Part shown: piece after piece, positions 1 to 64,000 of the stretch | Layout: each line of letters starts with the position of its first letter | Position numbering within the stretch: position 1 is the stretch's first letter | Assembly (NCBI RefSeq): GCF_013004595.1 | Contig: NZ_JABEMC010000001.1 | Span: forward strand, 62,001-126,000 | Length of the DNA stretch: 64,000 nt | Reading direction: 5' to 3' | Origin: Brevibacterium luteolum | Lineage (GTDB): Bacteria > Actinomycetota > Actinomycetes > Actinomycetales > Brevibacteriaceae | The notes under the pieces: generated by a model | Told to the model about the DNA's origin: nothing | Seen by the model: only the letters and a program-made list of their open reading frames with translations | Database searches by the model: none | Program-made: the position numbers and the translations under genes

Positions 1-1
1 C

Positions 2-439
2 CCGGTCACCCCGGGCGCACCTGCCACCGACGCAAAGTCGGCCTGGAACGTCGTCCGAGACCTGCGCAAGGCCCTCGACAAGGCCGCCGTGCCGAAGCAG
101 GGCCGAGTGTTCGTCGCCAACGCCGAGTTCTCCTCCCTGTTCTTCGAACACGACTCGAAGATCACCAACGCCGACCAGCTCGGCGACACCCAGGGACTGC
201 GCGAGGCATCCATGGGACGCATCCTCGGCTTCGACGGCTACGAGTCCGAGAACGGCCCAACGGTAGACAAGCCGCAGGTCATCGCCTTCCACCGCTCCGC
301 GCTCGCCTTCGTCTCGCAGATCCAGAAGACCGAGGCTATGCGGGCGGAGAAGAAGTTCGCTGACCGTCTGCGCGGACTGCACGTGTACGGCTCGAAGGTC
401 GTCCGCCCGAAGGCCATCGTCTCCTACACGGCAGAGTGA
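2..439 (+). CDS. Major capsid protein, C-terminal part (5' truncated by window edge)
   Basis: Frame is open from base 2; ends ...FHRSALAF...GLHVYGSKVVRPKAIV, typical of P22-coat-like actinophage capsids; sits before head-tail genes. Confidence 0.8.
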   Translation, partial: PVTPGAPATDAKSAWNVVRDLRKALDKAAVPKQGRVFVANAEFSSLFFEHDSKITNADQLGDTQGLREASMGRILGFDGYESENGPTVDKPQVIAFHRSALAFVSQIQKTEAMRAEKKFADRLRGLHVYGSKVVRPKAIVSYTAE

Positions 440-453
440 GGACGGGCAGAACC

Positions 454-903
454 ATGACCTACGTCAAGGGACCCAACGGGACCGTCTTTGACGTGGCTGA
501 GCACGTGGCCTCCGGCCTCATCAACGGAGGCCACGTGAAGCCAGCCACGAAGGACGAGTTCCTGAACGCGAATCCCGGCGCCGAGCCCGCCAAAGACGGT
601 CACCCGACCGACGCCTCGAAGGCTGTCCCGCCGCTGGGCCAGGTCGCCGGCGATCTGCCAAGCGACACGATCGACATCTGGCCACCGGACAAGCGGCGCA
701 CTGCCGCAGACCTGGATGCAGAGCGAGAAGCCGACACCGAGACCGACACCGGCGAAACCGACACCGGTGACACCGAGACGCCGGCCGGCAACGCCTCAAA
801 GGACACCTGGCGCGAGCACGCGCTCACGCTCGGGTTCGCCGAGGAGCAGCTGGACGGTCTCGGCCGAGACGACATCAAGAAGCTCGTCTCCGGAGACGAC
901 TGA
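454..903 (+). CDS. Phage hypothetical protein (capsid-associated position; acidic T/D/E linker)
   Basis: ATG at 454 within ORF 436..903; phage-like codon usage; lies between capsid and adaptor. Confidence 0.7.
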   Translation: MTYVKGPNGTVFDVAEHVASGLINGGHVKPATKDEFLNANPGAEPAKDGHPTDASKAVPPLGQVAGDLPSDTIDIWPPDKRRTAADLDAEREADTETDTGETDTGDTETPAGNASKDTWREHALTLGFAEEQLDGLGRDDIKKLVSGDD

Positions 904-918
904 GAGAGGTGGCATCCG

Positions 919-1512
919 ATGCTCATCACGATCGACGACGTGAAGGCCTGGGGCAACGACATCGATGACGACGAGCTCACGATGATCGAAACGCTCATCG
1001 CCGCCGCATCGGATGCCATCACCTCAGCTGCCGGCTGCCCAATCGCCTACCGAGAGTCCACCGTCCGTGTCATAGGCCTACCCGACCGGCTCCTGGAGCT
1101 GCCCGGCCTGCCGATCGACACCGTCCACGAAGTCCACGTCAACGACACCCTGCTCGACGCCCGCGCCTACGCGGTCGTCTCACAGGGCATCTACCGTAAC
1201 GACGGCTGGTCATGCGGCCACCACCTGCCAGAAATCCACGTCCGCTACTCCCATGGCCTCAAACAAGTCCCAGCAGACGTCAAGGCGCTCGCCGTCGGCA
1301 TGGTGACGGCTGGCCTGCATGAGGTGCGTGAGGGGTCATGGTCGATCCGCAACGGCGGCCTGTCGTCGGTGAGCATTGACGACTACCGGGAGTCCTACGC
1401 CACGACTGGTGAGTCCACGGAGATGGTCACACCGATGAGCCTGCCGTCCCGAACTCGTGCCTGGCTGCGTGCCCGGTTCGGAGGCGGGGCGACGGTCGTG
1501 GGGATGCTGTGA
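919..1512 (+). CDS. Head-to-tail adaptor
   Basis: RBS gagagg; motifs YSHGLKQVPADV and SVSIDDYRESYA; synteny. Confidence 0.75.
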   Translation: MLITIDDVKAWGNDIDDDELTMIETLIAAASDAITSAAGCPIAYRESTVRVIGLPDRLLELPGLPIDTVHEVHVNDTLLDARAYAVVSQGIYRNDGWSCGHHLPEIHVRYSHGLKQVPADVKALAVGMVTAGLHEVREGSWSIRNGGLSSVSIDDYRESYATTGESTEMVTPMSLPSRTRAWLRARFGGGATVVGML

Positions 1513-1934
1513 GCGCCCGTCGTGCGGCTGCAGCACTTATGCGCGGCCGGCGCGCTGCTAAGGCGCTGATGGTCGACCGCTGCACCATCTCCCGCGTCAC
1601 CGGTGAGACCACCGACCGCACCACTGGCAAGGTCGTGCCGCTCACCGAGCAGATCTACCCGAACGAGGACTACCCGGTGGGCTGCTGCAAGCTCACCTCC
1701 TACGAGGGCTACGAGGCCGAGCAGGAGTCTGCTGGCGCAGATATGACCGAGCAGCGCATGTCCATCCACCTGCCGGTCGGATCGGTGCGCGTCAACGTCG
1801 GCGACATCGTCGAGATCACCTACGCCGACCTCGATCCGCTGCTCGTCGGCCGCACGTACCGCATCAGCCAGGAAGCGCCGTTCCGCACGTACAGCACCGC
1901 CTACCGCATCTTCGTCGACTACATCGCTGATTGA
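1509..1934 (+). CDS. Head-to-tail stopper (DUF6093-like)
   Basis: GTGA overlap with upstream stop; LMVDRCTI...TGKV...DPLLVGRTY pattern; synteny. Confidence 0.75.
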   Translation: MSARRAAAALMRGRRAAKALMVDRCTISRVTGETTDRTTGKVVPLTEQIYPNEDYPVGCCKLTSYEGYEAEQESAGADMTEQRMSIHLPVGSVRVNVGDIVEITYADLDPLLVGRTYRISQEAPFRTYSTAYRIFVDYIAD

Positions 1935-1952
1935 GAGAAGAGGGGACGCCTC

Positions 1953-2351
1953 ATGGGTCTGCGCATCGACACCAGTGAAGTGGATCGCCTCGCCAGCGAC
2001 CTCGACGCCCTCCCGCACATCGTCCGCGCCGAGGCAGAGCGCACCATGGACAAGGGCATCCAGAAGATGAAAGAGGCGCTGCAGGAAGATGCCAAGTCCT
2101 CCGAGCACTTCTCGCAGCTCGCCCCGACGATCACCTCCGACAAAGAGTACGGGTGGGGCGGCACCGCCTGGGAGATCGGACCCGACAAAGAGAAGACCAC
2201 CCGCCGCGGCGTGCCTGGAGCGCTCGGCAACATCGCCTACTTCGGTGGAGCGAACGGCGGCGGTGCAAGCCTCGACTTCGTCACCCCGATCAACTCCGAG
2301 ATCGCCGTGATCGAGGACCGGCTGGCGAAGATCCTCGGGGAGCAGCTATGA
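1953..2351 (+). CDS. Neck/tail-completion protein (HK97 gp10-like position)
   Basis: EIGPDK...GALGNIAYFG motif; synteny. Confidence 0.65.
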   Translation: MGLRIDTSEVDRLASDLDALPHIVRAEAERTMDKGIQKMKEALQEDAKSSEHFSQLAPTITSDKEYGWGGTAWEIGPDKEKTTRRGVPGALGNIAYFGGANGGGASLDFVTPINSEIAVIEDRLAKILGEQL

Positions 2352-2776
2352 GCTCCGCCCTCGTCCTCGCCGACGCCATCGAGCAGATGCTGCCCGACGA
2401 CCTGAACCTGTTCACCGCCGCAGTCAAGCTCGGAGAGCGCGGCCAGACCGCAGAGGCCGCCCTGCCGTGGGTGGTCGTCATCGCCCACCTGCCAGTCCCT
2501 GCCACCCGCAGCCTCGCAGGCCGCCGACACGCCTCCACAGCCACGGTCACGATGACGATCGCAGGCATGACCCCGAACTCGGTGCGGGTCATCTGCGACC
2601 GCGTCATCCCCGCCATCGAGCACCAGCGGCCAGCCGCCGCCGGATGGAACACCGGCCGGATGCGGCTCATCAACGCCCGACCCATCAGCGAGGACCCCGA
2701 CATCACCCTGACCGGCACCAACCGGAAGGTCGTCTACACCGTCCTCGAATGGGAGCTCACCGTCGCCGAAGCCTAG
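2348..2776 (+). CDS. Tail terminator protein
   Basis: ATGA overlap at 2348 (MSSALVLADA...); LPWVVV motif; precedes the major tail gene. Confidence 0.65.
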   Translation: MSSALVLADAIEQMLPDDLNLFTAAVKLGERGQTAEAALPWVVVIAHLPVPATRSLAGRRHASTATVTMTIAGMTPNSVRVICDRVIPAIEHQRPAAAGWNTGRMRLINARPISEDPDITLTGTNRKVVYTVLEWELTVAEA

Positions 2777-2787
2777 GAAGGACCGTC

Positions 2788-3066
2788 ATGCCCACCTATG
2801 TCCGCGTCAAGGACACCGACACCAAACACGAGTTCGACGTGCTGGAGACCCACCCGCAGATCGGGGACAACCTCCAGCTCATCAAGTCCGACCGATACCC
2901 ACCGGCCCGCTCGCCGCGTGCTCCGAAGCACCACGTGAAGCGCGCCCGGTCTACCCAGCAGGAGTCACCCGAGAACGTCCCGAGTGCAGATGCCTCGGGC
3001 GAGAGCCCATCCCGTCCGGCTGGGCGCAACACGAAGAAGGAAGAAGGAGAAGAGTCCCATGACTGA
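2788..3066 (+). CDS. Small phage hypothetical protein
   Basis: RBS aggaagga then ATG 2788 (MPTYVRVKDTDTKHEFDV); overlaps the start of the major tail gene. Confidence 0.65.
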   Translation: MPTYVRVKDTDTKHEFDVLETHPQIGDNLQLIKSDRYPPARSPRAPKHHVKRARSTQQESPENVPSADASGESPSRPAGRNTKKEEGEESHD

Positions 3067-3559
3067 AATCCCGTCAACGCCAGCCGACGGCAACATCAAG
3101 ATCGTCTGGGTTCCGGCACTGGCAGACCCGTCTGCCCCTACCGTCGAGGAGCTGACTGCTGAGTCGGCACTCGACATCAGCTGCTACCTCACCGGTGACG
3201 GCTGGAACCCGACCAAGGAACAGGCCACGATCCCGGATCCCCGCGTGTGCTCGCGGCAGGAGTTCGGCAAGCCCGGCCGCAAGACCCCGGGACTGTCGAT
3301 CACCGTGATCGACAACACCAACACCGAGGACCCGAACAAGGCGGTCGAGACGCTGAAGGAGCACGCCCGCGGCTACTTCGTTGAGCGCCGCGGCATCGCC
3401 TTCGAGGACGAGTTCGCGGCCGGTCAGGTCGTCTCTGTCTTCCCGGCAGTCTCGGGCGAGAAGCAGCCCCTGGCACCGGAAGCGAATTCCGTGATCCGCT
3501 CGACGATCCCGCAGTTCATGTTCGCCGAGGTCAAGACCGACGTCGCAGTGGCTGCCTGA
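3059..3559 (+). CDS. Major tail (tube) protein
   Basis: MTEIPSTPADGNIKIVWVPALADPSAPTVEEL...DISCYLT motif of actinophage tail tube proteins; RBS aaggag. Confidence 0.85.
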   Translation: MTEIPSTPADGNIKIVWVPALADPSAPTVEELTAESALDISCYLTGDGWNPTKEQATIPDPRVCSRQEFGKPGRKTPGLSITVIDNTNTEDPNKAVETLKEHARGYFVERRGIAFEDEFAAGQVVSVFPAVSGEKQPLAPEANSVIRSTIPQFMFAEVKTDVAVAA

Positions 3560-3644
3560 CCCATGATCCGCCCGGCCCCGCGCGTGACTCCTGTCGCGGG
3601 GCCGGGCTCTCACCGCTATCAGGAGTCAGAAACAGGAGCACATC

Positions 3645-4175
3645 ATGTCCAAGCTGGGAATCAAGCGCGCCACAACGACTGTCGATCTGGTCACTGACCT
3701 CGACCTGCTCGCCGAGTACGAAGCCGCGGAGGAGCATCTCGAACGCCTCGGCAAAGAGGCGCGACCCGACCGCCTGAACTCCTCACCGGAGATCAAGAAG
3801 GCGGCTAAGGAGGTCCAGCGCCTCGAAAAGGCGATGGCAGACTCAGTCGTCTCGTTCAAGCTGCGCGCACTCAAGAAACCCGATTTCGCAAAGCTCGAAG
3901 AGGAGCACCCGCCCCGTGACGACAACGACATCGACAAGTCCTTCGGCGTCAACATCGACACGTTCCTCGACGCCGCGATGCCGTCCTCGGTCGTCGAGGC
4001 GACCTGGAAAGAATCCGGGAAGAAGGCCGAATTCACCGGCTCCGACTGGCCGGAGATCGCCGAGGACATCACCAACGGTCAGCACGCGGAGTTCACGGCC
4101 GCGATCCTGCGGATCAACCGCGGAGCCACCACCGTCCCTTTTTCACGAAGCGCCTCCATCGTGACCCGGGGCTGA
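3645..4175 (+). CDS. Tail assembly chaperone (G)
   Basis: Between major tail and tape measure genes; RBS aggag; slippery C CCT TTT near the 3' end. Confidence 0.85.
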   Translation: MSKLGIKRATTTVDLVTDLDLLAEYEAAEEHLERLGKEARPDRLNSSPEIKKAAKEVQRLEKAMADSVVSFKLRALKKPDFAKLEEEHPPRDDNDIDKSFGVNIDTFLDAAMPSSVVEATWKESGKKAEFTGSDWPEIAEDITNGQHAEFTAAILRINRGATTVPFSRSASIVTRG

Positions 4176-4531
4176 GAGCCGACGTCGAGACCGCCCAACG
4201 TCTCGGCATCAGCCTCAAACGGTTCTACGGATGGGAGCCAACCACCCGCTACGAGTACGACGCGGATGGCAGGCTCCTCTCGTCCACACCCGAACAGGAG
4301 TGGGACGAGACGCAGCGAGCCTGGATGCTCTCCCTGGCCGAGTACCGGGCGAGCCTCTGCCCGATCTGCGGCTACAGCAAGGACATCTGCCACGCCGCCG
4401 AGAACGAAAACCGCTTCGACGTCCCACCCCCGGCACGCTGCCACGCCTCGACCGCGATCAGGCGCGCTCGCGAAAACGCCGAATACGAACACCCTGACTG
4501 CCTGACCTGGTCGACAGTCCTCAAACCCTAG
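4136..4531 (+). CDS. Tail assembly chaperone GT extension (-1 frameshift frame)
   Basis: -1 frame is open from the slippery heptamer 4136-4142 to the stop at 4531 (FTKRLHRDPGLRADVETAQRLGISLKRFYGWEP...CPICG...RCHA). Confidence 0.8.
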   Translation, partial: PFFTKRLHRDPGLRADVETAQRLGISLKRFYGWEPTTRYEYDADGRLLSSTPEQEWDETQRAWMLSLAEYRASLCPICGYSKDICHAAENENRFDVPPPARCHASTAIRRARENAEYEHPDCLTWSTVLKP

Positions 4532-4545
4532 AAAGGAGGTGAGCT

Positions 4546-7500
4546 ATGGCTGACCGTACAGTGGCCTATCGCATGCTCCTCGACGCCACCGGCGTGGCAA
4601 CAGGCGCGAAGGTCGCACGCAACGCCCTCCAGGGCATCCACCGCGACGGCATCGCACCGGTGCAGAAGCACCTCACAGCCCTGGAACGGTCAGCCAGAGC
4701 TCACCCCGAAGCCTGGCAGCACGCCGGCCGCGCCGCCACGATATTCGGCACCGGCGTCGCTGTCTCCCTCGGCATGGCGACCAAAGCCGCCATGTCGTGG
4801 CAGTCCGACTGGGCTGGCGTCACCAAGACCGTCGAGGGCACCACCGCGCAGATGGACGGCCTGCAGCAAGGCCTCCGCGACCTCGCCGCCACAACCCTGC
4901 CTGCCACACACACCGAGATCGCCGGCGTCGCCGAGGCAGCAGGCCAGCTCGGCATCAAGACCCAGAACGTCCTGCAGTTCACCAAGACGATCATCGACCT
5001 CGGGGAGGCCACCAACCTCACTGCCGAGCAGGGCGGCACCCAGCTCGCACGATTCATGAACATCATGGGCACCAGCCAGTCGAAGGTGAACAACCTCGGC
5101 AGCGCAGTCGTCGGCCTCGGCAACAACTTCGCCACCACCGAGTCCGAGATCATGGACATGTCGATGCGCATCGCCTCGGCAGGCCGCCAAGCCGGCATGA
5201 CCGAAGGCGACGTCCTCGGCCTGGCCACCGCCCTCTCATCCGTCGGCATCGAAGCCGAAGCCGGCGGCACCGCCGCATCCATGGTCATCAAAAAGATGGG
5301 CCTGGAAGTCGACCGCGGCGGCGACAAACTCGACCTGTTCGCCAAGACCGCCGGCATGTCCACCACCGACTTCGCGAAAGCGTTCAAGGGAGACGCCGCC
5401 GGCGCGCTCGCCACCTTCGTTGAAGGCCTCGGCAAAGCCCAGGCCGAGGGCGAGAACGTCAACGTCACCCTCAGCGAGCTCGGCATCAAGGGGATCCGCG
5501 AATCAAACGCGATCCTCTCCCTGGCCGCCGCCTCCGATGTCATGAAGAACGCCTTGGCGACCGGCAACACCGAGTACATCAAGGCCTCCGCGCTCGCCGA
5601 GGAAGCCTCGCAGCGGTATGAGACCGCCGAGTCCCGGGCGAAGATCGCGTTGAACTCGATTAAGGACGCCAGCATTGATTTCGGGCAGGCTGTGCTGCCG
5701 GCGTTCGCTGCTGGCGCGGACGCTGTCACCGGTCTCATGACCAGGATCCGTGAGCTGCCGCAGCCGCTCAAGGAGGCCACGGTCGGTTTCGCCGGCATCG
5801 CAGGCGCGGCCAGCCTCGCTGCTGGCGGGTTCCTGACCATCGCGCCGAAGGTGTTCGACGTTGTCGACGGCTTCAAGACCCTCAACGCGACCCACCCGCG
5901 CCTCGCTGGTGGATTGACAACGCTCGGCAAAGCTGCAGGCCTGGCCACGGTCGGCCTGCTGACAGCCAGGGGAGCAGCTGCAGCACTGAACTCGGTCATC
6001 GACACCTCGTCACGGTCGACGTCGGAGATGACGTCTGCGATCGCTGAGCTGCAGAACAAGGCCTCCGGTGACGTCAAGAACACCGTCCTCGATCCCGCGT
6101 TGTGGGAGGAAGCGAACTCCTTCTGGAATCGCGGTATCGGCACGAAGGAGATCGAGGATTGGGGTGACGCACTCGACCGGGTGAACATGGCCGGCGCGGG
6201 CATGCAGCAGTGGCTCGACGGTGTGGCCGGCACTCGCTCAGATGTGACGATCATCGGCGAGACGATCGCCTCGACCGATGAGGCGTTGCGCGACCTCGCC
6301 TCTGGTGGTGCGATGGAATCTGCGGCTGACGGGTTCACCGCGATCCGCGACTCAGCCGAGGACATGACCGACGCTGAGGTCCTCGAACAGTTCCCGAAGT
6401 ACAAGGACTATCTCCGCGAGATCGCTGGTGCTGCCGGCCTGGCGACGGATGACGCGGTGCTGCTTGCGATCGCGACTGGCCGGATCACCGAGGAGATGCT
6501 GGAGGCCAACCCCACCACCGCCGAGGGTGTCGACAAGCTCAAAGACCTCGGCGTCGAGGCGAAGACCACCGAGGAGAAGATCGCGGATCTCGCCGACGAA
6601 ATCCGCACCTTCGGCCAGGCCACCCTCGACACCCGCGCCGCCTCCCGCGAGTGGGAGCAGTCCCTCGACGATGCCCGCGAGGCCCTGAAGAAGAACGGGA
6701 AGACTCTCGACGACACGACCCAGAAGGGCCGCGACAACGCCGAGGCGCTCGACCGGGTCGCCCGGGCCGGCGCCGACCGTGCCGCCTCGATTTACGAGGA
6801 GACGCAGTCCGAGGAGGAGCTGCAGAAAGCCCTCGACCAGTCGCGTGAAGACCTGATCAAGACCGCCCGCTCCTTCGGCATGAGTGAAGACGCGGCCAAG
6901 GACTACGCCGACCGCGTCCTGATGACACCTGACGAGGTCAAGACTGAGGTCAAGGTCCAGAAGGAGCAGGCGAAAAAGGATCTCGACTCGATCGTCAAGG
7001 ACCTCAAGGACACCGACGGCGAGTCCGCGACGCTATGGGTGCGGATCAAGAAGTGGTTCCAGGGTGAAGCCGACGGGTCCAACGCCAAGAAGCGCCGCGC
7101 CCGAGCCGGCCGAGATGGCGCCGGCGTCGGCGGCCGCGCCTACGGCGGCATCGACGTCAAAGCCATGGCCGCCGGCGGCACACTCGACCCGATCGCGCAG
7201 GTCGTTCCACCGAACACGTGGAGGATCGTAGGCGACCGCCTCGACGTGCCCGAGGCGTTCATCCCGATCGACGGCTCTCGCCGCTCGTGGAAGATCCTCA
7301 CCGAGACCATCTCCCGCATGCCCGGCGCCCTCCCCATGGCCTCCGGTGCCGTCGTCTCCGGCAGCAAGGACGACGAGCAGCGCCGCAAGGCCGAGCAGGA
7401 ACGCAAACGCCGCGAAGACGAAGCCAAACGCCGCCGAGAGGAGGCGGCCGCCCGCCGCGCCCGCGTCGCTGACATGCGCCGCGAACTGCGCACAGACCTC

Positions 7501-10500
7501 CGCCGCGGCGACCTCCGCGACCAGACCACACGCGGCCTCTCCGGCGCCTACTCCACAGTCGACCGGATGCTCTCACTGTCCCGCAACGAGGACCTCAGCC
7601 GCGGCACCCGCGCTCGCCTCGCCCGCGACGCCTCCGGCTACGAGTCCTCACTGCGTCGCCTCTACGGGCAGCTGGAGAAGCTGGAGAAGCGCGCCGAGAA
7701 CGCACAGAAGAAACTCGACGAGCTCAAACAGATCCAGGACTCCGTCGCATCCTCGATCGGCAGGTCGGCGTACTCGCTTGATGTGACGTCGCAGTGGTCA
7801 CAGACCCGGGCGGGTGTGTGGGAGCAGACGCAGGGCGTCTCGGGTGTGCGGAAGAACGCAGCCCAGGCGGCAGCCCGGGTTCGGGACCTGTCCGGCAAGC
7901 TGAACCGGCTGCAGAAGATGGGCTACTCCGGTGCGATCTTGCAGGAAGTCGCCCAGGCCGGCTCGATCGACGAGTCCCTGCAGATGGCTGATGAACTGCT
8001 TAAGGGCACCAGCAGCGATGTGAAGTCGATCAACCGGTCATATGCCGACATCGACAAGCACGCGCGCCAGGCCGGCAAATACGTCACGCACGGCTTCTAC
8101 AAGGGCGGCGTCGATGCCGCCGCCGGCCTCGTCAAGGGCCTGGAGTCACAGCAGAAGCAGGTCGAGAAGACCATCCTCAAGATCGCTAAGTCGATGGAGT
8201 CCTCGCTCAAACGCGCCCTCGGCATCCGCTCACCATCAAAGAAAACTGAGTGGATCGGAGAGCAGACAGCCGAGGGCTTCATCGGCGGCATCCTCGGCAA
8301 GCTCGACACCATCCGGGCCGCAGCCGAGATGATGGGCGCAGCAGCAATCCCACAGATCACCACGACCCCGAGCACAGCCCGTGACGCCTCAGACACCGCC
8401 CTGACCGCACCTCCTGCGCTCGCCTCAGCGGCGGCTTCGGTTCCGGCCGGTGCGTCCGGTGAGGTGCCAGGGGTGGATGAGCTCCCGGCGCTGACGTCTG
8501 AGGCGTATGCGGGTATGGATGCCACCGCTGAGGAGTCGCTGGTGTTCCGGCAGGAGATCACCGCGTCGTCCTATCAGGGGATGCAGGATTCGACGGCGTC
8601 GGCGCTTGCGTCGATGCGCTTGACACAGTTGGCTGAGCATGAGGCGATGACAGCCGATCAGCAGGCGACGATGCAGCTGCTCACGCGCATCTCTGCAGAC
8701 GGATTCACCACGATCGACCGGCAGGGCCGGGAGAAGACCCACGAACTGCATAAGGGCGTGGGCCGGTCGATGCGCGATCTCCGCTCGGACTACGGCGAAC
8801 AGCTGGGTCAGACACGCCGCTCCTCGCACGAGGGATTCACCAGTATCGACCGTCAGGGTCGGGAGAAGACCCACGAACTGCATAAGGGCGTGGGCCGGTC
8901 GATGCGTGATCTCCGCTCGGACTACGGCGAGCAGCTGGGTCAGACACGCCGCGCCTCGCACGAGGGATTCGAGACGATCCGCCGGGCCGGGGTTTCCTCG
9001 ATTGCTGGCATGCGTGCCGGTGTCCGCGACGAGCTCGGGAAGATGCCCGGCCATGTCGCCTCCACGATGAATCGCTCGATCTCGGTGCTCAACGACTTCC
9101 GCCGTGAGGTCAACGATGCATTCGGTGACGTCGGCGTGAAACTGCCGGCAGTCAAACGGGTCAAGGGCTACGCCGGCGGTGGTGTCATTCCCGGCTACTC
9201 GACTCACCTGCAGGGTGACGATCAGCTGATCAAGGCTCGCGCCGGTGAGGGCATCTACGTCTCCGAGGCGATGCGTGACCCGTATGAGCGCAAGCGCTTG
9301 GAGACCGTGAACAAGGCCGCTTTGCGTGGCGAGAACCTCGCAAAGTTCCGTGATCTGCCGTTCGAGGCTTTCGCTACTGGCGGCATCGTGAAGAACACGC
9401 AGGGACTCATCCGGCTCGGTCACGTGCTGCGCAGCATTGGTGTCCGCGTCTCCGAGGGCCCGCCGCCGTTCGGACCGATCCACCGCGTGCACGCTAGGAA
9501 CTCGTGGCACTACCGCAACGGCGCGCTCGACCTCAACACGGCCCCAGGTAAGTCGGCGAAGGAGATGCGCGACTTCGACCGCATCATGCCGATCCTCCAC
9601 GCACTCGGTTGGGGCGTCATCTGGCGCTACCCGAACCACTACGGACACGCCCATGTCGACATCGGCAACCGGAGCCTCGGATCGTTCAACCGCAACGTCA
9701 AGCCCTCGGGTGATCTGTGGGAGAAGCTCAAGGGGCTTCGGGTCGGGCCACCGCAGGGCGGTGGCGAGGGCGGCACCTACGGCATGTCGCATCCGCTGCT
9801 CGATCGCGCCGGCATATCCCCGTCAGGCAATTTGGAGCGCGACTACGAGAAGGCTGCCCGGAAGATCATGGCCGGCATCGTGAAGAAGCACGCCGGGCGT
9901 CTATCCGACAACGAATTCGCTTCTGATCTTGTCGGCGGGATCATGCGCACCGCCGAGACCGGGATCGTTGCCAAGGCCAAGGCCCACGGCAAGGAGATGG
10001 GCACGTACACCGACCCTGGCGGTGCCGGTGTGGAGCGGTGGCGCGACACCGTCATCAAGGCCTTGCAGATCGCAGGTCTCCCCACCTCCGACGACTACGT
10101 CAACGCCTGGCTACGGCAGATCAAGACCGAGTCCGGCGGCAACCCCCGCGCGGTCCAGGGCAACATCGGCGACGTCAACAACCGCTCCGGCGACCTCGCC
10201 CACGGCCTCGTCCAGGTCATCGGCTCCACCTTCCGCGCCTTCCGCGACAAGAGTCTGCCCAACGACCGGTTCCACCCACTCGCCAACCTCGTTGCCGGCA
10301 TGAACTGGGCAAAATTCAAGGCCTCCCGCCGCGGCCGCTCCATGCTCTCGTTCATCGGCCGCGGCCACGGCTACGCCGAGGGCACCGACTCCGCGCTGCC
10401 TGGCTGGAAGTGGGTCGGCGAAGAGGGACCCGAGCTCATGCGGTTCAAGGGTGGCGAGCAGGTCATCCCGTCCAAGGTCTCCCACCAGATCGAGAACCAG

Positions 10501-10737
10501 GTGCTGCGCGGCGGCAACGTCTCCATCGAGCAGTCCTCGATCGACAGCCTCAAGGCAGCCCTCGTCACCCAGATCACCGAGGCCGACATGGCCGCAGCCC
10601 TCGACGGCGTACAGCTCACCCTCATGGTCGACGGCCAACAGATGGCCGCACACATCACCGCCACCGTCGAAGGCGGCATCCGCACCGCCCGCTCTAACAA
10701 CCGCACCGGCTCACGACTGACAGGAGCCACACTATGA
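4546..10737 (+). CDS. Tape measure protein with M15-like peptidase and lytic transglycosylase domains
   Basis: 2063 aa, Ala-rich; TP901-type core (LGNNFATTESEI, GIEAEAGGTA); SWHYRNGALD...HAH; TESGGN...GLVQV; RBS aaaggagg. Confidence 0.95.
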   Translation: MADRTVAYRMLLDATGVATGAKVARNALQGIHRDGIAPVQKHLTALERSARAHPEAWQHAGRAATIFGTGVAVSLGMATKAAMSWQSDWAGVTKTVEGTTAQMDGLQQGLRDLAATTLPATHTEIAGVAEAAGQLGIKTQNVLQFTKTIIDLGEATNLTAEQGGTQLARFMNIMGTSQSKVNNLGSAVVGLGNNFATTESEIMDMSMRIASAGRQAGMTEGDVLGLATALSSVGIEAEAGGTAASMVIKKMGLEVDRGGDKLDLFAKTAGMSTTDFAKAFKGDAAGALATFVEGLGKAQAEGENVNVTLSELGIKGIRESNAILSLAAASDVMKNALATGNTEYIKASALAEEASQRYETAESRAKIALNSIKDASIDFGQAVLPAFAAGADAVTGLMTRIRELPQPLKEATVGFAGIAGAASLAAGGFLTIAPKVFDVVDGFKTLNATHPRLAGGLTTLGKAAGLATVGLLTARGAAAALNSVIDTSSRSTSEMTSAIAELQNKASGDVKNTVLDPALWEEANSFWNRGIGTKEIEDWGDALDRVNMAGAGMQQWLDGVAGTRSDVTIIGETIASTDEALRDLASGGAMESAADGFTAIRDSAEDMTDAEVLEQFPKYKDYLREIAGAAGLATDDAVLLAIATGRITEEMLEANPTTAEGVDKLKDLGVEAKTTEEKIADLADEIRTFGQATLDTRAASREWEQSLDDAREALKKNGKTLDDTTQKGRDNAEALDRVARAGADRAASIYEETQSEEELQKALDQSREDLIKTARSFGMSEDAAKDYADRVLMTPDEVKTEVKVQKEQAKKDLDSIVKDLKDTDGESATLWVRIKKWFQGEADGSNAKKRRARAGRDGAGVGGRAYGGIDVKAMAAGGTLDPIAQVVPPNTWRIVGDRLDVPEAFIPIDGSRRSWKILTETISRMPGALPMASGAVVSGSKDDEQRRKAEQERKRREDEAKRRREEAAARRARVADMRRELRTDLRRGDLRDQTTRGLSGAYSTVDRMLSLSRNEDLSRGTRARLARDASGYESSLRRLYGQLEKLEKRAENAQKKLDELKQIQDSVASSIGRSAYSLDVTSQWSQTRAGVWEQTQGVSGVRKNAAQAAARVRDLSGKLNRLQKMGYSGAILQEVAQAGSIDESLQMADELLKGTSSDVKSINRSYADIDKHARQAGKYVTHGFYKGGVDAAAGLVKGLESQQKQVEKTILKIAKSMESSLKRALGIRSPSKKTEWIGEQTAEGFIGGILGKLDTIRAAAEMMGAAAIPQITTTPSTARDASDTALTAPPALASAAASVPAGASGEVPGVDELPALTSEAYAGMDATAEESLVFRQEITASSYQGMQDSTASALASMRLTQLAEHEAMTADQQATMQLLTRISADGFTTIDRQGREKTHELHKGVGRSMRDLRSDYGEQLGQTRRSSHEGFTSIDRQGREKTHELHKGVGRSMRDLRSDYGEQLGQTRRASHEGFETIRRAGVSSIAGMRAGVRDELGKMPGHVASTMNRSISVLNDFRREVNDAFGDVGVKLPAVKRVKGYAGGGVIPGYSTHLQGDDQLIKARAGEGIYVSEAMRDPYERKRLETVNKAALRGENLAKFRDLPFEAFATGGIVKNTQGLIRLGHVLRSIGVRVSEGPPPFGPIHRVHARNSWHYRNGALDLNTAPGKSAKEMRDFDRIMPILHALGWGVIWRYPNHYGHAHVDIGNRSLGSFNRNVKPSGDLWEKLKGLRVGPPQGGGEGGTYGMSHPLLDRAGISPSGNLERDYEKAARKIMAGIVKKHAGRLSDNEFASDLVGGIMRTAETGIVAKAKAHGKEMGTYTDPGGAGVERWRDTVIKALQIAGLPTSDDYVNAWLRQIKTESGGNPRAVQGNIGDVNNRSGDLAHGLVQVIGSTFRAFRDKSLPNDRFHPLANLVAGMNWAKFKASRRGRSMLSFIGRGHGYAEGTDSALPGWKWVGEEGPELMRFKGGEQVIPSKVSHQIENQVLRGGNVSIEQSSIDSLKAALVTQITEADMAAALDGVQLTLMVDGQQMAAHITATVEGGIRTARSNNRTGSRLTGATL
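8701..8970 (+). repeat. 132-bp (44-aa) tandem duplication inside the tape measure gene
   Basis: Units start at 8701 and 8833, with a partial third at 8965 (GFTxIDRQGREKTHELHKGVGRSMRDLRSDYGEQLGQTRRxSHE). Confidence 0.95.
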
Positions 10738-11603
10738 CCACCCCACACGGCACCTTCGCGCTCGCCGGCTACGAGTTCGGTGACGGCCACCAGGTCTACC
10801 CCTCAGCAGTGACCCGCGGTGGTATCGAGTGGCGCACCCAGGACGTCGAGAACCCACTCGCTGACGGGATCTTCTTCGGCCGTGACCTGCGCACCCCGAA
10901 ACCGTGGGTGCTCACGATCACCGTCGCCGGCGACACACCTGCCCACGCCGCGAAGCTGGCAGCCGAGTTCGCCGCCGCCTGGGAGCATGCCCGCCGCCAG
11001 TGGAAACCCGCCCAAGAAGTGACTCTCGACTTCACTCAGCACGGCAACCACTACCGCCTCTACGGCCGTCCCCGCACCCTCGACATGGACGACAACGACG
11101 CCTGGGTGCTCGAAACCCTGACCGACATCAAAGCCGCGTTCCAGCCCTCCCACATCGGCCTCTACGCCGGTCACCCCAACACCGTCACCGTCGGCCTCCG
11201 CGCAGCAGCAGCAGGCGGCCTGATCTTCCCTGTCGTCTTCCCCTGGTCCACCCGCACCGGCGCGAAACGCTCCGGCATCGTCGAAACACCAGGCGGCCTC
11301 ATCCCCACCGACGCCGTCACCATCACCATCACCGGACCCGTCAACAAGCCCACCGTCACCGGCCCCGGCTGGCAGATCGGCCTCAACACCGCGCTCGCCC
11401 ACGATCACGTCGTCACCATCGACGCTCGCGCCCGCACGGTCCTGCGCAATGACGGTGTCTCCCTGGCCGGCAAACTCACCCGCACCTCTCGCCTCGACGA
11501 AATCACCATGCCCACCACGCACTGCGAAATCACCTACGCCGGCACCGACCCTGCCGGCATCTCCACAGCCACCGTCCAGTGGCACCCGATCACCAGCATG
11601 TGA
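10734..11603 (+). CDS. Minor tail protein (distal tail/Dit-like)
   Basis: Directly after the TMP with ATGA overlap; RLYGRPR, GGLIFPVVFPW, ITITGPVNKP motifs. Confidence 0.8.
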   Translation: MTTPHGTFALAGYEFGDGHQVYPSAVTRGGIEWRTQDVENPLADGIFFGRDLRTPKPWVLTITVAGDTPAHAAKLAAEFAAAWEHARRQWKPAQEVTLDFTQHGNHYRLYGRPRTLDMDDNDAWVLETLTDIKAAFQPSHIGLYAGHPNTVTVGLRAAAAGGLIFPVVFPWSTRTGAKRSGIVETPGGLIPTDAVTITITGPVNKPTVTGPGWQIGLNTALAHDHVVTIDARARTVLRNDGVSLAGKLTRTSRLDEITMPTTHCEITYAGTDPAGISTATVQWHPITSM

Positions 11604-11613
11604 GGAGCACACC

Positions 11614-12630
11614 ATGCCACTCCAGCCAGTCCCATGGGCCACCGGAAACGGCGCCGATAACCCCGTCGAAGGCGCTCGCCTAGCATTGCATGCTGCGACC
11701 AGCGGTGCCCGCGGCGTGGCGGGCCCGGACGACATGCGCGTCACGGCCTTGCCGGTGCCCGGTGGGGCGGTGCGTGTACACACTGGTGCGGGAGTGACCC
11801 CGAACGACTACATTCCCGGTGGCGGAGCTCAAGCGTATGCAATGCGAGAGGAATCCCACACCGACGTCCCCATTCCCGCTACGGGTTCGGGCGGTGGCGC
11901 GACCCGCTATCTCATCGCTCGGGTCCAGGATCCCCAGTATGCTGGCGCGGAACCAGAAGACGTTGTCAACGGCCCGTACAACCACTATGCGATCGTCGGA
12001 TCCAAGGACGGCCACAAATTCCCTTACGTCCCACTGGCGAAGATCGTGCAGCCCGCGAACACGGCCACGATCACGAACGAGATGATCACGGATGTCCGCG
12101 AAGTCGCCAACCCGCGCGAAAAGACTGTCCGGTTCCCCCGCCCGGTCGTTAACCAGCACATCGATGGCTATTCGCATGTGCTGCGCCATCGCCGCAACGG
12201 CACTGGGCATGGACGCGGTGAGCAGTTCCCGGACTCTGCCAATGGCGGCCGATTCGACCTTGACATCCCGGAATGGGCGACCCGCATGCATGTCGACGCC
12301 CGGTGGACGTCGGTGCGCTACAACGGCCAGTCGTCCTGGGGAGCGTTCTACCTGCAGTACGTCGGCAAGGACGGCGTGTGGCGCTCCACCCAGGACTTCG
12401 GGTGGGACGTCAACGAGGGCAACATCTACACCACGAACTGGCTGCTGTCAGATAATCTCTTCATCCCGTATGCGATGCGCGGCGGGAGGCTCAGCATTTA
12501 CATGCGCGCATTCGTTGAAGACAACTCGAATGCGAAACAGGGAGCCGTCTCGCTGAATAAACGATCAGGTCTGCATCTCGACGTCACCTTCTACGAAGTT
12601 GCGGACTGGACGGGCTGGAATACCAGATGA
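11614..12630 (+). CDS. Minor tail/baseplate protein
   Basis: RBS gaggag, ATG 11614 (MPLQPVPWA...); RVQDPQY...PLAKI..PANTATITNEMITDVR motif common in actinophage minor tail proteins. Confidence 0.75.
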   Translation: MPLQPVPWATGNGADNPVEGARLALHAATSGARGVAGPDDMRVTALPVPGGAVRVHTGAGVTPNDYIPGGGAQAYAMREESHTDVPIPATGSGGGATRYLIARVQDPQYAGAEPEDVVNGPYNHYAIVGSKDGHKFPYVPLAKIVQPANTATITNEMITDVREVANPREKTVRFPRPVVNQHIDGYSHVLRHRRNGTGHGRGEQFPDSANGGRFDLDIPEWATRMHVDARWTSVRYNGQSSWGAFYLQYVGKDGVWRSTQDFGWDVNEGNIYTTNWLLSDNLFIPYAMRGGRLSIYMRAFVEDNSNAKQGAVSLNKRSGLHLDVTFYEVADWTGWNTR

Positions 12631-13742
12631 CCTGGAGGTATTTCGCGACCCGACTACGCGGGGACGGTCCCGAGCGTGACGACCGTGACGTGTTGGACTG
12701 GAACCTCCCGCTGACCGGTGCCGAGATCTCGAACGTGATCAATGGGTTCGGCGGGCTGCGCGGCACCCTCAAGCCAGAGCATCCGCGTCTCATCGGCATC
12801 CAAGGACTGCTGGAGCCAGGCTGCACCGCCATCTACGCCGAGCAGGATGGCCAGATCCGAGGCGGGGGCATCGTCGTCGAACCAGAGGAAGACTCACCCG
12901 ACTTCAAGGTCGAAGCAATTGGCCACGCCGGCTACCTCGACCACATGCCATACACCGGCGAGAAAGCGATCGAACGCGGAGACCCGCTCGAGACGTCATG
13001 GCACATGTGGCAGCACACCCAGGCCCGCCCCGGTTTCAACCTCGGCATGACCCAGGCAGGAGACAAGAAGTCGAAACAGGTGTTCCTCGGAGACCCCGAC
13101 GCCACCCCATCGAAGACTCCGAAGAAGGTCACCCCCTACGTGCTGTCCTGGTGGCAGACCCACGACCTCGCCCGCGAGTTCGACCAGATGGCCGAACTCG
13201 GAGGCTACGAATGGACCGTCCGCCACTCATGGGACAGCCACACAATCCGGCATGAGCTCGTTTACGGCCACCCGCGGTTAGGCCGCCGCCGCCACGACCT
13301 GCGCTTCGTCGTAGGCGAGAACGTCACCGAACAGCCCGTCCTCACCGCCGATATCGACACAGCAGCCACACACGTCCTCGTCCTCGGTGCCGGCGAAGGA
13401 CGCACGATGATGCACCACACCGACATCAAACAATCGCCCGGCCGCCTCGCCCGCTACGCAATCGTCACCGACAAGTCACTGACCACCCCAGCTCAGGTCA
13501 AAGCCCGCGCCGCCGCAGAGCTCACAGCCCGCCAGCCCGGCCCAGACGTGACCGAACTCAAGATCCTCGACCACCCGAACGCGCCACTCGGAACCGTCGA
13601 ACCCGGCGACGACATCAAGCTCACAACGAAACCCGGCTGGCACGACCGGCTCGACGTGTGGGTGAAGGTCCTCGCCGTCACCATCACACCCGAGCAGCCG
13701 ACCACGACCCTGACCGTCCGACGAGCGGAGAAGATCTCATGA
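12627..13742 (+). CDS. Minor tail protein (baseplate hub, Gp37-like)
   Basis: GQIRGGGI, RLGRRRHDLRFVVGENV, LGAGEG motifs; synteny. Confidence 0.75.
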   Translation: MTWRYFATRLRGDGPERDDRDVLDWNLPLTGAEISNVINGFGGLRGTLKPEHPRLIGIQGLLEPGCTAIYAEQDGQIRGGGIVVEPEEDSPDFKVEAIGHAGYLDHMPYTGEKAIERGDPLETSWHMWQHTQARPGFNLGMTQAGDKKSKQVFLGDPDATPSKTPKKVTPYVLSWWQTHDLAREFDQMAELGGYEWTVRHSWDSHTIRHELVYGHPRLGRRRHDLRFVVGENVTEQPVLTADIDTAATHVLVLGAGEGRTMMHHTDIKQSPGRLARYAIVTDKSLTTPAQVKARAAAELTARQPGPDVTELKILDHPNAPLGTVEPGDDIKLTTKPGWHDRLDVWVKVLAVTITPEQPTTTLTVRRAEKIS

Positions 13743-16700
13743 GCCAGCTAGCACGCCTCATCCGCGAGATCGACCAGCTCAAAGCCCAGCTCGCCGCCGC
13801 CACCTCAACCCCACAGCTCGCTCATTCTGCCATCGAGGGTGGCAGCATTGATTCCTACGACCACGCTGGGAACCTGCGCCTGCGCATCGGCGATCAGGGT
13901 GATGGCACGCAGACGATCCGGGTGGTGGATGGGCCGGTCCCGCCGGCACCCTCGGCACCGGTGGTCGCCGTTGACGGCCCGGTGCTCACGATCAAGTGGG
14001 ACGGCCACCTCGCCGACCCGAACCTCCCGTTGCCGGCGGACTTCGCGCGCATCCACGTCCACCTCGCCCAAACACCTGATATGAGCTCGGCACCCGTCCG
14101 CGCCTCCATCGAAGCGAAAGCGGGCGCATCCACCGTCACCGCTGTCGAGACAGCCGGCACCTGGTGGGTCGCGCTCGCCGTCGAGGCACAGTCCGGGAAG
14201 CGCTCGCCCCTCTCAGCTCCGGTTGAGGCGGTGGTGTCGCTGGTGAACCTCGACGGCGCGCTCGAAGCTGTGCGGGAGTCCGCGGACGGGAAGAACCGCA
14301 ACCACTACAACCCGATCGAGCCGAGTCCGACCGACCATGAGCTCGCCCAGGGTGACTTGTGGTTTGACACGTCGGAGGACGGCCAGAACCTCCCGCACCG
14401 GTGGGATGGCGAGTCGTGGGTGTCGGTCGGTGATCAGCGTGTCGAGGCTGTCCGGTCGGCGATGGAGTCGATGCGTGGCGAACTTGAGCAGGTGATCGTT
14501 GATTCTTCGGGTTCAAAGGTTTTCTACCAGCCGACCCGCCCGTCGGCAGCTGATGCGTCGGTCGACGATCTGTGGTTCGACACCTCGGCTGAGGGTAAGA
14601 ACGTCCCCCACCGGTGGGACGGCACTAGATGGGTGTCGGTCGCCGATCAACGTGTCGAGGCCGTGCGCACGGCGATGGAGTCGATGCGTGGTGATCTGGA
14701 GGGCCAGATCGAGGGTGCTGCAGGGAACCGGATCACATGGTCGCCTGCGACCCCTCCGACGGGCGCCGCACCGGGCAAGTCGGGCGATACGTGGTTTCAG
14801 ATTCAGGCGGGGCGTGTCACCGGTCAGTGGGCGCACGACGGCAGCTCGTGGGTGGCCCGGCCGATCTCGCATGAGGTCATCGCCTCCCTCGACCTTGGCA
14901 AGGCCACGGTCGGTGAACTCGACGGCGGCCGGATCCGGGCGGGTTCAGTCACCGCTGACAGGCTGCTGGTGGGGGCGGGGTCGAACATTCTGCCGCTATC
15001 AGGCCTTCCGAACGGTATACCACCCGGGCGCATCCTGAACAATGCTGAAGTAGCTGCGTTCTCAGGCAGGCAAGGAGCTTATGGGCAGGGTTTCCGGGTG
15101 CGACAGAACCCGGCAACGGCGTCGAGTGAGTGGACTGATGTCTTCACGTTTTGTCGCATGTCAAAGACCAATTCGTTCGCCGCTGGCGATTATTTTCCCG
15201 TCACACCCGGTGAGGAGTATGTATTCTCCGCCAAGTTCGGTCTCGGTGGCGCCTACGTTGGTCCAACACCTGAGGCGCGGATCGTCTTTTACGTCTACAC
15301 GCATGACACGAAATATGTCATGGGAGCCAGTTCGCCGGTGGCGCAACCGGCCTGGAATGGTGTCCCAGTTGAGCATTCGTTCGTCGTGCCGGCGACGGCC
15401 GCGTGGATGCAGGTGTACGTGAGAACGAACCAGGCTGGATGGGTGGAGATCGCTGAACCGAGTCTGCAGCTCAAGGTCGGTGCGACACTCATATCCGACG
15501 GCGCTGTGACGACGGAGAAGATCGCTGCTGGTGCGATCACTGCCGAGTCCGGTGTGATCGGGTCTCTCGACCTCGGCAAGGCCACAGTCGGTGAGCTTGA
15601 CGGGGCACGGATTAAGGCTGGGTCGGTGCTGGCTGACGCGGTGCTCGTGCCAGGGTCGGCAGGCTCCACGGTCATCGCCGATGGTGCGGTCACCACCGAG
15701 AAGCTTGCTGCTGGTGCGATCACTGCCGAATCCGGTGTGATCGGGTCTCTCGACCTCGGCAAGGCCACAGTCGGTGAGCTTGACGGGGCACGCATCAAGT
15801 TCGGCTCCGCCTCCGGTGACATCCTCAAAGCGGATGCTCTGGACGGCAAGGTCATCACCGGTGCGGTCGTCCAAACCTCACACGACCACCCGAAAACCCT
15901 GCTTGATCCGGCGGGCGTGCACGTCACCGACGAAGACGGGCAGGACGTCGTCTACCTGGGTCGGCAGATCGGTGTCCGCGGGCCCTCTGGTGAGACTCTC
16001 GCGCAGATCTCTGATGACGGCGAGATCTCAGGACGTGCGCTCAACATCGAAGAAGATCCCGTCTACGCGGGCCTGCCGCTGCTGGGTGCATATCAGGCGT
16101 ATGAGCGTCCGTCACGTGACGGGTACACAGGCTGGCTCGACTCCCTCCCCCGTGGTGTTGTCGCACGTGGCCGACTCAACCCGGACATCAACGTCAATCG
16201 GGGCGTCAGCAATGGGGTGATCGGGCTGATGGAGCTGCAGTTCCAGCAGGAAGCCGGTCGCCAGTTCAAGATCACTGTCGAACCGATCACCGTGTTCGTG
16301 TTCGACGGTGGCAGTGCCCGGCTGGTCGTCCGCTACACGTGGGATGGTTCACAGCCGAACTCGACGAGTTCGAACTTGGCGGACTGGCAGGTGCGATCGT
16401 CTGGCGGGGCACCCAAATTCTCGCTTGGCGGCAGCTTCCCCTATGAGGGTGAAAGCACCACCATCATCAGACTTTTACTCTGCCTGGAGACGGATAAGAC
16501 AGTGAAGCTCGACGACCGCTCGTGGTCTACACGCGGTCGGATGCTGGTCGAGGACATCGGCCCCATCGTCGAGGACACGACCGTCGACCGGCTGCTCAAA
16601 GTGGAAAACAGTGTCTCGTCGCCGGAGCCGCCGGCGCCGGAGAAACGTAACTACACCAAGCGATATTGGGCAACCGCAGGTAGGGCGTTCTACACCCGTG

Positions 16701-17122
16701 GAGGCTACCGCACCTCCAACACCGATCTGGTGTATCAAGGCGACCAGCCTGGCATGGGCGGGATGCGGTCAGCGATTCTGTTCCCGTCGATGACCGGCGA
16801 CCTCTCCGGTGCAGAAATCACCTCCATGACCATGCGCATCGACTTCACCCACTGGTACTACTCCGCCGGTGGTGACGCGCAGATCCAGCTGCACGGACTG
16901 TCCTCACTACCGACATCGATGCCGTCGATGGAGCACGGCTGGACGGAGAAGAAAATCCCGAAACCGGGTCAGCGTGTCGTCAAAATCCCGTCCCGGTATT
17001 GGTCGCGGTTCAAGTCCGGGAACGTGCGAGGCATCGGTATTGGTGACACGTCGCCGTCGCGTTCCGAGTACGGGCACGGGCGGTGGGCCCGCTACTACAT
17101 CGAAGTCAAATACAGGAAGTGA
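13739..17122 (+). CDS. Tail fibre / host-recognition protein with internal repeats
   Basis: ATGA overlap at 13739; FN3-like N-terminus, two DLWFDT..HRWDG..W repeats, three SLDLGKATVGELDG repeats, beta-rich modules. Confidence 0.8.
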   Translation: MSQLARLIREIDQLKAQLAAATSTPQLAHSAIEGGSIDSYDHAGNLRLRIGDQGDGTQTIRVVDGPVPPAPSAPVVAVDGPVLTIKWDGHLADPNLPLPADFARIHVHLAQTPDMSSAPVRASIEAKAGASTVTAVETAGTWWVALAVEAQSGKRSPLSAPVEAVVSLVNLDGALEAVRESADGKNRNHYNPIEPSPTDHELAQGDLWFDTSEDGQNLPHRWDGESWVSVGDQRVEAVRSAMESMRGELEQVIVDSSGSKVFYQPTRPSAADASVDDLWFDTSAEGKNVPHRWDGTRWVSVADQRVEAVRTAMESMRGDLEGQIEGAAGNRITWSPATPPTGAAPGKSGDTWFQIQAGRVTGQWAHDGSSWVARPISHEVIASLDLGKATVGELDGGRIRAGSVTADRLLVGAGSNILPLSGLPNGIPPGRILNNAEVAAFSGRQGAYGQGFRVRQNPATASSEWTDVFTFCRMSKTNSFAAGDYFPVTPGEEYVFSAKFGLGGAYVGPTPEARIVFYVYTHDTKYVMGASSPVAQPAWNGVPVEHSFVVPATAAWMQVYVRTNQAGWVEIAEPSLQLKVGATLISDGAVTTEKIAAGAITAESGVIGSLDLGKATVGELDGARIKAGSVLADAVLVPGSAGSTVIADGAVTTEKLAAGAITAESGVIGSLDLGKATVGELDGARIKFGSASGDILKADALDGKVITGAVVQTSHDHPKTLLDPAGVHVTDEDGQDVVYLGRQIGVRGPSGETLAQISDDGEISGRALNIEEDPVYAGLPLLGAYQAYERPSRDGYTGWLDSLPRGVVARGRLNPDINVNRGVSNGVIGLMELQFQQEAGRQFKITVEPITVFVFDGGSARLVVRYTWDGSQPNSTSSNLADWQVRSSGGAPKFSLGGSFPYEGESTTIIRLLLCLETDKTVKLDDRSWSTRGRMLVEDIGPIVEDTTVDRLLKVENSVSSPEPPAPEKRNYTKRYWATAGRAFYTRGGYRTSNTDLVYQGDQPGMGGMRSAILFPSMTGDLSGAEITSMTMRIDFTHWYYSAGGDAQIQLHGLSSLPTSMPSMEHGWTEKKIPKPGQRVVKIPSRYWSRFKSGNVRGIGIGDTSPSRSEYGHGRWARYYIEVKYRK

Positions 17123-17131
17123 GGACCTGTT

Positions 17132-17458
17132 ATGAGTGCACTGTTGGCGACTGCTAGGGCGATGGACGATCAGGAGTTCCGGTGGCGGGTGATGGGCGCC
17201 TGCATCCAGCACGCCGCCACCTACAAGAACATGGAGGAAGGGCCGGGGAAGGAATACGCGCTGCGGGTGCTCGCCCAGCCGCACGACGTGGACCAGATGA
17301 TGCTGTGCATCGTCGCCTCCAACCCGGTCATCTCAGGGTCGATCACCGTCGACGAGAACGGCACCGTCAAGTCTGACGGGGTGAAGGACGCCGACATCCT
17401 CTACGTCGTCGTCGAGACCTGGCCCATCGTCGCCGCACGGTACGAGGCGGCGGGGTGA
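17132..17458 (+). CDS. Phage hypothetical protein (post-fibre)
   Basis: RBS gagga; 108-aa ORF with phage codon usage. Confidence 0.7.
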   Translation: MSALLATARAMDDQEFRWRVMGACIQHAATYKNMEEGPGKEYALRVLAQPHDVDQMMLCIVASNPVISGSITVDENGTVKSDGVKDADILYVVVETWPIVAARYEAAG

Positions 17459-17913
17459 TACCGGTGACTCCTTTCCATCAGATCATCGGCCTCACCCGCA
17501 TAGGGAAGGTCGCTCAGGGTGTCGCGCACGTGGTCATCGGCCTCACCTGGCTGCTCACCGACTCCGCGTCCCGCACCGCAGGGATCGAGTGGGTTGAGTT
17601 CATCACGCCCCACATGATCGGGTGGGCGTGGCTGATCACTGGGGTGGTCGCCGCGACGATCGGCCTCCAACCCCGCCGCACCCGCCGCCTCTCCGAGACG
17701 GGGTTCGGTCTCCTCATGCTCACCCCCACAGTCGTGGCCTTGTATTTCCTCTTCGGGTGGGTCGGCCACCTGATCCCCTCCGTGGAGGGCGGGGCACCCA
17801 CCGGCATCACCACGGCGGCATCCTATGCGGCCCTGGCAGTCAGCGCCGGTCTGATGTCGCGGGTCACGCTCATCTGCCACCGGGTGCTCAGCAAGTGGGG
17901 AGGAGACGAATGA
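17455..17913 (+). CDS. Phage membrane protein (about 4 TM segments)
   Basis: Hydrophobic segments; GTGA overlap; lies in the lysis region. Confidence 0.7.
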   Translation: MIPVTPFHQIIGLTRIGKVAQGVAHVVIGLTWLLTDSASRTAGIEWVEFITPHMIGWAWLITGVVAATIGLQPRRTRRLSETGFGLLMLTPTVVALYFLFGWVGHLIPSVEGGAPTGITTAASYAALAVSAGLMSRVTLICHRVLSKWGGDE

Positions 17914-18275
17914 CTGCTGTCGGTACTGCTGTCATCGCTGGGGTCGTCACTCTGATCGGCGCGGTCCTCACCTGGCTCACCGCACGGGGCACTCGCCGCG
18001 ACACGGCTCTGGATCGTGCGGCGTCCTGGTGGGAGAAAAGTGTCGCTCGTTTGGAGGCTGAGCACGCCGAGCACGAGGCACGAATCCGCAGCCTCGAAGA
18101 ATCCAACACGCAGCTGCGGGACGAGAACAGGACATTCCGGTCCGCGATCCGTGAGGTCATCACCTGGCTGACCGCGAACTTGGAGCACGAGAAGCAGGGC
18201 AAGGGACCACCCCTCCCGTACAGCTTCGAGCTACTGCTCTCCCGGCTGCTCCGCGCCATCGACCGAGACGACTGA
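17910..18275 (+). CDS. Phage membrane-anchored coiled-coil protein
   Basis: RBS ggagg, ATGA overlap at 17910; N-terminal TM then heptad region (LEAEHAEHEARIRSLEESNTQLRDEN). Confidence 0.75.
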   Translation: MTAVGTAVIAGVVTLIGAVLTWLTARGTRRDTALDRAASWWEKSVARLEAEHAEHEARIRSLEESNTQLRDENRTFRSAIREVITWLTANLEHEKQGKGPPLPYSFELLLSRLLRAIDRDD

Positions 18276-18287
18276 AAGGACACGATC

Positions 18288-19295
18288 ATGGCCTATGCGC
18301 TCTACGACAGGCTGCTGCGGGCGGTGAAAGCCTCCGGCCTGCCGTACACGGTGGTCGGGGGTGCCGCCTCCCGTGGCCGGGGCACCATGCGCTCCATCCA
18401 GACCATTACGCTTCACCACACCGCCACGCCCCGCAGCTACCGGAAGGGCGTGGACTACCCGACGTTCAACGTCGTCAAGAACGGCAGGCCGGGACTCCCC
18501 GGCCCCCTCGCCCAGCTCGGCCTCGGTCGATCGGGACACGTCTATCTGTTCGCTGCCGGCATCGCCAATCACGCTGGTCGGTCGCGGGCAACGTCCATGA
18601 CCAATAAGTACGCCATCGGTATTGAGGCGGAGGGCGCGAACGAAGCGTGGCCGGAGCAGCAGTACGACGCCTATGTCCGGCTCGTCCGCGCCCTGCTCGA
18701 TGAGTGCGACCTGCCCGTGTCCCGTGCCCTGCGGCACGCTGAGACCTGCTCGCCGCCCGGTCGCAAGCCGGACGCGAGCTTCAGTGGTCCGGCGTTCCGC
18801 CGTGCTGTCGACAACCTTTCACTGAAGAAGTCACCTACACCCGCACCTGAGAAGAAGGGACTGTTCGGAATGAGCATCATCGCTACAGGAATAAACACGA
18901 GCAAGCGCACCATCAAGGCGGGGCAGAGCGCCCGCATCCCCGTCGGAAAATATTTCTCGCTCGCCACTGTGAAGAAGGGGCAGACTGTCCGCCCCACCGT
19001 CCGCCTCGCCCTCCATGGCGCCCATGAGGAGGACGTGCTCGCCGTGTCGGCCAAGATCGTGGACTACGCGCCGAAGAGTAACCCGCAGGACAAGATCGTC
19101 GGCAACTTCTTCACCTCCGACTTCACGGGCACCACCGGGGGAGGTTGGTCCGACCACGTGTACACCGGCCAGGCGTACAAGGTCAGCCAGACCCCGCGCA
19201 AGGGCGGGAGTCTGCGCCTGCAGCTCCTCGTCACCAACAAGAGCAAAAACCCCATCGACATCCGTGTTACTGATTTCGTGGTGGAGGGAGATTGA
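18288..19295 (+). CDS. Endolysin, N-acetylmuramoyl-L-alanine amidase (Amidase_2)
   Basis: TLHHTA, GPLAQLG, ANHAG, IGIEAE, LRHAE, RKPD zinc-amidase motifs; RBS gaaagga. Confidence 0.9.
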   Translation: MAYALYDRLLRAVKASGLPYTVVGGAASRGRGTMRSIQTITLHHTATPRSYRKGVDYPTFNVVKNGRPGLPGPLAQLGLGRSGHVYLFAAGIANHAGRSRATSMTNKYAIGIEAEGANEAWPEQQYDAYVRLVRALLDECDLPVSRALRHAETCSPPGRKPDASFSGPAFRRAVDNLSLKKSPTPAPEKKGLFGMSIIATGINTSKRTIKAGQSARIPVGKYFSLATVKKGQTVRPTVRLALHGAHEEDVLAVSAKIVDYAPKSNPQDKIVGNFFTSDFTGTTGGGWSDHVYTGQAYKVSQTPRKGGSLRLQLLVTNKSKNPIDIRVTDFVVEGD

Positions 19296-19296
19296 A

Positions 19297-19743
19297 ATGC
19301 GCATCGTCACCATCGACAACGCCTCAGCGACTCAGACCGAACATCCCGCCCGCGCCGCGGTGCGGACGTTTATTCAGACGTTCATCCCGGCAGCGGCGCT
19401 GTTCGTCCTCGCCGTTCCGCCGGTCGTCGACGTCATCCTCGATGAGGTCGGAAAGGCCGGCCTGGAACTGCCTGGCTGGGCCTACGCGGCGTTGACTGGC
19501 CTGTCGGTCGGTACGGCGCTCATCGCCGCGATCGTCGCTCGCGTCATGGCTATCCCGGCCGTAGAGAAGGCGCTGCGGTCGATCGGCCTTGGTGCTGCGC
19601 CGACTGAGCCGGACTTCGGCACCTGGGACGGCGACGAGGTTGAGGCTGACGTGGACGACCTGGCACAGGAGCCCACCGACGAGCCGACCGACCTCGGCGT
19701 GATCGACACCATCGACCCCGACGACTACCGGGCAGAGCACTGA
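19297..19743 (+). CDS. Holin
   Basis: After the endolysin; RAAVRTFIQT, two TM helices, ARVMAIP motif, acidic tail. Confidence 0.75.
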   Translation: MRIVTIDNASATQTEHPARAAVRTFIQTFIPAAALFVLAVPPVVDVILDEVGKAGLELPGWAYAALTGLSVGTALIAAIVARVMAIPAVEKALRSIGLGAAPTEPDFGTWDGDEVEADVDDLAQEPTDEPTDLGVIDTIDPDDYRAEH

Positions 19744-19759
19744 CCCAGCCCGCGACAGC

Positions 19760-19794
19760 GAAGCGCCCCACACCGGAATGGTGTGGGGCGCTTC
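19760..19794. terminator. Hairpin terminator between the convergent late operon and cargo genes
   Basis: Perfect 15-bp inverted repeat gaagcgccccacacc / ggtgtggggcgcttc. Confidence 0.85.
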
Positions 19795-19801
19795 TTGCGA
19801 T

Positions 19802-20644
19802 TCATCGGTTGGCTTCACCGAGGTGTCTGGCGATAGCTTCGCCTAGGGAGTGAAGGTGCCGTAGCTTAATCGGGCCATTCTGCGGCGTCGAACCGCTGGC
19901 GGGGATAGGCCACAACCCGGAGCGAAGGCACATGACCTCGAATGTATCGGTGAACTTCTCGGCTTTGTTGTCGCTGGTGTATTCCAACGTCAGGGTCGCG
20001 TCGACCGGCATCCCCAGCGGGCCGGTGACTTCGTCGCCATCGCTGTCCACGAAGGTCATGTCCGAATCGGGATCGTGCCTGATGTGCCAGATGATCCGTA
20101 GGGACGATCCGGGCAGCAGTGTTCGCGGCGTAGTAAACATCTCGACGACAGATTTGGTGACAACGTCGGTTCGATTAGTCTCGGGAACGTACTCAATTGT
20201 CAGGTCCCGTGCTGCTGAACGCCCGTAGTTGGTGATCCGAAGATCGAACACATCAGCACTGGCAAGACCGGGCACCACCTCAACACCGACGTAGGGTCGG
20301 TGCGCCCGATGCGAATCGAGCGCTGCTTGCCTGTTCGCTTCTTCGGCCGCCGCGCTCGCCCTCTGCGTGGCTCGGCTGGATTCCTGACTGGCTTTCATCG
20401 TGCGCGCACCGATAGCGGCAGCCCAGATTGCGGTGGCGAGGAGGCCGATCGAGGTGAAGGAGCTCACGAGTGACGTGATGAGGGACGTGGTGCCGCCGGC
20501 GCCCCACACGATGGCGACCGAGGCGACCGTGACCGCGAGGCCAGCGGCAGTCCCGAAGCTGAACCACAGCACGCGCGTAGGAACCAGATCAGTTGGCGTA
20601 TCAGGCACAGGTGTCTGTTCGGGAAGGTCTGGTGTTTGACTCAT
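19802..20644 (-). CDS. Prophage cargo membrane protein (2 TM, helical stalk, beta-rich C-terminal domain)
   Basis: ATGA coupling with the upstream lipoprotein stop at 20641-20644; two hydrophobic helices. Confidence 0.75.
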   Translation of the reverse strand: MSQTPDLPEQTPVPDTPTDLVPTRVLWFSFGTAAGLAVTVASVAIVWGAGGTTSLITSLVSSFTSIGLLATAIWAAAIGARTMKASQESSRATQRASAAAEEANRQAALDSHRAHRPYVGVEVVPGLASADVFDLRITNYGRSAARDLTIEYVPETNRTDVVTKSVVEMFTTPRTLLPGSSLRIIWHIRHDPDSDMTFVDSDGDEVTGPLGMPVDATLTLEYTSDNKAEKFTDTFEVMCLRSGLWPIPASGSTPQNGPIKLRHLHSLGEAIARHLGEANR

Positions 20645-21165
20645 AGGTAGGGTGACCATTCGGTGAGCTTGGTTTGCAGGTCTTTCATGGTGCTGGCGAG
20701 GCGGTGGACTTCACCGAGGCAGCCGTCGTCAGAGTCGCAGTCGACTTCTCCGAATGCTTCGCCGGCATCGGAAGCAGCCTTGGCGGTCTCGACAGTCTCC
20801 TCGTATAGCGCGGCGATCTCTTCTGGCGGCTCGCCGAGGTAGTTGGTGCTTTGTTCGGAGGTGAGCCCGTTGAGGCCGAGGTAGGCGGACTCCGCGGTGT
20901 ATCCTCCGGCGACGGCGTAGGCGTGGCAGTCGGCCGCGCCTTGATCGACGGCGATGGAGGAACAGGTTGCCTCCTCCCAATCGGTGATCCAGTCGTCGAT
21001 GTCGTGCTTGACGCCGGCAACTTTGCTAGCGAACTGCTGCACGCTCGCTTCGCCTCCTCCGCGCTCGTCTCCGCTTGCGCCGTTGTCGTCGGACTGCTCG
21101 TCGCTGCTGCAGCCTGTGAGCGCAATGAGGGCGGCGACGGTCAGGGCGGTGATGGTTTGTCGCAT
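20641..21165 (-). CDS. Prophage cargo lipoprotein
   Basis: Signal peptide with lipobox LTG-C; acidic; four additional Cys; RBS aagga. Confidence 0.85.
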   Translation of the reverse strand: MRQTITALTVAALIALTGCSSDEQSDDNGASGDERGGGEASVQQFASKVAGVKHDIDDWITDWEEATCSSIAVDQGAADCHAYAVAGGYTAESAYLGLNGLTSEQSTNYLGEPPEEIAALYEETVETAKAASDAGEAFGEVDCDSDDGCLGEVHRLASTMKDLQTKLTEWSPYL

Positions 21166-21214
21166 GAGGCGTCCTTGTCTCGTGGCGGCCGGGGTGCTGT
21201 CAGCCTATCGGAGT

Positions 21215-22003
21215 TCACGCGGCCAGACTGTCGATGGCCGAGCGCATCTGTGACTCGTCGATCTCGGTGTAGAGCGCCGTGGTTGAGAGCTGTGCGTGCC
21301 GCAGGAGCTCCTGGACGACGCGCAGGTTCGCGCCTCGGCGGAGCATCTGAGTGCCGTAGTAGCGTCGCAGGCTGTGTGCGGAGCCTTTGACGCCGGCCCG
21401 GCGCATGGCCTTGCCGATCGTGTCCGAGGCGGAGTTGGCCTTCATGTGCCCGTCGCCCGATGGAAACCAGTAGCCGGCCGCGGGCATTGTGCCGGCTAGT
21501 TCGCGGATGACGTCGGAGAGCGGGAGGCGTGCGATCACACCGCCCTTGCCTGCGACGGTGAGCGTGCCGAGGTCGAGGTCGACGTCCTCTGCTCGCACCT
21601 TGACGATCTCGTGGACGCGCAGGCCCTGGTAGGTGGCGAGCAGGATCATCGCCCGCGTCCGTCGCCGCATGGGCGCTCGGGCGAGACGCTGCACGTCGAC
21701 GGTGCTGACCGTGTGCTGGCGGGAGCGGGGCACGCGCGGGTTCGGCAGCTTGTCGACGGGGTTGGTGTCGAGGTAGCCCATGTCGACGGCCCACGTGTAG
21801 AACGCTTTGACGTGGTTGCGGTAAGTGCGCCGGGATGAGTTCGACAGCTCGGGGCGGCCGAGCTCGGCCAGCAGCGCGGCACGTGAGGCAGTCAAGGGGT
21901 TGCCGAGTCGGCTGACGAAGGCGGAGCGCTCGACGATGGTCCGCTCTGAGAGCCCTTGTGCCGTCATCCAGTCGACCCACTCTGAGAGGACAGGGGAAGT
22001 CAT
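21215..22003 (-). CDS. int: Tyrosine integrase, short arm-less type, C-terminus -LAA
   Basis: Catalytic R (GLRVHE), K (GKGG), HxxR (HSLR), H (LLRH), Y (TALY); about 262 aa from ATG 22003 (alternative start 22051); adjacent to att. Confidence 0.92.
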   Translation of the reverse strand: MTSPVLSEWVDWMTAQGLSERTIVERSAFVSRLGNPLTASRAALLAELGRPELSNSSRRTYRNHVKAFYTWAVDMGYLDTNPVDKLPNPRVPRSRQHTVSTVDVQRLARAPMRRRTRAMILLATYQGLRVHEIVKVRAEDVDLDLGTLTVAGKGGVIARLPLSDVIRELAGTMPAAGYWFPSGDGHMKANSASDTIGKAMRRAGVKGSAHSLRRYYGTQMLRRGANLRVVQELLRHAQLSTTALYTEIDESQMRSAIDSLAA

Positions 22004-22047
22004 GTGCAGAATTGTGCATGACCCGTCCGTGGAACGTGAGAGCTGGG

Positions 22048-22323
22048 TCACAGTTGTGGCCTATCTGTGACCGTGCCGTTACGCTCCCGTAGCTCCTCAT
22101 CGCGCAACTGATCAGCCCACCTGTGCAGCTCTCCGACGCGCGCTTCTATCTCAATGGAGACCTCGCGGTAGACCGACACATCGTCCGGCAGCGCGGGCTC
22201 GTCGGCTGCGACCCGGTACGCGATCGACCGAGCGCATGAATCCTGGAGGCGGTGCAGCTGCTCAAGGCTGAGAGTGTCTAGATCGAGGGCCGCTCGGATT
22301 CCGCTGGCGCTGAACGTGGTCAT
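22048..22323 (-). CDS. Hypothetical helical protein between the att site and integrase
   Basis: RBS gaaagga before ATG 22323 (alternative ATG 22344 overlaps the repressor-tail stop). Confidence 0.6.
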   Translation of the reverse strand: MTTFSASGIRAALDLDTLSLEQLHRLQDSCARSIAYRVAADEPALPDDVSVYREVSIEIEARVGELHRWADQLRDEELRERNGTVTDRPQL

Positions 22324-22340
22324 GATCGACTGTCCTTTCG

Positions 22341-22433
22341 TCATGCCGCGCTGGGGTGCGGCAGGGCGGGTGATAGATGGCGGATCGCGGACAGAACCGC
22401 AACCTTCGGATCAGAAGGTTGGGGGTTCGAATC
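22341..22433 (-). other. Orphan 3' end of the phage repressor gene (att core plus degradation-tag tail)
   Basis: Minus frame reads DSNPQPSDP-KVAVLSAIRHLSPALPHPSAA* across the att core. Confidence 0.75.
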
Positions 22434-22448
22434 CCTCGTGGCGCGCCA
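22407..22448 (+). other. attR: 3' half of a tRNA-Arg(ACG)-type gene
   Basis: cggatcagaaggtt-gggggTTCGAATccctc-gtggcgc-g-cca gives anticodon 3' side, T arm, acceptor strand and CCA; no D arm or 5' half upstream. Confidence 0.88.
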
Positions 22449-22451
22449 ACT

Positions 22452-22484
22452 GAAACCGCCGCCCGGAAGCCGGGCGGCGGTTTC
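22452..22484. terminator. Hairpin terminator (original tRNA terminator, also convergent with actP)
   Basis: Perfect 15-bp inverted repeat gaaaccgccgcccgg / ccgggcggcggtttc. Confidence 0.85.
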
Positions 22485-22520
22485 GCTATTCTGCTCTGGC
22501 CTGCAGAGATGCTGAGTCGC

Positions 22521-24152
22521 TCAGTGTTCGACGGCCTTCTCTGCGCCGTAGCCGGTCATTGAGCGGACCTCCATTTCGGCTGCGAGCTTCGGATCCTCAC
22601 CGCGCTTGCCGGTCAGTGATCCGATGAAGCCGAGCAGGAATCCGACAGGAATCGAGATGATGCCCGGGTTCTGCAGCGGGAAGATCGCGAAGTCGATGTT
22701 CGGCCCGAGCATCGCTGTCTCCGTGCCGGAGACCACCGGGGAGATCGCAATGAGGCCGACGGCGGTGATGAGCCCGCCGTAGATCGACCACACCGCACCG
22801 CGGGTGGTGAATCGGCGCCAGAACAGCGAGTACAGGATCGTCGGCAGGTTCGCGCTCGCCGCAACCGCGAAGGCCAGGGCGACGAGGAAGGCGATGTTCT
22901 GTCCCTGCACACCGATGCCGCCGAAGATCGCGACACCGCCGATCGCCAGCACGGTGATGCGGGCGACCTTCACCTCGGTCTGTTGTGTGACGGTGCCGCG
23001 CTTGATGACTGAGTTGTAGATGTCGTGCGAGAACGATGCTGCTGCGGTGATCGTCAGGCCGGCGACGACGGCGAGGATCGTCGCGAAGGCGACTGCCGAG
23101 ATCGTGCCGAGCAGGATCGGCCCGCCGAGTTCGAGCGCGAGCAGCGGTGCTGCCGAGTTCACTCCGCCTGGGGCGTTCTCGATCGCCTCGGAGCCGACCA
23201 TGGCGGCAGCGCCGTAGCCGAGCACCAGGGTGAAGAGGTAGAAGATGCCGATGAGCCAGATCGCCCAGACCACCGAGCGGCGGGCTTCAAGTGCGGTCGG
23301 GACGGTGTAGAAGCGCATGAGCACGTGCGGCAGCGCAGCGGTGCCGAGCACCAGAGCGATCGACAGGGACACGAAGTCGATCGGCAGCGCGCCGTACTTG
23401 AGTCCTGGGGCGAGCAGCGCCTCGGGCGGGTCAGCAGTCGCATTGGCAACGGCATCGCCAAGCAGCTGGGAGAAGTTGAACCCGTTGATCGCCAGCACCC
23501 AGACGGTCATGATGCCAGCGCCGCCGATGAGCAGGAACGCCTTGACGATCTGCACCCAGGTGGTGCCCTTCATGCCGCCGAACAAGACGTACATGATCAT
23601 GAGCACGCCGACGACGGCGACGACGATCGACTGGCCGGTCTTGCTGTCGATGCCCAGCAGCAGGGACACGAGTCCACCGGCGCCGGCCATCTGGGCGAGC
23701 AGGTAGAAGAAGCACACCGCCAGTGTCGACATCGCCGCAGCCAGGCGCACGGGGCGCTGCTTGAGGCGGAAGGAGAGCACGTCGGCCATCGTGAATTTGC
23801 CGGTGTTGCGCAGGAGCTCGGCGACGAGCAGCAGTGCGACGAGCCAGGCGACGAGGAAGCCGATCGAGTAGAGGAAGCCGTCGTAGCCGGTCACCGCGAT
23901 GGCACCGACGATGCCGAGGAAGGAGGCGGCTGAGAGGTAGTCCCCGGAGATCGCAAAGCCGTTCTGCGGGCCGGAGAACGATCGGCCACCGGCATAGAAG
24001 TCGGAAGCGCTCGCATTGCGCTTGGCGACACGGAAGACGATCGTCATCGTGATGGCGACGAAGACGAGGAAGATCGCGATGTTGAGGACGGGATTGTTCT
24101 CTGCGGTGGGATTGTCCTGGGCCACCGTGGTCAGTGCGGCTGCGAGCGTCAT
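22521..24152 (-). CDS. actP: Cation/acetate (monocarboxylate) symporter, SSS family
   Basis: GDYLSAASFLG, GGMKGTTWVQ, LPHVLMRFYT, VAASANLP motifs; preceded by DUF485. Confidence 0.92.
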   Translation of the reverse strand: MTLAAALTTVAQDNPTAENNPVLNIAIFLVFVAITMTIVFRVAKRNASASDFYAGGRSFSGPQNGFAISGDYLSAASFLGIVGAIAVTGYDGFLYSIGFLVAWLVALLLVAELLRNTGKFTMADVLSFRLKQRPVRLAAAMSTLAVCFFYLLAQMAGAGGLVSLLLGIDSKTGQSIVVAVVGVLMIMYVLFGGMKGTTWVQIVKAFLLIGGAGIMTVWVLAINGFNFSQLLGDAVANATADPPEALLAPGLKYGALPIDFVSLSIALVLGTAALPHVLMRFYTVPTALEARRSVVWAIWLIGIFYLFTLVLGYGAAAMVGSEAIENAPGGVNSAAPLLALELGGPILLGTISAVAFATILAVVAGLTITAAASFSHDIYNSVIKRGTVTQQTEVKVARITVLAIGGVAIFGGIGVQGQNIAFLVALAFAVAASANLPTILYSLFWRRFTTRGAVWSIYGGLITAVGLIAISPVVSGTETAMLGPNIDFAIFPLQNPGIISIPVGFLLGFIGSLTGKRGEDPKLAAEMEVRSMTGYGAEKAVEH

Positions 24153-24565
24153 CGTTGGCCCTCCTCGTTCTCGGCGGGGGTCTCTGCAGCTTTGCCGACG
24201 GTATGGGCACCGGGGGTGTCTGCGGGGCGTTCGGCGAAGTCGGCGGCCTGCTTCTCCAGCATCAGGCGGATCTCGTTGGCTGCCGGGTCGATGCGCTGGT
24301 TGGCGAACCGAACGTAGACCATCGTGATGATGAAGGTTGTGGCGAACTGGCCGAGGCCGAGCAAGATGCCGAGGTTGATGTTGCCGATCACCGGGGTCGC
24401 CATGAAGTCATGGGCATAGGCGCCGAGCAGTACATAGGCGAAGTACCAGAGGAAGAAGAACGCGCTCAGCGGCAGCACCAGCGAGCGGTGCTTCTTCTTC
24501 AGCGCTTGGAACTCCGGTTGGGATTCGACTTTCTCGAAGTCGATAGCTGCGGTCGGTGGAGACAC
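24149..24565 (-). CDS. DUF485 (YjcH-like) membrane protein
   Basis: Two TM helices, FMATPVIGNINLG; coupled to actP; GTG start 24565 after RBS aaagga. Confidence 0.88.
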   Translation of the reverse strand: MSPPTAAIDFEKVESQPEFQALKKKHRSLVLPLSAFFFLWYFAYVLLGAYAHDFMATPVIGNINLGILLGLGQFATTFIITMVYVRFANQRIDPAANEIRLMLEKQAADFAERPADTPGAHTVGKAAETPAENEEGQR

Positions 24566-24632
24566 TGAGACACCATTCCTTTCGCTGCCGCAGGATTGGA
24601 CGCGGCTCTGCGAAACAATACGCCGATGAAAC

Positions 24633-24688
24633 TGTGACCGACGCCACATCATTCAGTCTGTTATCAAGATGTTGTGATCTTGCACACA
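24633..24688. promoter_or_regulatory. Two CRP/GlxR-like boxes upstream of DUF485-actP
   Basis: tgtga-N6-ccaca (24633-24648) and tgtga-N6-acaca (24673-24688), each one mismatch from TGTGA-N6-TCACA. Confidence 0.55.
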
Positions 24689-24752
24689 GAAAACGCCGGC
24701 CGAGACCCTGCGGTCTGCAGCCGGCGTCTGCGTGGACAGGTATATGTCCTGG

Positions 24753-27533
24753 TCAGCCCTTGCGGCGGCGGGTCAGTGCGACCGCACCGGCACCGAGGCC
24801 GACGAGCACACCGGCCACGGCCAGGCTGCCGAGCTCCATGCCCGTGCGCGGCAGGCGGCGATCGTCAGCTGAGTGCTGGCGATCCGTGCGCGGATCCTTC
24901 GACGAGTCCGGCGAGCCCTTGCGGTCCCCGTCGTCCTGGCCCTGGTCATCATCGTTCTGACCCTGGTCGTCGTCGTTGTTGCCCTGATCGTCTCCGTTGT
25001 CATCGGAGGGGTCATCGCTTGGATCCACCGTCGGGTCGACCGTCGGATCCTGGCTCGGATCGTCGGTCGGCTCTTCACCGGCGTCCTCGTCGACGTTGAA
25101 GCCGACGATGAGCGGATCATGATCCGAGGAGCGGAAGACCGAATCGTCGTAGAGGTTGCGGACGTTGTTGTTGTAGCGGCTGTACTCTAGGCCGACCGAC
25201 TCACCGGAGTTGATGTTCCACACATCGGCACCGGTGACATCGCCTGCGAGCTCTGCGCTGGCGAGGATGTGGTCGAGGCTGCCGACGCGGCCGCCGAACA
25301 GATAGGTCTGCTCGTCGGTGTGCTCCTCGCCGAGGTTGGTGTAACCGGCCTCGTAGAACACCTGCATCGGGTCCTCGAAGGTGTAGGAGTTGAAGTCGCC
25401 GAGCAGGAACGCCTTATCGGTTCCGGTGGCCTTCTTCTGCTCATCGGCGAACCCGACGAGCGCCTTCGCCTGCTTGACGCGGTCGGCGTTCGAGGCGCCC
25501 TGGCCGTCGCCGGAGTCCTCGTTGCCGTCACCGGAGCCGGAGCCCTTGGACTTGAAGTGGTTGACGATCGCGACGAACTCCGCCTCGGTGTCACCGGGCT
25601 TCGCGAAGGCCTGCGCGAGCGGGGCGCGGGCGTTCTTGTAGGCCGCGTTGTCGAGGATCGCCGGGGTGCCGACCGGCTCGGCCTTCGCGGTCTGGTAGAT
25701 GAACGCGGTGCGGATGACATCCTCACCGACGGCCGGGACCTGTTCGGGGCTGGCCGCAGCCGCCCACTTCTCAGAACCGGCAGCGGCGTTGAGCGCGTCG
25801 ACGAGCTGGTTGAGTGCGTCGTCGCGGTCCTTGCCGAAGGCCGCCGACTGCTCGATCTCCTCGAGCGCGACGATCGAGGCATCGAGGGTGTTGATGCCGT
25901 TGACGATCTTGGCCTGCTGGCGTTCGAAGTTCTCGGCGTTGGCCGCACCGCGGGCAGCGCAGCCGCTGCGCACGGTGATTGGGTTGCCCTCGCGGTCGGT
26001 GTAGTACTGGCAGCCTGAGAGCTCGTCACCGGTGGTCGGGAAGTAGTTGAGCACGTTGTAGCTGGCGATGCTCAGCTGCCCGCCCACCGCCTCGGGAGCG
26101 GCCGGACGGTTGTTGGCGAACGTCGCCGGAGCGGCCTCGTCCTCGTTGTCACCGGTGACGGTCGCGGTGGGCTGCAGGCGCCAGGTGTCGTGTCCGTAGC
26201 CGAGCACCGCCGCCGAGGTGAAGGTCGCCTCAGCGCCGACGCGCACCGGGTTGTCGAGGGAGACGTAGGGCACCGGCACGTCGCTGGCCTTGCCGGTGAA
26301 GTCGCGGGTCGCGCCGTCGTCGAGGAGGTAGAAGCGATCGTTGTTCTCCGCTTCGAGCTTCTTGGCCTCATCGGTGCCGGGGCGGTGGGCGTCGGTGTGG
26401 TGGCGCAGCGGCTTCGTGCCGTTGGTCAGGCCGACCTCGCCGTAGCGGTTGGCGGTGTAGGTGTCGGCCACGGTGATCGGGCCGGCTGGGTGGACGAGCA
26501 TGCCCTCAAGCGATTCGCGGGCCTCATCGCCGTCCGGCAGTGCGCCGGTGAACGGCTTGGGGGCCTCAGCCGGCTCGCTCAGCTCGGTCAGGCCGCTGCC
26601 GGTCACGGTGATCTGGGTCTGGCCGTAGTATTCGCTGACCGTGCCGGTGACCTCGACGTGCACGCCGGGCTTGACGGTGCCGACGGTGTCCTTCGAGTAC
26701 ACGAACAAGCCCTCTGAGGCGCCGGGCACCTGGTGGGCGTCGCCGCCGCTGCCGGCGGTCTGGATGAAGTACCCGTCGAGGCCGCCCTCGGGGTAGGCGG
26801 CGGTGACGACACCGCGGGTGCTGACGGTCTTGCCGTCGAGCGGGCTGGTCTGACCGGTGCCCTGGATCTCGGAGATCGGGGTGAGGTTGGCCGGATCCGT
26901 CGGATCGTCGGTGAGGTCGTCTGTCGGGTCGGGGTTCGGTGCGTCGCCGGAGAGTTCGCCGGGAGTCGGTGTGCCGGCGCTCCAGCTGCTGCCGGACTTC
27001 TGGATCGACTGGCCCTTCGGGGCCGTCGCGCCGGTCGGGGTCGCCTGCGCGCCCTGGGCCGCCTCGGGCAGCTGGTCGCTGGAACCTGCGGTGACGCCGC
27101 GGCCGCCGGCGGTGCCGCCGACCTGTGCGAAGTCCTGCAGCTCGCCGTCGGCATCGACGACGAAGGCAGAGGAGCCGTATGCGCCATCGGCGGCGGTGCC
27201 GGACTTGACGGAGTTGGTGATCGGCACCATCACCGCGTGCGCGCCGGAGTCCGGGGCAGTGGTGCCAGCCGGCAGGGTCACGACGTGGGCGTCGGACTGC
27301 GGGTCGCCGCCACGGGTGACCGAGCCGACGGTCCAGCCGGAGAGGTCGGTGCCGGGATCAGCGGCGATCTCGATGAAGTCGGTGTCGTCGGCACCGGCGT
27401 AGGCGATCTCGGAGATCGTCGCCGTGCCGGCCGGTGCCGCAGCCGCCGGAATGGCGATGAGCGCACCGGAGGTGCCGGCTGCGATGAGCACGGAACCGGC
27501 CACAGCCGTTGCGCGCAGATGGAGGGAGTGCAT
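24753..27533 (-). CDS. ExeM/NucH-family extracellular endonuclease, LPXTG-anchored
   Basis: Signal peptide, lamin-tail-like domain, OB fold (ISEIQG), EEP motifs YNVLNYF, NHFKSKG, GDFNSY, SSDHDP; LPRTG + TM + basic tail. Confidence 0.92.
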   Translation of the reverse strand: MHSLHLRATAVAGSVLIAAGTSGALIAIPAAAAPAGTATISEIAYAGADDTDFIEIAADPGTDLSGWTVGSVTRGGDPQSDAHVVTLPAGTTAPDSGAHAVMVPITNSVKSGTAADGAYGSSAFVVDADGELQDFAQVGGTAGGRGVTAGSSDQLPEAAQGAQATPTGATAPKGQSIQKSGSSWSAGTPTPGELSGDAPNPDPTDDLTDDPTDPANLTPISEIQGTGQTSPLDGKTVSTRGVVTAAYPEGGLDGYFIQTAGSGGDAHQVPGASEGLFVYSKDTVGTVKPGVHVEVTGTVSEYYGQTQITVTGSGLTELSEPAEAPKPFTGALPDGDEARESLEGMLVHPAGPITVADTYTANRYGEVGLTNGTKPLRHHTDAHRPGTDEAKKLEAENNDRFYLLDDGATRDFTGKASDVPVPYVSLDNPVRVGAEATFTSAAVLGYGHDTWRLQPTATVTGDNEDEAAPATFANNRPAAPEAVGGQLSIASYNVLNYFPTTGDELSGCQYYTDREGNPITVRSGCAARGAANAENFERQQAKIVNGINTLDASIVALEEIEQSAAFGKDRDDALNQLVDALNAAAGSEKWAAAASPEQVPAVGEDVIRTAFIYQTAKAEPVGTPAILDNAAYKNARAPLAQAFAKPGDTEAEFVAIVNHFKSKGSGSGDGNEDSGDGQGASNADRVKQAKALVGFADEQKKATGTDKAFLLGDFNSYTFEDPMQVFYEAGYTNLGEEHTDEQTYLFGGRVGSLDHILASAELAGDVTGADVWNINSGESVGLEYSRYNNNVRNLYDDSVFRSSDHDPLIVGFNVDEDAGEEPTDDPSQDPTVDPTVDPSDDPSDDNGDDQGNNDDDQGQNDDDQGQDDGDRKGSPDSSKDPRTDRQHSADDRRLPRTGMELGSLAVAGVLVGLGAGAVALTRRRKG

Positions 27534-27679
27534 GGAGGAATCCTTCAGTCGGAGTGCACCCCGGATGACCGGGAGTGCAGATGAGACTCTTCCACGGTAC
27601 CCAGGATTCACTCAGAAATCGGGAGTCCGGTCCAAAGTTCTGCTGAACAACACGTAACCTGTCAGCGATCTCGGCAGGC

Positions 27680-27982
27680 TCAGCTGCCGGTGCGCTGCTT
27701 GAACTCGACCTCGACGAAGGCGCATTCGGTGTCGGACTTGTTGATGACGTTGTGCTCGCTGCCGACCGGGCGGGTGTAGCTGGCGCCGGGGACGAGCACG
27801 TTCTCGAACGTCTCCTCCGGTGTCACCACCGTCAGCGTGCCCGGTTCGGTCGGCACGACGACATAGTCCATCTCATGAACGTGCATCGTCGTCTCGGATC
27901 CGGGCGGGAAGCGCCATTCGGTCACGCGGGTGAACTCGTTGTCGATCTGGACGGTCGCAATCGCCTGGGTGTACTCGCTCAT
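27680..27982 (-). CDS. Cupin-domain protein (BauB-like)
   Basis: QIDN..RVTEWRFPPG...HVHEMDYVVVP...GSEHNVIN...FVEVE. Confidence 0.8.
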   Translation of the reverse strand: MSEYTQAIATVQIDNEFTRVTEWRFPPGSETTMHVHEMDYVVVPTEPGTLTVVTPEETFENVLVPGASYTRPVGSEHNVINKSDTECAFVEVEFKQRTGS

Positions 27983-28048
27983 GCAAACAGCATAGCCGCG
28001 GGCGCATGCGATCATGCGTCCGCGGCCATGGCTGCGATCGGGCGGGAC

Positions 28049-31000
28049 TCAGCCCATGAGGTCGTGTGCGAGCTCGTGGAAGTCGCTGCTCGGATTGCCG
28101 AACCGGTGCAGCGTCATCGAGATCGCCTGTTCGTGGACGTAGTAGCGCTGCTCGACGCGGGCTGAGCTCACGACGTCCTGGTCGATGAGCGCGACCTCGG
28201 GACGGTCGACGGTCGCCTCCCGCAGCTCCGGTTCGACCGAGCCGACGATCCGGATCCGGGCGCCGACGGTGTCGTCGTAGTTGCCATCCGCCACGGCGGA
28301 AGCGAACGCGTCGGCGGTCTCGACTGCCACCTCGGTCTCAGTGTCCGTCGCCGAGGTGGTGCTCGCCTGGAGTGCGTCGCGGGCGGCTTCGACGAGCTCG
28401 TCGGAGCAGTCGGGGTGGACCGAGACGAGCAGCGGGGCGCCGACGGTCCGGCCGGCATGGGCGGTGCGGCGCACATGGTCGCCCACGGCATCGGGAGTCA
28501 CGCGGATGGTGACTGGACGGGGCAGGTGGCGGAAGATGTTGGCCTCAGCCTGCAGATCGGTCGGGTCGGCCGGCTTGCCGAAGAACTCCCGGTAGACCTT
28601 CTCATCATCGCCGTAGGCCTTCGCCAGCCAGTCCGAACCGGTGCCGGCGGTCGCGTGCGCGTCGCCGGGCAGCTCGGCATCGCGCCAGTCGCCGAAGAGC
28701 ATGAGGTAGTTCGGTCCGCCGGCCTTCGAGCCGAGACCCACCGAGGACAGCTTCCAGCCGCCGAAGGGCTGACGGCGCACGATCGCGCCGGTGATGCCGC
28801 GGTTGACGTAGACGTTGCCGGCCTCGACCTCGTCGAGCCACTGGGCGACCTCGGAGGTGTCGAGTGAGTGGATGCCGGCGGTCAGGCCGAAGTCGACGGC
28901 GTTCTGCAGCTCAAGGGCCTCATCGAGGTCCTTCGCATGCATGAGGCCGAGCACCGGGCCGAAGCATTCGGTGAGGTGGAAGAACGAACCGGGCTTGACG
29001 CCGTCCTTGACGCCGGGGCTCCACAGCCGGCCGGAGTCATCGAGCATCTTCGGCTCGACCAGCCACGACTCACCCTCATCGAGCTGGGTGAGGGCACGTT
29101 CGAGCTTCTCGGAGGGCGCTTCGGTCAGCGGGCCCATCTCGGCGAAGAGGTTGGTCGGGTAGTCGACGACCATCGAGGAGGCGGCGTCGACGATCTGCCG
29201 GCGGTAGCGTTCGGAGTCGTACACCGAGCCGACGAGGATGCCCAGCGATGCCGCCGAGCACTTCTGCCCGGCGTGGCCGAACGCGGAGGCCACGAGGTCG
29301 GCGACGGCGAGATCGCGGTCGGCGGCCGGGGTGATGACCAGAGCGTTCTTGCCCGAGGTCTCGGCGTTGATCTCGAGTTCGGGGTTGAAGCTCTTGAACA
29401 GCGAGGCCGTCTCCGAGGCACCGGTGAGGATGACGCGGTCGACGTCGGGGTGGGCGAGCAGCGCCTTGCCGATGTCGCCCTCGCTCGGGGCGACGATCTG
29501 CAGCACCTCGCGCGGCACACCGGCCTGCCACAGGCAGTCGACGAGTAGGGCCGAGCAGTGCGGGGTCGGTGAGGACGGCTTGTGGATGACCGAGGCGCCG
29601 GCGGCCAGTGCGGCGACGGTCGAACCGGTCGGGATCGCGACCGGGAAGTTCCACGGCGGTGTCACGACGACGAGCTCATCGGGTTCGAACCGGGCGCCGG
29701 CGATCTGCTCGAGTTCGAGGGCCTGGCCGGCGTAGTAGCGGATGAAGTCGATCGCCTCGGAGACCTCCGGGTCGGACTGCGCGAAGGTCTTGCCGGCCTC
29801 GGCGGCCATTGTGGTGAGGAACTCCCCGCGGCGGTTGGCGAAGATGTCGGCGGCAGCCAGCAGGATCTGCCCGCGGCCGGCGGCACCGAGCTCCCGCCAG
29901 CCGCTCGCAGCGGCCTTGCCCGCAGCGATCCGGGACTCCATATCGGCAACCGACTCCACCGCCTCGGGAGCGGGGCGGCCCTGAAGCCAGTCACCGGCGC
30001 GCACCGGTTCGATGAGCTGCTCGGCCCAGCGCTGATTGGCCGGCAGTGCCGGGTCGGTGTCGGGTTCGTTGACGAACTCGCCGAGGCGGTGGTCGCCGGC
30101 GTACTCCTGGGTGCGGTCCTGCGTGCGGTTCGGGCGCGGGGCCGTCTCACCGTCAGCGGCGAGGATCTCCTTGAGATCGTCGACGGCGGCGCGGAAGCGC
30201 TCCTCTTCCTGGCGGAAGGCGGCGTTGCCGTTGCGCAGCTCGAAGATCGTCGACATGAAGTTCTCCGCAGACGAGTTCTCCTCCAGGCGGCGGACGAGGT
30301 AGGAGATCGCGACGTCGAACTCAGCCGGGTGGACGGCCGGTACGTAGAGCAGCAGCTGGCCGACATCGGCGCTGATCGCCGCCGACTGTTCGGTCGCCAT
30401 GCCCTGCAGCATCTCGAACTCGACCCGGTCGGCGACCCCGCGCGACAGGGACAGCTCGTGGGCGAAGGCGATGTCGAAGAGGTTGTGGCCGGCCACGCCG
30501 ATGCGCAGCCCGGTCATCCGCTCGCGCTGGAACAGCCAGTGCAGCACGCGCTTGTAGTTGGCGTCGGTGGCCTCCTTCGACGGGCAGGTCGTCAGCGGCC
30601 AGCCGGCGATCTCAGCATGCACCTGCTCCATCGGCAGGTTCGCGCCCTTGACGAGGCGGACCTTGATGCCGGCCCCGCCGTCGGCGACGCGCTCATCGGC
30701 GAAGGCGGCCAGGCGCTGCATGGCGGCCAGCGCATCGGGTAGGTAGGCCTGCAGCACGATGCCGGCTTCGAGGTGCTTGAGCTCCGGTTCGCTCAGCAGG
30801 CGGGTGAAGACCTCCAGGGTGATCTCCAGGTCGCCGTACTCCTCCATGTCGAGGTTGATGAACTTCGAACCGGCCGGGGCCTTGGCGGCCTCGCGGTAGA
30901 GCGGGCGCAGCCGGTCGAGGACGTACTCGACGGTGTCCTCGAAGGCCCACAGATTGATCTGCGAGGCGATCGAGGAGGCCTTGATGGAGACGTAGTCAAC

Positions 31001-31519
31001 GTCATCGCGGGCGAGCAGCTCGTGGGTGCGCTCCAGGTGGCGGTCAGCCTCCTCATCACCGAGGACAGCCTCGCCGAGCAGGTTGATGTTGAGACGGTGC
31101 CCGTCAGCGGTGAGCGTGGCAACGGCCTTGCCGAGCTGCTCAGGCCGGGCGTCGACGATCATGTGCCCGACCATCGAGCGCAGGCGGGCCCGGGCGGCGG
31201 GCACGACGACCTGCGGAGCGATGGGGGCGAGTGCCGAACCGGCCTTGATCTGGGCGCGGTCGAGAGCCGAGATCGTCGCCGGTGCCATCGCTGCGACCTC
31301 GCGCAGCGCTTGGGCGGCGGAGTGGGAGTCCTCGGTGCGGATGACGCGGTCGACGAAGCCGACGGTGAAGTCCAGGCCCTTGGGGTCGGACAGGATCGCG
31401 GCGAGCCGTTCGGCGGCCGGGTCCTTGGCCGCAGGCGTGCCGGCCGAGATCCGCAGCCACCGGCGCACGCGGTCGACGGCGGCCTCGGTGATGGCCGTGA
31501 GATTGGTGTCCTCGATCAT
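28049..31519 (-). CDS. putA: Bifunctional proline dehydrogenase / P5C dehydrogenase
   Basis: NLLGEAVLG, NLDMEEY, RLVKGAN, YLVRRLEEN; ALDH motifs PPWNFP, AETSGKN, AGQKCSA, QPFGGWK. Confidence 0.95.
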   Translation of the reverse strand: MIEDTNLTAITEAAVDRVRRWLRISAGTPAAKDPAAERLAAILSDPKGLDFTVGFVDRVIRTEDSHSAAQALREVAAMAPATISALDRAQIKAGSALAPIAPQVVVPAARARLRSMVGHMIVDARPEQLGKAVATLTADGHRLNINLLGEAVLGDEEADRHLERTHELLARDDVDYVSIKASSIASQINLWAFEDTVEYVLDRLRPLYREAAKAPAGSKFINLDMEEYGDLEITLEVFTRLLSEPELKHLEAGIVLQAYLPDALAAMQRLAAFADERVADGGAGIKVRLVKGANLPMEQVHAEIAGWPLTTCPSKEATDANYKRVLHWLFQRERMTGLRIGVAGHNLFDIAFAHELSLSRGVADRVEFEMLQGMATEQSAAISADVGQLLLYVPAVHPAEFDVAISYLVRRLEENSSAENFMSTIFELRNGNAAFRQEEERFRAAVDDLKEILAADGETAPRPNRTQDRTQEYAGDHRLGEFVNEPDTDPALPANQRWAEQLIEPVRAGDWLQGRPAPEAVESVADMESRIAAGKAAASGWRELGAAGRGQILLAAADIFANRRGEFLTTMAAEAGKTFAQSDPEVSEAIDFIRYYAGQALELEQIAGARFEPDELVVVTPPWNFPVAIPTGSTVAALAAGASVIHKPSSPTPHCSALLVDCLWQAGVPREVLQIVAPSEGDIGKALLAHPDVDRVILTGASETASLFKSFNPELEINAETSGKNALVITPAADRDLAVADLVASAFGHAGQKCSAASLGILVGSVYDSERYRRQIVDAASSMVVDYPTNLFAEMGPLTEAPSEKLERALTQLDEGESWLVEPKMLDDSGRLWSPGVKDGVKPGSFFHLTECFGPVLGLMHAKDLDEALELQNAVDFGLTAGIHSLDTSEVAQWLDEVEAGNVYVNRGITGAIVRRQPFGGWKLSSVGLGSKAGGPNYLMLFGDWRDAELPGDAHATAGTGSDWLAKAYGDDEKVYREFFGKPADPTDLQAEANIFRHLPRPVTIRVTPDAVGDHVRRTAHAGRTVGAPLLVSVHPDCSDELVEAARDALQASTTSATDTETEVAVETADAFASAVADGNYDDTVGARIRIVGSVEPELREATVDRPEVALIDQDVVSSARVEQRYYVHEQAISMTLHRFGNPSSDFHELAHDLMG

Positions 31520-31665
31520 GGTGCCTCCTTGCCAGGCTGCCCCAGGCAGCCGAACCGAGCGATATGCCCTGCGGCGTCCTGCCGCGTGTGCGCCCAGTAT
31601 GCGGTCGGCCCGCCGGCCACGTCATGCATCTCACATCGATCTGCCATACTGATGAGTCAGAAGTA

Positions 31666-33330
31666 TTGACTGTTCCCGAGGAGGTGGTCGCTGTGGCAGG
31701 ACGCGCGGTGCCCACCGAGGTGCGCCTGCACGCTGTCGAGCAGGTGCTGGCCGGGACGTCCGTCGCCGAGGCAGCTGCAGGCAGTGGAGTCTCGGCCGCC
31801 TCCGTGCGGCGCTGGGTGCGACGCTGGCAGGAATCCGATCCCTCACTGCCAGCAGACAAGCGGCTGGCCGACCGGCCGCGCAGCGGCCGGCCGGCCGTGC
31901 AGGCCACTGCTGATCAGGTGGTGGCCGCGATCCTCGCCGGTGCTGGAGCACGGATCGATGCCCGGGCCTATTCGACGCGCGGGATCGCGGAGATGACCGG
32001 GCTGAGCCAGCCGATCGTCAGCCGTGCCGTCTCCCGCTTCACACCCTTTGCACAGTCGCGCGCTGAGGAGTCCCGGTCTGTGCTGCGCCTGGAGGCCTGC
32101 GCTGTCGGGTTCCCGCTGGCCGTCATCACCGCCAGCCGGCTTTCGCGCTCAGCCCGCATCTCCACCCGCGGGCCCCGGGCTCGATCGCGGCGGGCGGCCA
32201 GTGTGACCGCCGGGATGCACGCGGCAGGGCTGGCCGCCTGGGCGCGGCGTCCAGCAGCCGAATCCCGGTTCGGGCCCGTCACCCGGGCGCTCACCGCCGC
32301 TGCCGAGGTGCCTGCCGACCGCGTTCTCATCTTCGACCCGCTCGCCGTTGTGGCGGGCGACGACAGCCGCCTCTCGCCAGCGGCATGGCGGGATGCCGAG
32401 ATCGCACACATCACCGACCTGGAGGAGTTCAGCACCCGGCTGCGAGCACTGCTGGCCGACTGCGCCGACGTGCCCGGCGACCTGCTCGATGCCCTGGCCC
32501 AGCAGGTCACCCGCGGCCTGGAAGGTCTCGCCTGGATCGCCGGAACCAGGCCAGCAGATCACAAGAGTTCTGAATCGAAAGACCGGGGTTCTGGCGCTGG
32601 CGATGCTGCTGGTCTGCCGGCTCCGAATGTGTCGGCCTGGCTGCCGCGCGAACAGCCCTCCCTGACCGAGCAGCTCGCCCTCGCACTGCGCGAGGAGATC
32701 ATCGACTCCGGTTACACCGTCGGTGACCGGATCCGCCCAGCCCAGCTGGCCTCCCGCCTCGGGATCGGCAGAGCGGCTGTCGACGTGCCGCTGCGGCGCA
32801 TGGTCGATGACGTGCTGCTCGACGGCTCGCATGGTGATGTGCGCATCCCAGTCATCACCTCACGCGATGTGCTCGACGTCTACGCCAGCCGGCAGGCACT
32901 GGGCATCGTGCTGCTGCGCAATCTGGCCACCCGCCCGCGCCGCGACCTTGTGCCCGTCCGGCATGCCCTCGACCGGATCCCGGCCGTCGCCCGGCTCGGA
33001 CTGCGCACCGGGCTCAGCGTCGGCGATGCCGATCTGCGCTTCCAGCAGGAATTCGCCCGCGCAGCAGGACTCGCCCAGACCGCCCGCACCTTCGAAGCGC
33101 TCATCCTCCGGCTGCGGCTCTACATCTCGGTGCTGCGCGTCGACTACTCGCCGGCCGCACGGCGCATCATCTACGACAACACCCGCATCGTCGAGGCCCT
33201 CGAACGCGGGGACGCAGACTCAGCGATCGACGCCTGGCGCGGCAAACTCGACAACGCCGTCAGACACATGGCCGGAATAGTCCAGCACCGCAGCTTCGAC
33301 ATCGGCCTGTGGGCGCGGCTGACCGGCTGA
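31666..33330 (+). CDS. GntR/FCD regulator fused to an N-terminal IS630-transposase-like region (start uncertain)
   Basis: N-terminal HTH + DRPRSGRP + second HTH (YSTRGIAEMTGLSQ); C-terminal GntR HTH (SLTEQLALALREEI) and FCD. Confidence 0.75.
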   Translation: MTVPEEVVAVAGRAVPTEVRLHAVEQVLAGTSVAEAAAGSGVSAASVRRWVRRWQESDPSLPADKRLADRPRSGRPAVQATADQVVAAILAGAGARIDARAYSTRGIAEMTGLSQPIVSRAVSRFTPFAQSRAEESRSVLRLEACAVGFPLAVITASRLSRSARISTRGPRARSRRAASVTAGMHAAGLAAWARRPAAESRFGPVTRALTAAAEVPADRVLIFDPLAVVAGDDSRLSPAAWRDAEIAHITDLEEFSTRLRALLADCADVPGDLLDALAQQVTRGLEGLAWIAGTRPADHKSSESKDRGSGAGDAAGLPAPNVSAWLPREQPSLTEQLALALREEIIDSGYTVGDRIRPAQLASRLGIGRAAVDVPLRRMVDDVLLDGSHGDVRIPVITSRDVLDVYASRQALGIVLLRNLATRPRRDLVPVRHALDRIPAVARLGLRTGLSVGDADLRFQQEFARAAGLAQTARTFEALILRLRLYISVLRVDYSPAARRIIYDNTRIVEALERGDADSAIDAWRGKLDNAVRHMAGIVQHRSFDIGLWARLTG

Positions 33331-33419
33331 CGGCTGATGAGACGCCGGCCACATTCGCTGGCACAATGGCTACGGTGATCGCCAGCGACCCGGCAGGCAA
33401 GCCGGAGGACGGAGCAGAG

Positions 33420-35417
33420 ATGAGCCCAGAGACCAACGGCGGTGACGCTGTGCTGTGGACGCCGCCGCGTGAGCGGGTGGAAGCCAGCCGAATGTATGAC
33501 TACCAGCGGTGGCTGGCACGCGCCCGCGGAGTCGAGACCCGCGGCTACCGGCAGCTGCACGACTGGTCGGTGCGTGAGCTCGACGCGTTCTGGGACAGCA
33601 TCTGGGAGTACTTCGACGTCATCGGCGACCGCGGCGACGGCCCCGTGCGCACAGGGACGAAGATGCCCGACATCACCTGGTTCGCCGGAGCAACGTGCAA
33701 CTACGCCGAGAACATCTTCCGCCGCGTGCACACCCGCCCGGACGTTGAGGCGCTGGTCGGGCTGCATGAGGATGAGCGCCGCGAGTCGTTGACCTGGCGC
33801 GAGCTCGCCGGACGCGTCGGGGCGCTGGCCGCCTGGCTGCGCGAACACGACGTGAAGCCAGGCGACACCGTGTGTGCGGTGCTGCCGAACATCCCGCAGG
33901 CCGTCGAGGCGATGCTCGCCTGCGCGACCGTCGGCGCTGTGTGGTCGGTCGTCGGCCCGGACTTCGGGCTCACCGGCATTGCCGATCGCTTCGCCCAGCT
34001 GGAGGCGAAGGTCCTCATCACCGTCGACGGATACCTCTTCAACGGCAAGCACCTCGACATGCGCTCGATCGTGCCCGATCTGCGTCAGGCGCTGCCGAGC
34101 ATCGAACACCACATCCTCATCGACCAGCTCGGCGACGAGCTCGAAGCCCGTGAGCTGGCCGAGGGGACCACACTGCACTCGGCGATCGTCGCGGACCCGG
34201 TCGATCCGGTTTTCGAGCCCGTCGACTTCTCCCACCCACTGTGGGTGCTGTACTCCTCGGGCACGACGGGTAAGCCGAAGGGCATCGTCCACGGCCATGG
34301 CGGAGTGACGATCGAAGCGCTCAAGGCCAACGCGCTGCAGTACGACTTCACTTCAGATGATCGCTGCTATATGGCAGTGGCGACGACGTGGGTGGTGTGG
34401 AACCTGCTCGTCAACATCATGACCGTCGGAGCAACGATCATCACCTATGACGGGTCCCCCGTCGCCGGTGTGCCGGACAAGCAGTTCGAGATCCTCGAAC
34501 GCGAACGCGCCACCTCATTCGGCACCGGGGCGGCGATCCTCACCCTCGTGCAGAAATCGGGGCTGTCACCGGCAGCCCGCTACAACCTCTCCGCTCTGCG
34601 CAAGATCCTCTCGACCGGATCTCCGCTGCCGGAGAGCACCTGGGACTGGATCTACCAGCACGTCCACGACGACATCCACCTGGGATCCGACTCCGGCGGC
34701 ACCGACATAGCCTCCGGGTTCATCGGCTCGAACCCGTATGACCCGGTGGTCCGTGGGCACCTGCAAGGCGCCTACCTCGGCGTCGACGCGCAGGCCTTCG
34801 ACTCCCATGGCCAGCCGGTCGTCGGTGAGCTCGGCGAGTTCGTCGTCACGCAGCCGATGCCTTCGATGCCGGTGTTCTTCTGGAACGACCCGGACGGCAG
34901 CCGTTACCGCGAGGCCTACTTCGACGCGTTCCCCGGAGTGTGGCGCCACGGTGACTGGGTCACCCACTTCGACGACGGCAGCTTCATCATCCACGGCCGT
35001 TCGGACTCGACGATCAACCGCGGTGGCATCCGGATGGGCTCAGCCGACATCTGCCAGGTCGTCGATGCCGTCGACGGCGTGCAGTCCTCGATGGTCATCG
35101 GTGCTGAGCTGGGTGACGGTGACTATTACATGCCGCTGTTCGTCGTCCCGGCGGTAGGACACACGCTGACCGATGAACTGCGTGCCACGATCGTGACAGC
35201 CATCCGCGAGCAGATCTCCCCGCGCTACGTGCCCGACGAGATCATCGAAGCCCCAGCCGTGCCGACAACCCGCACCGGCAAGGTGATGGAAGTGCCGATC
35301 AAGCGGATCTTCCAGGGCGCTGCTCCTGAGTCGATCAACCGGGCGACCGCGGCCGAACCGCAGGTGCTCGACTGGTATATCGAACGAGCCTCTGCCTTCG
35401 CCCGCGATCGCCGCTGA
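33420..35417 (+). CDS. Acetoacetate-CoA ligase
   Basis: LYSSGTTGKPKGIVHGHGG, SGGTDI, WRHGDW, GRSDSTINRGGIRMG, GKVMEVPIK. Confidence 0.92.
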   Translation: MSPETNGGDAVLWTPPRERVEASRMYDYQRWLARARGVETRGYRQLHDWSVRELDAFWDSIWEYFDVIGDRGDGPVRTGTKMPDITWFAGATCNYAENIFRRVHTRPDVEALVGLHEDERRESLTWRELAGRVGALAAWLREHDVKPGDTVCAVLPNIPQAVEAMLACATVGAVWSVVGPDFGLTGIADRFAQLEAKVLITVDGYLFNGKHLDMRSIVPDLRQALPSIEHHILIDQLGDELEARELAEGTTLHSAIVADPVDPVFEPVDFSHPLWVLYSSGTTGKPKGIVHGHGGVTIEALKANALQYDFTSDDRCYMAVATTWVVWNLLVNIMTVGATIITYDGSPVAGVPDKQFEILERERATSFGTGAAILTLVQKSGLSPAARYNLSALRKILSTGSPLPESTWDWIYQHVHDDIHLGSDSGGTDIASGFIGSNPYDPVVRGHLQGAYLGVDAQAFDSHGQPVVGELGEFVVTQPMPSMPVFFWNDPDGSRYREAYFDAFPGVWRHGDWVTHFDDGSFIIHGRSDSTINRGGIRMGSADICQVVDAVDGVQSSMVIGAELGDGDYYMPLFVVPAVGHTLTDELRATIVTAIREQISPRYVPDEIIEAPAVPTTRTGKVMEVPIKRIFQGAAPESINRATAAEPQVLDWYIERASAFARDRR

Positions 35418-35419
35418 GA

Positions 35420-36925
35420 TCAGTCCTCGCGTTTCAGCCCGCGAGCGACCGTGATCGCTGCGATGCCGCAGCCGAGCAGGAGCAGCGCCGAGCCGAGTGC
35501 TGCGCCGGTGCCGACCGGGCCGGTGCGCGGCAGCTCATCTGAGGTGGGCGCCTCTGCCTGCGGCCGCGTCGTCGGTGGCGGCGGGGGTGCCGCGGTGCGG
35601 TGTTCGGGACTGTCCTCAGGCGGCGTCGTCGGTGCCGGTGGGGGAGGAGTCGTGGAGCTCGGCGGCTGCGTTTCTGCCGGCTGCGTCTGCGTCGGCGGTG
35701 TCTGCGTCTCAGGAGGCTCCTGGGTTTCAGGTGGGGCGGTCGTCTCAGGTGCCGGCGTCGTCTCCTGCGGGGGTTCCTGCGTCGGAGGCGGTTCGGTGGC
35801 AGGCGGTGATTCGATCGGCGGGACGGTGACGATCGGCGGTGTCATGGGTGGAATCGGGGGAGCGGGTTCGATGGTGTGCTCGGCGCTGGCCGATGCCGTC
35901 GTCGGCTCACCGGCGGTCACGATGCTCTGCACGCGTGCAGCCGGTTCGCCTGTCTGCGGGTCGATCGGGTCGTAGACGATGACATCGGTGGCCGGCAGTC
36001 CGGTCGCGGTGACCGTGACGGCCACCGGTTCGGTGCTCCCGCGGTCGGGCCGGACACTGAAGATCAGTGGTTCGGCAGCCGAACGCAGCTCGGTCTCCTC
36101 GACTGCTCCGCCGGAGACCTCGACCGTCAGCGGAATGTCATCAAGCGTCTCGCCTGAGGCGGACACCACGCTGACCCGAGCCTGAAGCGGACGGTAGAAG
36201 GGACTGCTGCCGGCCTCGGCCGGTTCACCTGCCGGGTCGGTCGCCGGCTGCGGGGTCGCCGGTCCGTCGAGAGCCAGCTCATCGCCTTCCCCTAGGCTCA
36301 GCTCCACCCGGTAGGGTCCCGCCAGGTCAGCGGCGTCCTTCGTGATGTGCGCATACGCCTCGGCCGCCTCGGCGAACTCCGCGCCGAGCTCACCTGGTTC
36401 GGCGGGCGCGATCGCATGATCGTGCTCGAGGTTCTCATCGAGCCGGGCGATGGCCGCCAGCGCCGCCTGGATCCCCGCGTCATCAGCCGAGCTGTGCGCC
36501 GAAAGCGCCCACGCCGTCTCCGCAGACGCCAAAGTCTGCCCGTCGGCCTGTGTGAAGTACTGCGGATACGGCGACTTCAACCCGGCGTCGATGCAGTAGG
36601 CCGCCGCGTGGGACAGCGAACTGCCCGGCAGGGAGAAGTATGCGCCGTACCAGGTGCGCCCGGCAGGAGCGTGATGCCACAGACCAGGTCCATACATGCC
36701 GGCATTCGTGCTGCGGTAGCGCTTCGGCTGCGGGCCGCCGTCGAGTCCGACGTCCGGGCGCAGGTCCGGCGGACCTGACAGGGCAGGCGGCTCTTCACCT
36801 CCGGCCAGGCCGGCAGCCAGCACAGGTGGCGCGGCGGCCACCGGGCCGATGGCAGCCAGAACGGATACGGTCGTCACTGCGGCGGCCCGGCGCAGTTGCC
36901 GGGCGGGAATGCTCACTCGTCTCAT
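35420..36925 (-). CDS. LPXTG-anchored surface protein with probable thioester domain and Pro/Thr stalk
   Basis: Signal peptide, AYCID motif, P/T/E-rich stalk, LPRTG + TM + charged tail. Confidence 0.8.
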   Translation of the reverse strand: MRRVSIPARQLRRAAAVTTVSVLAAIGPVAAAPPVLAAGLAGGEEPPALSGPPDLRPDVGLDGGPQPKRYRSTNAGMYGPGLWHHAPAGRTWYGAYFSLPGSSLSHAAAYCIDAGLKSPYPQYFTQADGQTLASAETAWALSAHSSADDAGIQAALAAIARLDENLEHDHAIAPAEPGELGAEFAEAAEAYAHITKDAADLAGPYRVELSLGEGDELALDGPATPQPATDPAGEPAEAGSSPFYRPLQARVSVVSASGETLDDIPLTVEVSGGAVEETELRSAAEPLIFSVRPDRGSTEPVAVTVTATGLPATDVIVYDPIDPQTGEPAARVQSIVTAGEPTTASASAEHTIEPAPPIPPMTPPIVTVPPIESPPATEPPPTQEPPQETTPAPETTAPPETQEPPETQTPPTQTQPAETQPPSSTTPPPPAPTTPPEDSPEHRTAAPPPPPTTRPQAEAPTSDELPRTGPVGTGAALGSALLLLGCGIAAITVARGLKRED

Positions 36926-37136
36926 GCGCCCAGTCCAGCGGTCGCCTGCCCACGACAGAACACCTCGGGCACGGCTGTGGACACACGCCCACCATCCACA
37001 GCCGCCGCAGCGCGCGAGAGCAGGGCCTCCCCGAGTTCGGAGGCAGCGTGGACGGGGAGTAAACTGCGTGATGATCCTCCAATTATCAGCGGCGTGCCCC
37101 ACAGGGCGGCCTGACCTTACGATCCGAGGGATTTCA

Positions 37137-38636
37137 TTGACTTATACGAAGGAAAGCGCCGACGTCGTCCTTATCGGCGGCGGCATCATGAGCGCCACGC
37201 TGGCGACGCTGCTGGCCGAGCTCCAGCCGGAGTGGGATGTCCGCGTCTTCGAGCGCCTCGACTACGTCGCCCGCGAAAGCTCGGACCCGTGGAACAACGC
37301 CGGCACCGGCCACGCCGCGCTGTGCGAGCTCAACTACTCGCCGGCCGATGCCAACGGCGACGTCGACATCACCAAAGCGATCAACATCAATGAGCAGTTC
37401 CACGTCTCACGCCAGTTCTGGTCGCACCTCGTCGACGAGGGCGTGCTCACCGATCCTTCGACCTTCATCAACCAGGTCCCGCACATCTCCTACGGCCGCG
37501 GCGAGAAGGGCCGGGACTACATCCGCGCCCGTTACGAGACGATGGTGCGCAACCCGCTGTTCAAGGAGATGGAGTACACCGACGACCCGGCCGTGCAGGC
37601 CGAGTGGCTGCCGCTAATGTTCGAGAACCGCGGGCCTGGCCAGGTCAACGGCCTGTCGAAGTTCGACACCGGCACCGACGTCGACTTCGGCTCGCTGTCG
37701 CGCCAGCTGCTCACCCACGCCGGCACCAAGAACGCCCAGATCCTCACCGGCCACGAGGTCTCCGACCTCAACCGCACCGCCGAGGGCTGGCGCGTGCACG
37801 TGAAGAACACGACCGCCGGTGAGACCTTCGCCGTCGACGCGAAGTTCGTCTTCATCGGCGCCGGCGGCGGTGCCCTGCACCTGCTGCAGCGCTCCGGCAT
37901 CGCCGAGGGCCACGGCTACGGCGGCTTCCCGGTCTCCGGCCTGTTCCTGCGCACCTCGAACCCCGAGCTCGTCGCCCGCCACCACGCCAAGGTCTACGGC
38001 CAGGCCGCCTTCGGCGCCCCGCCGATGTCGGTTCCGCACCTCGACACCCGCGTCGTGCAGGGCAAGGAATACCTCATGTTCGGCCCATACGCCGGCTTCA
38101 CCCCGAAGTTCCTCAAGAAGGGCCGGTTCACCGACCTGCCGTTCTCAGTGCGCGGCAACAACCTGCCGGTCATGCTCAACGTCGCTAAGGACAACTTCGA
38201 CCTCGTCAGCTACCTGCTCGGCGAGCTCGCCTCGACGAAGAAGAAGCGCTACGAGGCGCTCGCCGACTTCACCCCCGAGGTCAACCCGGCCGACTGGGAG
38301 TTCATCACCGCCGGCCAGCGGGTTCAGGTCATGAAGAAGGACAAGGACAAGGGCGGCGTGCTCGGCTTCGGCACCGAGCTCATCTCCGCGGCAGACGGCT
38401 CGCTGGCTGCCCTGCTCGGTGCCTCACCGGGCGCCTCGACGGCCGCGCCGATCATGTTCAACCTGCTCAAGAAATGCTTCCCGCGCCAATACGACGGCTG
38501 GGAGGCACGCCTGAAGGACATGGTGCCCTCGCTCGGCCGCCAGCTGCACGAGGACGAGGCGCTGCTCGACGAACTGTCCGAGTACACCGCCCGCACCCTG
38601 CAGATCACCCCGCGCGAGAACCGCGACCTGGACTGA
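37137..38636 (+). CDS. mqo: Malate:quinone oxidoreductase
   Basis: DVVLIGGGIMSATL, WNNAGTGHAALCELNY, PPMSVPHLDTR, LLGASPGASTA; TTG start. Confidence 0.96.
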   Translation: MTYTKESADVVLIGGGIMSATLATLLAELQPEWDVRVFERLDYVARESSDPWNNAGTGHAALCELNYSPADANGDVDITKAININEQFHVSRQFWSHLVDEGVLTDPSTFINQVPHISYGRGEKGRDYIRARYETMVRNPLFKEMEYTDDPAVQAEWLPLMFENRGPGQVNGLSKFDTGTDVDFGSLSRQLLTHAGTKNAQILTGHEVSDLNRTAEGWRVHVKNTTAGETFAVDAKFVFIGAGGGALHLLQRSGIAEGHGYGGFPVSGLFLRTSNPELVARHHAKVYGQAAFGAPPMSVPHLDTRVVQGKEYLMFGPYAGFTPKFLKKGRFTDLPFSVRGNNLPVMLNVAKDNFDLVSYLLGELASTKKKRYEALADFTPEVNPADWEFITAGQRVQVMKKDKDKGGVLGFGTELISAADGSLAALLGASPGASTAAPIMFNLLKKCFPRQYDGWEARLKDMVPSLGRQLHEDEALLDELSEYTARTLQITPRENRDLD

Positions 38637-38649
38637 AGTTAGGGCTGAT

Positions 38650-38682
38650 GGAGGCCGCCGGGCATCGTGTCCGGCGGCCTTC
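38650..38682 (+). terminator. Hairpin after mqo
   Basis: ggaggccgccgggca / tgtccggcggccttc stem with G-U pairs. Confidence 0.6.
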
Positions 38683-38864
38683 GCCGTGCCCGAGGCGGTG
38701 GTTCAGTTCCAGCACAGATCGCCTGTGGCTTCAGTTGAGGCGGATGTGGCAGAGTGTGCCGCATCTGCCACACGAGGTGACCGGCGGTGTCCGTGTGCGT
38801 GCGTAGACTGAGGTGACACCGCCACCATTGACCACTTGCGATACGGACTGAGAGGGCGCAGCAC

Positions 38865-40433
38865 ATGTCTGACCCGCGTTACCCCGGCCCCCAGGGTCAG
38901 CCTCACCAGCGACCCCCGCACGGCCAGCCCTTCCCGCAGCAGGGCCACCCCTACCCGCAGCAGGGGCCGCCGCAGCAGGGCCCGGCGCACGACCGGTTCC
39001 GCCCCCAGCCGCAGCCCGGCCCGCACGGGTCCGGTCCGGCACCTCAGCAGCCGGGACCGCACGGCCATCCGCACGGCCGGCCCTTCCCGCCCCAGCAGCC
39101 TGCGCCGCACGGCCAGCCGATCGGCCCCGGCGGCTACGGCCAGCCGGAGCAGCGCGCCTACGCGCAGCCGCGGTTCTCCCCGACGGTGACCCAGGAGATG
39201 CGCATGCGCGCGCAGCTCCAGCCGCGCATCGGCGGGCCTGCCGAACAGCCGTGGGTCACGCAGGCGATCCAGCGCCAGCCCCAGCTGGCCAACCCGACCG
39301 AGGGCGCTGATCTCGCCCGCACCATCGTGAGCATCGGGCTTGTCGTACTGCTCGGCATCGGGCTGCTCCTCATCCTCGGGTTCAGCGCCGTCCTGCTGCC
39401 GGCCGGACCGATCGTCATCCTGCTGGCGGCGATCCCGCTGCTGTTCATCATGCTCATGGTGTGGTGGTTCGACCGCTGGAAGCCGCAGCCCATCCTGCTG
39501 CTCGTCGCCTGCCTGCTGTGGGGTGCCGTCGCCTCGATCATCATGACGCTCGTCGCCCAGGTCATCGGCATCACCGCCCTGGCCCTGGCCGGCATCGACG
39601 CATCCGGCGACGTGCTCGGCGCAGTCGTCTTCGCGCCGTTGTTCGAGGAGTCGACGAAGGGCGTCTTCCTCGTCGTCATCGTCCTCGCCGCCCGCAAGTA
39701 CTTCGAAGGACCCCTCGACGGCTGGGTCTACGGTTCCCTCATCGGTGCCGGCTTCGCCTTCACCGAGAACCTGCTCTACCTCTCCTCATCCTTCGAAGAG
39801 GCCGCCCTCGGAGGCCTCGCGATGACCTTCGTTATGCGCGGGGTGATGAGCCCGCTGCTGCACTCGACCTTCGTCGTCTGCCACGGCCTGTCCATCGGCT
39901 TCGCCGCCCGCCGCGGCCAGTGGTGGCTCGTCGTGCTCATGTGGTTCCCCGGCCTCATCGCCGGCATGTTCCTCCACGCATTGTGGAACGGCACCGCCAC
40001 CATCGTCGGCTCGCTGGGCCTCCTCAGCCTCGTGATCATGGTCGGCCTCTCAGCCATCATGTCCGGCTTCTGGCTCGGCAGCGGACTGCTGCTGCGCCGC
40101 AACGAGTCGATCCACACCCGCCAGTCGCTCGGCGACTACGCCAACGCCGGCTGGCTGACCCACGGTGAGGTCGACATGCTCGGCACCTGGAAGGGCCGCC
40201 GCGCCGGCAAGCGCTGGGCCAACCAGTACCCCGGCGCCCTGCCGGAGATGCGCCGCCTCATCCGCAAGTCCGCCGACCTCGCCAGCATCCGCACCCGCGT
40301 GCTCGCCGGCATCGGCGGGGAGAAGGAGCGGGAGGTCGAGAAGTACGAGCTCGACCAGTTCGTCAAGATCCGCACGAACATGATGCGCCGCGTCCAGCAG
40401 CCCCAGGGCTTCAACCCGGCAATGCGCAGGTAA
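38865..40433 (+). CDS. PrsW-family intramembrane metalloprotease with P/Q/H-rich N-terminus
   Basis: APLFEESTKG, GFAFTEN, LHSTF, LHALWN motifs. Confidence 0.9.
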   Translation: MSDPRYPGPQGQPHQRPPHGQPFPQQGHPYPQQGPPQQGPAHDRFRPQPQPGPHGSGPAPQQPGPHGHPHGRPFPPQQPAPHGQPIGPGGYGQPEQRAYAQPRFSPTVTQEMRMRAQLQPRIGGPAEQPWVTQAIQRQPQLANPTEGADLARTIVSIGLVVLLGIGLLLILGFSAVLLPAGPIVILLAAIPLLFIMLMVWWFDRWKPQPILLLVACLLWGAVASIIMTLVAQVIGITALALAGIDASGDVLGAVVFAPLFEESTKGVFLVVIVLAARKYFEGPLDGWVYGSLIGAGFAFTENLLYLSSSFEEAALGGLAMTFVMRGVMSPLLHSTFVVCHGLSIGFAARRGQWWLVVLMWFPGLIAGMFLHALWNGTATIVGSLGLLSLVIMVGLSAIMSGFWLGSGLLLRRNESIHTRQSLGDYANAGWLTHGEVDMLGTWKGRRAGKRWANQYPGALPEMRRLIRKSADLASIRTRVLAGIGGEKEREVEKYELDQFVKIRTNMMRRVQQPQGFNPAMRR

Positions 40434-40441
40434 CCCCACTC

Positions 40442-41668
40442 GTGGCCGCTGTCGACGTCGTCATCGTCCTGCTCGCCATCGGCGCGCTGCTGCTCGGCTG
40501 GAGCCGCGGTTTCCTCGTCGGTGCCTCGACGCTCGTCGGCTTCATCCTCGGTCTCGTGCTCGGCCGGCTGCTCGCCGGCCCAGTCGCCGAGCTGCTGGTA
40601 ACCACGGACATCGTCCACGACCGCAATCATCCCGCCGCCGAGGTGCTGTTTCCGCTGCTCCTGGCCGTCACCTGCTCGGTCGGTCTCGGTCTGCTCGGTG
40701 CGTACCTGCGCACGAAGCTCACGAGCCCCAGCGGCCGCGGTCTCGACGCCACAGGCGGGGCGCTTTCGAGCATCATCGCCACCCTGCTCGTCATCTGGCT
40801 GGCCGCCGGCTGGATCCGCACCACCCCGTTCCTGCAGCCCAACCGGTGGGTCGCCGACTCGGCGATCGTCGCCGCGATGGACCGGATGCTGCCGATCACC
40901 TCGACCGAGGCGCTCGGCACACTCGGCACCGCCTTAGCCGACAACGGATTCCCGCAGGTCTTCGAAGGCCAGCGCGAACGCATCCGCGGGGTCGGCGAAC
41001 CGAACCCGGCGATGGTCGACGTCGGCCGGCAAGTCGACGGATCCGTCGTCAAAGTCGTGACCTCACGCACCGAATGCGGCCGCCTGCAGGAGGGCACCGG
41101 CTGGGTCTACGACGACGGGCTCGTCGCCACGAACGCCCACGTCGTCGCCGGCGCACAGTCGCTGACCGTGCAGATCGCCGGCACTGGCGAACCGTACAAC
41201 GCCGAAGTCGTCGCCTTCGACCCCGGCACCGATGCGGCAGTCCTGCGGGTGCCCGACCTGCCGGCACCGGCGCTGGAACTCGGCTCCGACCTCGGCGCCG
41301 GGGCAGACTCGGTGCTCGTCGGATTCCCGGAGAACGGGCCGTACACAATCTCGCCGGCGCGCGTGCGCGAGCAACTCTCGGCCCGCGGCCTCGACATCTA
41401 CAACGAGGACAGCGTCACCCGCGACATCTACTCGGTGCGCGGGATCGTGCGCTCAGGCAACTCCGGCGGCCCGCTGCTCGACGCCGAGGGCCGGGTCGTG
41501 GGGATGGTGTTCGCCCGCTCGGCGACTGAGGCGGAGACCGGCTATGCGCTCACCCTCGATGAGATCGATGGGATCCTGCGCCGCGGCCAGCAGGCAACTG
41601 CCCCGGTGAGTACCGATCGGTGCGCCGAGCAGGTCCCGCAGCATCAGCAGCAGACGCAGACCGGCTGA
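40442..41668 (+). CDS. MarP-family membrane serine protease (CvpA + trypsin-like)
   Basis: Four N-terminal TM helices; TNAHVVAG, D, GNSGGPL catalytic triad motifs. Confidence 0.9.
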   Translation: MAAVDVVIVLLAIGALLLGWSRGFLVGASTLVGFILGLVLGRLLAGPVAELLVTTDIVHDRNHPAAEVLFPLLLAVTCSVGLGLLGAYLRTKLTSPSGRGLDATGGALSSIIATLLVIWLAAGWIRTTPFLQPNRWVADSAIVAAMDRMLPITSTEALGTLGTALADNGFPQVFEGQRERIRGVGEPNPAMVDVGRQVDGSVVKVVTSRTECGRLQEGTGWVYDDGLVATNAHVVAGAQSLTVQIAGTGEPYNAEVVAFDPGTDAAVLRVPDLPAPALELGSDLGAGADSVLVGFPENGPYTISPARVREQLSARGLDIYNEDSVTRDIYSVRGIVRSGNSGGPLLDAEGRVVGMVFARSATEAETGYALTLDEIDGILRRGQQATAPVSTDRCAEQVPQHQQQTQTG

Positions 41669-41672
41669 GCGC

Positions 41673-42647
41673 TCAGCTCGCTGGGACGTCGAGGTAGCTG
41701 ATGATCGCCCGGTGATCGCTCGTGCCGCGGTCGAGCACACGATCACCGACCGGGTCGAGACCGCGCACAAGCACATGATCCAGGCGCACGACCGGGAACA
41801 CGCTCGGCCAGGTGAACCCGAACCCGCCGCCGACAGCCTCACGGGCGTCGACGAGTTCGGAGCTGAGCTCCTTGAAGTAGCGGTCGGAGTTCGCGGAGTT
41901 GAAGTCACCGGCGACGATGACCCGCTGGGCGTCATCGGACTTGATCCGCTCGGCCAGCTCGTTCAGCGCCGAATTGCGCAGGGACTCCTGGCCCGGGCGC
42001 ACCGAGGGCATGTGCACCGAGTACAGGCGCACGTTGCCCTTGTCGGTCTTGAGGGTGGTGGCGATCGCGCGCGGCCACTGCATGCCGAGGTCGATCTCCT
42101 CGGGTTGCGTCATCGGCCAGCGCGACCAGAGCCCGATCGTGTCGGTCACCGCGGTGTGCTCGAAGGCGGAGTCGAGCTGCTTCTTGATGATCTTGCCCGA
42201 CAGCGACTCGATCTCCTGGATGGCCACGACATCCGGGTCGTGGCTGATGAGGTTCTGTGCGGTGGCTGTGGGCTGCGGCATCCGCGCGCCGACGTTCTGG
42301 CTGGCGACGACGATATCGGCATCATCCGGGGTGTCGGCCGGGCGCAGGTACGGGTAGAACATACCGCCCCATACGAGCGCGGGGATGAGCACGCCGAGGA
42401 TGCCGAAGACGGAGAACCGGATGAGTGCGGCGATGAGCAGCAGGACGAGCAGCACCCACGCCCACGGCAGCAGGGATTCGACGATGAGCGCGATCCCGCG
42501 GGTCGTCGGGATGAGGGTATGCATCGCGAGCAGGGCGGCCAGCAGCAGCCCCACCACGAAGACGACAATGCCCTTGCCGGGCGAAGACTGACGTTTCTGC
42601 ATCGGTTGAACTATAGGGCGCAAAGCTGATTGAACGCTTAAGGACAC
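41673..42647 (-). CDS. Endonuclease/exonuclease/phosphatase family membrane protein
   Basis: N-terminal TMs; SQNV, IQE, GDFNS, RLDHVL, SDHRA. Confidence 0.88.
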   Translation of the reverse strand: MSLSVQSALRPIVQPMQKRQSSPGKGIVVFVVGLLLAALLAMHTLIPTTRGIALIVESLLPWAWVLLVLLLIAALIRFSVFGILGVLIPALVWGGMFYPYLRPADTPDDADIVVASQNVGARMPQPTATAQNLISHDPDVVAIQEIESLSGKIIKKQLDSAFEHTAVTDTIGLWSRWPMTQPEEIDLGMQWPRAIATTLKTDKGNVRLYSVHMPSVRPGQESLRNSALNELAERIKSDDAQRVIVAGDFNSANSDRYFKELSSELVDAREAVGGGFGFTWPSVFPVVRLDHVLVRGLDPVGDRVLDRGTSDHRAIISYLDVPAS

Positions 42648-42746
42648 CCTGGTGAGACGGCCCGGGCAGGGGACTCACAGCAAGGTCTCACAGCACCCTC
42701 GGCAAGGCCCGCATGCCGGGCCTTCTCACCGGCGCCGAGGCGGTGG

Positions 42747-43529
42747 TCACCGGGAGGCGGTCGCCTTCCAGACGGTGACGTCGGGGTGGGCATCGTAGCG
42801 GTAACCGGCCCCGCGGATCGTGCGCACGATCGAGGAGAAGGCGCCGAGCCGATTGCGCAGCCGGCGGATGTGCACGTCGACGGTGCGCTCGTCGGGCCGC
42901 TCGGGGCTCTCGCCCCACAGCGCGGTGATCAGATCGCCGCGTGAGAGCGTCGAACCGGCGGCCGAGACGAGCGTGGCGAGCAGGTCGAACTCCTTGGTCG
43001 TCACTGCCGCCAGCTGTCCGTCGACGGTGACTTCCCGTCGCGGGATGTCGATGCGTACCCGGGTCTTGGCATGCGGGGCGAGCTCCTCGCGCAGCTGGGG
43101 TGGCCGCACCCGGGCCGGCACGCGGGAGCGCACCGGTCCGTGCCGGCCGGCCGGGGTGCCGGTGGCTGCCGGGGAGCCGGTCGCCACTGCCCGCACGGCG
43201 TCGAGGTCGCGGTCCGGTCCGTCGGGGGCCAGGGCGATGACGGTCTGCGCTTCGGCCTGCGGGGAGAGCTCGCGGATGTGTTCCTGCAGCGACTGGGCGA
43301 TGGCGGTGAGGTTGGTGCCGTCTTCGGCTGCCGTGTCCTCATCGAGGCCGATGTAGACGATGATGCCGCGGGCCGGCTTGTGAGCCGGGGCTTCGCTGGT
43401 CTGGCGGCTGCGGCCGTCCGGGCCGAAGACGCGGGGCGCGGTGGCGGGATCAACGGAGGTCAATCGGGCTCCCTGGCGGCGTGTGGCTGCGGCGCTGCGC
43501 GGGTGGAACGGAAGGGGTGAAACAGTCAT
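42747..43529 (-). CDS. OmpR/PhoB-type winged-helix regulator lacking a canonical receiver domain
   Basis: C-terminal TTKEFDLL...SRGDLITALW...ERTVDVHIRRLR...TIRGAGY; RBS aagga. Confidence 0.88.
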   Translation of the reverse strand: MTVSPLPFHPRSAAATRRQGARLTSVDPATAPRVFGPDGRSRQTSEAPAHKPARGIIVYIGLDEDTAAEDGTNLTAIAQSLQEHIRELSPQAEAQTVIALAPDGPDRDLDAVRAVATGSPAATGTPAGRHGPVRSRVPARVRPPQLREELAPHAKTRVRIDIPRREVTVDGQLAAVTTKEFDLLATLVSAAGSTLSRGDLITALWGESPERPDERTVDVHIRRLRNRLGAFSSIVRTIRGAGYRYDAHPDVTVWKATASR

Positions 43530-43600
43530 GGTCGAAGTCCTTGGGCGTGAGCAGTGGAGTCAGGCGCATCGTGCTTCACGTCCGCGGCCCATGCCTGTCG

Positions 43601-43675
43601 TCACCGCAGGCCGCGGACGCAGCGCATCATGGCGATGGCGCTGCGCGCGAGGCGGTGACAGGGCGAACGGTGCAT
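43601..43675 (-). CDS. Putative leader peptide MHRSPCHRLARSAIAMMRCVRGLR
   Basis: sORF ends 71 nt upstream of the regulator; ttgcgt-N18-aataat-N7-ATG; hairpin over its stop codon. Confidence 0.5.
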   Translation of the reverse strand: MHRSPCHRLARSAIAMMRCVRGLR

Positions 43676-43884
43676 GGCTGTCATTATTCTTCACAGATTT
43701 CGCGCAACGCAATCGGCGGGTGCGGATCTGAGACTTTTATGACGTTTTATGACAATCTCTGGCCGGTTATGTGCCGACAGTGAGCCGCTGTCCTCGTGTT
43801 TCCGGCCGGCCTGCGGGCGGGCCAAGATCAGCGTGAGGCCACCTCAGGGGCGCAGCCCGCTGACCAGGATGAACGCGCCAATGA

Positions 43885-43994
43885 GCGTTTCGTGCTGAAT
43901 CGACGCATCTGGATTCAGCACGAAACGCACATGATCAGCCCGGATCGTGTGCGTTTCGTGTAGAAACCACGCCTCCGGATTCAGCACTGAACGC
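43885..43994. repeat. Composite REP-like palindromic element (four alternating 17-bp units)
   Basis: gcgtttcgtgctgaatc 43885-43901 with perfect inverse 43912-43928; degenerate pair at 43951-43967 and 43978-43994. Confidence 0.8.
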
Positions 43995-44026
43995 GCATCG
44001 GAGCTGAAGAGGCCCCTCGCACCGGC

Positions 44027-44662
44027 TCAGACGACGCCGTACATGCGGTCGCCGGCATCGCCGAGACCGGGCACGATGTAGCCCTTCTCGTTGAGCTTCT
44101 CGTCCAGGGCCGCGGTGTGGACGGTGACATTTGCGATGCCCTCGTAGCGCTCCTCGATGTGGCGCACGCCTTCCGGGGCGCTGACGAGGCAGATCGCAGT
44201 GACGTCGGAGACGCCGCGCTCGAGCAGGAAGTCGATCGCCATCGCCAGGGTGCCGCCGGTGGCCAGCATCGGGTCGATGACGAAGACCTGCCGGTCGCGC
44301 AGGTCGCTGGGCAGCCGGTTGGCGTAGGCGTGGGCTTCGAGGGTCTCCTCATCGCGGACGAGCCCGAGGAACCCGACCTCAGCGGTCGGCAGCATCTTGA
44401 GCATCCCATCGAGCATGCCGAGACCGGCGCGCAGGATCGGCACGACCACGGGCCTGGGGGAGGAGAGCTTGGTGCCGGTCATCGGGCAGACGGGAGTGTT
44501 GATCTCCTTGTCGACGACCCGGATGTTGCGGGTGGCCTCGTAGGCCAGCAGTGCAACGAGCTCTTCGGTCAGTCCGCGGAAGCGACCGGGATCGGTGCGC
44601 TCGTCGCGCAGCACGGTGAGCTTATGGGCGATGAGCGGGTGATCTGCGATGTGGAGCTCCAT
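44027..44662 (-). CDS. upp: Uracil phosphoribosyltransferase
   Basis: [31 protein letters not shown]. Confidence 0.97.
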
Positions 44663-44772
44663 GCCCCTGAATCTACCGGATCGTGACGGCCTGCGGTCAC
44701 CCGGTGAGATGTGGATCTTCTGCATCCGGGCAGAGGCTGGTCTGCCGAGCCGGCATCGGACAGAATGGAGAC

Positions 44773-45318
44773 ATGGCTTATTTCACCGAGATCCTCGCCG
44801 AGGGCGCGGACGGATACCGGCCCCTCGACCTCGACATGCGTGATGCGGCAACGCTGGACGATCTCATCGACATGATGCGCAGCGCCGGTGAGGACGGCGA
44901 GGCGATCGCCGTCATTGAGCATGAAGACGAGTGGTTCGGACTCGTCCGGCTGCTCGCCGATGACGAGGTGCGGGTGTTCATCTCCGATATCGCTGCCGCT
45001 GAGGAGAGCCCGTACGCCGACATCTTCGCCGACTACCTCGATTCCGGCCCGTCGACACTCGATGACTCCGAGCATTTCGACGCCGGCCCCGAGCATGACG
45101 GCGATGACGATGATGCCGAGGACGAGGCCGAAGTCGGCATGTTCGAACCCGAAGCCGATGCCGTCTGGGGCGGAGACGCAGACATCTACGCAGATCGCGA
45201 TGTCACCGCCGATGAGCTGATGGAGCAGGTCAGCCGCTATCAGTCCGACCCGGCGCGTGTCGTCGCCCACATCGGAGAGAAGGCCGGCTTCGCCGATGCC
45301 CTCGGCTCAGCCGGCTGA
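44773..45318 (+). CDS. tRNA adenosine deaminase-associated acidic protein
   Basis: EDEWFGLVR...RVFISD motif; actinobacterial upp / this gene / tadA arrangement. Confidence 0.8.
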
Positions 45319-45790
45319 CCGCGGCGGCATCGCCCACCCGGCGGTCTACCGGGAATGGATGGGCGCTGCCCTCGACGCCGCCGCCCGCACCGATGCCAGC
45401 GCCGATGTCCCGATCGGCGCCGTTGTCATCGACGCTGCCGGCACGATCATCGGCACCGGCTTCAACGAGCGCGAAGCGCTGCATGACCCGACTGCCCACG
45501 CTGAGGTGCAGGCGCTGCGCGAAGCCGGCCGGCACCTCGGGAGCTGGCGGCTGACCGGCGCCACCCTCGTCGTGACTTTGGAGCCGTGCGTCATGTGCGC
45601 CGGTGCCGCGGTGGCTGCCCGCGTCGAGCGGATCGTCTTCGGCGCCTATGACGACAAGGCCGGTGCCTGCGGTTCGGTGTGGGATGTCGCCCGGGACCGG
45701 GCGAGCCTGCACGTGCCCGAGGTGGTGGGCGGGGTGTGTGCCGATGAGTGCGCCGCCGGGCTGGTCGAGTTCTTCGCCTCCCGCCGCTGA
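45296..45790 (+). CDS. tadA: tRNA adenosine(34) deaminase (start uncertain)
   Basis: DVPIGAV, HDPTAHAE, TLEPCVMCAG, FGAYDDKAG. Confidence 0.93.
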   Translation: MPSAQPADRGGIAHPAVYREWMGAALDAAARTDASADVPIGAVVIDAAGTIIGTGFNEREALHDPTAHAEVQALREAGRHLGSWRLTGATLVVTLEPCVMCAGAAVAARVERIVFGAYDDKAGACGSVWDVARDRASLHVPEVVGGVCADECAAGLVEFFASRR

Positions 45791-45828
45791 TTTGGTGACG
45801 CCCGGGCACCCGTTGTAGAGTATTCCGC

Positions 45829-45916
45829 GGTAGCGTGTCCGAGCGGCCGAAGGTGCAACACTCGAAATGTTGTGTACGGCAACCCCGTACCGTGGGTTCA
45901 AATCCCACCGCTACCG
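45829..45916 (+). tRNA. tRNA-Ser(CGA)
   Basis: Acceptor ggtagcg/cgctacc; anticodon arm caaca-ctCGAaa-tgttg; long variable arm; T arm gtggg-ttcaaat-cccac; -10 tagagt upstream. Confidence 0.95.
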
Positions 45917-45924
45917 CGCATGAC

Positions 45925-45969
45925 ACATGAGCCCTGACCAGCGAGAACATCGCAGGTCAGGGCTCATGT
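45925..45969. terminator. Long hairpin downstream of tRNA-Ser
   Basis: acatgagccctgacc / ggtcagggctcatgt perfect 15-bp inverted repeat. Confidence 0.75.
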
Positions 45970-45999
45970 CATTCCCGCCCGGGGCAGGCGGATCACCGT

Positions 46000-46527
46000 T
46001 CAGTTCGGGCGCATGATGAGGTGCTGGGCACCGGTGTCGAAGGTCTCATGCGAGACGATCGAGAAGCTCTGCCCATCAAGCCCATCGGTCCACTTCTGCT
46101 CACCTGACACGACGACCGGATCGATGAGCAGATTGAGCTCGTCGACCAGCCCGGCCGTCAGCAGCCCGCGCAGCGTCGCGAGGCTGCCGGACATCCCGAT
46201 CCAGTTCGGCGTGCGCTCCTTGAGCGCCTTGACCTCAGCCATGCTGGAGAGCACCTGCGTGTTCTCCCACGGCGAGGACTCCAGCGTCGCCGAGAGCACG
46301 TACTTGGGGATCCGGTTGATGAACTCGGCGAAGGGGTCCTCGGCCTGCGGCCAGTACGCAGCCCACGCATCGTGGAGCACCCGGCCCATGAGGTAGCCGT
46401 CGCAGCGCATGATGTGCGCATCGACGGCCTTGCCCATCGCGGTGTCGAAGTACGGCCCATGCCAGCGGTCGGGGTGCTCGGCTGACCCGTCGAGTGTCGT
46501 GAAGAGATTGACGGCTAGCTGTCCCAT
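46000..46527 (-). CDS. Dihydrofolate reductase family (RibD C-terminal-like) protein
   Basis: FTTLDG, YLMGR, PKYVLS, GLVDEL.L.I.PVV. Confidence 0.88.
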   Translation of the reverse strand: MGQLAVNLFTTLDGSAEHPDRWHGPYFDTAMGKAVDAHIMRCDGYLMGRVLHDAWAAYWPQAEDPFAEFINRIPKYVLSATLESSPWENTQVLSSMAEVKALKERTPNWIGMSGSLATLRGLLTAGLVDELNLLIDPVVVSGEQKWTDGLDGQSFSIVSHETFDTGAQHLIMRPN

Positions 46528-46601
46528 CTGGGTCCTCTCTGCTCAGCCTGTTAACCGGCGGCTCTGCCGGTGGTGGCCTGCGGTGTTCAGTGTACGGGGA
46601 T

Positions 46602-47366
46602 CTAGAGCCAGTCCTGCATCGGCCAGTATCCCCAGCGGGAGTGGAAGAGCGCGGCATTGGCGCGGATCGCCTCCCGGTTGCCTGCCGCAGCGTGGCTGGG
46701 CGGATGCCACTGGTGGAAGGCATCAGCGCCGCCGGTCCACAGCATCGGGATCCGGTGGGCACGCAGCTGCATGCCGAAGTCGGTGTCCTCCCCACCGTAT
46801 CCGCGGTAGTCCTCACTGAACCCGCCGAAGGCCTCCCGGCAGTCCCGCCACAGCCGGGCGGTGAGGGCGAAGGACAGTGACCAGAACAGCTGGTACTCAT
46901 CTTCAGCGGCCGCCTGCATGACCCCGTCCGCCGGGGCCGGCCGGCCCGGGTGCGGATTGCGGTATCCGGTGAGCGCGTCGAGCGTCTCCGCGGTGACCGG
47001 CTGGTCCTCACGCAGGTAGGTGACCGGCCCGCAGGCCACCGCGTCCGGGCGCTCGGCCAGTGCTGCGGTATAGCGGTCGATGAGACGTGGGCCGGGCAGG
47101 CAGTCGGCGTCGAGGAACACGATGACTTCAGCCCCGGCATCGGCTGCGTAGTCGCCTGCCATGTTGCGGGCGCGAGCGAGCTCCAGCCGGCCGGGCGCGG
47201 TGGCATCGAGCACCGTCGAGCCGTCCAGCTCGAAGAGACTCTCGCCGATCGCCACAGTCGTGTGGTCGGCCGCCGGTGCCCAGCGGGCAAGTGCCGCGCG
47301 CTGCAGGCGCACCCGCTCGGCCCGGTCGGCGGAGGCCAGGGTGACGACGTGGACGGCCGGCCTCAC
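46602..47366 (-). CDS. Glycosyltransferase, GT2/GT7-like
   Basis: LARARN, FLDADC, FWSLSFA, GYGGEDTDF, FHQWHP. Confidence 0.88.
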   Translation of the reverse strand: MRPAVHVVTLASADRAERVRLQRAALARWAPAADHTTVAIGESLFELDGSTVLDATAPGRLELARARNMAGDYAADAGAEVIVFLDADCLPGPRLIDRYTAALAERPDAVACGPVTYLREDQPVTAETLDALTGYRNPHPGRPAPADGVMQAAAEDEYQLFWSLSFALTARLWRDCREAFGGFSEDYRGYGGEDTDFGMQLRAHRIPMLWTGGADAFHQWHPPSHAAAGNREAIRANAALFHSRWGYWPMQDWL

Positions 47367-48349
47367 GGGGCGCCTTCCACCGGTGGATGGTGTGCCGCCC
47401 GGCTGCGGTCGGCGACCGCGAGGATCTCACGTGCCGCCCGGCCTGCCGCCCCGGCCGTCTGCCAGCGGCTCCACTCCGGCTGCCGGGACCCGGCGGCGGC
47501 CACGATCTCAGGCCACACCTCGGGCGCGGGCAGCTCCGTGACGACCTCGGCCAGCCCGGCATCGGCGAGCACAGCAGCGGTCGCGGCCTGCTCGTCATAT
47601 GGCCGCTGCTGGGGCACGATGACCGCCGGGCGGTTCGCGCAGGCGATGTCGGCGATCGCGTTCTGCCCGCCGGCGGAGATGACGACCGAGGCACCGGCCA
47701 GGTCGGCATACGGGTCCTCGCGCCACGACTCGGGTCCCAGCAGCCGGCAGCCGGGTCCGAGGTGGTGCTGGACCTGCTGCCAGTAACCGGCCGGAGCATC
47801 GGCCCCGCCGCGGCCGAGCAGGATGACCGGCCCATGCTGATCCGCGGCCGGTCTGCGGCCGGCGAACCGGGAGATCCCGCCGACAGCGATGACCTTTCCG
47901 GCATGTGTGCGCAGGTGCTCGGGCAGCCTGACCCAGTCGGGCCAGGCGGCGATGATCGACTCGCACATCTGGTAGCCGAGTCGGTGGGCGGCATCATTCC
48001 GGACGCCGGGCATCGCCAGGGTGGTGACCGGCACACCGAGCAGCCTGAGGAACACGGCGACCTCGACGGACACGTCGACGTGGACGGCCCGCGGCTGGGC
48101 CTCTGCCACCCAGGCGGCCAGAGCCGCCATCCGCGCGCGCAGGCCCGGGTGGTCGCGCGGCACCCAGTGCAGCGCCCCGCCGGCGGTGACATCGGCCCCG
48201 CGCTCCTCGGCCGGGGCGTCGAGCGGCAGCCCGATGTCCGCGCGCGGATGCGAGGACAGGATGACCGTCTCCTCGGGGATCTCAGCGGCGATCGCCTGGC
48301 AGCGGAAGAGATGGCCGGTGCCGTGATGGTGAGCGTAGAAGCCGATCAT
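47363..48349 (-). CDS. Glycosyltransferase, GT-B with GT28 C-terminal-like domain
   Basis: GFYAHHHGTGH, VDVSVEV, SAGGQN, PQQRPYDEQ. Confidence 0.85.
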   Translation of the reverse strand: MIGFYAHHHGTGHLFRCQAIAAEIPEETVILSSHPRADIGLPLDAPAEERGADVTAGGALHWVPRDHPGLRARMAALAAWVAEAQPRAVHVDVSVEVAVFLRLLGVPVTTLAMPGVRNDAAHRLGYQMCESIIAAWPDWVRLPEHLRTHAGKVIAVGGISRFAGRRPAADQHGPVILLGRGGADAPAGYWQQVQHHLGPGCRLLGPESWREDPYADLAGASVVISAGGQNAIADIACANRPAVIVPQQRPYDEQAATAAVLADAGLAEVVTELPAPEVWPEIVAAAGSRQPEWSRWQTAGAAGRAAREILAVADRSRAAHHPPVEGAP

Positions 48350-49419
48350 GAGATGAGCTCGGCGGCGACGCGTCCGGTGCCGATGACCTCGCTGTACAGC
48401 CGCAGGTAGCCTGTGACCATGTGCCGGCAGTCGAACCGGGTGACCGCCATCCGGCGGGCGCGGGCGCGGTCGAAGCGTCGAGCCCGGCCGATTGCTGCGG
48501 CGAGATCGTCGACATCGCCGGGACGGGCGAGCAGTTCGGGGGCGTCGGCGAGCACCTCGGGAATCCCGCCGCGGGCGAACGCGGCCACCGGGGTGCCGCA
48601 GGACAGCGACTCGATCGTCACGAGCCCGAAAGGCTCATCCCAGCAGGGGGTGACGACCGTGACCGCAGCCGCCCCAACCTCGGCGGCGATCTGCGCGTCG
48701 TCGAGATGCCCGACCCACAGAGCGTCATCGCCTAGGCGCGGCTCGATTTCGGTGGTGAAGTAGCGCGGTTCGGCGCAGCGGCCGATGATGCGCAGCGGCA
48801 CACCGGCAGCCCTGCAGGCATCGATGGCAAGGTGCAGGCCCTTCTCCGGGGTGATGCGGCCGAACCACACGGCATGATCCCCGCCCGGGCCAGCGGCGAA
48901 GGTGCGGGTGTCGACGCCGTTGTGGACGACGGTGGCCGGTTCGGGCAGCTGCCACTGCCCGGCGGTGAAGGCGCTGACCGCAGCGAACGAACCGGCGCTG
49001 CTGCCAGCCCGGCTGATCGCCTCATCCAGGGGCGCCCCCGGCGGCACGTGCAGGGTGGTGAGCATCGGCACCCGGCCGGAGGCACCGGAGAAGAACGCCG
49101 GGCTGACCGAGTTGTTGTGGATGAGGTCGTAGGGTCCGTCCTGCAGGCGCTCGAACAGCTGCCGGTAGGCGGTGTGCTCGATGTCCTGGGCGCCGGGCGG
49201 GTAGGCGTCGTCGCGGGCGATGTGCTCATGCCCCGTCCAGTCGATGCCCGGCAGCTCGAACTCCTGCCGGTGACCGCGTGAGCCAGCCGAGGCGTACAGG
49301 TCGACCTGCACGCCCGCCTCGCGCAGCCCGGTGGTCAGCCGGTCGCAGAACACCTCGAGTCCCCCGCCGAAGGGCGGGGTGATGGGCATGCGGGCAGGCC
49401 CGACGACGGCGACGCGCAT
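48346..49419 (-). CDS. Glycosyltransferase family 4
   Basis: PPFGGGLE, FGRITPEKG, WDEPFGLVTIESLSCGTPV. Confidence 0.92.
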   Translation of the reverse strand: MRVAVVGPARMPITPPFGGGLEVFCDRLTTGLREAGVQVDLYASAGSRGHRQEFELPGIDWTGHEHIARDDAYPPGAQDIEHTAYRQLFERLQDGPYDLIHNNSVSPAFFSGASGRVPMLTTLHVPPGAPLDEAISRAGSSAGSFAAVSAFTAGQWQLPEPATVVHNGVDTRTFAAGPGGDHAVWFGRITPEKGLHLAIDACRAAGVPLRIIGRCAEPRYFTTEIEPRLGDDALWVGHLDDAQIAAEVGAAAVTVVTPCWDEPFGLVTIESLSCGTPVAAFARGGIPEVLADAPELLARPGDVDDLAAAIGRARRFDRARARRMAVTRFDCRHMVTGYLRLYSEVIGTGRVAAELIS

Positions 49420-50519
49420 CAGCTGCCGTCCTCGGTGAGGAACATCGCCGGTGTCGCCACCGCCGCAGCAGCACTCCTCGGGGCCATGGCCTGCGCATAC
49501 GCGTCCGCGTAGGCCTGCTGGGCTGCCGGCGCCCGGTCAGCGACATCCCCGCGGGCGATGCGCCCGCGCCTGATCGCCCACACCGCGGCCTCGGCCGCTG
49601 CGGCACCGCTGCCGGTGCGATAGGTGCGCACCGCCTCGGGCGCGTCCGCCTGACCGGCATAGTGTCCGCAGTCGGGGGCGATGACGCTCAGACCCAGGTC
49701 GCGGCACATCTCCAGCCAACCCGAATGCGTCCCATGCGCATATGGCAGCACCGATACAGCGCACCCCGAGAGCGCCCGGTAGAGCACAGCATCCGGGAGT
49801 CGGGCTGTCAGATGCAGGTCGAGGCCCGGTGCGGCACCGGAGTCGGCGGCAGCCTGCAGGGCAGTCACCGTCGGGTGTGCGGCACTCGACCGGTGCGCCC
49901 ACACCTCCAGCCATGCCCCGGACCGGTGCAGACCTGAAGCCAGCGACAGGTAGAACGCCGGGTCGGTGACGACGTTGGTGCGCAGATCCTTGAGGAACAC
50001 GGCCGCCGAGCGCCCGCGCCGGCCGCTGGCGGTCATGATCTGGGCGGCTTGGGCGGCTGGGACGATCGGCGGGTGGGCGATGACGTCGGCGGAGACGTCG
50101 TAGTCGGCGGCCAGTTCGGCTGCCGCGCCCGAGGTGAGGGTGAAGACTGCAGCGGCAGCGGCGGTGAGTGCGCGCAGCCGGTCGCGATGCGCACGCTGAT
50201 CTCTCAGGTGCGGGTTGGCCAGATCGTGGACGGTGACGACGAGCGCTGCGTGGGCATCAGCGCAGGCGCCGATGAAGTCGCGGATCTGTGCGAGACTGCG
50301 ATGCTCGAACCCGAAGTGGACGTGGACGATGTCGAACTCGCCGGCGTGCGCCCGGATCCAGTCGGCCTCCAGCCCGGGGTGCGGATGCCAGCCTTCGCCG
50401 ACAGGCAGCTGAGCGGGCCTGACGGGTTCGGCAGTCGGCGGCCAGGTGGCATCGACGAATGGGTGCTGGGCAGGGATGGAGAGAACTCGGGGGCGAGCGT
50501 CGAGCTCCGGAGTCTTCAT
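49419..50519 (-). CDS. Glycosyltransferase, GT4-like
   Basis: HVHFGFE, VTVHDLANPH, LPYAHGTHSGWLE.C.DLG. Confidence 0.8.
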   Translation of the reverse strand: MKTPELDARPRVLSIPAQHPFVDATWPPTAEPVRPAQLPVGEGWHPHPGLEADWIRAHAGEFDIVHVHFGFEHRSLAQIRDFIGACADAHAALVVTVHDLANPHLRDQRAHRDRLRALTAAAAAVFTLTSGAAAELAADYDVSADVIAHPPIVPAAQAAQIMTASGRRGRSAAVFLKDLRTNVVTDPAFYLSLASGLHRSGAWLEVWAHRSSAAHPTVTALQAAADSGAAPGLDLHLTARLPDAVLYRALSGCAVSVLPYAHGTHSGWLEMCRDLGLSVIAPDCGHYAGQADAPEAVRTYRTGSGAAAAEAAVWAIRRGRIARGDVADRAPAAQQAYADAYAQAMAPRSAAAAVATPAMFLTEDGS

Positions 50520-50715
50520 CGCCGAACCGGCCTTTCCAATGGAGTCAGCTGCATGCGTGCAGCGCGGTCGCCGCAGCAAGCAACTCGTGCACCTGCGTAA
50601 GCGAGGACAAGAAAGCTTGTCGGTGCCGGTGCAGGGTAAGGTGACTTGATGGTATCACCGTGCGGCGCCGATCCGGTTCCGCATACATGATTCCGGGTCA
50701 GAGTCGAGGTGAACA

Positions 50716-51702
50716 GTGGACGCACATGCCGTTGAGCACATTCTCACCGGCCCGCCTGCCCACGGAGTGATCCGATTCGGGCGACATCTGCACCAGGCTT
50801 TGGGACAGGGGTTCGTTCGTGAGGCTCTCAACCCGGCGCAGCTGCCGGCCCCGGCTGCCGACGCCGAGCTCGTCCACATCAGCTTCACCGACCACCTCTG
50901 CGGCCCCGACCCGCAAACCGCTGTCGACACAGTGCTGCGCCTGGCCGCCGGTCGGCTGCTGAGCTTGACTCTGCACGACATCCCGCAGCCTGGCGAGGGT
51001 GCTGATCGCTGCGCCCGCCGGCAGGCGGCCTACCTCAGGCTCGTGCGCGCCGCTGACGTCGTGGTGACGAATTCTGAGTCTGAAGCCCGCCGGCTGGAAT
51101 CCGCCGGGGCCATCCACGTCGTGCCCCTGCCGATCGAAGCACCGCGTCCGCTGGCTGCAGCTCCCGGCCCACCGACGGCCGGATCTTCAGACGGGGGTAT
51201 CCCGGTCATCGGCATCTTCGGGTTCGTCTACCCCGGCAAGGGCTGCGAGGACGTCATCGACGCGGCTCCGGCCGGGACCCGCATCCTGCTGCTCGGAGAC
51301 GTCGCTGACGGCCACGCCGGCTACCTTGCCGGGCTGCGCTCGCGGGCGGCAGAGCGCGGCATCGACCTGCAGTGCACCGGCTACATCCCCGACACCGAAC
51401 TCCCAGCCGCCCTCGATGCGGTCACCGTGCCGGTCTGCGCCCACCGCCACGTCTCCGCCTCCGGCTCCCTCAACACCTGGATCGCCCATAACCGGGTGCC
51501 GCTGACCACCATCTCGGACTACACGACCGAAGTCGCCGCGCGCTGGCCGGGCCGGCTGCGCCTCTGCACGCCCAGCACCCTTGCCGAGGCACTCGCCGCC
51601 GCCTGCTGCACACCCGCGTCGACATGGGCTGACACACCCCCTCCGGATTGGGGCTGGGCTGAGGTCGCCGCCGCCTACCGCCGTATCTGGAGCACCGTAT
51701 GA
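50716..51702 (+). CDS. Glycosyltransferase, GT4-like
   Basis: HGVIR, TLHDIPQ, GFVYPGKG, HVSASGSLNTW. Confidence 0.8.
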   Translation: MDAHAVEHILTGPPAHGVIRFGRHLHQALGQGFVREALNPAQLPAPAADAELVHISFTDHLCGPDPQTAVDTVLRLAAGRLLSLTLHDIPQPGEGADRCARRQAAYLRLVRAADVVVTNSESEARRLESAGAIHVVPLPIEAPRPLAAAPGPPTAGSSDGGIPVIGIFGFVYPGKGCEDVIDAAPAGTRILLLGDVADGHAGYLAGLRSRAAERGIDLQCTGYIPDTELPAALDAVTVPVCAHRHVSASGSLNTWIAHNRVPLTTISDYTTEVAARWPGRLRLCTPSTLAEALAAACCTPASTWADTPPPDWGWAEVAAAYRRIWSTV

Positions 51703-53069
51703 CAGCCCCGTCCGTGTCCGTCATCATCCCCTACTACGAGAATCCGACAGGGCTGAGCGCGGTGCTCGCCGGGATCAGCGCGCAGGAATACACAGGCGAC
51801 ATCGAGATCATCGTCGCCGACGACGGCTCGGCCACCGCGCCCGAGGTGCCGGCCGGCGTGCGACTCGTCCGCCAGGACGACCGGGGCTTCCGTGCCGCAG
51901 CCGCCCGCAACCTCGGTGCCGCGCACGCCAGCGGGACGATCCTCGTCTTTCTCGACGGCGATACGATCCCGCAGCCTGGCTGCATCGCCGCCCTGGCAGA
52001 GGCGCTCGTCGAGGAGCCGTGGACGCTGGCCGTCGGCAGCCGCCGCATGCTCGACACCGACACTACTCCGCCGACCGACCTCGGCGAACCTGCCTGGCTC
52101 ACCCGCGCCTGGACGGACACGTCGGACCTGCAGCGCATCGACGACACCGGCTTCCGGTTCATCATCTCCGCCGTCCTCGCCCTCACCCGCGAGCTGTTCG
52201 AGACGATCGGCGGGTTCGACGCAGGCTTCATCGGCTACGGCGGCGAGGACTGGGAACTCGCCTGGCAGGCCCGCCTGGCCGGCGCAGACTACCGGCACCT
52301 CCCGCACGCCCTTGCCCACCACCTCGGCGGCGACTGGGCCCACCGCTGGGGTGCAGACACCGCCGGCAAGCGCGCGGAGAAGAACGCCGAGTCGATGGCA
52401 CTGGCCGCCAGCATCACGCATCCGATCATGCGCCCTGCCGGCATCGTCTTCGCAGTCCCCGACATCCTCGTCCACCTGCCGAGCAGCGGCGACACGGGCT
52501 GCGACGTCGCCGCGATCACCGCGCTGTTGGCCGCCGGCGACGTGCACGTCGTGGTCACCGCAGGCCAGGGCGCTGCTGCAACCGGCCCCGAGATGCCGGG
52601 CGTCTTCGCCGCCGACCCGCGGGTCCACGATGTGGTTCCGGAATGGAGCCGGGCCCGCCCACGCTTCGATGTCTGTGCACACCGGGCTTTCTGCCCCGGA
52701 CCGGGCGAGCTGCAGGCAGTGTGCGAAGCAGCCGCCATGGCCGAGCGCTGCGCGACGGTGACCGATAGCACCGGTCAGCTCTACGCTGAGATCCGGCCGG
52801 CTCGCGCGGTGGCACTGGCGGCCCGCGGCCCGCGGCACAGGCGGGGGAACAAGCCGCAGCCCGGATCCGAACCCGGGCTGCGGCTCGTGCGGCAATGGGC
52901 CCTCCCTCCGGCCCTGCTGGCGCTCGAGGACACGTGGCGTCAGGCTGCCGAAGAGGAGCTGAAAGGGTGCCAGGCGGGAATCAGCGTGGGTGAGCCTGGG
53001 TCAGCTGACGGCTTCGTCGTAGGCGCTGACGAGGTCAGTGGTGAGGCCGACGGACTTCTCAGTCGTTGA
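51699..53069 (+). CDS. Glycosyltransferase family 2
   Basis: VSVIIPYY, VADDGS, AAARNLG, FLDGD, GYGGEDWE. Confidence 0.88.
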   Translation: MTAPSVSVIIPYYENPTGLSAVLAGISAQEYTGDIEIIVADDGSATAPEVPAGVRLVRQDDRGFRAAAARNLGAAHASGTILVFLDGDTIPQPGCIAALAEALVEEPWTLAVGSRRMLDTDTTPPTDLGEPAWLTRAWTDTSDLQRIDDTGFRFIISAVLALTRELFETIGGFDAGFIGYGGEDWELAWQARLAGADYRHLPHALAHHLGGDWAHRWGADTAGKRAEKNAESMALAASITHPIMRPAGIVFAVPDILVHLPSSGDTGCDVAAITALLAAGDVHVVVTAGQGAAATGPEMPGVFAADPRVHDVVPEWSRARPRFDVCAHRAFCPGPGELQAVCEAAAMAERCATVTDSTGQLYAEIRPARAVALAARGPRHRRGNKPQPGSEPGLRLVRQWALPPALLALEDTWRQAAEEELKGCQAGISVGEPGSADGFVVGADEVSGEADGLLSR

Positions 53070-53744
53070 GTCGTGCAGGGCGGAGCCGGTGACGAGCCCG
53101 TTCTTGACCACGGCTGAGACTGTGTGCTGCTCTGTGCCCGGAGCCATTGGGCTCGTGGCGACGGTCTCGACTGCCTGGCCGGCGCCGGGGATGTCGACGA
53201 CGTCAACAGACATCTCCATCTCGATGCGCTCTCCAGCCACTGTCATCGTCATGTTCGAGCAGGTGGAGTTCGTGTCGATCATGTTCTGCAGTGCCGCAGC
53301 GGCATCATCGTCCGTCTCATATGAGGCGATCGCCGCCGTGTAGCCATTGTCGTCGCTCAGCGCCGACGTGTTCGGGACATCGGCAGAGGGCTTGGTCACG
53401 AGCTCGATGAGGACGTCTTGGCAGGCGGCTGGTTCGACGTCGGCCTGTTTGAACTGCTCGATTGCGCTCTGCACCTCCGGCGGCTCCGCATCGATGGTCG
53501 CAAAGCTCTTCCCGTCGTACGTCAGCCCGTTGAGCACTGTGGCAAGCTCGTCTTCGTTCAGCTGCTTGAGGGCATCGTCTGCGGGCGCGGAGGTCTCCTC
53601 AGCGGGCTGCGCAGTGCCGCCCCCGGCCTGTTCGGCGGACTTGTCCGCTGCGCCGGAACCGCCGGAGCATGCAGAGAGGACGAGGGCTATTCCGGCTGAT
53701 GCAGCAAAACCGGCGGCCAGCCGAAAGGGGGATGGGTGTTCCAT
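53001..53744 (-). CDS. Lipoprotein (PknH/sensor-like extracellular domain)
   Basis: Signal peptide with lipobox LSA-C; two further Cys; RBS aggag before ATG 53744. Confidence 0.78.
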   Translation of the reverse strand: MEHPSPFRLAAGFAASAGIALVLSACSGGSGAADKSAEQAGGGTAQPAEETSAPADDALKQLNEDELATVLNGLTYDGKSFATIDAEPPEVQSAIEQFKQADVEPAACQDVLIELVTKPSADVPNTSALSDDNGYTAAIASYETDDDAAAALQNMIDTNSTCSNMTMTVAGERIEMEMSVDVVDIPGAGQAVETVATSPMAPGTEQHTVSAVVKNGLVTGSALHDSTTEKSVGLTTDLVSAYDEAVS

Positions 53745-53874
53745 GCGGTGCTCCTGGCGTGAGGCGGGTGCTGTGATCCTCAGCTTAAAGGGCGGAACCG
53801 GGAGGGGACAACGAGGTTCTGTTGCAGTCCTGCGACAGCCGGTTTCTGCTGCTGCCTGCCATACACTGAAGGAT

Positions 53875-54465
53875 ATGATTTCCGAACTCAACCGCGAGAG
53901 CACCGCCCTGGTCCTCGTCGACATCCAGAACGACTTCTGCGAAGGCGGCGCCCTCGGGGTCGAGGGTGGGACGGAAGTGGCCCGCCGGGTCGCCGACTTC
54001 GTCACCGCGCATCGGGACGACTACGCCCGCATCGTCGCCACCGCTGACTGGCACATCGATCCCGGCGATCACTTCTCCGACCGCCCCGACTTCATCAGCA
54101 CCTGGCCGGTCCACTGCGTGGCCGGCACCGACGGTGCTGCTTTCCACCCCGAGCTCAGACCGGCCATCGACAGCGTCGATGCGGTCTTCCGCAAAGGTGA
54201 GTACGCGGCGGCCTATTCGGGATTCGAAGGCCATCTCACCGATGACGACTCGGTCATGCTCGCCGACTGGCTGCGGGCAGAGGGGATCCGCTCGATCGTC
54301 GTGTGCGGCATCGCCACCGATCACTGCGTGCGCGCCACCGTGCTCGACGGCCGCGATGAGGGCTTCGCCGTCCGGGTGCTCGTCAATCTTGTCGCCGGCG
54401 TCGATGAGAACCGGTCTGCCGAAGCGCTGCAGGAGATGAACGCCGCCGGCGCCGAACTCTCCTGA
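53875..54465 (+). CDS. pncA: Nicotinamidase/pyrazinamidase
   Basis: VDIQNDFCEGG, DWH, WPVHCV, KG...YSGFEG, GIATDHCV. Confidence 0.93.
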   Translation: MISELNRESTALVLVDIQNDFCEGGALGVEGGTEVARRVADFVTAHRDDYARIVATADWHIDPGDHFSDRPDFISTWPVHCVAGTDGAAFHPELRPAIDSVDAVFRKGEYAAAYSGFEGHLTDDDSVMLADWLRAEGIRSIVVCGIATDHCVRATVLDGRDEGFAVRVLVNLVAGVDENRSAEALQEMNAAGAELS

Positions 54466-54538
54466 GACGTCAGGTCCAGAAGCGGTCAGTCCCAGCAGGC
54501 GTCAGCCCGGGAGACCGCCAGCTGCAGAAAGGGTCAGC

Positions 54539-55750
54539 TCAGCCCCTCGCGCGCTCCAGCACACCGGCCAGCCGCCTGACGCCCTCGTCCATCCGCTCGG
54601 CCGGCGTACGCGAGAACGACAGCCGCAGATGGTCATCGGTGGTCCGGTCGACGAAGAACGGGGCTCCGGGCACATAGGCGACTCCCGCCTCGACGGCAGC
54701 CGGGGCGAGCGCCTTCGCATCGATGCCGGGCACCTCCACCCAGGTGAAAAACCCGCCAGCGGGCTGCGTCCACGTCGCTGCGCCGTCCAGGTGCGTGCCG
54801 AGTGCGGCCAGCAGGGCCGCACACCGCCGGGCGTAGGCGCGGCGGATAGCCGGCAGCCCGGCGGTGAAGTGGCCTTCGCGAATGTAGGCGTCGAGCATGC
54901 ACTGCGCTAATGCGGAAGCGCACTGGTCGGTCGTCGTCTTGACCTCGGCCATCGCCGCGATGATCGTCTCCGGCCCACACGCCCAGCCCAGCCGGGTGCC
55001 GGGCGTGAAGGTCTTGGAGAACGTGCCGATCTGCACGGTGACATCCGGGCCGAGCTGATAGATCGAGGGCAGGTATGAGCCGTCGAAGGCGAGATCGCGG
55101 TACGCGACATCCTCAACGAGGAGGATGCCGGCCTCCCGGGCCGCAGCGACGAGCGAAGCACGGCGCGCAGTCGAGAGAAGCAGACCCGAAGGGTTCTGGA
55201 AATCGGGGATGACATAGGCGAACGCCGGTTCCGCGCCCTGCTTGCGGGCGGTCTCACACGCCTCGGCGAGGGATTCGGGAACAAGGCCCTCAGCGTCGCT
55301 GCGCATCGCCACCGGCACCGCCTCATTGGTGGTGAACACCGTGCAGGCCCCCAGATACGTCGGCGCCTCGACGAGGACGGCAGCGCCCGGATCGGCCAGC
55401 GCCTTCGTCACCAGGGTGAGCGCGTCGACCCCGCCGGAGGTGACGATGAGCTCGCCGTCGGCCGGTGTATGCTCCTGCGTCTGGCTGACGAGGGTGCGCA
55501 GGGACTCGCGCAGCGAGGCCAGTCCGCGGTTCGACGCGTACTGCAGCGCCACCTCGGGCGCGGTGGAGACGGCTTTGGCCGCCAGCTCGCTCAGCAGCTG
55601 TGCATCGAACAGGCCGGGGTCGGGGAACCCGCCGGTGAAGTCGATGAGATCCCCGCCCTGCGCTGCGAGCGCGAGGATCGCCGAGAGCTCACCGGGCCCG
55701 CCCTGGGCGCGACGGGCAAGAACATGGGACAGGTCACCGTGCTGTGTCAT
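54539..55750 (-). CDS. PLP-dependent aminotransferase class I/II (LysN/MocR-like)
   Basis: GGFPD, EAPTY, PDFQNPSG, EDVAY, GTFSKTFTPGTRLGW. Confidence 0.9.
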   Translation of the reverse strand: MTQHGDLSHVLARRAQGGPGELSAILALAAQGGDLIDFTGGFPDPGLFDAQLLSELAAKAVSTAPEVALQYASNRGLASLRESLRTLVSQTQEHTPADGELIVTSGGVDALTLVTKALADPGAAVLVEAPTYLGACTVFTTNEAVPVAMRSDAEGLVPESLAEACETARKQGAEPAFAYVIPDFQNPSGLLLSTARRASLVAAAREAGILLVEDVAYRDLAFDGSYLPSIYQLGPDVTVQIGTFSKTFTPGTRLGWACGPETIIAAMAEVKTTTDQCASALAQCMLDAYIREGHFTAGLPAIRRAYARRCAALLAALGTHLDGAATWTQPAGGFFTWVEVPGIDAKALAPAAVEAGVAYVPGAPFFVDRTTDDHLRLSFSRTPAERMDEGVRRLAGVLERARG

Positions 55751-55867
55751 GCCGACACCCTAGAGCGGTGCCGCGCCGGTAGCGACGCCGTCCCATCTGG
55801 CGGGCAGGGCAGAGGACTGGCGGGCAGCTCCGCGGCCCGGTGCGCAGGCGCCAGGCAGCCGGCCGGC

Positions 55868-57040
55868 TCAGCCGAGGGTGCCGTACAGGAACCGGGCGAT
55901 CCCGTCATAGGACTGACGGCGCGGGGCCTCGGCGGACATGAAGACGTCGTGCATGGCATCCGGGATCTTCTCGATCGTCACGGAGCGGCCCAGCGACAGC
56001 GCCCGGCGGGAGATGACATCGACGTCGAGGATGATGTCGGCGGCCGCCATCGACGGGGAGAACGAGGCGCCGCGCAGAGTCGCAGCCGAGATCTGCACAA
56101 GCGCTGGGATCGTGAGGTCGAGACCGGCGGCGACCTGCTCATGGCCGGCGAAGATCGCCCGCAGCCACGCCGGGTAGATCGGGAACCCGCCCGGCGGCTT
56201 GAGCCTGAGGTCATACGGCAGCCGGCCGAGGGAAGCGCTGGCGAGGGTGTAGAAGTTCGGCATCCGCACGTTCAGCGGCTTCGCCGACATCGAGCGCAGG
56301 CTCATCCACGCGTTCATGAGCTTGCGGGCGGCGGCATCGTACTGGAACTCCAGCCACGGTGAGTTCAGCAACAGCGCGCTCGGCTCCTCCGGATGCCGTG
56401 CCGCCCACAGCGACAGAATCAGCCCGCCGGTCGAATGGCCGTGCAGCAGGACCCTGCAGCCGGGATTCTCCTGTCGTGCCACTGCCAGTGCTGCGGCGAT
56501 CTCCTCATCGTAGTCGCTGAGATCCTCGATATAGCCGGCATGGGTCTCATGCCCGGTGAGCACCCGGCCGGGCAGATCGTCCTCGACCTCCTGAACGGCC
56601 GCTGCCGCCAGCGCTTGAGCGGCCGCCTCGTCGTTCAGGGCGGCATCCGCGCCCGAGGTGTCGGGCGCCCAGTGTTCGGGACCGCCGGCTGCGTCGATGA
56701 GCAGGCTGCGGCCGTAGCGGCGCAGGTCGATGGCGTAGAAGGCGATGCCCAGCGACGCATAGTAGTCGGCCAGCCGGTGGTGGAAGAAATAGTCCGACCA
56801 GCCGTGCAGGTAGATCACCGCGGTGTCGGCGGGGATCGCCGGGTGCCCGGTGCCGGCGGGCTGCAGGGACGGCTGCGCCTTCCGCAGCGCGTCCGGAGCC
56901 GGGTCGGCAGCGGGTGCCGGGGCCGGATCGGGGAGCGTTGGGGCGATGATGACGGCGTTCTGCCCGTCACCGACCTCAATCGGCAGCATGCGGAACCGGG
57001 GTCCGAGGATGTCCTCACGCCACTGCCGCTGTGCTGCCAT
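55868..57040 (-). CDS. Alpha/beta hydrolase (lysophospholipase-like)
   Basis: YLHGWSDYFF, DLRRYGRS, GHSTGG, DIILD, HDVF. Confidence 0.88.
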   Translation of the reverse strand: MAAQRQWREDILGPRFRMLPIEVGDGQNAVIIAPTLPDPAPAPAADPAPDALRKAQPSLQPAGTGHPAIPADTAVIYLHGWSDYFFHHRLADYYASLGIAFYAIDLRRYGRSLLIDAAGGPEHWAPDTSGADAALNDEAAAQALAAAAVQEVEDDLPGRVLTGHETHAGYIEDLSDYDEEIAAALAVARQENPGCRVLLHGHSTGGLILSLWAARHPEEPSALLLNSPWLEFQYDAAARKLMNAWMSLRSMSAKPLNVRMPNFYTLASASLGRLPYDLRLKPPGGFPIYPAWLRAIFAGHEQVAAGLDLTIPALVQISAATLRGASFSPSMAAADIILDVDVISRRALSLGRSVTIEKIPDAMHDVFMSAEAPRRQSYDGIARFLYGTLG

Positions 57041-57156
57041 CTGCCCAGTGTCTCAGATCAGCCCGCATGTCCCACCCAGCCGGCTCCCACCTCGGCGGCG
57101 GTCGCGGAACCCGGGCAACGCCTCGGGCACGGGGCAGGATATGGCACCATGACGCT

Positions 57157-58284
57157 ATGAGTGAAAAGTTCCGCCTGCGCCCTGCCCTCAAGACCACGCC
57201 GGCCTACGTGCCGGGCAAGCCGCCGAAGGCCACCGAGGGTCTCAAGACCTTCAAACTGTCCTCCAACGAGCACCACATGGATCCGCTGCCGGCCGTCGCC
57301 GAGGCGATCGCCGCCGGTGGCCGCGCCCCAGCCAGCTATGCAGACCCCTCGGTCGCTGAGCTCACCGCCGCGCTCGCCGACCACCTCGGCGTCAGCGCTG
57401 ATGCCGTGCTGTTCTCCGCCGGGGCCTCCGAGATGCTCAAGGCCCTCTTCCACATCGCCGTCGACCCCGGTGACGAGGTCGTCTACCCATGGCCGTCCTT
57501 CGAGATGTACCCGCAGCTGGCCAACCTGTGCGGGGCGACCCACCAGCGCATCAGCGTCGATGCCGACGGCCGCCACGATCTGCCGGCGATGGCCGCTGCG
57601 ATCTCCGAGCGCACCCGGCTCGTGATCCTGTGCACCCCGAACAACCCGACCGGCCCGGCGCTGCGCCAGGACGAGTTCGACGCCTTCATGGCCCAGGTGC
57701 CCTCCGATGTCATCGTCGTCCTCGACGAGGCCTACATCGACTTCTGCGACGCCGAAGACGCCGCAGACGGGCTGGCAGCGCTCGGCCAGCACCCGAACCT
57801 CGTGCTGCTGCGCACCTTCTCCAAGTCCTACGGACTGGCCGGGCTGCGGGTCGGTTATGCGGTGGCTGATCCCGAGCTCATCATGGAGCTGCGCAAGTCG
57901 ATCCTGCCGTTCTCCGTCAGCGCCTCCGCCCAGCAGGCTGCGCTCGTCTCGCTCAAGCACAGCCAGGATATGGAGGTCCGCGCCAAGGAGGTCGCTCGGC
58001 TGCGTGATGACCTGGCTGCAGGGCTGCGCGGTCTCGGCTACGAGGTCTTCGAGGCCCACGGCAATTTCGTGTGGCTCAACCTCGCGGAGCGCTCCGACGA
58101 CTTCGAGGCCGCCTGCCTGGAGGCCGGGCTGGCCGTGCGCAACCTCAAGGACGGGGTGCGGATCTCCGTGGGCCCGGCCGAGGCGATGCAGCGGGTGCTG
58201 CAGGTCGCCGGTGACTTCGCCGCCGACGGCGGCGCGGTCACCGACGCCGGTGCCCCGGACAAGGCAGAGGGAGCACCGAAGTGA
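57157..58284 (+). CDS. hisC: Histidinol-phosphate/aromatic aminotransferase (stand-alone, possibly the pat paralogue)
   Basis: KLSSNE, PNNPTG, DEAY, RTFSKSYGLAGLRVG. Confidence 0.85.
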   Translation: MSEKFRLRPALKTTPAYVPGKPPKATEGLKTFKLSSNEHHMDPLPAVAEAIAAGGRAPASYADPSVAELTAALADHLGVSADAVLFSAGASEMLKALFHIAVDPGDEVVYPWPSFEMYPQLANLCGATHQRISVDADGRHDLPAMAAAISERTRLVILCTPNNPTGPALRQDEFDAFMAQVPSDVIVVLDEAYIDFCDAEDAADGLAALGQHPNLVLLRTFSKSYGLAGLRVGYAVADPELIMELRKSILPFSVSASAQQAALVSLKHSQDMEVRAKEVARLRDDLAAGLRGLGYEVFEAHGNFVWLNLAERSDDFEAACLEAGLAVRNLKDGVRISVGPAEAMQRVLQVAGDFAADGGAVTDAGAPDKAEGAPK

Positions 58285-59732
58285 CCGCCGCCCACGAGAC
58301 CGCTGAGCAGGCGGTGGACAAGACAGGCGCCGATGTGCCGCTCGATGAGCTGGCCGCCGAACTGAGCGCCGGCGCGCTCGTGACCGACCGCGACGTCATC
58401 GGCACCTACTCGAAGGACTGGGCGCTGTTCTCCCACGTCGGTGAGGCCGCAGCGCTCGTGCGCGCGGCCTCAGTCGAGGATGTGCAGGCGACCCTGCGGT
58501 TCGCCACCGCCCACCGCATCCCGGTCGTCCCGCAGGGTGCCCGCACCGGGCTGTCCGGCGGGGCGAACGCCGTCGAGGGCTGTCTGCTGCTGTCGGTGGC
58601 AAAGATGAACGAGATCGTCGAGATCAACACCGTCGAACAGACCTGCACCGTCCAGCCCGGCGTCATCAACCAGGACCTCAAGAAGGCCCTGACCCAGTAC
58701 GGACTGTCCTACCCGCCGGATCCCGGCTCGGTGGCGATCTCCTCGATCGGCGGCAACGTCGCGACCAACGCCGGTGGCCTGTGCTGCGTGAAATACGGCG
58801 TCACCCGCGACTACGTCCGCAGCCTCACCGTCGTGCTCGCCGACGGGCAGGTCACCCGCGTCGGCCGGCCCACCCGGAAGGGCGTGGCCGGGCTCGAGCT
58901 CTCCCAGCTGTTCATCGGCTCCGAGGGCACGCTGGGGGTCATCGTCGAGATCACCCTCGACCTCATCCCCGCCCTGCCCGACCCGCTCACGGCGATCGCG
59001 CTGTTCCCCGAGGCAGCCGATGCCGCGAGCACAGTCTGCGATTTCATGGCCACCGGCGCCCGGCCCTCGATGCTCGAGTACCTCGACGGCACCTCGATCG
59101 ACATGATCAACGACTACGGCGACTTCGGCCTGCCCTCAGGCATGGGTGCGATGCTGCTCGTGCAGTCCAACGGCGACGGCAGCTTAGAGCATGCGACCGA
59201 GGAGATGGAGACCTTCACCCGGGTCGCCAACGCCTGCAACGCCGCCGAGGTCGTCTTCAGCGAAGACCCGGCTGACTCCGAACTCCTCGTCGCCGCCCGG
59301 CGCGCGGTCGGCCCGGCCGGGGAGAAGTATGCCAACGCTCATGGTGGCGGCGAGCTCATCGACGACGTGTGCATCCCGCGCGGGAAGATGCGCGAGTTCT
59401 TCACCCGCCTCGACGGCATCCGCGCTGAGCACCCGCATGTGCTCATCTCCAATGCCGGGCACGCAGGCGACGGCAACATGCACCCGTGTGTGTTCTTCGA
59501 CGCAGGTGTCGAAGAGGCCACCGAGCAGGCGCTTGCCGCGTTCGACGCGATCATGGCACTCGGCCTCGAGCTCGGCGGCACCATCACCGGTGAGCACGGG
59601 GTGGGCTATCTGAAGAAGGAGTGGCTGGCCCGCGAACTCGATCCGGTGACCCGCGCCATGCACCTGAAGATCAAGGATGCCCTCGACCCGCTCGGCATCC
59701 TCAACCCCGGCAAGATGCTCGGCGTACTGTGA
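58281..59732 (+). CDS. FAD-linked oxidase (GlcD/D-lactate dehydrogenase family)
   Basis: GARTGLSGG, IGGNVATNAGG, GSEGTLG, HAGDGNMH, GEHGVG, LNPGK. Confidence 0.92.
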   Translation: MTAAHETAEQAVDKTGADVPLDELAAELSAGALVTDRDVIGTYSKDWALFSHVGEAAALVRAASVEDVQATLRFATAHRIPVVPQGARTGLSGGANAVEGCLLLSVAKMNEIVEINTVEQTCTVQPGVINQDLKKALTQYGLSYPPDPGSVAISSIGGNVATNAGGLCCVKYGVTRDYVRSLTVVLADGQVTRVGRPTRKGVAGLELSQLFIGSEGTLGVIVEITLDLIPALPDPLTAIALFPEAADAASTVCDFMATGARPSMLEYLDGTSIDMINDYGDFGLPSGMGAMLLVQSNGDGSLEHATEEMETFTRVANACNAAEVVFSEDPADSELLVAARRAVGPAGEKYANAHGGGELIDDVCIPRGKMREFFTRLDGIRAEHPHVLISNAGHAGDGNMHPCVFFDAGVEEATEQALAAFDAIMALGLELGGTITGEHGVGYLKKEWLARELDPVTRAMHLKIKDALDPLGILNPGKMLGVL

Positions 59733-59739
59733 GCTGAGG

Positions 59740-60363
59740 ATGCAGGCGGTGACGCTGACGGCCGGCCTGGCCCTGGGATTCGCCTTCGGCCAGGCCGCCC
59801 GCCGCCTCGCCTGCCTGCCTGAGTCCTCCGCGTCCGAGGCGGTGCTGCCCGGTGATGACCTGCTGCCTGCCGCGCCGGTCCAGGTGGATCGGGTCGTGGC
59901 GATCGCTGCCGCTCCCGAGGCGGTGTGGCCGCGGATCGCTCAGCTCGGTCAGCACAGGGCCGGGTTCTACACACTGCCGGTGATCGACCAGGCGATCGGC
60001 TGCGATTCTGAGGCTGCTAAGCGCATCCACCCGGAATGGCAGGACGTGCACGCAGGCGACGCCTTCCCGGTGGCCCCATTCATCACCCTGCGGGTAGCGG
60101 CGGTGAGTCCGGGGGAGTGCCTCGTCGTCACCACCTGCGGTGGGACGATCGCCACGCTTGTCCGCGAGTTCTGCGCTGTCAATTCGTCGTGGGCGGTGGT
60201 GCTGCGCCCTGACGCAGTGGCCACCCGCCTGCACGTGCGCGCTCGCTGGCAGCCGCACGATACCCGCGCAGCCCGGCTGTTGCCGGTCATCCGTGTCGTC
60301 ACAGCGGTGATGTCGGCATTGTCCCTGCGGCGCATCCGCGCGCTCGCCACCCAGAACGCCTGA
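59740..60363 (+). CDS. SRPBCC-like protein
   Basis: LPGDDLL, IAAAPEAVWP.IAQLGQ.RAGFY, IHPEWQ. Confidence 0.75.
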   Translation: MQAVTLTAGLALGFAFGQAARRLACLPESSASEAVLPGDDLLPAAPVQVDRVVAIAAAPEAVWPRIAQLGQHRAGFYTLPVIDQAIGCDSEAAKRIHPEWQDVHAGDAFPVAPFITLRVAAVSPGECLVVTTCGGTIATLVREFCAVNSSWAVVLRPDAVATRLHVRARWQPHDTRAARLLPVIRVVTAVMSALSLRRIRALATQNA

Positions 60364-60399
60364 GCCACCCACCGAGCGGCGCCCCAGCGCACCTTGATC

Positions 60400-61232
60400 T
60401 CAGATGAACTCGCCGGCGCCGATCCGGTTGCTGATTGCCCCAATCCCCGAGATCTCGACTGAAACCTCGTCGCCGGGTGCCAGCCACCGCTCATCGGCCA
60501 TCCCGACACCTGCCGGGGTGCCGCTGAGGATGAGGTCGCCGGGTTCGAGCGTGATGATCGTCGACAGGTACGCCACGAGCTCCGCCGGTCCGAAGACGAG
60601 ATCGCCGGTCGAATCCTGCTGCCGGACCTCCCCGTTCACCCGCGTCGTCAGCGTCGCAGCCGCCGGATCGAACTCATCGGCGGTCACCACCACCGGCCCG
60701 ACAGCGGAGGAGGCCTCCCACATCTTGCCCTGCAGCCACTGCTGGGTGCGCAGCTGATATCCGCGCATCGAGAAGTCATTGGCCACCGTGTACCCCGCGA
60801 TGTAGCAGCCGCCGCGGCAGTGCTCGCCCGCCGGACCTGCGTGCCGATGACGATCGCCAGCTCGCCTTCGAAATCGAGCTTCTCGTCCTCCTGCGGGGCG
60901 GTGATCTCCGCGCCGGGGTCGGTGAGCGAACGGGCGAACTTCGCAAACACCGTCGGAAACTCCGGGGTGTCCATCCCGACCTCGGCGATGTGATTGCGAT
61001 AGTTCAGGCCGATGCACAGCACCTTCGCCGGATTCAGCACCGGCCGCAGCGTGGCCGCCTCGTCTGCGGGGATCGCCGGCGCCGAGGCGGTGCGCGCCTG
61101 CTCAAGACCATCCGCGGCGGCGAGCAGCTGGCCGACATCAGCGAAACCGTGCACGGGCACATATCCCTCATCGGTCAGCCGTGCCGCGGTCGTTCCGCCG
61201 GTTGCAGTCAGGGTGATCGTCGCCAGTCTCAT
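60400..61232 (-). pseudogene. Fumarylacetoacetate hydrolase family protein, frameshifted near 60806
   Basis: N-half (CIGLNY, FAKF, DFEGEL) and C-half (IAGYTVANDFS, QWLQGK, GDLILSGTPAGVG) are in different frames. Confidence 0.85.
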
Positions 61233-61306
61233 GGTGTCCTCCGTCGCTCATGCCGCAGGGACTGCGGCGCCGGTGCCGATACTCGCACCATATATTCCAT
61301 CGTTAG

Positions 61307-64000
<2,694 letters not shown>

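Follow-up and report, generated by a model that had tools for sequence, protein, structure and literature searches.

A candidate integration-dependent immunity cassette at a tRNA-Arg(ACG) gene in a Brevibacterium luteolum prophage

At the right end of a prophage in a 64,000-nucleotide stretch of the Brevibacterium luteolum genome (the window), a minus-strand frame runs through the 3' half of a tRNA-Arg gene and on into phage DNA, raising the question of whether the 21 codons beyond the junction are a tail cut from the phage repressor by integration. Such integration-dependent immunity is the system of mycobacteriophage BPs (cluster G), known since 2013 (PMC3694055, PMC4557955, PMC9262239). Its defining features and the BPs tRNA-Arg junction are given in PMC9262239. 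According to PMC3694055, where the excision route is left open, mycobacteriophages share the switch with “prophages of various bacteria.” The initial annotation, made at attR, had proposed that the same BPs-type recombination-as-switch logic operates here in a non-mycobacterial host. The attL repressor, its frame, its TAG stop, and a rebuild of attP support this proposal: the locus is very probably the attR half of an integration-dependent immunity cassette of the BPs/Brujita type, carried by a 40.5-kb siphoviral prophage, with the tail cut off the repressor by integration.

The prophage and its host

Among 32 ORFs scanned, the gene families of the prophage included terminase, portal, head-tail, major tail, tape measure, and antirepressor genes. 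To the left of attR lie the tyrosine integrase, an amidase lysin, and tail genes, and to the right lies a host sodium:solute symporter gene. A host outside the mycobacteria, as annotated, is borne out by the prophage tape measure, which is closest to those of Brevibacterium aurantiacum phages, and by the host genome (100% complete), in which no Pks13 match exceeded the cut-off. Of the 72 species in the host's family, 69 belong to a single genus.

Junction sequences and the repressor gene at attL

The attR common core, 40 bp corresponding to the 3' half of tRNA-Arg(ACG), occupies window positions 22407-22446 (plus strand), the last phage-specific base being 22406, and a tRNA scan of the window called no tRNA at the attR site. 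An identical partner, marking the prophage left end, was found 40,474 bp upstream on the same contig, outside the window (G000:C1:43933-43972), inside an intact tRNA-Arg(ACG) gene (C1:43899-43972) of the kind that had been expected there. Sequence comparison showed no difference between the two copies across the 40 bp, and in sequencing run X2 the core was assembled as a separate 40-base contig.

On the minus strand, the frame at attR reads ...ATRDSNPQPSDPKVAVLSAIRHLSPALPHPSAA*, with its TGA at window positions 22343-22341 and an AAG codon at 22406-22404; written out, the same frame is ...DSNPQPSDP-KVAVLSAIRHLSPALPHPSAA*, which agrees with the annotated reading. At window position 22406, attR has a T and the attL tRNA-Arg(ACG) gene an A, and the codon is accordingly AAG at attR versus TAG in the reconstituted tRNA. 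The stop codon of the prophage repressor is supplied by the host base adjoining the core.

The gene that uses this stop is present at attL. An HTH repressor of 109 aa from its likely ATG (G000:C1:43930-44259, equivalent to L002:1501-1830, minus strand, outside the window) converges on the tRNA gene and ends DSNPQPSDP-TAG. This predicted HTH gene, with its frame and its TAG stop, is the decisive evidence for the cassette. The AA ending of the tail and the inverted repeat described below are each not decisive alone because of their chance levels: 1,394 of the 100,620 stop-ended frames of the genome end in AA (1.4%), and among 20,000 random stretches of 40 bp, 0.97% contain a perfect inverted repeat of at least 8 bp with a spacer of at most 10. 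The 109-aa repressor is a CI-type HTH protein (Pfam Phage_CI_repr, 2e-10; PHROG 2328, 1e-27), and among the best 50 of 152 records, nearly all of its phage matches were annotated as immunity or transcriptional repressors. Beside it, 98 bp away, lies a divergent Cro-like gene of 72 aa (HTH_17; L002:1929-2147, plus strand), which also matches excisionase families. By gene order, the repressor and integrase genes run in the same direction, and cro diverges from them over a short control region. Between the Cro-like gene and the antirepressor, a HIRAN-domain gene (L002:2260-2877, minus strand) lies against the lytic operon; it has weak PADLOC PDC-M03B matches (best, 1.6e-7) and is a possible defense gene.

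When attP was rebuilt in silico, all 41 of 41 crossover points in the core gave one and the same attP, in which the core falls within the repressor ORF. The repressor continues there for 21 more residues, to 130 aa, and ends SAA, yielding the in-frame fusion that had been anticipated. The cut-off tail itself, 21 codons ending SAA plus the TGA, occupies 22341-22406 (minus strand). The rebuilt attB is an intact tRNA, and the host tRNA gene is restored upon integration. The host side of attR (22447-22490, plus strand), consisting of the rest of the tRNA CCA end and a GC-rich host hairpin, matches the empty site in the relative G011, where attB (L054) contains one intact tRNA and is bordered by sequences that match both prophage flanks at 93-95% identity.

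Several further features of the tRNA site were observed. CCA is part of the 76-nt tRNA gene at the empty site, and the gene at attL ends CGA (74 nt called; G000:C1:43970-43975 versus window 22445-22448), so that the tRNA-Arg(ACG) of the lysogen would depend on CCA addition. Just past the rebuilt tRNA, the phage supplies a GC-rich hairpin followed by a T run (L002:1556-1592), which resembles the host hairpin (80% over 96 nt) and whose opposite strand encodes the PDGPDGG linker of the repressor, a motif also found in Purky and Hibiscus. A terminator scan at attL and attR called no site, although strong hairpins are present at both. Two intact tRNA-Arg(ACG) copies per genome were seen in G014 (L078/L079) and in G025 (L080), in the latter 1.6 kb apart.

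Integrase and the inverted repeat at the core start

The integrase gene (21215-22003, minus strand) encodes a tyrosine integrase of 262 aa from ATG, or 278 aa from a GTG at 22051, with an intact catalytic R-K-H-R-H-Y set (R128, K152, H209, R212, H235, and Y244). The protein has only SAM-like and catalytic domains, being armless, and its alignment with Brujita-type integrases begins at the first residues; its best phage matches were Purky, Brujita, and other cluster I/P/N integrases, at 42-46% identity. It terminates in SLAA, and because of this LAA ending, it is predicted to be unstable.

Downstream of the integrase (19802-21165, minus strand), two ORFs, one of 174 aa and lipoprotein-like, the other of 285 aa and hydrophobic in its N-terminal part, occupy the position of defense genes in cluster N prophages (PMC5559632); neither had a family match above the cut-off. 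Elsewhere in the genus, three integrases 43-46% identical to this one (L040, L041, and L042) were found with no tRNA core within 1.5 kb, and L041 sits in a long open frame behind a second integrase-like piece. In G064 (L043:1417-1490) and Arthrobacter phage Cole (L026:2412-2485), related integrases adjoin a tRNA-Arg(TCT) gene, which may relate to the tRNA-dependent lysogeny described in PMC10865867.

The 8-bp inverted repeat that had been annotated as bracketing the junction is present (22400-22421; arms at 22400-22407 and 22414-22421), but its left arm straddles the junction, and the repeat encloses the first 6-8 core bases. All six metagenome matches to the exact 20-mer (five distinct elements) adjoin integrases 43-45% identical to the query. 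The repeat is absent from the cassettes at the same tRNA whose integrases are about 30% identical, namely, those of BPs, Hibiscus, Bakery, G027, G030, and G056, and the cores of these six start 5 bp later. Because the repeat tracks the integrase clade, it is read as an integrase binding site, probably comprising the clade's core-type sites flanking a 6- to 8-bp exchange region at the core start. A role as a feature of the repressor switch was ruled out, since BPs, Hibiscus, Bakery, and the three same-genus cassettes lack it at the same tRNA.

Conservation of the tail ending among relatives

Nine named phage regions were compared, with Cole left out for want of a repressor beside its integrase, and all eight translated repressors end in AA or AS. 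Eight non-tRNA junctions have their frame set by an HTH gene, and seven of them (L012, L013, L037, L082, L085, L087, and L097; exception, L008) end in AA, VA, or AS against a background of 2.6%; the loci compared are kin, and L082 and L087 are near-identical, so these counts are not independent. Read in the same frame, the integrase-side remnants at L090, L094, L095, and L099 would also end in AA or VA. Excluded from the count were L032/L036/L038, L089, L092, and L093, which have no integrase in the flank examined, and L034/L035, which are tRNA-Arg(TCG) genes.

The best natural read-through control is the metagenome contig L097. There, an HTH gene crosses the same 20-bp inverted repeat with the PSDP-KV reading found in this window and finishes in AAA, and the integrase encoded behind it is 43% identical to the one here. 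In G030, of the same genus, the repressor is 69% identical over its HTH part and its tail ends LVA; attL, attR, and attP-type junctions were all assembled, a set that could derive from an excised circle or a tandem prophage. At L008 (3001-3330), a related repressor stops at a TGA inside the non-tRNA core copy and has no tail; no integrase match was found there in 6.3 kb, and the locus is possibly a tagless or relocated variant. In the element represented by L033/L096/L098, a variant of the core T-arm introduces a TAA into the DSNP frame ahead of the junction. The tailless L008 and this early stop imply that the core alone does not entail a tag. The same core variant was noted in L092 and L093.

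Prophages of the same genus with BPs-like integrases were observed at the same tRNA-Arg(ACG) in G027 (L081/L082), G056 (L086/L087), and G030 (L083-L085); two of the three share the BPs frame through the core (tail ending, SAAA), and one shares the frame of this window.

Proposed switch and alternative explanations

In the free phage, attP would lie inside the repressor gene, and translation through the antisense tRNA half would add 21 residues ending SAA. By analogy with BPs, the tagged long repressor and the tagged integrase would both be Clp substrates; with enough integrase surviving, the armless enzyme would recombine in the 40-bp core. The adjoining host base would then turn AAG into TAG, giving an untagged, stable 109-aa repressor and a restored tRNA. 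Integration would also move the tail, the 98-aa ORF, and int, which are presumably cotranscribed with the repressor in the attP form, 40 kb from the repressor promoter, fixing lysogeny and its immunity.

The viral repressor tail is ssrA-like by sequence, in that it ends SAA and the known members of the family end AA or AS. The host tmRNA tag ends ALAA. Against the comparison, SAA has no leucine where the LAA tag has one, and the tail is otherwise unlike the host tag. The host encodes a ClpX above the cut-off and two adjacent clpP genes, and the tail may act as a degron directing the repressor to ClpXP.

Integration might instead truncate a repressor that the tail weakens by a non-Clp route, such as oligomerization or promoter contacts, or whose long form is largely active. 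This is highly unlikely, although the full-length repressor of corynephage CyranoPS gave intermediate protection when overexpressed, the accessible text of that study does not contain “ssrA” or “ClpXP” (bioRxiv 10.64898/2026.10.29.762952), and overexpressed viral BPs repressor partly restores immunity (PMC3694055). Among the relatives, tails differ freely in sequence and in length (about 8-40 aa) but retain a terminal AA, VA, or AS. This pattern suggests recognition at the C terminus, and the integrases bear the same endings. Furthermore, the 136- and 103-residue forms of BPs gp33 are reported to bind DNA similarly, and A135E to stabilize the protein (PMC4557955).

The weakest alternative, that the tail is a by-product of an attP overlapping the repressor end in a prophage relic, with a chance AA ending, can appeal to the genomic frequency of such endings and to the lack of an excision signal from runs X2, X6, and X8 (of 23 listed), whose contigs break at the 40-bp core, where attP is not distinguishable from attL or attR, and could not show one (X2 depth, 42 for the prophage and 50 for the host), but it is scarcely credible beside the intact catalytic residues of the integrase, the terminase, portal, tail, and lysin genes, the identity of the core copies over 40 bp, the recurrence of the endings across relatives, and, more weakly, the synonymous nature of both tail substitutions in run X8 (a single contig at depth 3.2). 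A degron removed by integration, in a prophage that may still be active, is the preferred reading.

A 98-aa ORF and an operator-like heptamer

The canonical cassette comprises int, rep, and cro and has no directionality factor. Here an additional ORF lies between the tail and int (22048-22344, minus strand) and encodes 98 aa, or 91 aa from a second ATG. Its ATG overlaps the TGA of the long repressor (ATGA), and its TGA overlaps the in-frame integrase GTG (GTGA); in L012, L037, and L090, another ORF likewise starts on the stop of the tail. From its sequence, the ORF looks like a real gene. Its cluster has nine members at 90% identity, all without stops, and variable sites in three runs comprised four synonymous and three nonsynonymous ones. 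The predicted structure, a helical hairpin (pLDDT, 75), had no fold match among viral structures at an E value of ≤0.001, and the sequence had no match in annotated phages, Pfam, PHROGs, PADLOC, or NCBIfam. One 95% relative was found among seven candidates of 53-172 aa, and a 50% library yielded only this relative and two short matches inside 1000-aa proteins. Assignment to DUF6158, an Atlas lead, was rejected (score of 0.81, within chance; unconfirmed by Pfam), as were a relative in L079 (28% match; E value, 0.006), which was not recovered as a clean ORF, and kinship with CaptainKirk2 gp41, which proved unrelated on comparison.

A tentative operator-like site (22001-22018, minus strand) consists of the heptamer TGCACAA (22012-22018) and a second copy, TGCACA, at the integrase ATG. 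The prophage holds four copies of the heptamer (TTGTGCA), three in the rep-cro control region outside the window and one about 9 bp before the int ATG; 35 of 1,000 shuffles also gave a shared 7-mer at both places. The control region of G030 repeats the same heptamer motif, and its copy near int lies in int coding DNA. An operator at int as a general feature was not upheld: of the 14 cassettes, 5 had a shared 7-mer, compared with about 0.7 predicted by base shuffles, which ignore dinucleotide bias, and two of the five include start-codon context or fall in coding DNA, leaving only a lead.

An unlikely reading of this interval is that the integrase has its own leaderless promoter under a TGCACAA operator common to rep-cro, derepression leading to integrase synthesis and excision, and that the 98-aa gene, coupled to the stop of the long repressor and expressed mainly from the attP form, is a state-dependent partner of the integrase or repressor. 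Broussard and Hatfull proposed an intermediate with a promoter between rep and int, followed by a directionality factor (PMC3694055). If the reading were true, an int with its own promoter plus the 98-aa gene would represent such an intermediate, and it would address how such prophages excise.

Comparison with known systems

As in BPs, attP lies inside rep, attB falls in the tRNA-Arg core used here (the T-arm sequence is also present in the annotated BPs attP), the host base beside the core makes the stop, and rep and int share a direction with cro divergent. Both cassettes have a 4-bp overlap at the stop of the long repressor, but the overlapping gene is int in BPs and the 98-aa orphan here. 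They also differ in the frame through the tRNA (DSNPQPSDP-TAG here and FEPPTF-TGA in BPs), in the core (40 bp here, reaching 5 bp further into the anticodon arm, and 35 bp in BPs), in the tail (21 versus 33 aa), and in their integrases, which are 31% identical.

Brujita and the phages of clusters I, P, and N (PMC8138268, PMC9635641) share with this prophage an integrase that lacks an arm-binding domain, ends AA, and is 42-46% identical, a repressor that reads through the antisense T-arm and ends AA, and an antirepressor shortly after the cro-like gene. Unlike the tRNA-Arg used here, the target of cluster P phages is tRNA-Thr (PMC9635641, PMC8138268), and Brujita, Purky, and Redi have no ORF between rep and int.

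A non-mycobacterial host is also shared with the Gordonia phages Wizard/Bakery, Hibiscus, UmaThurman, CaptainKirk2, and GMA5 (PMC5559632, PMC4929511). Bakery and Hibiscus use the same tRNA-Arg core in the same RDSNP frame. In CaptainKirk2, gp41, an unrelated gene of 86 aa, overlaps the repressor stop by 4 bp, as does the orphan here, and gene 18 of GMA5, which lies between int and rep and has no assigned function, provides a precedent for the insertion (PMC5559632). The Gordonia cores start 5 bp later than the one in this window, and the integrases are 31-39% identical. Of 27 Gordonia phages whose attP had been identified, about half were reported to show features of the switch (PMC5559632), and the tRNA-Arg attB is conserved in many actinobacteria (PMC4929511).

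The same logic was described for Bifidobacterium prophages Bb423phi2/689b-1, likewise by an in-silico attP rebuild, with an 18-aa tail (PMC6109161), and for CyranoPS of Corynebacterium glutamicum, with a 15-aa tail, where the truncated repressor protected better (bioRxiv 10.64898/2026.10.29.762952). These differ from the present case in being small phages with other tRNA targets (Met and Lys) in other hosts.

Significance

The novelty outside the mycobacteria implied by the initial annotation does not hold, because the switch has been published for Gordonia and Bifidobacterium and tested in C. glutamicum (PMC3694055, PMC5559632, PMC4929511, PMC6109161, bioRxiv 10.64898/2026.10.29.762952). Among the literature matches listed, no paper addressed it in Brevibacterium; supplements, such as the Gordonia attP table, may treat prophages of this genus, inverted repeats, or int promoters. 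The mechanism is not new, and the cassette adds a further actinobacterial genus to the known range of the switch. It also shows that a single tRNA-Arg(ACG) site is reused by unrelated prophages in different reading frames and with different integrase clades. The case would gain weight if excision proved to be under the control of the operator-like site at int or of the inserted gene. The cassette is a clean worked example of the switch and may serve as an integration vector for Brevibacterium.
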